Below, one piece after another: positions 1-64,000 of a stretch of 64,000 nucleotides of DNA; position 1 is the first letter of the stretch; every line of letters begins with the position of its first letter. Position numbers and translations under genes: made by a program. This DNA comes from the human T2T-CHM13v2.0 reference genome, Homo sapiens: NCBI RefSeq assembly GCF_009914755.1, contig NC_060942.1; one strand, written 5' to 3'. The notes under the pieces are model-generated. The model saw nothing but the letters and a program-made list of their open reading frames with translations, made no database searches and was not told the DNA's origin.

Positions 1-238
1 ACTTCTCTGTAAATTTATCTTCATTTGTCTATATGGTATTAAGGCCTCCAAGCCTAGCCATTGCTTTTGGGGTTTCTCTTCTTTCTATGAAGTCTCTCCT
101 CCTCACTCTGCCATGTGAAAATTTTAACACCAAATAGAGGCATACGGCCTTTTCTTCTGTTCATCTGTCTGTTGTCAGTTTATTTTACAGACTCAGCTGG
201 AGAAACTAAGAAGAGAGAGAAAATTTTTCTCCCCTGCA
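1..238 (+). mobile_element. 3' part of an ERV1 MER34/MER39-like LTR
   Basis: Ends ...cttttcttctgttcatctgtctgttgtcagttt...aaatttttctcccctgca, like the 3' end of the LTR at 14692-15253. Confidence 0.6.
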
Positions 239-339
239 GCACATAATGTGAGCCCTCAACATTGCCAATAACCATTAATGTCATTCCTTTAGTAGATATG
301 AATCTGTACCATATCGATATCACGTATAGTCTTATTAAT

Positions 340-1800
340 TCAAATGACTTTCTACACTACAATTTTACCCACACAGCAATCCACACTCAAATATATTTCC
401 ACAGCATTCTCAAAGCATAAGTCATTATAAAAGGTATCAGATTATTTTTTAAAAGAAGAAGATTACAAGTTAAAGAAGTCCTTCAAAACCTTTCTTGAAA
501 ATAGAAATGGCAAAGAATGAAAATGTGAATGGAGAAGCATTAAGGGAGACACAACTTTTCAAATTGTTGAAAGATTCTCAAGGAAGAGGAAATAGGCACA
601 GTTTCATTCTGCCAACTAATGAGCAAGAATGACAATGACAGAGCCTTCTGTTCAATGTAAGAAAAGTTTTCAACAATGAAAAGAACTTGAGCCAAAATAG
701 CAAGTTCCTTGTGAGGGGAAGAATTCAAGCAGGAGTTGAGTAATGTTTCAACAATATTCTAAGAAAAGATAAAAGTCATGAGATTTAAGTTTGGGTCTGT
801 GATCTGTGCTTACAATGAAGTACAATAAAAACGTTTAAAATGTGGAAATAATCAAAGGGGAAATTGCAAAATTTTGCTGCGTAGTTTTACAACAGCTTCA
901 TCCAAACCATGACTATTGCTGATTAGTTAAATGATAGTAATATTATATAGTCAGGCTGTGGCACACATTCTATAGGTTGTATAAGCCTGGGACTTATGAA
1001 AAGATGACAAATTTGTGAAACATTCTGGGTTTTGTTCAAAAGAGATACAACAGAAAAATAAGACAACAGGAGACTAAAAGTGTGTTTAATAATCTCAGGG
1101 AAATAAATAGTAGAGCAAATAAAACATTACCTAGGCCGGGTGTGCTGGCTCACGCCTGTAATCCCAGCACTTTGGGAAGCTGAGGCAGGTGGATCACAAG
1201 GTCAGGAGTTCAAGCCAGCCTGGCCAACATACTGAAACCTAAAAAAAAATACAAAAAAAATTAGCTAAAAAAAAATCTACTAAAAAAAATACAAAAAAAA
1301 TTAGCCCGGCATGGTGGTGGGTGCCTGTAATCCTAGCTACTCAGGAGGCTGAGGCAGGAGAATCACTTGAACCTGGGAGGCGGAGGTTGCATGTGAGCAG
1401 AGATCGTGCCACTGCACTCCAGCCTGGGTGACAGTGTGAGACTCTGTCTCAAAAAAATAAATAAATAAAAATTACCTAAATGGAAGCACATGAATACACT
1501 CTTCCAACAAAGACAAGGTGAATCAAAACTAAGAACTGCAAAATGGAGAAGCTATGGTAAAATAACTGCACCTAAGTAACCTAAATAACAAAATGGAGAA
1601 GCTAAGGCTAAAATAACCATCTGACGACAGCAGAACAGAATTTACCTGTTGCAAGCCTGACAACATGAAAATAATATTGCTTTTAACAAATTTGAAAGGT
1701 GATGAGGAAGAATGGTGGTAAAACAAGGGCTAATTTCTTTATCTTTCACAATACAGAGTTGGCACAGGAAACCAGAAATTAAAAAGGTCTTTTGTAAAAA
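340..1800 (+). mobile_element. Highly decayed L1M/HAL1-like remnant, interrupted by an Alu
   Basis: A-rich strand bias; 347-395 loosely resembles the coding sequence of the L1 ORF1 C-terminal 'FQPRILYPAKLS' motif; weak similarity only. Confidence 0.3.
1134..1470 (+). mobile_element. AluS with an expanded central A-rich linker
   Basis: ggccgggtgtgctggctcacgcctgtaatcccagc start, right arm, A tail; TSD aaaa(c)attaccta. Confidence 0.95.
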
Positions 1801-1801
1801 G

Positions 1802-2182
<381 letters not shown>

Positions 2183-3049
2183 TCAGGGATGAAATCTCTT
2201 ATTTTAAAAGAGGCTTATTTGCTTTCTAGAAATTCCTTCAGTTTCACACCCAATTTATAGCTCTATTGAATTTAAATAAAAATTTTACACTTTCGATTCA
2301 TGCAGCAAGTTCAGGATGATCGTATTGTGTCTTTAAGTGTTTACACTGTTAGCTATATATATTCATGTTAATATTCTTTATTGTAATTATCTAAATAGTA
2401 GAATGTATCATAACTTTTTTCAATTTCTTATAATTTTCTGTAATGTTAATACTGCTTATCTAGATGGTAGAACGTATCATAAATTTTTTTACTTTCTTAT
2501 AATTTTCAAAATAGCTTGAGTTTTTATGAAAGAAACGATATATTTTTACAAAACAAAAAAGTTATTACTGTTTGAAGGGAAAAAAACAATGAAAGCATGA
2601 GGCAGATTCAATTAAAGGTAGAATGCCGAAATACTAGAAGTGAAAGTAATCTAAATAGGCCTTGTTTTCTGAACCCATTTTGAGTAGTCATAAATGGGTA
2701 GTTCCTAGCTTTCTTAGTTGATTATGTATAGATATGTCTTGCTTTGCACAAGCTTTCCTCAACTCCTCCTTTCTTCGGTGGGGGGTCTTACTTGCAGTTT
2801 CCTGCACACATGAATGTCTCTGTCAATGAGCTCTCTGTATTGTAGTTATCTGTTTACTCACCAGTCCTCCCATGTCACTCCTAGTTCCTTGTATTTCTAG
2901 CATCTAGTCCAGTGCAGCACCAAATACATGTTTATGTGAACATTATTTTTGTGAAAAAGAGAAGGAAGGGAAGAAGAAAAAGAAGGAAGGGAGGGAGGAA
3001 AGAAAACATTCATTTCAAACAAAATTATAAAATCTCAAACAAATAAAAA

Positions 3050-3830
3050 TGCTCAATATCAGGAGGCATTAAGGAAATGCAAGTCAAAACCACAATGAGA
3101 AACCACTTTACACTATAGAATGGCTATCGTTAAAAAAGAAAATAAAAACAGAGTTGTCAGATATGGAGAAATTGGGATCCTTGTGCATTGCTGGTGGGAA
3201 TGTAAAACGGTGTAGCCACTCTGAAAAATGGTATGGCAATTCTTCAAAAATTTAAATGTAGAACTACCATATGATCCAGCAATTCTATTCATGGGTATAT
3301 GTCCAAAAGAACTGAAAGCAGAGTCTCAAACGGATGTTCGTACACTCATGTTCATAGCAGCATTATTTCCAATAGCCAAAAGGTAGACGCAACCAGAGTG
3401 TCCATTGATAGATAAAAGGATTTTTTAACATGTGTATATACATACAATGGAATATTATTCAGCCTGAAAAAGGAGGACTATTTTGATACATGATATAATA
3501 TGGATGAATCAAAGACATTATGCTAAGTGAAATAAAACAGACTCAAAAAAAACACACAAATGTTATGTGATTCCACTAAGTTCCTAGAGTCATCAAATTC
3601 ATAGAGATAGAAAGTAAACAGTGGTTGCCAGAGCCTGGGGGCAAAGGAGGATGGGGGAGTTGAAATTTAATGATATAGAGTTTCAGCTGGGGAAGATGAA
3701 AAAGTTCTGGAGACAGATGGTAGCGATAGTTGCACAACTATGTGAATGTACTTAATGCCATAGAACTGTATGCTTGAAATGGTTAAAATGGTAAATTTTA
3801 TGCTTTATGCTTTACCACAGTAAGAAAATT
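3050..3830 (+). mobile_element. L1MB-type 3' end (ORF2 C-terminus and 3' UTR)
   Basis: gaaatgcaagtcaaaaccacaatgaga, ccatatgatccagcaattc and gatgaaaaagttctggaga...ggttaaaatggtaaattttatg motifs. Confidence 0.9.
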
Positions 3831-4517
3831 TGAACCACAAAGGAAAATTTTAAAACAAGTTCATTTTGATACTGAATTAATCACGAGAGAAAATAATTAT
3901 TTTTTGTAGAAAGAAGAAAAGAAAAAACACCAAATACCAAAATATACTTAATTTATTGTTTCTTTAAGTCTTGCTCTGAATATATATTAATGTCATATGC
4001 AATTACTTAATGTACCATATGATACTATTTTTAATAAAAACTTCTATTTCTGGTTTTGTCTTTTAGAAAAAAAGGAATAGTTGAGTGAAAAAAAATAGCT
4101 AATTTTATTAACTGCATGTGTCTTCGGCTAAAATCTAGTTGTTTGAATCCCAGAGCTAAAAATCTCACAAAAGTCAAAACTACTACCAATAAAAATAGTG
4201 TAAATAGAAATATCACCATACCCTAAAGGCAGCGGGCATTAAGGCTGGAATTGTAAGTAACTCTATGTGAGTATGAATTCATTTCCCTTTTCCCCCTAGG
4301 TTGTTAAGTATTGGTATTACAAATAAGTAACGGCTCACAATTTTATGTATTTTTAAAAATTATGAGTTTTCAATATAAAGGTATTAAAAACATGCCAACC
4401 TTGATTAGTTGCAAAATAAACAAGTCATTAATGAAAAAAAATCTACTTAGTTATCTTCCTTCGCAAACCCTTAGGAACTTCTCAGACAGCGCTCCCACTT
4501 ATGGTAGAATCTTAAGG

Positions 4518-4668
4518 TATATATATCTATATCGATATATATCTATACGGACATATGTTTAGATATCTAATGTATATATCTAGATATCCATATAGATATA
4601 TGTTTAGATATCTAATGTATATATCTATATGTCAATATAGATAGATATATTAAATATAAATACATAGA
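4518..4668. repeat. AT-rich (TA/TAGA) low-complexity tract with an internal duplication
   Basis: atatgtttagatatctaatgtatatatcta occurs twice. Confidence 0.85.
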
Positions 4669-4672
4669 TCAA

Positions 4673-4973
4673 TTTTTTTTTAGATGCAGTCTCATTCTGT
4701 CATTTTGTCACCCAGGCTAGAGTGCAGTGGTGGAATCACAGCTCACCACAACTTTGACCTCCTGGACACAAGCAATCCTCCCACCTCAGCTTCCTGAGTA
4801 GCTGGAACCACAGATATACACCACCATGCCTGACTAATATTTGTATTTTTTTTTTGTAGAAATGAGGTCTCACTATGTTGCCCAAACTGGTCTCAAACTC
4901 CTGGCCTCAAGCAATCCTCCCATCTAGGCCTCCCAAAGTGCTAGAATTGCAGGCATGAGCCACCATGTCCAGC
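4673..4973 (-). mobile_element. AluJ
   Basis: Reverse Alu with J-type caagcaatcctcccacctcagc and cactatgttgcc. Confidence 0.9.
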
Positions 4974-5754
4974 GAAGATATTAACACCAAAACATGATGT
5001 TAACAAATGCTATTTGCCGTGCACAACGCAGTTGCTCATAGTTTAAATGTAATTTTTTTGTCCAAAGGAAAAAAAAACTTTTATCTGGGTTGTTCAAGAA
5101 CCCTTTCAAAATGTAAGAACATGCTTATGAAAACAAAGGGAAGTGGAAAAGCCGCAGCTGGCCATAAGCTCTAAGTCAAAGCTGTATTTGGGGTCTCAGT
5201 AAAGAGGAGATAAACCCAGTAAGTCTGGAACTTACTAACTGGCTACACAATTCAGATTAAAGAGAACTCAGAAATGATCATTACAGATTTACAAACCTAA
5301 GAGTATAAAGGATGGCAGTGCTTAAATCAGAGTAATATTTGGGGCAACAGTCTAAGTGGAAAATTTGGTTCAAATCGTGTTTTGTTTTTAGGGGGTCAGT
5401 AGATGCCAGGGAACAGCCATTCCATAGACAAGAAGTAGAGGCATCAGAAGAGGATGAGAGTCAGGATTAGAGAAGAATATTTACCTTTCATCATCAGGCC
5501 AGACTCCTAACAGTCTCCCAGGCACTATGAACCTATGACTACAGACTACAAAGCCCACAAAATACAAAAATCTCATCTTGCTTAAGGGCAGGAAACGTTG
5601 AAAGAAACCCAGGGAAAATAATTTCTTTCCATATTTCTTCTAAAGAATGCCTGCAATACGAGAAAAAAATATTCTCTTTCTCAGTGTAGCAAAATAGCCT
5701 ATGACCTTATAATGTGATTAAACTCTATTGGTGCTGTTAAGAAAGGGACACTTA

Positions 5755-5812
5755 ATTACATGGTGCTTTTCATCTTCTAAGTGCTTTACAAGAACTGTAT
5801 TAACTAATTAAC
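5755..5812 (-). mobile_element. Ancient MIR-class (MIR1_Amn-like) SINE fragment
   Basis: gtgcttttcatcttctaagtgctttacaa...attaactaattaa resembles the recalled amniote MIR consensus. Confidence 0.45.
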
Positions 5813-6747
5813 GACGGAAAACCTGATGTTTCTTGGAAAAGACCGCTATCTCTTCTCTTCACCTTTTAGATGAACTTTTTTTTAAATCTTGAAACACTAC
5901 ATGCACAAAACAAGTGATATTTAAACTTTTCAAACTAATGATTATGGCAAGCAGTTCATTTTCCTGGTACTTCCAGATTTGAACTGCAATTAAAAAGGAT
6001 GTAAGTAAGCCATCTAAAAAGAGAAACAGCTCTACTCTGGCTCATAAAAGCCCATCTGGTGAGAAACAGTGAACCTTGTAAATGATGAAGTAGCAATGAT
6101 GTGAAGATGCTCACTTTTGGCCTGTGGCTCCCACGTCCTCGAGAAGCAGATGGGATAAGGGCACCTATTCCCACCTGCACTGAGCTCTCTAACATGGGCT
6201 TCAGCTGAGATTTTCTCTTTCACTTCCAATAGTTTTAAAATTAGTGATCCCAAACATTCATCAAAGGAACATGGGTAATACGGTGTATTTTCTTTGAAGA
6301 TAAATGGTTTTGGCGCATGCCAAAGTTTCTTAAGAGCACATTTAAAAATCTGGATTGGGGTTATCATTCAGATATCATTCACTCATACAATTAAAGTGTA
6401 TTAAGAACCTAAAATGAACAAAGTACTCCTTGTTTAGAGTCAGGATGGGCATCTTTCTAACTACACCTCAAGAACTGGGTGGTTTTTATACCTGTATACT
6501 ATCTCATACCCACTCCATGAAAATTCTGTCTGCCAAGGCCAGGTTGAAATCCCAGTCTAGAGGGAGGTAGCATGAGATATGGAAAAATTTACAGCCTTGG
6601 GTTTAAAATGAGCTCTACATATGCACTTCCAGTGGCACAAATGTAATGTAAGAAAAATGCCTAGCCAATGGTATAGCGTATATAATATACAGAAGTTGGA
6701 CTCTGGATTAGCCTATTCTTGCATTGCTATAAAGAAATGCCTGAGAC

Positions 6748-6925
6748 AGAAGTCACAATCTTTTTTGTAACCTAATCTCAGAAGAGACATCCCATCACAT
6801 TTGCTGTACTCTACTCACTAGAAGCAAGTCACTAGATCCACCCCATACTCAAAGAGAGATTACAAAAGGACATGAAAACCTGGAGGCCAAGATCATTAGG
6901 GCGAGTCTAGAGACTGCCTACCTCA
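6748..6925 (-). mobile_element. MLT1 LTR fragment inside the retrocopy
   Basis: gacatcccatcacatttgc...tagaagcaagtcactag...ctgcctacctca. Confidence 0.75.
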
Positions 6926-6974
6926 ATGACAAACAATTATACAATGCTTTACTCCTGGAAAGATGCAGTTATTT

Positions 6975-7092
6975 CTTTCATCATTCATTGATCCAGCAGT
7001 ATTGATTGTGCACCTACTTAGTGCCATGCCCTGGAAATCTTGGGAGCAAAGCAGATGCTCTCCTGGTCTTCAGAAAACCTACAGTCTAGTGT
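6975..7092 (-). mobile_element. L2 3' fragment inside the retrocopy
   Basis: tcattcattg...ttgtgcacctacttagtgcca...tacagtctagtg. Confidence 0.6.
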
Positions 7093-7484
7093 CCTCAAAA
7101 CTAAACCCTTAAATGGTTTTGATCACAAAGAATAAAGTGTTTCAGATAGCAAGAAAACTTATTTCAGGAACTTTCTGTCTTATTAACTGCTTTTTCTTAA
7201 CTGCTGCTCTTGTAAATAAAATACTGATGACCTTTCAGTAAAGAAGAAAAATTACCTTAATCTTCCTACATCATAATTCTGTGATAACCCTTTGCTTGGA
7301 TCTACAGACTTTATAGCTCAGTGAGAGCCCAAGTGATTAACTTCAATTTCTGTACTGACAATATAGTGTAAGGCCTACAGATAAGAAGTTTGAGCTCACC
7401 CAGCTGTGGAAAGAGAAGCTGCTTATGAATTTAGCTCTTTGTCCCTCACAAGCCAAAAACTGACAGAAAAATTCATGAGGTCAC

Positions 7485-7850
7485 TGATATGGTTTGGCTG
7501 TGTCCCCATCCAAATCTCATCTTGAATTGTAGCTCCTATAATCCTCATATGTCATGGGAGGGATCCAGTGGGAGGTAACTGAATCATGGGGTTGGGTTTT
7601 TCCATGCTGTTCTCATGATAGTGAATAAGTCTCATGAGATCTGATGGTTTTATAAAGCACAGTTCCCCTGCACATGCTCTCTCTTGCCTGCCACCATGTA
7701 AGATGTGACTTTGCTCTTCCTTCGCCTTCTGCTGTAATTTTAAGGCTTCTCCAGCCACATGGAACTGTGAGCTCATTAAACCTCTTACCTTTATAAATTA
7801 CCCAGTCTCAGGTATGTCTTTATTAGCAGCATGAGAACAGACTAATTACA
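7485..7850 (+). mobile_element. THE1 (THE1C/D-like) LTR
   Basis: tgatatggtttggctgtgtcccca...cagcatgagaacagactaattaca. Confidence 0.95.
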
Positions 7851-8887
7851 GTAGATAACTGACAGAAAAATTTATGAGGTTGGTAAGGCCCCCTTCAGAT
7901 TCTATGGCCATGCTTTGTCTTCTAAAGAAAAACTTGAGAGGTTTCTAACAAGAATGAAAACCAAGATGATTCTAGTGATTTCAAAATAAACAAACACATG
8001 ATTTGTGAAAAAAAAAGAAAGGAAGAAATGCCTGAGACTAAGTAATTTATTTTTTAAAAGGAAAAAAGGGGTTTAATTGGCTCATGGTTCCCCAGACTGT
8101 ACAGGAAGAATGGCAGCATCTGCTTGGCTTTTGGGGGGCCTCAGGAAACTCATAATCATGGCAGAAGGCAAAGGGGGAAGCAAACACGTCTTACCTGGCC
8201 AGAGCTGGAGGAAGAGAGAAAGAGGGGAAAGGTACCACACACTTTTAAATAACCAGATCTCATGAGAACTCTATCATGAGAATAGCACCAAAGTAAGAAG
8301 CTGCTCCCATGCTCCAATCACCTCCCACTAAGCCCCACCTCCAACACTGAGGATTTCAACAGAACATGAGATTTGGGCAGTGATACAGATCCAAACCATA
8401 TCAGACTCAGATAGACCTGGTTATAAATCCCGATTGTAGCATTAGTGGGTAGAAGCCATATATTATACCTTCTTTACCTCTCACAGTATTGTTTAATAAA
8501 AATAATACAAGGCCATTGTTTTGGACTAAGCTTCTGCTATAGGCCTGAACAGACCAGACGAAAAATCAAAATGGCCGATGCCACTTTGCCTAAACTAAGA
8601 TTTGATGCCTAAACCAAACCTTAGCTTAGGTTTGGTGATGTGGAACAACTTTGTTTAGGTTTGGTGATATGGAGCTTTAGCATGGGTGATCCTTCCTGGA
8701 AATCAGGACGGAACAATAACAGTCAATTTCTCAAATAGGCCAGTTTAACTCTTCAATAAGAATGATAATAGAGTTCCCTCTACTTTAATCCTTAGACAAA
8801 AATGGTAGCATAAAGAACTGGATGTTAACTAATCAGTTATTTTTTTACTGTTCTGTCTAAAAGCAACTAATATACTCTTTGTTCTTT

Positions 8888-12901
<4,014 letters not shown>

Positions 12902-14691
12902 ACTCTTTATTCTTTGCTTCTTCTTTCTCTAATCTTTCTCTGTCTATAAAGCCAATCCCTTCTATCCAGCTTATTGGAACATTTATTCTATTTTATGCAG
13001 TAAGGTGTTACCCAATTTTAGAATCACAAATAAAGTCAGTTGAGATTTTAAATATTTGTAATTTTGCCTTTTGACAGTATCATTCACAATGCTAAGTATA
13101 TAGTAGACATACATTAAATTTTTGTTGACTGACATTGACTTATTAGCCATTCAAGTAAAAGACACACGTGCACAGAGGTACACATACCCCCACTATATTT
13201 ACCTCCTTCCAGCTATATAGTAACAGGCAGGTTCTAGCAGAGCCTTTGAGCTCTTCCTGGTAAGATAAGCCCCAAAGTTACTAGGGTCAGAAAGAAGTTG
13301 ACACCTTCATTCCTGAAGTTTACATGTTCTCAGCTCAGCAGCTTCAAAATCAATTTCTAGGGGTAGTACCAGGCCTGCTACTTATCTTGTGACCTGAGCT
13401 CTACAAATAACAGAAATAGCAAGCTCTAGATTACTAACAATTCTCAGTCTATCTTGGGTTATTTATATATTGTTACAACTCAAATATTTAAAGAATATTC
13501 TTTCTGGTCACTGCCCTTCAGTAATTTAGTCTAGAGGTCACAAAGGCATAAATTATAATTCCAGTAAACATTTTCTCAGAATTGTTCTGTTTTTTCCATT
13601 CTTCTCCGTCATCTTTTAATAAAAATAAGACCTGAGCAAATATGCACAAATTCTAATTTGTTTTATCCAGACAAACTTTAAATCCCTCTTCCAACTTTGT
13701 TATTTATATTTATGATACAATATTAGCTATCTTTTTATACAACTAGAGAAGAGCAATTGCAAAAATTTATCAAGAATTCTTTTCCTAAAATTGTTCTCAT
13801 AATAACCACAAATTGTTAGCATCTATCACCATATGATGTAACCATATAAAAGCCTTTTCTAGCCTCATCCCCATAAGGTACCTCTCTATTATATTATAAT
13901 GATAAATGCCAAAATTTTTTGCATGACACTTAATCTGTTATAGAATTCTACAGGGAATGCTAGACTACTACTCAAGGTTTCTTATAAGCAGCTACAGCTA
14001 AAAGTCAGCATCATATTCTTAAATCAACTGATCTTTTTCCTTTACAATATTTATTTCTGACAAAACAATTTACAACTATATCATAAAGTCAATACAAACA
14101 TATACCAGGAGTAAATATGCTATTGTGTGCTTGAAGAGATCATGATTACGTATTCAGCATAGGGATAGATGTGGTATTTTGAAGAGAGTCATGTTATGCT
14201 ATCCTGTAATGCAGCCAATTCCCAATTATACCTAGTAATTGATTATGAGTAATTATGATTCACAGATAAAGCCCAAGTTTATGTTAGCCAATAGTTAACT
14301 CCCAATAATTCATTATTATGTGAAGGGAACATTACTTTCGGGTAAACACAAATGGAAAATTTGTTCCTAAATCTCTCTTCCATTTCCTTCCCCTCTCAGA
14401 TTAGTTGTTAAATTGCGATTTGCTCTTTTCTATAGGACATTATTACTCAACTTAGTGCAACATAACTCCATTATGTGCCTTGCATTTTTTACATTAATTA
14501 GCTCAACTTTTCTGTTGTTAAAAAAACATTTTATATATATTTTTGAGAATATTATTCAGGACTTTAATATGAGTTTTTAAAAATTTTTGTACTTAAGGGT
14601 GAAAATCACAAACACTCAGAACATTTTTATCTTTGAGAGACTTTTTTTAACCACTTCACATGTTTTATACCTTTTCTAGAGCACTTATTTA

Positions 14692-15253
14692 TGAAGGGCA
14701 GCAGAATATGCCACCCCAAAATATAACACTTTGGCATAGAGATTATTTTGAGCTGAAGCCTATTGAGAAGAAGCAGATATGAGGAAAGCTGTCTGTACTC
14801 CTCTTATCTGCCTAAAAGTAGGACATGAGTTTACAAAGGTGTCCTTCCACCCCCGTCACCAGAAAGGACAAATGTTGATCACCAAAGTCAATTTTAGACC
14901 CTGGTCAGCCTGAAGATGACATCAGAGGCATCTACATAACCAATCGTACTAACTAGCTTTTATCTACCATTTGTTTCCCATTCATTTGCCTTCCCACAAC
15001 TTGTTACCTTATGAGACTCAAGGTCCTTTTCCTTTGTCTTGTCACTTCTCTAAAAATGTATAATTCTTTGTTGAAGATACTATATAAGCCAAGTTCTAAG
15101 CCACTTCTTTGAGAATTACTCATTCTGTGCCTATTTCCCATCTATGTACGAAATAAACATGTTAACACACTTGTTTGCTTTCTCTTGTTAATACGCAATC
15201 TTCTGCTGTAGTATGATGGATCAAAGGAAAATTATTGTTTTCCGCCCCCTACA
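14692..15253 (+). mobile_element. MER34-family solo LTR
   Basis: tgaagggcagcagaatatgccaccccaaaatat...ttattttgagctgaag start; ends ccccctaca; 4-bp TSD TTTA. Confidence 0.85.
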
Positions 15254-15274
15254 TTTATATTCTCAAGTGTAGTA

Positions 15275-15520
15275 ATTATAATGTCTAACATTTTTGGATA
15301 TTTACTGTGTGCCCGCCAAGGGGCTCAATACTTTGCCTCCACTCTTCCTTTATATCTAAGCAAGTATTATTATTATTATTCACATTTTACATATTAAGCA
15401 ACTGATGGCCAGAAAGGCTAAATAATTTTCCCAGATTCCACCAGGAACTAGGGGCTGGAAGAGAGAGTCACAATGAGACAACTGATTCCACAGCCTACAT
15501 CTTAGCTACCTCACCATATC
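15275..15520 (-). mobile_element. MIR
   Basis: attattattcacattttacatattaagcaactga...aaggctaaataattttcccag core. Confidence 0.7.
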
Positions 15521-15779
15521 TCTTCCTCATAGCTAGCTGCCCATATTTCAGCCTATGTTGGCAGTCTTACCTAACATACGTTCAGGATATATTTGAAACA
15601 ATTATATAAACACAGCATATTCCAGCTTCTCAGATCAAGCTGTACACAAAGGCAGCTTAATCAGTTAGAGGCATGACAAAACAAATGGCAAACAAAACAA
15701 AGAGCCCAGCAGTAGGACAATGAGCAGGACACAAGTTATTCCGCCTTTCGTTCTGGCATGTCAGTATTGCCTCCTCTCA

Positions 15780-16200
15780 TAGCCCTGAGATTCCTGTCAG
15801 TCTAGGCATCATAGGTGACACATAACATCCAGTGAAGAAGGGACAAATTCCATACTGGCTATCTAGTTTTTGTTTGTTGGGTTTTTGTTTCTCGGTTTTT
15901 GGTTTGTTTGTTTGTTTGTTTGTTTGTTTGTTTTGAGTTACAGAAACCTTTCCCAGAAGCCTCCCAACAGACCAACCCTTGGGTTTCATTGACCAATATT
16001 GAGTCATCTGCCCATTCCCAAATCAGTCACTGGCAAGGGTGATAAGATCACCTGACTGGACTAGACCAATCATGATTTACCCTCTGGAGCTGGGAAGGGG
16101 ATCATATTCCCTGAGCACATGTAGGTGAAACCCGTAAATAAAATCAGGGTACTGCCTATAAAGAAGGATAGAGAGAAATGGCTGATAAATATCTAACCAA
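15780..16200 (-). mobile_element. Old MLT1 (J/K-like) LTR with an embedded (TTTG)n
   Basis: aaacctttcccagaagcc...aatcagtcactggcaaggg...gactagaccaatcatgattta. Confidence 0.65.
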
Positions 16201-16257
16201 TGGCATCCATGCATCCATCTCTCTTTATATGTGCATGTTGTGTATATGTATATAGGG

Positions 16258-16286
16258 GATCTATCTATCTATCTATCTATCTATCT
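16258..16286. repeat. (ATCT)n microsatellite
   Basis: About 7 tandem ATCT units. Confidence 0.9.
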
Positions 16287-16640
16287 GCATCTATGTAGGC
16301 ATATACCCACCAATGTGTGAGAAAAAGGTGCCCTCCAGAGGAGTAATTATAGTTTTTTTGGGGGGAGGATTGTTTTTTCTTTTAGATCCAGACCTATGGA
16401 GTCACAGAAGAGTTATTGTTGACATCTACCATGAGAAATCAATGTTATTTCCTTATTTTGAGATAAGAAACTGTTCATTATTACAGTGAAAGTTCTAGCC
16501 CTGACCTATTAATAACTATTAACAGTTTGAGTATCAAAATACAGACTCTATTCCATTAATACTATGTCTATGAATTTCAATGAATTTCACTAAAATGTCA
16601 AGGCTTTTTGTCCTCATTTTTCATTAACAATTTGCTTCTT

Positions 16641-16936
16641 AGACAGGTGCGGTGACTCATGCCTCTAATCCCAGCACTTTGGGAGGCTGAGGTGGGAGGA
16701 TCACTGGAAGCTAGGAGATCAAAACCAGCCTGGGCAAATAGTGAGACCCAATCTCTCTACAAAATAAAAATTTAAAAATTAGCCAGGCATTGTTGTGCAT
16801 GCGTATAGTCCCAGCTACTCAGAAGGCTGAAGTGGGAGGATTGCTTAAGCCCAGGAGTTCAAGGCTGCAGTGAGTCACAATCGTGCCACTGCACTCCAGC
16901 CTGGGGGACAGAGCAAGGCCCTGTCTCTAAAAAAAG
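16641..16936 (+). mobile_element. AluJ
   Basis: ggaggattgcttaagcccaggagttcaaggctgcagtgag is a J-type right arm. Confidence 0.9.
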
Positions 16937-17990
16937 AACCAAAGAGCCTACTCCACACCTTCCATCCCTGTGGGAACATTGAGATGGAACAGGAAGAAAG
17001 GAGTAGACAGAAGAGAGAGGCAAATAAATTTAGAAGGTTTCAAGCAAAGAGACAAGAAGGGAGCAGGAGTTTGGAGGTCAAGGAGAGAGAGGATGCCCCA
17101 GGCAGCCTCCAGTCCCAGCCTCTGCAATCTAGAGGTCTTCCTTTAGAAACTACAACCATGTTGCTTTCCACAAGAAACACATTTGCTGCTTTTACAGAAT
17201 ACCCAAGGCCTTCATTTTCTTCCTTTTTCTCAGCATCTTCTTTAGCATGCTCTCCATTTTAGATCCTGTCTGTGATCATCCAGTCTCAGCATTCCTCTTT
17301 CCAACTTCTGACAACGCAAAGAGGTTGGTATGTCAAATCTCAGCCAGGAGTCATGGCAGGTGGAAGCATCTAAGCATAAAAACAACTACTGACAACTGCC
17401 CCACATGTTGGATTTGCTTTTCATGACCAGAGCAAATACACTTAAGCTGCGTCATCTCTAAAACTAAAGAATATATAATACATATTTTATATCTGTAACA
17501 AGTTTTTATAAGCAGATTTCTGATTTCACTTTCCTCAAGCAGCTAGACAGTAGAATAGGGGTTGATCAGTCCAGCTGCAAACTCGTTTCCTAAGCCAGAA
17601 AAGAAGGAAAGGAAGAAGGCTGCAGTCAGAGTTCCACGACACTAGTGAGCTGGTGGAGAAATTTTCCCTTCTCCATCTCTGACTGAAAGGATCTTTAAAA
17701 GCAGGTGAGCATGCGGAGCAAAACACACACTGCAATTCAAGAGTGAAGACTGGATGGTGGTTTAATGGAGAAGCACAGAGGACGAGCCTACATTTGAAGG
17801 CAGAAATCAGAGAGCACTTGGGTGGTTACGCATCCAGGTGCACCGAACTGAATGGGACAAGCACCTGGGGCCACAGGTGAACCAGGCCGTGTGGGAACTG
17901 GGAATATCAGGATCCAGGCAAGCTTCTGCCATTGGCTATCCCACATCCTGAGGTGCATTCACTTCCACAAGTGCTCCTTTACTTTTTCCC

Positions 17991-18195
17991 TCCCAGGAAT
18001 ACACAAGACCCACCTCCCCACCTTTATTTCTTACCATGTTCCCAGAGCCACACAAGACCCACATCCCCACCTTTATTTCTCACCATTTTCCCAGAGCCAC
18101 ACAAGGCCCACTTCCCCACCTTTATCTCTTACCATTTTCCCAGAGCCACACAAGAGCCACCTCCCCACCTTTATTTCTCACCATTTTCACAAGAC
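17991..18195. repeat. 49-bp minisatellite, about 4 copies
   Basis: Unit acacaagacccacctccccacctttatttcttaccattttcccagagcc starts at 18001, 18050, 18099 and 18148. Confidence 0.95.
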
Positions 18196-18812
18196 TTCTT
18201 TGAGATTTGCAAATATCTCTACTTACACCCTCTCTGCTATGTCCTACTTGTTCTACTTTTTGTTCTATTTATTGGTTAAATTTTTTGTTCTATTTATTGT
18301 TAAGGGAATTATTTCCCCTTCCTCCTCCATAGCTAGATTTCTTTAAGTGGAAAAGGATATATTCCTGTGGCCAAAATGAAAGTATCAATAAGGTTTTCTT
18401 CCTTTGCATTTACTACTTTCCTCAAATCAAGTGCAAGAATTCTGACATCAATAGAGCCTCTGCCTCCTTCAACTCTTTTGTTGTCTGTTACTGAAAAGTC
18501 AGAGCAAGAGATAAAGTTAATGAAAAGAGATAAAGTTAATTTGTGCTAAGCAATTCAAATTCCCTGTGAACTGTCGAATCAATGGTTGAATCTTAAGCAT
18601 AGTAATTCACATGGAATATCAAACATTTCACAGTTCGCCAACAGCCTCATGTCTTTCTCAAAGAATTCCCAGAATAGTAATTTCAACATTCCCACCCTTT
18701 TCCATTCTGAAAATTTCCTCACTGGTGCTCACTTAGGAGCAAGGAATAAGTCAAATCTTGAGAAAACTCATGAGCTATTCTAGAAGCACAAAGAGTTTTC
18801 CCTTTTGGAGAC

Positions 18813-19231
18813 TTATAGGTTGAATTGGGTCCATCCCAAAATACATATGTTGAAGTCCTAACCCGCTGTAATTCAGAATGTGATCTTATTTGGAAACAAG
18901 CACTTTACAGAGGTAATCAAGTAAAAATGAGGTCATCAGGCTGGGCCCTAATACAATAGGACAGGGGTACTTGTCAAAGGGGGAAATTTGGATGCAGAGA
19001 TGATCATACAGAGAAGACAATATAAGGAGACACAGGGAGAAGACAGCCATCTACAGGCCAAGGAGAGAGGCCTGGAACAGATCCTTTCCTTATATCCCTC
19101 ACAAGGAACCAACCCTGCCAGCACTTTGATTTTGGATATCCAGCCTGGAGAATGGTGAGACAATAAATTTCTGTTTTCTAAGCCACCCAGTCTGTGATAC
19201 TTTGTTACCACAGCCCTAGAAAACTAACACA
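18813..19231 (+). mobile_element. MLT1B-like solo LTR
   Basis: atgttgaagtcctaaccc...ttatttggaaa...gccctagaaaactaacaca; 5-bp TSD GAGAC. Confidence 0.85.
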
Positions 19232-19719
19232 GAGACATCCAAAAATCACATCCAGAATAAAAGATAAGATGGTAAGGTTCCAGGGGAGGATGGGCCTCCC
19301 TTAAAGGCCATCTGGAACGTTCCATCCACAGTGAAAGATAAAGAAGTGAGATTTTATGTACAAAGCACATAGCATAGTTCCTGACATATAGTCACCACTC
19401 AAAACAAATGAGTTCTCACCACACTTCCAGGAGTTAGAGAGCACACACTCCTTTCTTATTGCCTTGTGAGGTAAAAAGGTCATCTAAACAGACAAGAGGA
19501 TGTGGGACTGACTTCACCAGCTACCACAGGCCTCTCCTATCAGGTGAGAATATGCCTAAGAAAATTCAGTTCACACCATCAGATATAACGAAACGCCATG
19601 AAATGGAGACAATGGGATGAGTCTTATAGAATAGACAAAATTAACAAAATTAAGTTCCTTGCCTTGAAGAGTCCAAGTTAACTGAATATTCACTGGCAAA
19701 TATTGATTCTTATCATATA

Positions 19720-19912
19720 GCATACACAATAATCAATTCAAAATGGATTAAAGACTTAAACGTAAGACCTGAAATCGTAAAACTCTTAGAAGAAAACATG
19801 GGGCAAAGGTTTTTGACACTGATCTTGGCAATGATGTTTTGGATATGATACCAAAAGCACAGGCAATGAAAGCAAAAGGAAATGAGTGGGACTATATCAA
19901 ATGAAAACGTTT
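19720..19912 (+). mobile_element. L1 ORF2 fragment
   Basis: aatcaattcaaaatggattaaagacttaaacgtaagacctgaaa...ccaaaagcacaggcaa. Confidence 0.85.
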
Positions 19913-20224
19913 CTGGCTCGGGGAATGAATCTCCAAGTCCATTATTATACATTAAGCAGATGCAAATACATCACCAAACCTCACCTTCAGCTCCCAATGG
20001 TCTCCAAAAAGATTATTACTCAAAGAATCCCTGTCTCATAGGATCCCAGCACTTCCTGCAGGAAAGCACCATGTTAATCTCCAAGCATTCATGTTTCTCA
20101 AATAACAGTCCCAGAGGGACAAAAAAAGCCAAATGGCTCAGCATAAGGTCACAGCATATGTCTGTTTTGGAAGTTCTAGTACATTAGTTTTTCATTTCTG
20201 TATCTTGAGAAACATACATTCTTG

Positions 20225-20830
20225 AAGAAAATTTTTACTATGAACATATTAAGCCTCCCATCCATCAGCCACCTCCAAGCCATTATCCTGAGATAGTCTC
20301 ATTTCATCTGTACTCCCCCCATTTCCTCACCCACTGGATTATTAAATCCCCAACATATCACTTCACTCACAAATACTTCAATATACAAGATAGGATTCTT
20401 TTTCTATATAATCAAATAGCACACTCAAAAATTAATAACAGTTCCTCACTATCAACAACTCCCCTGACTATTGGGTAATTTTTACTTTGTAACTTTTACA
20501 TACAGCTAAACCCACTAGATTTGTTGATACCGCTCTTTAACCTTCTTTAATCTATAGGATTCTCGTCTCTCTTTTTTCTCGTACCATTTGGTTGTGGAAG
20601 ATACTAGATCATTTGTCTTGCCAAATTTCCCACATTCTGGATTACCGATTGCCTCCCCAGGGAATAGTTTAACCTGTTCTTATTAACTATCAGCTTAGAG
20701 GCCTGATCAGATTCAAGCTCCATTTTTGAAAAGAATATGTGTGGTGCTGGAGACACAGCATCTGATTGTTTCTCTGCGATGAGGCTTGAGCCAGTGAGGT
20801 CATGTGCTACCAGCCTGATCTATCCATTAC
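20225..20830 (-). mobile_element. Old L1M (MC/ME) 3' fragment
   Basis: aaatttcccacattctggatt and cttagaggcctgatcagattcaag motifs. Confidence 0.5.
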
Positions 20831-20837
20831 AGAATTT

Positions 20838-21320
20838 CTGTCCTAGTTTTTGTCCCCCATGTAGAGTCTGGGACAAGAGCATGGGTGCAGAAGGTTGATT
20901 TGGGAGTTGATCCCAGGAAGCAGTAGCGACGGAGCAGGACCAGTGACACAGGAGAGGAAGAAAAAGCAACAAAAGTATGCATTAGCAAGTCCACTGAGAC
21001 CTCCTGAGAAGCATGAAGACATCCAAGAATAATCCACCTGGAAAATAAGAGGCAGGACCCTTTGTCCATCAGTTCCCATCTCTAGGTTGAAGGTTGCTCC
21101 TGGGGACATTAACTCTTCACTCTCTGGGCTGAATCAGAATGCTGGGGCCAGGGGAACTCAAGGGGTGACAGAGAAGGCTCAAGAGCAGGGAGCAAAAAGA
21201 CTTCAAGTGCACTGAGGAGGAATGTTGGTAGTGGGAGAGGAATCTGAGTGCAACAGATCTGTCCACCAGCACTGAGGCCAAAACCAGAGGTGGTTCAAGG
21301 AGACAGAGCACAAGCATCAG
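20838..21320 (-). mobile_element. LTR16-like ERVL LTR
   Basis: gatttgggagttgatcccaggaagca...gacacaggagaggaag motif. Confidence 0.6.
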
Positions 21321-21339
21321 AGATACCTGCCCCAGTCCC

Positions 21340-21400
21340 CATTAGTTCTGTTTCTCTATGTATCATCCTATTAGTTCTGTTTCTCTGGAGAACGCTAATA
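21340..21400 (+). mobile_element. MLT2 LTR 3'-terminal fragment
   Basis: catcctattagttctgtttctctggagaac(g)ctaata. Confidence 0.65.
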
Positions 21401-21818
21401 TGTTAGCATTTATTATTATATTTTGTACATTTTATATTACGTGTTTCATAATACATATTATACATAATATCATATATAAATGCATATATCAGTACTTCTC
21501 ATTTCTCCCTCACTCCTCAAATCAAAGGTGGCCTGCTGTGCACACTGTTCTGTACCTTACTGTGTCCTAGGGATCTTTCCATATCAGTGTATAGAGGCCC
21601 CCTCACTTCTATCTACACCTACATAGTAGGGCATTATGTGGCTACCTCAAAATTTATTCACCAGTCTTCTACTCATGAACACTGGGTAGAGGATTTTTCT
21701 GTTTCAATTGGTACAGCAGTAAATTACCTTCTGCATCAGTAATTTTATGTTTTTTGCCTACAAATCTTAATAGATACCTCGAAGCAGGATTGTAGGATCA
21801 AAATGCAAATGCATATGT
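21400..21818 (-). mobile_element. L1ME-type fragment
   Basis: atctttccatatcagt...aatttattcaccagtc...gcaggattgtaggatcaaa. Confidence 0.6.
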
Positions 21819-23875
21819 TCATTACTTGAGAAAATTAACACACTCCCTAGTATCTGGAATGCAGCTATTAACCTGGCAAATGCCTTTTTCTCCATACCTG
21901 TCAATACAGCCCACCAGAAGCAGTTTGCTTTCAGCTGGCAAGACCAGCAATACATCTGCACTGTCTTTCCTCAGAGGTCTATCAACCCTCCAGCCTGAAG
22001 TCATCATTTAAGTCACAGGGATCTTGAACACTTTCTATAAGATGTCACACAGGTCCATTACATTGAGGACATGATGCTGATTAGACCTAATGAGCAAGAC
22101 GTAGCTCTAGACTTACTGATGTCATTGAGATGACATTGAGATGTCACAGGGTGGGAAATAAATCTGACTACAAATCAGGAGCCTTCTACCTGAGTGAAAC
22201 TTCCAGAGGTCCAGTTGTGTGGGGCATGTTGAGATATCCCTCCTAAGGTGAAAGTTAAGTTGCCTCATCTGGCCCTTCCTACAACCAAAAAAGAAGCAAA
22301 ATGCCTTGTGGATCTCTTTGCATTTTGGAGGCAACATATTCCTCATTTGGGTGTGTTACCAAGTGACCCAAAAAGCTGCTACTTTTTAGGGTGGCCCGGA
22401 ACAGGAGGAGGCTCTGTAACAGGTCAAGGCTTCTGTGCAACCTGTGCTGCTACTTGGGCCACACGATCCAGCAGATCCGACGGTGCTTGAGGTGTCAGTG
22501 GCAGACACGGATGCTATCTGAAGCTTTTGGCAGGCTTCTAGAGGTGAATGGCAGTGCAGACCCTTAGAATTTTTTAATTAAGCCCTGCCATCCTCCACAA
22601 ATAATTACTCTCCTTTTGAGACATGGCTCTTGGCCTGCTACTAACCTCCATAGAGAGTGAACACTTGACCATGGGTCTCCAAATTACCATGCGACCAGAG
22701 CTGTCCTTCATGAACTGGATATTTTCTGGCCCACAACGCTATAATGTTGGTCATGCGTGGCAGCATTCCATCATTGAATGAAAGTTGGTTATATGTGATC
22801 AGGTCCAAGCAGGCCCTGAAGGCACAGTAAATTACATGAAGAAGTGACCCAAACGCCCATGGCCCCCAGTCCTGCTATACTGCCTTCTCTCTCCCAGCCT
22901 GCATCTATGGCCTTGCGGGAAGTTCCCTATGATCAGTTGACAGAGGAAGAAAACACTTGGGCCTGCTTTGCAGATGGCTGTGCCTGATATTCAGGAAGCT
23001 CTTGAAAGTGGACAGCTGCAGCACTACAGCCCCTTTCTGGGACATCCCTGAGGGACAGCGGTGAAGGAACATAATCCCAGTGGGCAGGACTTCAAGCAGT
23101 GTACCTGGTTGTTCACTTTGCTCAGAAGGATAAAAGGCCAGACATGGGCCGATTCATTTAGATCAATGGTCGGGGACCTGAAATGAAGGTGATTAAAAAT
23201 AAGTGACAAAGAAATGTGGGGAAGAAATATGTGGATAGACCTCTCTGGATGAGCAGAAAATGTGAAGATATTTGTGTCCCATATGAATGCTCACCTCAGC
23301 ATGCTGAGCAACCTCCGGAGAAGAGGATTTTAATAATCAAGTGGACAGACTGACTCGTTCTGTGGACACCAGGCAGCCTCTTTCCCCAGCCACCCCTGCC
23401 ATCGCCCAAAGGACTCATGAACAAAGGGACCATGGTGGTAGGGATGGAGGTTACGCATGGGCTCAGCAACATGGACTTCCACTCTCCAAGACCAACCTAG
23501 CTAGGGCCACTGCTGAGTGCCCAATCTGCCAGCAGCAGAAAGCAACATGGTCCCCGGTATGACACCATTCCCTGAGGTGATCAGCCAGCCACCTAGTGGC
23601 AGGTTGAATGCATTAGAAGGCTTCCATTTTGGAAAGAGCAATATTTTGTTCTTATTTTGAAGTAGACCTTACTGTGGATAGAGATTTGCCTTCCCTGCCT
23701 GCAATACTTCTACCAAACCTACCATCCATGTACTTATAGAATTCCTAATCAAAAATCATGGTACTCATACAGCATTGCTTCTGATCAAGGAATTCACTTC
23801 ACAACAAAAGAAGCATGGCGGTGGGCCCATGTTCATGGAATTCACTTGCCTTACCATGTTCCCCGCCATCCTGAA
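21819..23875 (+). mobile_element. HERV-L internal pol remnant (RT, RNase H, integrase N-terminal part), disrupted
   Basis: Translates to LANAFFSIPV..HQKQFAFSWQ (RT), HYIED (degenerate YIDD) and HEQRDHGGRDGGYAWAQQHGLPL..AECPICQQQ (integrase HHCC); many stops and frameshifts. Confidence 0.93.
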
Positions 23876-24035
23876 GCATTTGAATTAGGACACTGAGTAA
23901 AGCAAACTGCCCTCCCCAATGTGGGTAGATCTCATCCAATTTTTTGGAGGCCTGTATACAACTAAAAGCTAGAGTAAGGGTGAATTTGCTATTTCTACCT
24001 GCTTTCAAGCTGGGACATCAGCCTTCTCCCGCCTT
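23876..24035 (+). mobile_element. MLT2 LTR 5'/middle fragment
   Basis: ctgagtaaagca..tgccctccccaatgtgggt...aagctgggacatcag. Confidence 0.8.
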
Positions 24036-24078
24036 CTCCATTTTTAAAAGCTCTAATATTTGCAGAATATTAATCCTC

Positions 24079-24472
24079 TGTTAAGTTTAGCCTAAAGCTG
24101 CCTCCTTCCATATTTTAAGTTCAACATAAAGGTTTCTCCATAGATAGTAAACTGTAACCTAACTGGATGTGTAAACAAACTGTAAGCTACTCTTATGCCA
24201 ATCACCGAGTTTCAGCCAATCAAAGTAGACCAACTGTTCAAACCATGTTCAAATAAGGCAAACATGGAGCCATAACCAATCCAGCTGTTTCTGTACCTCA
24301 CTTCCAGTTTCTGTATGTCACTTTCCTTTTTCTGTCCTTAAATCTTCAACCACATGGCTGTGCTGGAGGCTCTCTGAACCTATTTTGTTTCAGAAACTGC
24401 CCAAATCAAGAATAATTCTTTGTTCAATTAAACTCTGTTAAATTTAATTTGTCTAAGGTTTTTCTTTTTACA
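24079..24472 (+). mobile_element. MER57 (B-like) solo LTR
   Basis: aagtttagcctaaagctgcctcctt...gccaatcaccgagtttcagccaatcaaag...ttttaca. Confidence 0.85.
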
Positions 24473-25949
24473 CCTGATATAGATTTATTATATTTTTTCC
24501 CAGTTGGGTTTTTTTTTTTTTGCCATACAATTTGTTTTTATTTCATCACCTCCAGTAAGACATCACATAAATATCATTGTTTGGTACCAGTAGTCAGGAA
24601 ATCAACACCAGGAAGAAGCTGACTCCTGAGAGGAGGGCAATACAGCAGCTGGAAACGCTAGCAAGGGCTCTTTCGGATGCATAGAAAGGAACCTCTGAAT
24701 GTGTGGAAGGAAGTAAAGGTGAAGGAGGAAGCCACACACCTGCCTTGGCTCCTGAGGGTCAGTGCACGACTGTAACATGTCACTTCCAAGGACTTTCACC
24801 CTGTCATGGGGCATCAGTTGAATGGGAAATCTCTAGTACATTCCTCTACCATGACCCAGGAAGTAGAAAGTTAAAATCAGTAGGGAAAACAGTGGGAGAA
24901 GTTTATGAGCAAGACCCCTTAATTCGCCAACTAAGTGGTATCTTCTCCAATTGACCGATGTTTTTGAAATTTGTTTGTAGTGAGAACAAAACCTTCAACT
25001 CCTCCACCAGGAAAAGAAGAAACCTCTAAAAGTAAATACTCTCAGAGAGGTGATTCTGTGTACTATTGACAGATAATCTTTAAGGATATCATTCTTTCCT
25101 AACAGCAAGTCTTGATTGGTGGGAGTTGGGGCAGGGATGGGAGGTGGGAGGGCAGCTTGTGACTGAAGGTGAAAAGGAAGCTGTGAGAGGGAAAGAAACG
25201 GAAAGAGAACCTGGAGGCACTAGGGATCAACGTCTCAGCTTCAACACTTTGCCTAGAGCAAGCCCTGGGTGTATGATTTCTTAACCTGTTGGAAAAAATG
25301 AAAAAGAACTTCCCTTGAAAGCTTCATTAATTCTGTAAGCCAGTGATTACAGCAGCCTTTAACAGAAGGGGAATAACCCCTTTTCCCTGAAATCTTAAAG
25401 GAAGACACCTCGAATCAACTTTAGAGGTGGTAGGAGGAAAAGAAATAAAAGGAGCAGAAGAGAGGTGGAAAGGGAGAGGGGAGGAGGAAGGAGAAAAGGG
25501 CAGAGACAAGTCACTGAGGAGGAGAGATGGGCACTATAGTAATGTGAGGGTTAATGGGGAGAGCTAACTCAGAGACACCCCCTGACAAAGGAGACTAAGT
25601 TCCACTGGTTAATCCTCACAAGGCAGAAAGTCCAGCTGTGACATTCCAATAACAGCAGCTGTACTGGACATTTGTCTTTCTTTTTGGCTGCTGAACTACT
25701 AAACCACCTTCATATTTCTTGGGACTTCTCCACTTTGCCAATCTTGGAAGAAGAGCCACTTCTGGCTATAAAGCTGAAAATGCCTGTTACTTTGTTTGCC
25801 AGCCTCTTTTGCAAGCATGACTATCTTAACCTAAACAATTGCTTTGCAAGCTTTAGTGTGCATAGTATAGTGCATTTGAGGGCTTCCCAAACCTTCCCAA
25901 ACCTACATATTGACTGAGTAGAATAGAGTGGAGCCAATTGCATGATTTG

Positions 25950-26375
25950 CAATTGAACCTTCAACTGATTCTGATGCTGCTACCACTATTTGTGCTACAC
26001 TTCTGAGTACACTGACAGACAGCTCCTTCACCAACCCGATGAACCCACCTCGGGCTTTGAAAAGGTCACTAATGATGAAAAAGGAGAGATTGGAAAGGAG
26101 AGAGGTGGGGTTTGCAGCAAGTCCAAGTTCCTGGAGCTGCAAGAGCAGAGGAGGTAATGCTGTATCCACCTTCTTGGGTCATGGATGTTGGAAGTGCAAG
26201 TGCATGGCTGGAGGGGCTTGGTAGGCAGAGGTGTCTGGTGTCTTTGCTGAACCAGTTCTGTGGCATAGAACCCAAGTCGACTTCTCCAGTCCTCCTGGTG
26301 ATTTCATTAGTCACTGAATCACTTTTCTGCTAAAATCTGTTAGTTTGATCATGTTGTTTGGAAATAAGGGCTTCC
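25950..26375 (+). mobile_element. Old ERVL (LTR33-like) LTR remnant
   Basis: The 3' end aatcacttttctgctaaaatctgttag...tgttgtttggaaataag resembles LTR33/MLT-type termini; 5' boundary uncertain. Confidence 0.4.
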
Positions 26376-26410
26376 ACAAAAATAAAAACTAAAATAAAGA
26401 CATGACCTTC

Positions 26411-26750
<340 letters not shown>

Positions 26751-27553
26751 TCACCATGCACTCAACAAATGTGTCTCGTGTTGCTATTGTCATTTACTAT
26801 TATTATTACCTACAAAACAAACAGATCTTCACAATCACCCATCTCATGTTTTTCTTTAGCTATATAATTCCCTTCAAAGACATAAACACATGTATAAGAA
26901 AAACGTGAATCTAATTTTGCAACTCCATCTTCAGTAATACTCATCAACTCTCCTACCTGTCAGAACTTTGGGCCTTGAAAACATAGCAAGAAGAAGAGAA
27001 AGGAAATTGGAAAAAAGCAGGGTATCAGAGGCAACACCAATGACTGGTATCTAACTTAAAAGCTATGAAAAGTTATATATTAGAAGAAAATGTTGCCTAT
27101 GCCCTAAATAGATATTCTTGAATGAATATCCTAATCAATATTTTAAGGAATATATACAGAGGATGGTGTTCAGCTGGTTTGCCCATATTTTATAAAAATA
27201 TGTCCTGACAAGATTATGTGGTAGATAGTATGTTGGATTTAAGAGTTCAAATATAGACTGATTTTCTAGCCTGGTTCTATAGGTAGTGAGATATTTAATA
27301 TTTTTAAAATAGTAAATATCTACTAAACACAGATTTACTGTAAATTCATCTTTAAAGACTCCTGTTAAATTACATCCAATATAATTATATTTACTTCAGT
27401 TTATTTCAGTCATATATACCCAATCTTTATATTAGAATCACAGATTATTCGGGATAGAATATTAGATATTAGAATCATAGATCGTTAGGGATAGAAGGAA
27501 CTTACGAAATTTTCTCATAACTCACCTGATACTTAGTGACAAAGCCCAGATTA

Positions 27554-27916
<363 letters not shown>

Positions 27917-29120
27917 TTAACAAAATATAAAATATATTCAAAAATATCTGAACATAAACATTAAGAAATGTTACCTTCTTTTAGAGAATTAAACCCTTTA
28001 TCACTGTGTAGTGCCCCGCTTTATCCTTATAATTTTTTTGTCCTGAAGTTTGCTTTGTCCAAAACTAATATAGCTACTCCAGCTTTCAACTGATCAGCAT
28101 TAGCATGGTATACCTTTCCTCATACATTAAATTTTAATCCATCTGTGTCTTTATATTTAAAATTAGTTTTCTGTCAATAATAAATAATTGGATCATGTTT
28201 TTTGATACACTTTGATAGTCTTTGCCTTTTAATTGGTGTATTTTAACATTTAATGTGATTGTTGACATAGTTAGAGTGATATCTGCTATATTTGTAACTA
28301 TTTTCTATTCATTGCCCTTGCTCTTGTTTCTTTTTTATCTTTCACTCTTTTTCTACCTTCTCTGGTTTTAATTGAGCATTTTATATGATTCATTTTTCTT
28401 TCCTCCCTTAGCATATCAATTATACTTTTTATAATTTGTTGGGTGGTTACACTAGATTTTGCAGTGTACATTTACAACTAATCCAAGTCAAATAACACTA
28501 TACCATTTCACAGGTAGTACAAGTACCTCATAACAGAATATTCCCAGTTCCTCTGTGCTGTCCTCTATAACATTCCTTCATTCCACTCATTTATAAGTTA
28601 TAATTTCCCAACATATGGTTGCCATTATTGTTTTAAACAAACTTCTCTATTATATAAGAATAAGAAAAACAAAATATATTATTTTACCTTCATTTATTCA
28701 TTCTCTAACACTCTTTCTTTCTGTATGTAGATCTGTTTCTGACCTAAATCGCCTTTTTCTTTCTGAAGAATTTTTTACATTGCTTTCAGGGTGGGTCTTC
28801 TGGAAACAAATTCCCTCACCTTTTGTTTGTTTTAGAAAATCTTTATTCCTCTTTCAGTTTTGAAGGATAATTTTACTAGATACAAGAATTCTAGGTTGGT
28901 GCATTTTTTCTTTCAATGCTTTGAATATTTCACGCCACTATCTTCTTGCTTGCATGATTTATAAAGAAAAGTCTGATGTAATTCTTATCCTTGCTCCTCT
29001 AGAGGTAAGGTGTTTATTTCTCCTGGCTTATTTTAAGATGTTCTCTTTGTCTTTGAGTTTCTTTAGTTTAAATATGATATCCTAGATATAAATCTTTTGT
29101 TCTTTATCCTGCTTGGTGTT

Positions 29121-29511
29121 TGTTTCAGTTCATTTTCTGCTGCTAATAATAGAATAACTAAAACTGCATAATTTATAAAGAAAAGGAAATTATTTCTTAT
29201 AATTATGGAAGCTGGGAAGTTCAAGGTTAAGGGGCTTACCTGATGAGTGCCTTCTTGCTGGTGGGGACTCTGCAAAGATGGCATAGAGAATGACATAGTT
29301 AGAGGCTGAGCACGCTAGCTCAGCTCTCTTCCTCTTCTTATACAGTCACTAGTCCTGCTCCCGTGATAACCCATTAATTTACTAACCCACTAATCCATGA
29401 ATGGATTAATCCATTCAATCACCTCATAAAGATCCCACCTCTCAATACTGCCACATTTGGGATTAAATTTCAACACAAGTTTTGGAGGGCACAACTATTC
29501 AAACCATAGCA
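29121..29511 (-). mobile_element. MST (C/D-like) solo LTR inside the L1
   Basis: Ends attcaaaccatagca; 5-bp TSD GTGTT at 29116-29120 and 29512-29516. Confidence 0.85.
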
Positions 29512-29594
29512 GTGTTCTTTGAGCCTCCTGAATCTGTGGTTTGGTGTCTGTCATTAATCTCGGAAAATTCTTAGTCATTATTACTTCAAATATT

Positions 29595-29976
29595 TTCTCT
29601 CTCTCGCTTGCTCTCTCTCTCTCTCTCTCTCTCTGTGTCTGTCTGTCTCTCTCTCTCTCTCCCCAACTCCTTCTTTCCCCCCACCCCACCTGAGATGGAG
29701 TCTCACTCCCATCAGCCAGGCTGGAGTGCAGTGGCACAATCAAGCTCACTGCAGCCTCAATTTCCTGGCTCAGGTGATTCTCCCACCTCAGCTTTCCGAG
29801 TAGCTGGGGCTACAGGTATATGCCACCCAGCCCCGCTAATGTTTTTTTTGTTTTTTTAGTAGTAGATATGGGGTTTTGCCATGCTACCCAGGTTGGTCTC
29901 TGACTCCTGGAATGAAACGATTTGCCCACCTTGGCTTCCCAAAGTGCTGAGATTATAGGCATGAGCCACTGTGTCC
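29595..29976 (-). mobile_element. AluJ with an adjoining (CT)n microsatellite at its tail end
   Basis: Reverse Alu at 29690-29976; (CT)n/(CTGT)n at 29595-29662. Confidence 0.85.
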
Positions 29977-30509
29977 TGTCTCCTTCTCTCCTTCTTCTCC
30001 TGGTATTCCCTTACACATATACCGCACATCTTATAATTCTCCCAGAGTTCCTGATAATTTTGTTCCATTTGTTTTATTCTTTGCCCTTTGCATCTTAGTT
30101 TTGAAAGGTTCTCTTGACATATGTTCAAACTCACTGAGTATTTCCTTGGCCATGCCCAGTCCACTGATGAGCCTATAAAAGGCATTCTTTATTTTTGTTA
30201 CAGTTCTTTTTTATTTATATTTTTTATTTCTAGCATTTCCTTTTGATTCTTAGAGTTTCTACCTCTCTGCTTACATTATGCACCTATTCTTGTATGTTGT
30301 CCACTTTTTCCATTAGGGCTCTTTGCTTAGTAATCATAATTATTTTAAAATGCCAGTCTGATAATTCCTAATCTCTGCCATAACTGAATCTAGTTTTGAT
30401 GCTTGCTTTTTCTCTTTAGACAAACTGGCTACTAACAAGCTGGTTCTAAAGTTTACATGGAAAGGCAAGACCCAAAATAGCCAGCACAATACTGAGAAAG
30501 AAAATACTT

Positions 30510-30730
30510 GGAGGAAGGAGGAGGAGAAAGAAGGACTAGGAGGAGGAGGAAGAAGGAGAAAGAGGAGGAGGAAGAAGGAGAAGGAGGAGGAGGAAGATGG
30601 AGGAGGAAGAGGAAGAAGATGGAGGAGGAGGAGGAAGAAGATAGAGGAGGAGGAGGAAGAAGAGGGAGGAGGAGGAAGAAGGAGGAGGAGGAGGGCAGAA
30701 GAAGGGCAGTAGGGGGAGGAGGAAGAAGAA
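30510..30730. repeat. (GAG/GAA)n polypurine tract
   Basis: About 220 bp of almost pure G/A. Confidence 0.95.
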
Positions 30731-31903
30731 TCTAGACACGGGCCTTGTACCTTTTACAAAAATTAACTAAAACTGGATCATAGATCTAAATGAAAGACAC
30801 AAAACTTTAAAACTTCTAGAAGAAAACAAGAGAGAAGCAAGGTGACCTAAAGTGAGTTTTTTAATACACCAACAAAAGCACAATCAAGGAAAAATAAATT
30901 GATAAGTTGGACTTCATTGAAATTAAAAACTCCTGCACTCTTAAGAGAGTAAAAAGGCAACTAACTTACTCACTGGGAGAAAATCTTTGCAAAATACAGA
31001 ACTAATAAAGGTCTTGTGTTCAAAATATGCAAACAACTGTTAAAACTCCAAAATAGTGGGTCTATTTTACTTCTTTTTTTCTCCCTCAGAGATCCTTGTT
31101 CTGAACTTAGCTCAGTTTTAAAATGGGCAAAATCACTGAACAGATGCCTTACCAGAGATATACAGATGTCAAATAAGAAAATTAAAAGACGCTCAACATT
31201 TTATTGCAGGGAATTGCAAATTAAAACAACAGTAAGGTGGCACTACACAGCTATAGAATGGCTAAAATCCAAAACTGACGCCACCAAATGCCGATGAGGA
31301 TGTGGAGCGATAGGAACTTCCACTGTTGGTAGGAATGAAAAATGCTGGAGTCACTTTGAAAGATGGTTTGGCAGTTTCTTACAAAACTAAACAAATTTTT
31401 ACCACATATCCAGTAATCACACATCTTAATATTTACCCAAATGATTTGAAAACTTACATCCACACAAACCGCTACACAGATGTTTATAGCACCTAATTGC
31501 CAAAACTTGGAAACAACCAAGATGTCCTTCAGTAGGTGAATGAATAGACAGTGGTGCATACAGACAATGGAATATTACTCAACACTAACAAGAGAAGAGT
31601 TATCAGGTCATGAAAGATGTGGAGGAATCTTAAATGCATATTACTAAGTAAAAGAGGCCTATCTGAAAAGGTTGTGTACTATATGATTCCAACTGTATGG
31701 CATATTAGACAAAACTAGGAAGAGAGAGAGCAAAAAGATCCGTGGTTGCCACAGGTTGAGGAAAAGGAAGAGAGGGGTAAGCAGGATTTTGAGGACAGTG
31801 AAAGTATTCTGTATGATACTGTAATGGTGGAGACATGCATTTGTCAAAATTCGTAGAACTATACAACGAAAGAGTGAGCCCTAAAATAAATTGTGTACTT
31901 TAG

Positions 31904-32390
<487 letters not shown>

Positions 32391-33050
32391 TAAATCTCTA
32401 AGCAAACATTTCTGCTCTAATGTTGAAAGTCTCGGAGCAAAAGCAGAGTATGGTTTATCAAATGAAGTGGTATCTACATGTAATTTTCCAAGAGTGCTTT
32501 TCACTAAATAGCCCTAAGCTGTTTTCTCAGACTCCAAGTAAATAAACCGAGTTTAGTCTATGGCTTGTGATTCATCCTGGGCTATTTTCTACAAAAAAGA
32601 AAAATCTTTCCCATCAGTTACTTCATTGCATTAATTCTTTGTATCTCCTTGTTCCCCACAGCCTTCTGTATCAGATATTTTAAAGCTCTTTCCTACCTGC
32701 CATGTATCCTTTCATTATGATTATGATTATTTTAGATAATCCCCACTGCTTTCTTTCAATGGAGAAATGTTCTCTTAGGCCCTGGATTTCCTTGCACTTC
32801 TCTAACTCTCATGGATTCCCTGAGTTTCATACCTCCTTATCTTCCTTGCTATCTTGCTATCTTATTTTCCAGAAAGTACTATGTTTTAAATCCTCTCCTG
32901 AAGGTTTTCTCTATTTCGAGATCTCTCTAAAAAGTCTGTTTATCGAGCAGTTTCAGAGATTCAACTTGGTATAACATATGACCAACAAATAAAGAATATA
33001 GGAAAAAACTATAGTGAAATTAAGCAGATTAAGCAGTTCTTGGCTTAAGG

Positions 33051-33577
33051 TGTATATTAGTTAGAGTTCTTCAGAGAAACAGAACCAATAAGATTTATAG
33101 AGATAGAGAAAAGGAGATTTATTATGGGAATTGGTTTATGTAACTATGGAGGTTGAGAAGTCTCACAATATGCCATCTGCAAGCTGAAGAATCAGGAAAG
33201 CCCATGATATAATTCAGTCCAAGTCAGAAGATCCAGGAACCAGGGCCGGGAGTGGGAAGCTGGGACTGGTGTAAGTCCCAGAGTCTGAAGGCTCAAGAAC
33301 CAAGAGGTCTGCTGCCCAAGGGCAGGAGAAGATGGATGTCTCCGCTAAAGAAGAGAAGGAGTGAATTCACTCTTCCTCACCTTTTTATTCTATTTGAGCC
33401 CTCAATGGATTGGACGATGCCCTCCCATACTGGTGAGGAAAGATCTTTACTCAGTCTATCACTTCAAATATAATCTCTTCTGGAAGCAACCTCACAGACA
33501 TACTCAGAAACAATGTTTTACCGGCTATCTGGACATCCCTTGCCCAGTCAAGTTAACACATAAAGTTAACCGTCACC
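33051..33577 (-). mobile_element. MLT2 (ERVL) solo LTR
   Basis: agagaaacagaaccaata...gcccagtcaagttaacacataaagttaaccgtcac. Confidence 0.88.
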
Positions 33578-33863
33578 GATCACAGAGTGAGTAAACTTTG
33601 AGGCTGAAATTGAACCATGTCTTCTGCATCCCAATCTAATCCCCTTTCACTAAACAACATCATCATCTTAAATAAGGTGACGAATAAGCATGCAGCTTCC
33701 CTCCCACCGCTCGGCAGAGGAGAGAAAGATAAATCTCAGGAAATGCTTAAATAACACTTTTACATAATCACCACTAGTATTCAAGAACTAAGCTACATAT
33801 CTGGAGCTATATATCTTAAATATAAATTAAACTGGTAGATGCTTTTAAAAGATAACTAAGAAT

Positions 33864-34070
33864 GGCCCGGGCGCGGTGGCTCACGCCTGTAATCCCAGCA
33901 CTTTGGGAGGCCGAGGTGGGCGGATCACGAGGGCAGGAGATCGAGACCATCCTGGCTAACATGGTGAAACCCCGTCTCTATTAAAAATATAAAAAATTAC
34001 CCCAGGCATGGGCGACAGAGCCAGACTCCCGTCTCAAAAAAAATAAAAAATAAAAATAAAAATAAAATAA
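33864..34070 (+). mobile_element. AluY-like with most of the right arm deleted
   Basis: CpG-intact left arm; jumps from caggcat to gggcgacagag; TSD ataac(t/c)aagaa. Confidence 0.9.
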
Positions 34071-34285
34071 CCAAGAACGTGGGTATAGGGGTAAGTTAAT
34101 TTGGGAGTTGGTTTTTTATCTCTATTACTGCTATTTTTTATCTACTACTACAACTGGGAAGTGGGAGAGCGTCACAATTCAGAAACAATACAATGATAGT
34201 CCTGAAAAAAGTGATCCTTCTAAAAACTACTGGCACTTGAGAAATGTGAGGGATAAATACACCCATGTTGTAATTCGTGATTATA

Positions 34286-34407
34286 TTAGGTAGGTGCAAA
34301 AATAATTGCAGCTTTTGCCATTAAAAGTAATGGTTTTGCCATTAAAAGTAATGGTTTTGCCATTAAAAGGAACGGCAAAAACCGCAATCACATTTGCACC
34401 AATTTAA
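34286..34407. mobile_element. MADE1 (Hsmar1 MITE) with a triplicated centre
   Basis: TA-flanked TIRs ttaggtaggtgcaaaaataattgc ... gcaatcacatttgcaccaatttaa; 122 bp long. Confidence 0.9.
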
Positions 34408-35419
34408 TAGCAAGCTCAGGAATAATACCTGGGCCAAGCAAAGACAACCAGAGTGTTCTTAGACCATTAGATAACCTTCTTATTATAAAGATCACCACAG
34501 AACTTCACCAAGACACTGAAGTGAAGCACACATAGAGAACCCGCACTTTGCTCAATTTTAATTTAGAGTTAAGATTTGATATAGATGCAGCCACACTCTT
34601 CCAACATATAAACAGCTTTTATAAATAGCAGATGCCATTGCAAACTGCTTCATGGAGCTGGCAGCCACAGAACAAAATTTTTGGTCTGCCAACTGAATTT
34701 ACAAGGAGACTGTGGTTTTGGCCACATTAATACCATTATATGCCCAACCAATGCATCTCTGATATCAGATATCCTCTGTGGGATAATCACTGCAAAGCAG
34801 CACCTTGAGAGAACCTTTAGATTTTTTTTTAAAGCTCTACCATATTGACTATTGTTACAATAAAAAGATCTAAATAATGATTGAATGGCTGATTCTTGAA
34901 TCATTATTTCTGCTGCTGCAGGCAAAGATGATTCCTTCACATATTCATTATCTGATCAAATCTGATTTACTTGTATGGCTCAGTGACTTTCATAACCCCT
35001 TTTTGCTCACAGACATGGTCCAGACATCTGACAAACAAACAGCTTGCAACAGCTGGCCTTTCTCCAGCTTTCTGGCCAAATTAAAAGGCCTGTTCTCAAA
35101 ACAGTACACCCCTTTTATGTCCCCATGCTTAACACACCTTCTTCCCTTTATTGGGGCAAATCATTTCATTTTCGCTCACCTCATGACCTCCTACCCATCA
35201 TTCAAGACTTGAGTCAAATATCATGCCATCCCTCTATTTCCTCAGGAATCCCTCATCACTCTTTTCTTCATGTTGCCACATGACAAAGTACAAATGAGCT
35301 GTGTCATTAACATTATTAAATGCCTATCTTTCTGAGTAGAACATAAACTGTGGGTGTCAGCAACAATATCTTGTCCGTGTGTGTTTCCTCAGCATCTGGC
35401 CCAAATAGGTTACATAGAT

Positions 35420-35564
35420 TTTATTTTATTGTATTGTATTGTATTTTTATTTTTATTTGTAATAGAAATATTCCCTAGGCTGGTCTCAAACTCCTGGACT
35501 CAAGCCTTTCACCTGCCTCACCCTTCCAAAGGGCTGGGATTACAGGCATGATCCCCTGCGCCCA
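35420..35564 (-). mobile_element. FLAM/Alu left monomer
   Basis: ggctggtctcaaactcctggactcaagc...gggattacaggcatga; imperfect TSD taca(t/c)agat. Confidence 0.8.
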
Positions 35565-35739
35565 GATACACAGATATTTTTAAAATGAAAAAAAAAGGTC
35601 AAATTTTATTGCATTTTAGTGAGCTGGGTTTTGTTCCCCCAAAAAGATGTCTTTCTAATTTCTACCATTGTTTAGGACAACAGATTTATGTGACATCAGA
35701 ACAACTGAGATAACATGAAAAATACGTTCAGCAAACTTT

Positions 35740-36990
<1,251 letters not shown>

Positions 36991-37178
36991 CTTATTTGGA
37001 AAGAGGTCACAAATTCCTTAAGAACTGGTAAAGCCCCTCATTAGAAAAATATATGCATGTACACACTTGTGAACAATTTTTAAAGGTCTTGAAATCCATC
37101 TATAGACTCTATCAATTACATTACTCATTCATCCCTATTTCAACTGGGTCCTAATCACCTCGCAACCCCACAGGGTGA

Positions 37179-37496
<318 letters not shown>

Positions 37497-38598
37497 TTGC
37501 AACTTCTTACTAATTGTGATGTATGAAAAGAACGTAGAGTGGCTTGTGTGCCATATTGTGTGGGGAAGAAGCAGTACGCAATGGTAGACGGAAACTGCTT
37601 TCGAGGTGGGAAAACCTGAGATCTTAGCCTAATTCTGTCACTAGCTAAATAAACTGGAAAAACTACTTAATCTTTGTCGCCACATCTTCGTCTATAAAGT
37701 GTGCACACATATGTGTTTAACTCATGTTCGTGTGTGCGTGCATGCAGTGAAATGAGAATTCACATTCTCTAAGGTCTTTTCTATTTGTAAAATGTACGTA
37801 CATTATATACCAAAGTGATGTTCTGTTATACAACACTTTTATTTTTGAAGTCATTTAAAACCATCCTGGAAAATAGACACATAAACTCCAAACAGCACAG
37901 CTGTGACTATTCAGCACTCCTTAGTTACAACCAGTCATACTACCATTTAATGGTGTCATTAAAAATACATTGTCACCATAGAAACTTCAACTTTATAGGA
38001 TACCAAATCTTTCTTTGAAATGCTCATGCTGAGCAACTTACATTGTCTTATGTAATCATGGTGGGTTCTCCTTGTTTTTTAGCAGACATAGCTTTCCCTT
38101 CCCCAATTTATCTGTAACCAAGAAAAACTATCAAGGATCTGCTTGAAATTGCTTGATACTTTATTATGCAAAAAAGAGAGAGAATCAGCTTAAAAAACAA
38201 AAACTTTCTCATACTTGGAAACATACATTACCAGTTGTCAACTGTACCACTGTCTTGTAGACTGGGAAACAAAAATGTTCCCACTCTAGACAAAATGCTG
38301 GTAAAATTCTCTCCTCCCACCACTTTTTCACTTTGTCCCTTTCCTGACATTTTTCTTCCTAGTTGCCCGTTTGCCCTTTGGCTCTGTTTGTTTACTTCCC
38401 CACTCATCACTTGGCCACTTACACATCCGGTGTCCGTTTTCTTCCTAGGTGGTCACTAGGAACCAAAACGTTAGTTGGTATAAACTTTATAAATAAACTC
38501 ACAGGGTTATTTGCATTTTAAGCAGGGAATCTTGAAGGCTACAGATTTTTCAAGATGTAAGAAGTAAAACTTTAATAGTATGGGAAAGATAATATGGT

Positions 38599-39185
38599 CA
38601 GTATTGTGGAAAGCAGTATGGTGATTCCTCAGAGAGCTAAAAGCAGAACTACCATCCGTCCCAGCAATCCCATTACTGGGTATATACCCAAAGGAATATA
38701 AATCATTCTACCACAAAGACACATGCACACGAATGTTCATTGCAGCACTATTCACAATAGCAAAGACATGGAATCAACCTAAAATGCCCATCGATGACAG
38801 ATTGGATAAAGAAAATGTGGTACATATACACCGTGGAATACCGTGCAGCCATAGAAAAACTGAGGTCATGTCTTTTGCAGGAATATGGATGGAGCTGGAG
38901 GCTATTATCCTCAGAAAACTATTGCAGGAACAGAAAACCAAATATCACATGTTCTCACTTATAGGTGGGAGCTAAATGCTGAGAACTTACGAACACAAAG
39001 AAGGAAACAGCACACTGGGGTTTACTTGAAGGTGGAGGGTGGGAGGAGGGAGAGGAGCAGAAAGATAACTATTGGGTACTTGGCTTAATTCCTGAGCGAT
39101 TAAATAATCTGTACAACAAACCCCCATGACATGAGTTTACCTATGTAACAAACCTTCACATGTACCCCCAAACTAAAATAAAAGA
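38599..39185 (+). mobile_element. Older L1PA/L1PB 3' end
   Basis: ORF2 C-terminus MFIAALFTIAKTWNQPK; 3' UTR ggtggagggtgggaggagggagagga...acaaacccccatgaca. Confidence 0.92.
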
Positions 39186-39294
39186 TTTTTAGAAATGGCC
39201 AGTATTTTAGAATTGAATAGCCCAGGCTCAAGCTCCCTCAACTGACCCTAGACAAACTACCTTCCACTCCACCTACTTATGTGCTCCCTCTCTT

Positions 39295-39850
39295 TGCCAT
39301 TAAAAATTGTGCTGTGTACCTACTAGATGCTCTCCTAGGCACAAGGGCTACACCAGCCAGTGGAGTAGACAAGGGCATATCACATATTTCTGTCTAGTTC
39401 AAAGAGAGACAGAAAACGAAAAGGCAAACAGAAAAAGACAAGTGTTTATAGTGATCGGTGAGCCCTGCAGGGATCTGAAAGAGCTTTCCAAGTAGAGAGA
39501 CCCACTGGTACCAAGTCCTGAGATAAGGAAGAATTCTCCATGTTTTGGGGAGAGTAGATCAGTGTGTCTGGAACATGGTGAATGAAGTGGAAATTGGTTC
39601 AGGATGGGCCATTTCCTGCAAGAGTTTGAAGACAAAAATGAGGAGTCTGGATTTTATACTCAACCTAACAGGAAGTCAATGGAAGCCTTCAAGAAAGGAA
39701 GTAAAACAACATGACTTACTTTATAAAAGGTCACCTCTAGCTGCTAGGTGCCAAATAAACTGAAGCAAGAACCAAGGAACACAGAGAGACAAGTTTGAAG
39801 AAATTGCAATAGTCAGGTATAGTGGTGGCTGCAATTGCCAGCAAAAGCAA
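39295..39850 (-). mobile_element. L2 fragment
   Basis: tgtgtacctactagatgc..., aggagtctggattttatactc...ggaagtcaatggaag. Confidence 0.6.
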
Positions 39851-40959
39851 TGGCATGAGTATTAGAAGCTTCTTTTCAATTAAAATGAAAACCCTTTGAC
39901 TAGGATGCTAAAAAGTCTTATTTGCTTTCACATCTTTCCCAAAATGCCATCATGGCTGCTATTATCTAGTCTAGATTCTGATGAATAAGTGAAATAATAT
40001 GATCATACCCCTTCTATTCCAGGGCTTCTGTATCCAGCTCTGATTTAGCCAAATATTCAAGTGAAGCAAAAATTGCAAAGTCTCTCAGAACTTTTAATAA
40101 ATCATAGTAAAAGCAGTAAACATGACTTATACAGCAAAACAGAACAGAGTCAGAGGCAGGGCAGAAACCCAGCATTCCTTCCTCCCCCTGTGTTGTTCTG
40201 TCCTTTAACCCATCTTTACAGCGATTCCAGATACATCTCATTAAATCTCTAAATACTTATTCCAAATGTACTTATTTGTGCAGCAGGCATCCAAAAAGAA
40301 TGCAGCAAACAAGTGAGAGAAATAATTAGTGGCTAACTAAACTTAACCTTTTATGAGAGACCTTAGCAGAGGTTTGCCAGTTTTTTTTATTTTTATTTTT
40401 TTATTTTTGCAAAACTGAATCATTCCTCATTAGTGTCTATGTCATAGGCTACTTTTACATGGACTCATAGAATGACAAATCATTACAGCTGCAAAGAAAT
40501 CTTAGAGTTTATTCTAGTACAACTCCCTGATTGTACAAATCAATAAATGTAAGTAATTTTCCTATGATCACAATGTGTACTAGCATCAGATGCTAAACAA
40601 TAACACCACTGAGACCTTTTCTCACAAGGTTGTATTCAATCCATTTATGTTGCCCCTTTTCTTAAATCCTTACCCTCCTCATGTCTTCTTCACTTGCTCC
40701 CTTAATGGGCTTATATTCCTTCCATGAGCCATCATTGTAACCACTCCCTTCCATACATGATCAGTTATCTTGACTCTCCCGAACTCTGTCACACTCTAAG
40801 CCCCAATCATAATTGAATTCAACTTTATACTACTTCACATCTGTACCCAAACATCTGAATATGGCTAGGGAAAAGCATACCGTTGATAGGTCTCAGTTAA
40901 GTATAAAAACACTAACCTCTTCCACACAGCCAATCTGGCAGGACTGCTCAATTTGTAGT

Positions 40960-41165
40960 ATGGTGGAGAAACATTCCAAATGGGAAGGAGCAACAACTGC
41001 AAGACCTCTTAAGAACTTGCTGAGAAGTCATACATCACTTCCACTACATTTTACTGGTCAAAGCAATTTACAAAGCCAGCCCAGATTTGAAGGGAGGAGA
41101 AAGGCACACCAGCTTTTCATGGGAGAGGCTGAAAAAAATTTATGGCCATTTTTGATCTAGCACAG
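40960..41165 (-). mobile_element. MLT1 fragment
   Basis: gaagtcatacatcacttccactacattttactggtcaaagcaa..aaagccagcccagatt. Confidence 0.7.
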
Positions 41166-41553
41166 TCAGGGTAATTGAGAAAATATCAACGTCTCGTTTG
41201 CTGCAAGCACAAAAAAAAAAAAAAAGCCTTCTTAAGCCCTATCCCTACATTGTCAAGTGTTCTTATTTAGATTTCAGAGGGAGAATTGCACCCCAGGATG
41301 GAGCTATAATAGTCATCTTCCTCCAGAATTCCCCTTCTCGGTAACATTAGAAATAATTTAAGAAAATTGTCATTTCTTCCTTTCCAATCTTCTGCCCTCT
41401 CAGACACACCTCTATTTCAACAGCAAGAACAGTTGGGGGAAGTGGGAAAGGTGGGAGTGAGGGAGGAATTCCTAAATATGGCATGTGCATTTATTTTGAG
41501 CAAAATCACAAGTCATTTCAAACATTTCATTCAATTAAATCATAAAATATGTG

Positions 41554-41919
<366 letters not shown>

Positions 41920-42244
41920 TTAGATTATATTAGTCAGCGTGGGATGTAATGGTAGAATCAATGAGAGGTGTGTCTAGGTTTTGCGTGGAAAATTGGGTGG
42001 AAAAAGAAAGAGAAAAATTGGCTATTCAGAATAACATGTGTTGTTAAAGTGCCCTGAAAATGACATTAGCCTGCTTAATGAGGACAATGATCAAAAAAAT
42101 CACAGGTGAGGTGTTATAATACGGAATAATTTGCATCCTCTTAGCGGTCAATACAAAAATGCCTTTGTAGGAAGAACATCTTAATAAAGCCACCTTTGCA
42201 ATAGCAACACATTGGCTGGGCTTTGGCTTCTTAAGAGAGAAAAT

Positions 42245-42445
42245 ACTCTGGGGACTGTGGTGGCGTGGGGGGAGGGGGAGGGATAGCATTGGGAGATATA
42301 CCTAATGCTAGACGACGAGTTAGTGGGTGCAGCGCACCAGCATGGCACATGTATACATATGTAACTAACCTGCACATTGTGCACATGTACCCTAAAACTT
42401 AAAGTATAATAATAACAATAAAATAAAATAAAATAAAAAATAAAA
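42245..42445 (+). mobile_element. Young, heavily 5'-truncated L1PA2-like 3' end
   Basis: gggatagcattgggagatatacctaatgctagacgacgagttagtgggtgcagcgcaccagc; GAG (non-Ta) diagnostic; A-rich tail; imperfect TSD aaga(g/a)agaaaa. Confidence 0.92.
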
Positions 42446-43092
42446 AGAAAGAAAAGTTTTGCTTCAATCAGTGGAAGAGAAGAAATGCAGATTGCCCAAT
42501 TCTAATGGCGGAGGGTTATGGAGTGCCTCTGGAAGAAGACACCGGGCTCATAAGGAAGGAGAAACTTGGCTGAGACGAAAGCCTGGAGGGAGGTATTTTA
42601 AGCGGAATGCTGAAGGTAATCTCCCCCTCCAAAAAAACAAAGTCTACCAAAACTCATGAAATGTTGCATGTGAGTTTGCATGTGAAAAAAAAAGAAAAAC
42701 AAAAAACCCTGATTCTAACTAGTTCAGAAAAAAGAGTGGGGGTGTGGAAAGAAGGGAGATGTTCACTTAAGCCAGTCTCTGAAAGGCTAGAAATGCGTGT
42801 GGAACCAGGAGCAGGAACCCACTCACTCTCCATTTCTCGTCTTTGCTTGTCTCTGGTTGCTGATCCCAATACCTCACTGTGGCAGGGAACACAGTCCCCC
42901 GCAGCTCTAGGTCTTACAGCTCCACCACCCACTGAGGCCAGAGGGGATCCTGTGGCAGACCCAGCATGGGTTAAGTGTCCACCCCTAGACCAATCACTGT
43001 GGCCAAAATGATGACAGCTTCCATTGCCTGACAGTGGAGGTGGTGGTCTACTTAAAAAGGGAAGAGTTTTGACACACAGAACAGTAAGGGTC

Positions 43093-43439
43093 TGCTATGG
43101 TTTGTGTCCTCTCCAAAATTCATGTTGAAACTTAATTTCTAATACAATTAGAGGTGGAGACTTTAAGAGATGATTAGGCATGAAGACTCCACCCTCATGA
43201 ATGGGATTCATGCCTTATAAAAGGGCTTGAGGGACCCTGTTTGTCTCCTTTTTCCTCTTCTGATGTGTGAGCACACAGCAACAAGGTGCCATCAATGAGG
43301 AATGGACCCTCACCAGACACTGAACTTCCTGGATCCTTGGTCTTGAACTACCCAGCCTCCAGAACCGTAAGCAGTGGATTCCTGTTGTTTTTACCCACTC
43401 TAAGGTATTTTGTTATAGCATCAGGAACCAACTAAGACA
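43093..43439 (+). mobile_element. MST (C/D-like) solo LTR
   Basis: tgctatggtttg...aaaattcatgttgaaacttaat...actaagaca. Confidence 0.85.
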
Positions 43440-46216
43440 ATGTTCATTCCAGATTTTATGTGGAAATACTGAAGAATCTAGGTCTGCCAGCCAGCTGGCG
43501 TGGGAATGAGAACTTGTCAACCAACATGCAATATTACAAGGCCAAAGATTTAATTGCTTTTAATTTAAGAAACCATTTAAACCGTATAATAATCATATTC
43601 TCTTTAGTCATCACATAGACGATTATGTCATTTCCACTTCCTGTTTTTTCAAGAAGAGATCCTCAATAACCGGGAACAGGCGTTAAATGGTAAATTAAAA
43701 AACACTTAATTGTCATATAAATTTTTGGGTTTCATCAGGCTTCAATTATAGGAATGCATACATATATATAAATGCTCAAAGGACACATTAAGGAAAGTTT
43801 TAATTACAGATATGTGAAACACAAAAGGGCGGGAATCTTGTCCTTTTATGCCATTGAAGCAAATGTGGATTGAAATATGTTTTGCCTATCAGCAAATGTC
43901 TCTCTTCTATGTTATGAAATCAAATCCTTTAGGATTTACCTAGTTTATTATTTACTGACCACAAGTTTTTCTTGCTTATTTTGATCTTAAAATGGAAAGT
44001 AGTTATAGTTGAGGCAGCTAAATATTAAAAAGGAGTAAAACCAATCAGTATCCATCTTTAAATGATGAAAATTACATGTAATAACTGTCATACTGCTAAA
44101 GGCAATCCTCTAACTTCTATCAATACGTGCTTCACATCCTAGAGTATTAACTTCTTCCGCCGGGAAGCAACTTCACCATAACCATTCCTTTCAAGGGAGG
44201 GAAGAAAGCGTCACCTGTGACTTCTGGCAGTTTGTGATCAGGAATATCTCATTGCTTAGAAAGGAGGCATCATAGCCACTGCTGGGGTTTTCATTGCTAG
44301 TAAATTACCAGGAAAAACAGACTGTGAAGCTGCCATTTTTTTTTTTAGCCCTTCCTTCCTATTAAAAAAAAGTCCTCTTTTCCATACTTTGCTCGATGTT
44401 TGTCCAGGAGGATAACAAAGGAGACCAAATAGAAAATAAAAACTTACTGCAGAGAAAATGAGAGAGACTGTTTCGATAGATTTCAGGCTGGGATAATCAC
44501 AACCAGGGTCATATCTTCTTATCTGTGTCAAGGGTGTGATTGCTTCCGACAAGCCTGCCATTCTCTTCCCACCAGGTGTTCAAGTGGTGGCTCTCCAGAG
44601 ATTTTAGACAGAACTGTGTGCTGCCTGAAACAGAGTCCTATCAGCAGTTAAAGGGGCTTTGCGTCCCATTCCGGTGTATTGTACTTGTTACAGAAATACT
44701 CTTACGTTGCCGATCCAAGCAAAAATACCACGGCGTACCTGGCTAGAAAGGGACCTAATGCAGAATCCACCCTGAAGGGGGCTGTGTACCCACACTGCCA
44801 ACCTTAGATGAATTGATCCAATTCAGGTTTCTCTCCTGAATAATATCAGGAGGCTTGAGCATACTCATTTGACCCTTTGTTGGTTGGCTAATTGGTTGGT
44901 TGGCTTCAATCCTTAAGAATACAACCAAAAACAATGTAGAGAGTGACTGAACACACACCTAATGAAGTGTATAACTAAGAATCTAGGAATAGAGAGAAGG
45001 TCATTCACGCAACATACACAGACCCCACGGCACAAATATAACTACAGAGACATCCTGGTGTTGCCATCAACTTGTCCCTTTGAAGGCACTGATGAGACCC
45101 TTAGCAAGGAAGCAGCTGAGGGAAACATGCCTATTCTGGTTCTGTACAGATTCTTTTTTCTTTTGTTGTCCAATGTATATTATTTACTAATCCTCTTTTA
45201 TAACTACACATAACTATGTTTTAGCCATACTAGTCACTTCCTCTCTCAAAGCAGATGAATTTTCTCTTGTCTAAAATTGCCCAAAGTTCAGATTTATAAA
45301 CTTTTCCACTGTCATAGCTTTTTTCAACTGCCTGTAACAACACGACTGTTTATTTATTCCTTGGCTCTCATTGCAGTTTATCTTAAGGACCACCACACCT
45401 TCCACCCACAGCAAGGAGGAAACAATGTCTTGGCTAAATGCTACCTCAAAGACCTTTCCATTATTCCAAATAAAAATCGCTTTAGGATTTCCTCCTCTGT
45501 CAACTCCCCCTCTCACCCTTCATGTTTGTTGTTGAACAATTTCAGGCCCACTAATGTATGTCAACATTAAAAATATAGAGATATATATCCTACAAAAATC
45601 TACAAATTAGGAAAATCTTATTTATTTTACAAAAGTGTTCATGTGAGATTCACTTAAAGAACATGTTCTAGCTTCTAGTGAATTTTGAAATTATTTACAT
45701 GCCACATTTTAGGATCACACTTAATAAGCAATATTGGCTTGCTATTTTTTCTAACATACAGTTTCATTAATTTATAAGCATACTTTCTATATAGAATCCT
45801 TTACAAATATGCATTGCCTATAGAGTTCTAGTGCATTAAAAGCTAGAACAAAGCAGTGGTGCTCACTACTACAACCAACTCCTCCCACAACAAGGTAATG
45901 TTTTCCTCCAAAGCCCTGACAGGGCAGTGAAGTGACTTGTCGGGGAAGAAAAAGAAAAGACTATCTCTAAGACAAACTCAAAAGTTCTAGATAGAGACTC
46001 CAAATCTAACAATGTGGCAGACCAGACAACCTGAAAGTCTCTGACAAATACTAACTTCAATATAATCACATCCACTTAAATGCATTCCTAGAAAGTAAGA
46101 AGGTAAGGAAAATAATCTTCCAAGGCTAAGAAAAGAAATAAAATCGGCTCAAGGGCACTCAAGTTTTAGCTACCATGAAGTAGAGTTGTGAGTCTCTGTT
46201 TCAATAAGGGTCATGA

Positions 46217-46524
<308 letters not shown>

Positions 46525-48419
46525 CAAGGTCATAAGTTTAATGATCATAATGAGGCAGAAAATAAGGCCTTGGGCTCAGACAAGGCAAGATGTTGAAACT
46601 GAGGCCTTCACATCAAGCCAGAAATCTCAAAAAGGCAACACCATTATCTTCGTATGCATAACAACCCCCTAAAACTATGTGGCCGAAGGCAACCATGATT
46701 GATTGAAACTCTCAGAATTTCTTGGTGGGTTGCCTGGGTGGTTCTCTGCTTCTCTAACCTAGGTCACTCCTGCAGTTGCAGTCAGACGGCAGTGGCAATG
46801 GCTGGAAGATCCAGGATGACTTCATCCCCTGGTCTGGGGCCTTCGTGCTGGACCTCTTCCATGCAACCTTTATTCTCAAGAAGATTAGTCTAGGTTTTCT
46901 GACAACAAAGTGGCTCGGGTCAGACTTGCATCCTGTGTGGCCTGGCAGCTCTTCCAGCCTTCCCCCACTCCCTCTCAACTTTCTCTCACACAGGCACTCT
47001 CCTATGAATTCCCTGCACAATCAATCTCATCTTGGTGTCTTCTTCTTGAAGAACCTGGATTACACACCAATTCATAAACAGCATAAATTAGGGAGTGATT
47101 ATCTGCTTAATGAAATAATTCTATTAAATAATAAATTGCCTTGCAGCATTTTTTTCCTCTTTTAGTCTGAAATTTTTTAAACTTCAAAAAAGTACTGAGA
47201 ATAATATAATAAACACTTATGTGTGCAACACCTGTGATGGACTATATTTAGAATATTTTGTGGGATTTGACTTAGACACTATTTTTCAAGAAGATGCCTA
47301 GTGACTAAGGCAAGGTATGATTGGATTGCTATTCTTTCTCCAAGCAATACACCATTCTGTTCCTCTCGCCAAACTCATAGACTCTAGGACAACTCAGCAA
47401 AACTAGTTGTCCAATTCCTGTGTTTCAAGTAATTAAAATGCTAGAAGATGACAATAAACAATCTATAATTTGTCCTGTTCATTCATTGTTTTTATTTCAG
47501 GGCCATTTGTTTAAGAGCTTCCTTTAAAGATCCATTACATGTCTCCGTAAAGTTAGCATAGTGGTTCAAGAGCATATTTACTCATCAATCACTCATTAGA
47601 AAGGAAATGGTAAGCCTCAGTATTCCCATTAATTGTGTCTTGTACTGATTCACCTAGTGGGCTACCAAGATGTCACTTACACCCATTATTTCTAAGAAGA
47701 GTTCAACCAGAGAAGCTTTAAAGATCTGATTTCAAAATAAAAAGAACATCTTTAAAAGAAAACTTGTTCAGAACCAATGCTTTGATTATAAATCCTGTTT
47801 AATGACTGACGAAAATATAAGAACTTCTACTTTTTTTCTCTAAATAAAAATTACACTCTCAAGAGGTTTTGTGGTTCTTTTCCTCAAAAAGATACGCATT
47901 GCACTATATGTACACATGAGGTATCATTTTCATTTCTAGCTTTGTACCATTCATGAAAAGATTTGTTTACCTCCTCCTCTTAGACTTTCTTGATTTTTTC
48001 CCCTTACTCACTCCCTCATATACATAACTTGTTTCTGAAAACACCAGGACATCCAGATGTAATTCATGATCCCGTTACATTAACCATGTGACATTAAAAA
48101 TCCAGAAATCAAAATATAATTCACATCTATTTGGAATAACAATATAGGTAAATGTCACTTTGTAATTTCACTCCACTCAATTTTTAAAAAAATTTTTTAA
48201 ATTCATTGAAGGTGCAGCTTGAGGCAACTTTCTTTGAATATAATTTCCTGCTTGTTTCTTCATTAGGATACTCCTGTTATTCAAAACAATGTTCGTAGGT
48301 TGAAGAACATGGATTTTGATTCATGAACATATTCATCATATGCCTGGAGGGTTCTAGACACAATTCTGCTTCTTCTTCCAGTTCTGTGCTGCTTTCTTCT
48401 ACACTGCTAGGCTTTCTGT

Positions 48420-48788
48420 TTTCTTTTTTCTTTTACGTCTTCTTTTTTGTTTTGTTTTTTTGTTTGTTTGTTTGTTTTGTTTTCTTTTAGAGATAGGGTC
48501 TCTTTCATCCAGGCTGGAGTGCAATGAATGGCATGATCACAGATCACTGCAGCCTCAAACTCCTGGGCTCAGGTGATCCTCCCGCCTCAGCCTCTTGAGT
48601 AGCTGGAACTACAGGCATACACCACATGTCTGGCTATTTTTTTTTTTTTTTTTTTTTGTAGCGACAGAGTCTCACTATGTTGCCCAGGCTGATCTCAAAC
48701 TCCTGGCCTCAAGCAATCTTCCCACCTCAGCTCCCACCTCAGCATCCCAAAGTGCTGGGATCACAGGCGTGAGCCACGGTGCCTGGCC
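48420..48788 (-). mobile_element. AluJ
   Basis: Reverse Alu with J-type motifs and a long degenerate T-rich tail. Confidence 0.9.
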
Positions 48789-49208
48789 AACTTCCTGCCT
48801 GATGGGAAATCTTACTTAACCCTTCACCCTATTGAGTGCCCTTCAGCTATTACTTTAGGATTGGATCTTTGTGAGAAGCACCAAGGAGATGAACAAAACT
48901 CAGAGACACCGGCAGGAATCTCTGATGTCGCAGCTTCTCCTGCCATCTCTTCTCCAGAGAATGCTGAAGAATTGTGTTCAGTCATTTCAAGAGCAATGCC
49001 CTCAAAAGCTATCAAACATCCCCAGAGGACCATTCTTCAGTTCCACTGCTACTGTGCTTAGCACAGTATTTTTGAGGTGCTAACAGAAGGAAAAAGGTAA
49101 TTTACATTCTTTAAGGCTATTGACCGGAATCCGCCTCTTCTACCATTGCTTCCTGTTGCTCAATTTAAAGGGGGAAATGGCAATAAAAAGTAAACTGAAT
49201 ATGTAAAA

Positions 49209-49475
49209 GGCCTAGCACTTTGGGAGGCTGAGGCAGGCCGATCACTTGAGATCAGGAGTTCCAGACCAGCCTGGCCAACATGGTGAAACCCCATCTCTAC
49301 TAAAAATATAAAAATTAGCCGGGAGTGGTGGTGTATGCCTATAATCCCAGCTACTCAGGAGGTTGAGACAGGAGAATCACTTGAACCCAGGAGGCGGAGG
49401 TTGCAGTGAGCCAAGTTCGCACCACTGCGCTCCAGCCTGGGTGACAGAGCGAGACTCTGTCTCAAATAAAACAAA
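49209..49475 (+). mobile_element. AluS lacking its 5' A-box segment
   Basis: ggcc joined directly to tagcactttggg; TSD aaactgaatatgtaaaa. Confidence 0.92.
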
Positions 49476-49902
49476 ACTGAATATGTAAAAATTGTATACT
49501 AGTGAAAGGATTACTAAGGGTCAAACCATGCCCCTTAGAAGAGGGTAAAGTTAACAGATATTGTGACAACTAGCAGATTTCCCAAAGCACAGAAGGAAAA
49601 GCTGAAGGTCTTCCTTAAGAAAATCTTCCAAGGGCTTCCAATGAAAGCAGAACTCCAGCACCATGGGCTGAGGGGCCTTCGGCATTCTCCATCTGGTCTG
49701 TCCCTCACACAGAGCCAGTCCTTGCTAGTTCCTGGCTGGCCATCAGAGCAGGCTCCACACGCATAAGGCACCACTACTATGCTAAGAAGCGTGCCCTACC
49801 CACGTGGGAATAGGTGCCCTCAGCTGGGCCAACCACACTACCTGGCCTCAGTGACTGGTCTGAGGGCCTGTGGCCTAAGCAAAAATCTTATTCTCATCTG
49901 GA

Positions 49903-50384
<482 letters not shown>

Positions 50385-51053
50385 TGAATCCAGGATACCC
50401 TTTCCTCCTGTGAGCTGTGATGCTAGAGGATTCAAGCCCAGTGTTGCCTAAGGCTAAGTGCCCTGATAGTGGAATGAGCCCACATGAAGGAGGAGAAAGT
50501 GAAGCAAACAGGGAGAGAGAATCGAAACTCATGGATGGAAAGAGCACTTTGAAAACTTTGATTATCTTTATCCAGTTGTCCTCGAGAAAGCTCTCCCCTA
50601 CTCATCTCATTGGTTATGGTTGGTTCCATAAACCAATTCGCTCCCCATTTTTATTCAAGTTTGTTCAAGTTAACTTTCTGAAACTCAGAACAAAAGAGTC
50701 TAGACTAATGTTTTCTACTTTTTATGCAAAAAAGCCACAATCTTAAGTTTTTGTGTGTAAGATCATGGGCTGATTTAATGCTGTTTTATTGAACTTTGCA
50801 TTTGAAATGAAAATCTCACTATTTCCTTTTATCATTCTTAGTTGACGGTATATTATTCTTTGCCTATCTTCTTCTCATCATGAATATATAGTATCACACT
50901 TTACTACTGTAATAGAGAGAAAACGCGATTTTTGAAAGTAAAAATGCTCTATCTCTGTGATCCGAGTGGGGCTGAGGTGTGGGGACAAATCTCCATTTTG
51001 CCCTGTTCCTCCTGAAGGGGGAGGTGGGGACTGGGTCCTGAAGTTGGCAGCCC

Positions 51054-51320
<267 letters not shown>

Positions 51321-52320
51321 TGAACTGATCTGTATGCAAAGGGGACAGGAATTGGGGGCAAAGAGGCAAGAGAACAAAGGAAAAGATGGGAGGAGAAAGG
51401 AAGTCACAGGCATGCTCTGGGAGATGAGCCACATTGTCCTGTAACTGGAGCCACTTTTTCCTACCAGGGCACTTAACCTCAGGCAACACTGGGCTTGGAT
51501 CCTTATAACATCTCAGCTCACAAGAGGAAAGAGTAACTTCTATCCAGGATTCAGTTAGACAATCCCAGATGATAATGGGATCCTGGCTTAGGCCACATGC
51601 CCACTCCCGCAGACCAGTCACTGAGGCCAGGTAGTGTGGTTGGCCCAGCTTAAGTCACCTGTTCCACAGGGCTGAGAAGAGCACACTTGTTAACATTGTC
51701 ATGGTGCCACCGGCAGTGTGGAGCCTGCTCTGACAACCTTAAAGCTTTTTGAAAACAGGAAAGCCAAATAAATATTCCAGTTGATAAGTTATGTGCTGTC
51801 TGAAGAGGCAATATAACTAGAGCTACCATATAATTTATGACCCAAACCTGGACCCTTTGAGAGTAAAATGTGATGCGATTAATAATAACATCATATATAA
51901 ACCAGGGTTGTCCTAGGCAAGTTAGGCCTACAGTTGAATCAAGCGTTACCTTCTTATTACCTTCATATCCAGAGAAGTTGGCCACACACAGATGCCTTGT
52001 ACAAGGTTTTCAGAGGGAAATTTTTTAAAAAAGAAAAGAAAAAAGAAGTCTGCTTCAGGTTTTCAATGGTGTGTGCTGAGCAGGAACAACTTTCACATGA
52101 TTGCTACTTTCCAGCCACTGTGTAGCCCCAGCAGGGAGAGGACGGGGTGCAGGTCACGGTGCTGAGGAGAGAGGCTGGGTGGGGACATGCAGCTCTTGCT
52201 GTGCTGGGTTTGGAATCAGCCAATCACCCAAACCTCAGCCAACAAATCGGCTCCACCATGTTCTACTCTTGTTCTACTCTTGCTGCACTTAATTTCTCTC
52301 CATTCATTAGATAGATGTAG

Positions 52321-52637
<317 letters not shown>

Positions 52638-52666
52638 CCTTTAATTTTGTTTTTTAAATGTACCCT

Positions 52667-52778
52667 GCCTGTATCCCAGCACTTTGGGATGCCAAGGTGG
52701 GAGAATTGCTGGAGCTCAGGAGTTTGAGACCAGCCTGGGCAATGCAGTGAGACACTATCCCTAAAAAAAAAAAAAAAT
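52667..52778 (+). mobile_element. FLAM/Alu monomer
   Basis: tgcctgtatcccagcactttggga...A tail; TSD aaatgtaccc. Confidence 0.85.
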
Positions 52779-53169
52779 TAAAATGTACCCAGATGCCTTT
52801 TTCCTTGTGGCATATCTGGCTAACTTCTATGGCTTCTCTCTTCACTTATCCAAGAAGGAAGAAGAAAATTTGATGATGTTGCCAAATGCAGGTCTACCCA
52901 GGTGTCCACACAGGGTCCAGTGTGTTAAAATGTGGCAAGAGCATCACTTACGGCTGATGGAGAACATACCTCTAAACTTTAGTCTGTCCAGAAGATACAA
53001 GGCAGAAAAAAGAAATTGGCTCATCCTCACTTTCAAGCATGTGTGACAGAGAGAATCAGGAGTTTCAATTCAGACAGACCCTAATTTGAATCCTAGCTTT
53101 GTCATTGACCACCAGCCTTGTAAATTAACCATCACAGTAATCACCCTACCTGAATCTGTTTCTTCATCT

Positions 53170-53983
<814 letters not shown>

Positions 53984-54159
53984 CCCAGACCAGTTTCTTC
54001 AGCTTTAAAATGGGGTAATAGCACTTAACTCATAGGAATGTTATAAATGTTATGTCAGTTTATCAAACACCCACTGTGCCTTACCTCACATTCTCTTGGA
54101 ACAACTTTTTTACTCCAACTACTGTGTAATAACCAACTTCATGAAACGTAATCTGACAG

Positions 54160-54310
54160 CCAGACAGCCAAATAATTTGCAAGGACCAGTGAAAAATAAA
54201 AATGCAAAGCCACTTGTTCCAAAAATTATTAAGAATATCAAGTCAATAATATGAGTGCATTAAACCAAACCCAGGACTTGTGCAGCTGCACAGGTTACAT
54301 GCCCTTGGCA
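54160..54310 (-). mobile_element. MER45A-like hAT DNA transposon relic
   Basis: ataatttgc..ccagtgaaaaataaaaatgc...cttgttccaaaaattattaagaat...ctgcacaggttacatgccc. Confidence 0.7.
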
Positions 54311-54715
54311 CAGGTACTGTTGACAGCTCCTCCCCTTTGCCCCAGCACTTCTCTGACACCATGGCTGTTATATATGTGCAATCTGGAAGCCTGGGCAAAT
54401 TACGATCCATGGGGCAACGCTGGAGCAATAGAGGATGGGGGCCAGAAGATAAATGCCACCCTTCTGTGATACTCAGGTGGACAATTCTGAGATGCATTCT
54501 ACATCCTGATGAGGAACCTGTGAATCAGCTCCCTCTCTTTCCCTTACCTGCCCACAAGTTCTTGTCTCAGACTCTGCTCTCAGGCTTAGACAAAGGCATA
54601 CATTTGATAAAATACTTTGCATAGACCTGTCTTATCAAAGTTCTCCCTTTTTCTATCTGAGGTGCAAGAAACAGTGATCAATAAAAGAGATGTGAGAATT
54701 AAATTCTAACCATTA

Positions 54716-54893
54716 TGAAGAAGAGGAAGAAGAAGAAGAGGAAGAGGAAGAAGGAGAAGAAGAAGCAGCAGCGGTGGCAGAGGAGGAGAATAAAAAGGAG
54801 GAAGAAGGAAGAAAGAAGAGGAAGAAGAAGGAAGAAGAAGAGGAGGAGGAGGAGGAGCAGAGAAAAAAAGGAAAGAAAAGAAAAAAGGAGAGA
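54716..54893. repeat. (GAA/GAG)n polypurine tract
   Basis: About 180 bp of almost pure G/A. Confidence 0.95.
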
Positions 54894-55221
54894 AGTTTGT
54901 ATACATTTCACTCTTCCATGTCAGTTCACCCTTCTCCTCACCCACCCATCCTTCTCTGCCTCAACATCATATACTTATATTTTCTTTAAACCCTATCTGA
55001 TCACCCCTTGCTACAAGATTCTACAAATTCCATTTATTGAAGTCTTATTTTTTTCTGACATTCATTTGACCTTGATCCTGTAACAATCTCACTAGAAAAC
55101 AAAACATGATTGTGATTCAGGCTCTGAATGGGGAAGGAGAGCAAAATTCATGATTTTACCGATAAGGCAATAAACTAATTTAAAGGAAGTAAAGTAAAGA
55201 CCACTTTTAAAGTGGTCTCAA

Positions 55222-55556
<335 letters not shown>

Positions 55557-56344
55557 TCAAGACACCAGTTTAAAAGAAAAAATGACAATTCTATTCTTGG
55601 CTAGCTAAAAATCACATTATGATAACTATTAAAAATGTATATATTTCACTTGCTTTATATGTTACAGTATTGTACTTTACTCTCTCAAAATAGTATCCTT
55701 TCTCTTGTCTCTTTTATTCATCAGCACAGCTATTCAATAACCTCTCTAAGGAACCATATTAGAACAGGAAAACAGTACCGAACAGTACAGTGACCTTGCC
55801 TGACCAGCTTGACTCACCCACCATGAGGGCTCTGCCACCTACTACCTGCCCACCATTCAGCAAATTTCATTAGAAGTTCAATAACCCAACAAGATCCAGA
55901 CTGATTCTCTATCAGATTATTGGATTTTCCTATACTATTGGGTATTATACTATTAATACCACAAATACCAAAATATTTCTCAATTTTCATCATCGATTCT
56001 GGACGATAATATTTTGATATTTTATTATAAAAACATAATACACTGTAAATAGCCAGCACTGCAAAAGAGTATACTCTAGAAACCACTGACTACAATAGAC
56101 TATCAATACATTAGTAAATCATACCTACAAATATTACAAACAGTATTCATATTAGTTTGATTTTTTCCAATGTACCTGCTAATACATTAGCAAATAATTC
56201 ATTGCAAGAGATTAGAGTGCATAACATCCTCATTAAAAATATATTGATATAAACTTTTAAAAAACTATTGTATCTATAACTTAAGCCACGGTTTCTTTTT
56301 TCCACCAAAATTATATCAGAGTATTTAGACTAACTATAACTTAA

Positions 56345-56810
56345 ATAAGTGTATTTGCACATTTTTTTATTCAACAAATATTTCTTGAAGTCTAGTTTGT
56401 ACCTGGGGAAAAAATAATACATAAAAGAGAAATGGAGTCTAGCCCCTGGGAATTTATAGTCCAGAAAGGAAAAGAGACAAGTAAGCAGACAGTTAGAATA
56501 CAATACAGAGCAATGCGTGTCATGATGGGGAAGTCTGTTCTGGCAGTGCTTAAGGAAGCCCTTAACCCATTCTTGAGAGGTCATGGAAGCTTCCAGAAGG
56601 AAGGGACAATTAATCTTGTAAAATTAACAATCTTGTAAAATTGAAGGGACAATTAACCTGTAAAATGAGGAGCAAGGATTGACAAAACAAAAGGAGAATG
56701 GCACAGATGGTGAAGATTTATGGCAGGGAAACTGTACATTCCAAAGCCTAGAAGTAAGAAACAAGGTACATTCTTTGAGGTCCTGAAAGAGGTTTCCTAT
56801 GGCCATATTA
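56345..56810 (-). mobile_element. L2 fragment
   Basis: tattcaacaaatattt...gaatttatagtccag...ggcagggaaactgtacattccaaagcctaga. Confidence 0.65.
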
Positions 56811-56914
56811 TCCAAAGATTTAAAATGCTTTGTAGACTTCCATGTGAATAAAATTTACTTTATATAAATTAGCTTAAAACTTCCCTTCGTGCTGTGGCTT
56901 CTTTACTGATGGGA

Positions 56915-57051
56915 TGGTTGCACCTTGGATGCACTGATGCCATTGCTGCACTGATGCATTGATGCCATTGGTGCATGGATACTATTCATGCCTTGAGACA
57001 CTGATGCATAGAACCCATTTGTGCATTGATGCATTGCTGCCACTGATGCAG
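56915..57051. repeat. Degenerate short-period repeat (TGCAYTGA-like)
   Basis: Recurring tgcactga/tgcattga/tgccattg units. Confidence 0.75.
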
Positions 57052-57176
57052 TCCCTCAGGGATCTTCAGCCATTTGTCAATAAGAGCAACTCTTTCCTTC
57101 CCTCTTTGACATCATAATCAGAATTGGTTAACTGATGTTATTTAGAGAAGTTCTGTGCTTTGGCCTATATAGACTA

Positions 57177-57472
57177 TTTTGTTGTTGTTGTTTTGAGGCG
57201 GAGTCTCACACTGTGGCCAGGCTGTAGTGCAGTGGCATGATCTCGGCTCACTGCAACCTCTGCCTTCCCGGTTCAAGTGATTCTCCTGCCTCAGCCTCCT
57301 GAGTAGCTGGGATTACAGGCGCACGCCACACGCCCAGCTAATTTTTGTATTTTTAGTAGAGACAGGGTTTCACCCTGTTGGCCAGGCTGGTCTCGATCTC
57401 CTGATCTCATAATCTGCCCGACTTGGCCTCCCAAGGTGCTGGAATTACAGGTGTGAGCCACCACACCCGGTC
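57177..57472 (-). mobile_element. AluS
   Basis: Reverse full Alu; TSD gcctatatagact. Confidence 0.95.
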
Positions 57473-57553
57473 GCCTATATAGACTGTTAACTATAGTTAA
57501 TATGCCCTATTAACTAGAGCCAAATATACTACTTCAGGAACATAAGTCATCTA

Positions 57554-57799
<246 letters not shown>

Positions 57800-58944
57800 T
57801 TATTTATTTAGTGCCAAATTTATTTACTCCTGGGCATTTTCCCCTTCTTCTTCACTCATATGTTGTGGTATTTGTAGATAAGAGTTAGAATAATTTTTTT
57901 ATCAATACCTCTTGGACAATAATGATAATTGATCTTTTGTCTCAATGTTGTATATTACAGATAACACTGTAATACCAAATTTAATTTCTTCCTCGTATAT
58001 GCTTTTATTATTTTCCATTTCTGTGGTATGATCAGAAAATCTTGTTGCTCTCATTCTGTCAGTTTACCATGGAAATCCATGACCACAGAGGACTTGAAGA
58101 GGTAAACAGCTGAACATTAGGACTCTCTAGATTATTTTCAAATAAGGAAGTATTTTTGCTGAAACCTAAACCACTCAGATCTATACACTACAAAAGGATG
58201 CATTTTCAATTTTTATTTTATTTAACCTCTTTAATTCTAGTCCTGTGGGGAGAGTAATGCCTACCTCACATGCCTAACAAATGAAGATTGCCTAGTGTTA
58301 ATAAGTGGGAGGTCCCTTTTTGAGTTAGATGGTAAGGATATAACACAGAACAAAGCCAAAACCAAATATGCTCATTTTTATTGAAACAATATAAATTCCC
58401 AAAACTAAATGCAAATGTGGATATTTAAGAAATTAGCAGTTTCCAAGGGGGAAGGAGTTTATTTTTCCAGGTAGCTGCAGATTTCTCAGCCCTTCTGTGT
58501 TTTCATTTATTAAAACACAACTGAAGGTTTCTCCTGACATGGATTCACAGCAGCTTGGATCAGAAACGCATCATACTGTAGTGTGTTGTTAGAAGGACTT
58601 ACTTCTGAGGATTCCACAACTCCTCAGATGTAGTCAAGGAAGATCCTTCACCTCAACATATATAAATATTCAAAACTGAGTTGCTGCGATCACTCACAAT
58701 AGTGAGCAGCATGTCCTAGCCCAGTACCGAGCACTTAGTGGGAGTAGCTGGAAAAAAAAAAAAAGTGTTAAGTTCATTCATTTATGAAGAATTTCCCAAA
58801 CACTGATAAAGAAAAGACCAATAAACTAGTAGAAAAATGGTGAAATATATTGACATACAGTTCACAGAAAAGGAAAGACAAAATTGCTCTGGAGCATGTG
58901 AAATGATATTTAAAATTACTCAACATAAGAGAAGTGCAATTTAA

Positions 58945-59245
<301 letters not shown>

Positions 59246-59472
59246 TTAAAACAACACTCAGTCATCATTTTTCAATTTTTGAAAAACGTTGCTAGGTAAC
59301 GTTTAATAACACTCTGTTGGTAAGAATATGGGAAAATAAGCAATATCATATATTATTGGCAGGAATGTAAGTTGATTCAACCTTTCTGAAGTACAGTTCT
59401 GCAATATATATCAGATAATCTACTCATAAACACAGAAAATTCCTTTTCTAGGAATTTATATAGATATATTCA

Positions 59473-59907
<435 letters not shown>

Positions 59908-61568
59908 CTACAGCCATTAAAATTAATGAGGATTTTTTTTGTAACAATATAAAATAATTTCAAATATTAAGTTAAAAAAACACAAAGTACAAAACCATGT
60001 GAAGAGTATGTTACCGTTTGTATGAAAAAACTGTCTGCTTACGTATTTGTTGGCATATGCATAAAGCAGTTCTGCAAGCGTTTTTACAAAACTCATAGCA
60101 TTGTTTCCTTACAAAGAGAGAAGACTGCTTGGCTGATGAATGGGATGGAAGGGAAATTTATAAGCCTTATGGTAATTTTGAATCATGTGAATATATTTCA
60201 TATGCAAGAAATAAATTTAAAAATTGAAAATAAAATAACACTTGGCTGAGCATCAAGAACTCTGATTACTGATTCTGTCTCAGCCTCTGTGATCTTAAAT
60301 CACTACATTTCTCTGTGGCTCATTTTTTCCCTTCAAAAAATAAGAAAGTTAGACTGGCAAATCTCTCTGTTTCCCTCTAATTTTAAAGTTTGAGTTAGGC
60401 ATATGTAAGAAATCATGGCTTCAGGGAAAAAAATAGAATAATACTTTTACAATTTGTACATATAAAGCTTAATGGTGGCTCTGGCCCGTGCAATTGTGAT
60501 TCTATTTCTTCATAGTTGTGTAGCAAAAGCCTGGATTCAATGCAAGCAGGTCTACCACTCCTTCTTACAAACACATGACATCAACATGGTCTTTATGAAA
60601 ACTGGAGGTGTCTATGCAGAGCCTCTGTAACCACTGTAACCACGTGCCAAGCAAGCAGGTACTTGTAATTCTCCACCTCAGGACTCCTGAAGACAAGTAG
60701 TTCTCACTCTTTAACACAGTCCACTTAAGGAAAGCCAAAGACCCCAAGACCTTCTCATCCCACCCATTCTCGCTGTGGTAAGAATCTGCTTCACTCAATA
60801 CAGAAACATGCTGGTTTATATCTGCGCATACACACAACTTAGTGGTTTAGAAGTTGCCACACACAGCTAAAAATCTACTTTGGATGAAAAGCAGGGCCAA
60901 GAATACGGTTGTTGCAAATATGCAATGCTCTACGCTGTAGTTAACCAAACAACTCATAACACTAACTTAAAATTACAAAGCAAAAGAGCAGCAACTTCAA
61001 ATAATACCATACTCAAAAAACCAGGGATGATTTAGGGATAAGAATTTCTCTTTGATATTGTGGGAATTGCATTTGTCTACATGTGAACAAGGGCAATGAG
61101 AGTTTTGCAAACTTGCCAACAACTACATGATAGCCAGATGCTTTAGCCAAAAGATACTGAATTAGAGTCCCTAGTTACCTGCTAATTTTCATTTATGAAA
61201 CCAAATTTTAGTCAACTTTAATAACTCATTCAAAAGATTATTGGAACTAGTTCTTACTTACAATCTAAAAATGAGAGTCTGTGGAACGTGTAATTTGCCT
61301 CCATATCCCTCATTTGTAAGAGAATATTTATTCCTACATTTTAAGGATCAAATGATCAAACAGGTTGTAATAATATTTTTAAAACTGCAATGGGATTGAT
61401 ATATTTTGTAAATGTAAATCATTATCAGTATTTATTATCATTATTAAATCCTGAGGTGACTCTGGCTATAATAGTCATGCAGCATTGAGCTGCTATGGAT
61501 AATAACTGTTGAGTTGTTAAAGATTTTGAAGGATTCTGGTAAGATTGAGCAATTTTGACAAATGTTAA

Positions 61569-61705
61569 TTTTTTTTTTTTTTCACATAATGAGACTGGGT
61601 TTCACCATGTTGGCCAGGCTGGTCTCAAACGCCTGACCTCAGGTGATCCGCCAGCCTCCATCTCCCAAAGTGCTGGGATTATGGACATAAGCCACCGCAC
61701 CTGGC
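61569..61705 (-). mobile_element. Alu left arm only (S-type) with A tail
   Basis: cctgacctcaggtgatccgcc; TSD tgacaaatg(t/c)taat. Confidence 0.88.
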
Positions 61706-63031
61706 TGACAAATGCTAATATTTAATTGAGTTATTGAAATTAAAGTTATTCTAAAACATTGTTTAGAAATTTATAATTGGGAATGAGCCAATAGATTATT
61801 ATATAATATGCATATATTTGATTAATATAGACAAATTTCCTAACAAGTATGTTTTGCCAGTGCACCCAATCTCTAGTTTCTAATAAGCAACTGTTGAGGA
61901 AGTGAAATGTACCAAATTTTTACACTCACCATTTGGGAAATATGCCCTGGAGATATTTAATAACACACTCTGCTTTTTTGCAATCATTATGTTAGTATAT
62001 ACAAACTTACCTTCAGGATCCGTTTTAATTACAAATGTGTCATGCATAAAACATGTGGAATCATTTCAATATGTTCATTATCCTCTGCTTCATTCTTCAA
62101 TTCACAAGGCAACTTTAATTGTAGTATATTCATCAACTCTTCTTTAGTCTTAAGATTTCCACAGATATTAGTTCAGCTTAAATTTATAGAAAATAGTCCT
62201 CTGGCAGGTTGCTCCTGATTGGGTTCCACATGAGAGGACAGTATTAATCAATGTAGTGGAAAACACGTAAGCACCAAAACCATATTAAATCTAGGCTCCA
62301 TCCCGTAGGGCCCTGATTATGGAAATAGATTCACATATTTTAGTGTTAATGTTTGCAACCACAATTCTTTCTCAAATGAAACCCGAAGCAGTCATGCAGA
62401 TTAGCACTGGTCTAACATTTTAAAACTTGGCTTTTAATCGAACTTCAGAGGAAATGATTGCAGCCTCACTGCGTACTTATTCTCCCTACTTCGCCAGGGT
62501 AACATGAAGCTTAATTAGTCCTCTGTTGAGGCTATTTGCTCCTCTGAAGTTTAAGTTTCTATGAAGGTTGAATCATTAAATAATTGCAGTGGAAACATTT
62601 TTTTAAATTCTTTCCCCAAATCAAAAGTAATTTGAGAAAGCCCAAGGTACCTGACATTGTAGGGATTGAAATGTAATTAGTTGGTAGATATACTAGAATT
62701 GATTTGAGACAGTGGACCAGAAGTTGATGCTCAGAGGAGGAATCAAAATAAAAAGCCACAGTGAATGAAAGCAAAGAGGCAAACATATAAAGAAAGCTAG
62801 AGAATTTCAGGAGAAAAAAAAAAACAGTAAGAAGTCATTAGAAGTGGATGGCATTGTTAAACATCGAGGGCAACTTAGGTGATTTTTTAATAAGGGATAG
62901 GTGCCCTGAGGAGAAAGGGCCTAATTGAACCAGCATTCAAGTGGCTGAAAGGAAAGCGATTTTGACCAGCCACCAAAAAGTTGATTTAGACCCAGACAAA
63001 AAAAAGAGGAGGGGAGCTTTCTTTCCCAGTA

Positions 63032-63174
63032 AGTATAAGGATAGAGAAATATCTCTATCCTTATGCTAGAAGAGATATCTCTATCCTTATGCTAGAAGAA
63101 ATATCTCTATCCTTATGCTAGAAGAAATATCTCTATCCTTATGCTAGAAGAACTATCTCTATCCTTATACTAGA
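63032..63174. repeat. 26-bp minisatellite (5 copies) preceded by an inverted partial copy
   Basis: Unit agaaatatctctatccttatgctaga at 63045, 63071, 63097, 63123 and 63149; 63032-63047 is the reverse complement of tctctatccttatact. Confidence 0.95.
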
Positions 63175-64000
63175 ACAATTGTTTTGTACCTTTTTGGCAC
63201 CAGGACACATGTGGTAAATAATGTTTCCATTAGACACACCCTTAGAAGCACAAAAAAACTAGGATATTAGACAGGTGCAATTGTTCACCACATTTCATTT
63301 CTTTCTCTTCCACTCTAGAATTGTCACATGTGACTGTGCCATCTGTGTGGGATAGGCACTCTAATGGATCGGAAAAGTCAATCATTAATTACTCGTAATG
63401 ATTGAGACACCTCCAGTTGCTACCATTCCCGAGCAGAGGTAAGATAAACTAGAAAGGGCAACTGGAAATGCCTAGGGAAGGCCAGAGTGTCTGACTACTT
63501 GTCAATAAGTTCATGAGAGCCCCCAGGTTAAAATAATTAGCCATTCCCCAAAGGCTCTGTGGATCTGAGCCCTGTCACTCACTAACAATCCTCTAGACCA
63601 ACGGCCAAGATTTCTCTATGAGCTCGCACAACCTTCTACTATATCAGAAGAAACTGGGATAAACAAAATTCAATCCAAATTTTTAAAACTATAACCTACA
63701 TATTTTAAGTTTTGGAAATCTAGTCAAATAATGTCAGCTCACCCCTCAATATATAACTTTCTAAACAATGTTCTAAAAAAGGTAGATTGTGAAAACAAAA
63801 CAAGGGAACTTGCTTCTGATTTGGGTCTTGTCAAAATATGAAACTAAAAACCCACCACAGGGAATTGAAGCCTATAGAGAAAGTCCAAAAAGTCTTTATC
63901 ATTTCACATCTTCTAGGAAGCTTATTTTGTACATATCTCTTATCTGAGATACAGTACTTATTGTCATTACCATTCAGACTGACATTCAATCACATACTTC

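What the first reader, a model, noticed from the sequence alone, without database searches (positions are those of the whole stretch)
6732..8038. Orphan retrocopy of a non-coding RNA splitting an MST LTR
Seen: the MST LTR stops at ...ctataAAGAAATGCCTGAGAC (6747) and resumes at an identical 16-mer (8023-8038). The 1275 bp between end in AATAAA (7985-7990), 17 nt, then an A run (8008-8016). The insert has no L1/Alu body or ORF, only MLT1 and L2 debris, unique sequence and a THE1 LTR. Known: a long TSD, an A-rich cleavage site and a poly(A) tail are signatures of L1 ORF2p target-primed reverse transcription. Inference: a polyadenylated 3' UTR, lncRNA end or L1/SVA 3'-transduced flank from another locus was copied here after the MST inserted. 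Repeat annotation alone would show only unrelated fragments and miss it.
Basis: partly seen in the sequence, partly recalled or inferred. Interest (0 to 1): 0.8.

Follow-up and report, generated by a model that had tools for sequence, protein, structure and literature searches.

The report
Old retrocopy splitting an MST LTR
An ancient L1-made copy of the tail end of a non-coding chromosome 3 transcript sits inside an old retroviral LTR on chromosome 18; this is an ordinary kind of genomic fossil, though a later LTR landed inside it in an unusual way.

Summary
An exact 16-nt direct repeat (6732-6747 and 8023-8038) brackets a 1,275-nt insert. The insert splits a minus-strand MST-type solo LTR (6704-8403), which has its own 5-nt duplication, GACTC.

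Apart from a nested LTR, the insert is colinear with one other place in the genome: CHM13 chr3:156,080,785-156,081,631, minus strand, at 87% identity (K2P 0.124). Homology starts at 6748 and stops at 8007, 17 nt after an AATAAA present in both loci. The chr18 copy then carries a 15-nt A-rich tail that chr3 lacks.

This is an L1-type (target-primed) retrocopy of the last ~850 nt of a polyadenylated chr3 transcript, tens of millions of years old. I found no long ORF, no Pfam hit and no full-length L1 within 28 kb upstream of the parent. A non-coding intergenic transcript is the likeliest source, and orphan 3' transduction is unlikely.

The THE1-type LTR (7485-7850) is absent from the parent, so it arrived later. 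It also arrived abnormally:
- It has a 24-nt target duplication instead of 5 nt.
- It carries 3 and 6 extra bases at its two ends.
- The six extra bases resemble the spacer before the primer-binding site of full-length THE1.

Not checked: primate orthologues, and annotation or expression of the parent.

The parts
6699..6703 (.). Left copy of the 5-nt target duplication (GACTC) of the MST-type solo LTR
   Evidence: Read. The same 5 nt occur at 8404-8408, directly outside the two LTR ends.
6704..6747 (-). MST-type solo LTR, the piece left of the insert (the LTR's 3' end as read on the minus strand). It includes the left 16-nt duplication.
Evidence: Aligns to other genomic copies of the same LTR family, contiguous with the right piece in 6 of 9 loci.
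6732..6747 (.). Left copy of the 16-nt target-site duplication of the retrocopy
   Evidence: Exact repeat, (D4). It is single-copy in other MST-type LTRs.
6748..7481 (+). Retrocopy, 5' part. The first ~180 nt are an MLT1-like LTR fragment, followed by older repeat debris and unique sequence.
   Evidence: 87% identity over all 734 nt to G000:C3:156080897-156081627, minus strand. The many partial hits are confined to query positions 1-185, the MLT1-like part.
7458..7481 (.). Left copy of the 24-nt duplication flanking the nested THE1-type LTR
   Evidence: D1, 23 of 24 identical. This stretch is present once in the chr3 parent.
7482..7484 (.). Three extra bases (CAC) between the target and the LTR start
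   Evidence: Absent from the parent. They do not match the purine tract that precedes 3' LTRs in full-length THE1.
7485..7850 (+). Nested THE1-type LTR, complete from TG to CA, inserted after the retrocopy formed
   Evidence: 87-88% identity to the best of 7,398 first-look genomic candidates, with matches spanning window 7485 to 7846-7851. Absent from the chr3 parent.
7851..7856 (.). Six extra bases (GTAGAT) after the LTR's terminal CA
   Evidence: Absent from the parent. They match 5 of 6 positions of GTAAAT, the six bases between the LTR end and the TGG of the primer-binding-site-like stretch, found exactly in 21 of 30 THE1 LTR-internal junctions.
7857..8007 (+). Retrocopy, 3' part. Its first 24 nt are the right copy of the 24-nt duplication.
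   Evidence: 85% identity over 114 columns and 88% over 33 columns to the parent; 79% over 122 nt. Homology ends at 8007/8008.
7985..7990 (+). Polyadenylation signal AATAAA, 17 nt before the end of homology
   Evidence: Present in both copy and parent.
8008..8022 (+). Non-templated A-rich tail (nine A, then GAAAGG)
   Evidence: The parent has unrelated, T-rich sequence at this position.
8023..8038 (.). Right copy of the 16-nt target-site duplication
   Evidence: D4.
8039..8403 (-). MST-type solo LTR, the remainder
   Evidence: 76-83% identity to 39 other genomic copies scored from 7,678 first-look candidates.
8404..8408 (.). Right copy of the MST LTR's 5-nt target duplication (GACTC)
   Evidence: Read.

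Best explanation
The 1,275-nt insert is a processed, L1-mediated retrocopy made by target-primed reverse transcription. It copies the last ~850 nt of a polyadenylated, apparently non-coding RNA polymerase II transcript. That transcript came from the minus strand of CHM13 chr3:156,080,785-156,081,631, an intergenic place about 147 kb beyond an intronless Ras-family ORF (RAP2B by my recall).

Proposed sequence of events:
1. L1 endonuclease nicked an MST-type solo LTR on chr18 at an A-rich site.
2. The RNA's poly(A) tail primed reverse transcription.
3. The cDNA was joined at its 5' end, probably after 5' truncation.
4. Fill-in of the staggered cuts produced the 16-nt duplication.
5. Later, a THE1-type LTR entered the retrocopy by a non-canonical route.

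What is shown: the parent, the colinearity, the boundaries, the tail, the duplication and the order of nesting.

What is inferred: that L1 supplied the enzymes, that the parent RNA was non-coding, and the age. The age inference rests on K2P 0.124 (about 28-62 Myr, depending on rate) and on bracketing by MST and THE1 activity.
For: - One paralogue only. For the 734-nt 5' part, the hits were self plus chr3 at 87% over the full length; the other 38 scored hits cover only the MLT1-like first ~185 nt. For the 127-nt 3' part, there were 2 candidates, both scored: self and chr3.
- Homology begins at 6748, right after the left 16-mer, and ends at 8007, 17 nt after an AATAAA shared by both loci. The copy then has AAAAAAAAAGAAAGG where the parent has unrelated T-rich sequence.
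- The exact 16-nt duplication is single-copy in 6 of 9 other LTRs of the family.
- In the parent, the MLT1-like repeat runs on ~350 nt upstream of the copy's 5' end. So chr3 is the native context and chr18 the copy.
- The duplication starts with AAGAAA preceded by TATA, so the bottom strand reads TCTT/TA. This is close to the recalled L1 endonuclease preference TTTT/AA.
- No ORF exceeds 74 aa.
- Age: 95 differences in 837 aligned nt, K2P 0.124. MST and THE1 families were active from about 70 to about 45 Myr ago (PMC10735291, passages read).
Against: - No intron is missing from the copy, so RNA origin rests on the tail and the poly(A) site alone.
- The tail is short and impure.
- The endonuclease site departs from the recalled consensus at two positions (TCTT/TA against TTTT/AA).
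- I could not see any annotation, CAGE, poly(A)-site or RNA data for the chr3 locus, so the parent transcript is inferred only from its retrocopy.
- The 3' part is less similar (79-85%) and has a 9-nt indel.
- The genome search scores only the best first-look candidates, so a very diverged third copy could be missed.
Confidence: 0.9

Rival explanations
1. Orphan L1 3' transduction. A full-length L1 upstream of the chr3 segment read through its own poly(A) signal and used the downstream AATAAA. The cDNA was then 5'-truncated before reaching L1 sequence.
For: The anatomy (duplication, tail, no L1 body, unspliced genomic colinearity) is just what an orphan transduction leaves. An L1 fragment in the same minus orientation does lie upstream of the parent, at C3:156,094,845-156,096,889. 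Orphan transductions are an established class (search listing only; e.g. PMC7058536, PMC4862182, not read).
Against: That L1 fragment is 5'-truncated: it covers only positions 4290-6076 of the reference L1 at 76% identity. It ends 13 kb upstream of the copy's 5' end. No other L1 similarity lies in the 28 kb upstream. None of the 75 open frames of 70 aa or more in C3:156,070,001-156,100,000 hit any Pfam family, including reverse transcriptase. No sibling insertions carry the same tag; there are only 2 places in the genome. A source L1 that was polymorphic and never fixed would leave no trace, so this rival cannot be fully excluded.
Confidence: 0.08
2. Full-length retrocopy of an LTR-initiated transcript. 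The RNA started inside the MLT1-like LTR of the parent, so the copy's 5' end at 6748 marks an ancient transcription start and not a truncation point.
For: The copy begins about 350 nt into, and about 185 nt before the end of, a sense-oriented MLT1-like LTR in the parent. From recall, that is roughly where MaLR LTRs start transcription.
Against: No TATA-like motif sits at -24 to -31 in the parent; only GATAAG at about -17 to -22 (read). A 3-nt microhomology (AGA) at the 5' junction is typical of 5'-truncated joins. Random truncation is the common outcome.
Confidence: 0.15
3. A DNA-level event: a segmental copy or templated break-repair insertion from chr3, with the 16-mer arising by local duplication.
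For: No intron loss proves an RNA intermediate.
Against: The copied segment ends exactly at a canonical cleavage distance from a conserved AATAAA and is followed by a non-templated A tract. A DNA copy has no reason to end there.
Confidence: 0.02

Closest known systems
Processed pseudogenes and retrocopies made in trans by L1 ORF2p
   Same: A 16-nt target duplication, a 3' A tail at a real poly(A) site, an A-rich nick site, no promoter carried along, and a single parent locus elsewhere.
   Different: The parent is not a protein-coding mRNA, and no intron loss is visible. Retrocopy catalogues are built around coding genes (search listing; titles and abstracts only), so copies like this usually go unlabelled and appear only as unrelated repeat fragments.
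Orphan L1 3' transductions
   Same: Unique non-L1 sequence with tail and duplication, and no L1 body.
   Different: No competent source L1 lies upstream of the parent, and there are no sibling insertions.
Non-classical HERV-K insertions (PMC3625200; abstract and passages read)
   Same: For the nested THE1 LTR: an insertion without the classical short duplication, attributed to break repair.
   Different: The 4 of 29 HERV-K cases in that paper are truncated at both ends and delete target DNA. Here the LTR is complete, the target is duplicated by 24 nt, and extra bases sit at both joints.
Integrase-independent capture of retroviral or retrotransposon cDNA at chromosome breaks (recalled from work on integrase-defective retroviruses and yeast Ty1; no paper read here. 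PMC4516963 on capture of retrotransposon sequences at breaks in mouse zygotes was seen only as an abstract)
   Same: An unprocessed LTR end, filler bases, and absence of the integrase-sized duplication.
   Different: Here it is a fossil tens of millions of years old in a MaLR element, now a solo LTR. The mechanism is inferred from one locus.

Membership tests
L1-mediated (target-primed) retrocopy | Target-site duplication of roughly 7-20 nt flanking the insert | tested here: met
   Exact 16 nt at 6732-6747 and 8023-8038. Single-copy in 6 of 9 other LTRs of the family.
L1-mediated (target-primed) retrocopy | Non-templated poly(A) tail at the 3' end, at a genuine poly(A) site of the parent | tested here: met
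   AATAAA is shared by both loci. Homology ends 17 nt later. A 15-nt A-rich tail is present only in the copy.
L1-mediated (target-primed) retrocopy | A parent locus elsewhere, colinear with the insert and lacking duplication and tail | tested here: met
   chr3:156,080,785-156,081,631, minus strand, 87% identity.
L1-mediated (target-primed) retrocopy | Nick site resembling TTTT/AA on the bottom strand (consensus recalled) | tested here: inconclusive
   The site reads TCTT/TA. It departs from the consensus at one position before the nick and one after it.
L1-mediated (target-primed) retrocopy | Loss of introns relative to the parent | not testable with these tools
   The ~850 nt copied are colinear with the genome. 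No exon structure of the parent is known to me.
Orphan L1 3' transduction | Full-length L1 in the same orientation directly upstream of the transduced segment at the source | tested here: not met
   The only find is a 5'-truncated fragment (L1 positions 4290-6076, 76% identity) 13 kb upstream. No other L1 similarity lies in C3:156,060,001-156,110,000 in that orientation. 0 of 75 ORFs had Pfam hits.
Orphan L1 3' transduction | Sibling insertions sharing the same transduced tag | tested here: not met
   Only 2 places in the assembly: self and parent.
Canonical MaLR (THE1) integration, for the nested LTR | A 5-nt target duplication directly abutting TG...CA | tested here: not met
   There is a 24-nt duplication plus 3 and 6 extra bases. 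Among 11 other THE1-type loci, 5 show a 4-5 of 5 matching 5-nt repeat at the LTR ends, a sixth (L034) shows one, and none shows a long repeat. The script's 30-nt result for L034 was an artefact of an empty flank string.
Canonical MaLR integration, for the host MST-type LTR | A 5-nt target duplication | tested here: met
   GACTC at 6699-6703 and 8404-8408.

The most novel reading that the evidence does not exclude
The nested THE1-type LTR may be a fossil of integrase-independent insertion. In this reading, a linear MaLR cDNA whose U5 end was never processed was captured at a staggered chromosome break, and the element later collapsed to a solo LTR.

- The unprocessed U5 end still carries the six bases that lie between the LTR's CA and the primer-binding site.
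- The capture gave a 24-nt duplication and filler bases.
- The chr3 parent serves as a rare built-in empty site for an insertion this old.

If other MaLR LTRs with the retained spacer and long duplications exist, they would form an unrecognised class of ancient non-integrase ERV insertions.
Probability: 0.35. Interest if true: 0.5.

Novelty: new member of a known kind. Interest (0 to 1): 0.3.

Why it matters
For the retrocopy itself, the significance is modest. L1 is known to mobilise any polyadenylated RNA, and this is one more example. It does have three uses:
- It records that a now-unremarkable intergenic chr3 site produced a polyadenylated germline transcript tens of millions of years ago.
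- It shows that repeat annotation alone hides such copies.
- It gives a clean, datable three-layer nest: MST, then retrocopy, then THE1.

The nested THE1 LTR is the more instructive part. Because the parent preserves the pre-insertion sequence, its abnormal joints can be read exactly. That is seldom possible for LTR insertions this old.

Tried and rejected
- **Rfam:** a scan of 6000-9000 on both strands at E up to 1 gave 0 matches. The copied RNA is not a described structured RNA family.
- **CpG-island promoter:** a stretch 8 kb upstream of the parent is open in all six frames (L014:9266-10000, L015:95-553). I suspected a CpG island or gene. Composition shows a purine-rich simple tract (GC skew 0.64, AT skew 0.94), not a CpG island, and it has no Pfam hit.
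- **Donor locus for the THE1 LTR:** the 39 scored non-self hits are all 86-88% identical, and none stands out or clearly extends into the extra bases.
- **L1-endonuclease signature at the 24-nt duplication:** neither end resembles TTTT/AA (read).
- **Template switching during L1 reverse transcription** as the origin of the LTR plus 24-nt repeat. I rejected it as less likely because the insert is an exact TG...CA LTR, a DNA-stage structure that no single RNA carries.
- **Genome-wide class test:** the pattern CTAATACAGTAAATVH gave 145 hits against 41 for the reversed control. I sampled 20 (18 of the listed hits not ending in AT, 2 ending in AT).
  - 11 had no LTR similarity.
  - 4 continue into internal sequence with a mutated primer-binding site.
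  - 5 are followed by unrelated sequence. One of these (L082) is a 3' LTR preceded by the purine tract.
  - With thousands of such LTRs in the genome (7,398 first-look candidates; about ten thousand or more by my recall), a few chance occurrences of the hexamer are expected. No class is shown, and the other 125 hits were not examined.
- **First pairwise alignment:** the global MAFFT alignment across the LTR failed from 7475 onward. I replaced it with separate alignments.

Full report
**Observation**

- The 16-mer AAGAAATGCCTGAGAC lies at 6732-6747 and again at 8023-8038 (family D4). About 0.001 such exact pairs are expected by chance in 3 kb.
- AATAAA is at 7985-7990. Seventeen bases follow, then nine A (8008-8016). 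The whole A-rich tail is 8008-8022, AAAAAAAAAGAAAGG.

**The host element**

The flanks belong to one LTR on the minus strand, running from 6704 to 8403. It has its own 5-nt target duplication, GACTC, at 6699-6703 and 8404-8408.

A genome search with the right-hand piece found thousands of first-look candidates, and the 39 other copies scored were 76-83% identical. In 6 of 9 fetched copies, the left piece (ending at 6747) and the right piece (starting at 8023) map to adjoining sequence and overlap on a single copy of the 16 nt. In the remaining 3, the copies do not align at that end. So the 16-mer is a true target-site duplication inside a once-intact solo LTR.

**The parent**

Searching the window's own assembly with 6748-7481 gave self and one full-length match: G000:C3:156080897-156081627, minus strand, 87% over all 734 nt. 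The other 38 scored hits cover only the first ~185 nt, which is an MLT1-like repeat. The 3' part, 7881-8007, has exactly two places: self and the adjoining chr3 stretch 156080785-156080896.

BLAST of the whole region against the chr3 locus gave three colinear blocks:
- 6744-7481 at 87%
- 7860-7971 at 85%
- 7976-8008 at 88%

The first two blocks overlap on the chr3 side by 22 nt.

**The junctions**

- At the 5' side, homology starts at 6748. Upstream of that point the parent continues with its own MLT1-like LTR for about 350 nt, while the copy has MST sequence.
- At the 3' side, both loci carry AATAAA and stay alignable for 17 nt. The copy then has the A-rich tail, whereas the parent has unrelated T-rich sequence.
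- The chr3 locus shows no duplication and no tail.

This sets the direction of copying as chr3 to chr18. It shows that the copied molecule ended at a poly(A) site, so it was a polyadenylated RNA.

**Mechanism**

The hallmarks of L1 target-primed reverse transcription acting in trans (established knowledge) are a 16-nt duplication, a non-templated A tail at a genuine cleavage site, and a duplication that begins AAGAAA after TATA. On the bottom strand that reads TCTT/TA, against a recalled preference of TTTT/AA. All of these are read.

A 3-nt microhomology (AGA) at the 5' joint fits a 5'-truncated cDNA. No intron loss can be shown, because the copied ~850 nt are colinear with the genome.

**What the parent RNA was**

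- The insert has no ORF above 74 aa and no Rfam match.
- Around the parent, none of 75 open frames of 70 aa or more in 30 kb hit Pfam.
- I compared a full-length L1 taken from the same genome (L041) against 50 kb around the parent. In the transcript's orientation it found only a 5'-truncated, 76%-identical fragment (L1 positions 4290-6076), 13 kb upstream of the copy's 5' end.
- There are no sibling insertions.

An orphan 3' transduction is therefore unlikely, about 8%. It cannot be excluded, because a source L1 that was never fixed would leave no trace.

The nearest coding landmark I could place is an intronless Ras-family ORF at C3:155933275-155933757 on the plus strand, about 147 kb away. 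By recall this is RAP2B. The parent is on the other strand and far outside it.

I conclude that the source was a non-coding intergenic transcript or an unannotated transcript end. Whether it started inside the MLT1-like LTR, which would make the retrocopy full length, is open. I put that at about 15%, because no TATA-like motif sits at the usual distance.

**Age**

Parent and copy differ at 95 of 837 aligned positions (55 transitions, 40 transversions, 34 gap columns). K2P is 0.124, or 28-62 Myr for rates of 2.2 to 1.0 x 10^-9 per site per year.

The nesting order is MST, then retrocopy, then THE1. Published passages place the simian-specific MST and THE1 families (MSTB, MSTA, THE1A-D) within the last ~70 Myr, with MaLR activity until ~45 Myr ago (PMC10735291, passages read). 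If the nested LTR belongs to one of them, this brackets the event at roughly 45-70 Myr. That agrees with the slower rates.

**The nested LTR**

The THE1-type LTR (7485-7850, plus strand, complete from TG to CA) is absent from the parent, where the surrounding sequence is continuous.

In the copy it is flanked by a 24-nt direct repeat (7458-7481 and 7857-7880, 23 of 24 identical, D1). That stretch is single-copy in the parent. Three extra bases (CAC) sit at the left joint and six (GTAGAT) at the right joint.

Canonical insertions look different:
- Among 11 other THE1-type loci, 5 show 5-nt repeats matching at 4-5 of 5 positions directly at the LTR ends, and a sixth (L034) shows one.
- Two of the 11 are LTRs of fuller elements.
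- None has a long repeat.

At 30 THE1 LTR-internal junctions, the terminal CA is followed by GTAAAT (21 of 30 exact, the rest with 1-2 changes) and then TGG (27 of 30), the start of a primer-binding-site-like stretch. The window's six extra bases match that hexamer at 5 of 6 positions. Under uniform base frequencies the probability of this is about 0.005 (my own calculation, made after seeing the match). The three left-hand bases do not match the purine tract that precedes 3' LTRs.

My reading, at about 35%, is that linear MaLR cDNA with an unprocessed U5 end was captured at a staggered break without integrase and later reduced to a solo LTR.

An attempt to find more such cases was inconclusive. 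The pattern search gave 145 hits against 41 controls. Of the 20 I sampled, 5 LTRs carry the hexamer next to unrelated DNA, a number compatible with chance.

Non-classical ERV insertions are in print for HERV-K, but with truncation and target deletion, not duplication (PMC3625200, abstract and passages read).

**Verdict**

The retrocopy is a new example of a well-known process. The abnormal THE1 insertion inside it is a minor curiosity worth a genome-wide look.

Not done:
- primate orthologues, because none are held here
- annotation or expression of the chr3 parent
- formal repeat naming

I read no supplements, and no claim here depends on them.

Noticed in passing
window 7458-7880: The nested THE1-type LTR has a 24-nt target duplication, with 3 extra bases at one joint and 6 at the other, instead of the usual 5-nt duplication. 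The six bases resemble the spacer between the LTR end and the primer-binding site of full-length THE1. The chr3 parent serves as the empty site.
   Followed up: yes
L082 (G000:C2:14652947-14653427): A THE1-type 3' LTR, with the element's purine tract just upstream, whose terminal CA is followed by GTAAAT and then unrelated sequence. This may be another unprocessed U5 end, or chance.
   Followed up: partly
L084 and L088 (G000:C2:73060350-73060845; C2:129389112-129389592): Apparently solo THE1-type LTRs followed by GTAAAT and then unrelated DNA. No clear 5-nt duplication is in register. They were not analysed further.
   Followed up: no
L014:9266-10000 and L015:95-553 (G000:C3:156089266-156090553): A purine-rich low-complexity tract of about 1.3 kb, open in all six frames, 8 kb upstream of the parent (GC skew 0.64, AT skew 0.94 in its densest 500 nt). 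It is not a CpG island and has no Pfam hit.
   Followed up: partly
window 9258-10454: An old L1 3' fragment on the minus strand (about 71% identity to a young L1, positions 4842-6039), just downstream of the MST LTR. It is unrelated to the retrocopy.
   Followed up: no
L034 (G000:C17:46879151-46882516): A THE1-type LTR inserted into what looks by eye like an Alu-type repeat, with a perfect 5-nt duplication (GAGAC). A second, more diverged LTR lies about 1.1 kb away.
   Followed up: no
window 7966-7976: The copy has 9 nt more than the parent just upstream of the AATAAA. The extra bases look like a short tandem duplication of the neighbouring bases.
   Followed up: no
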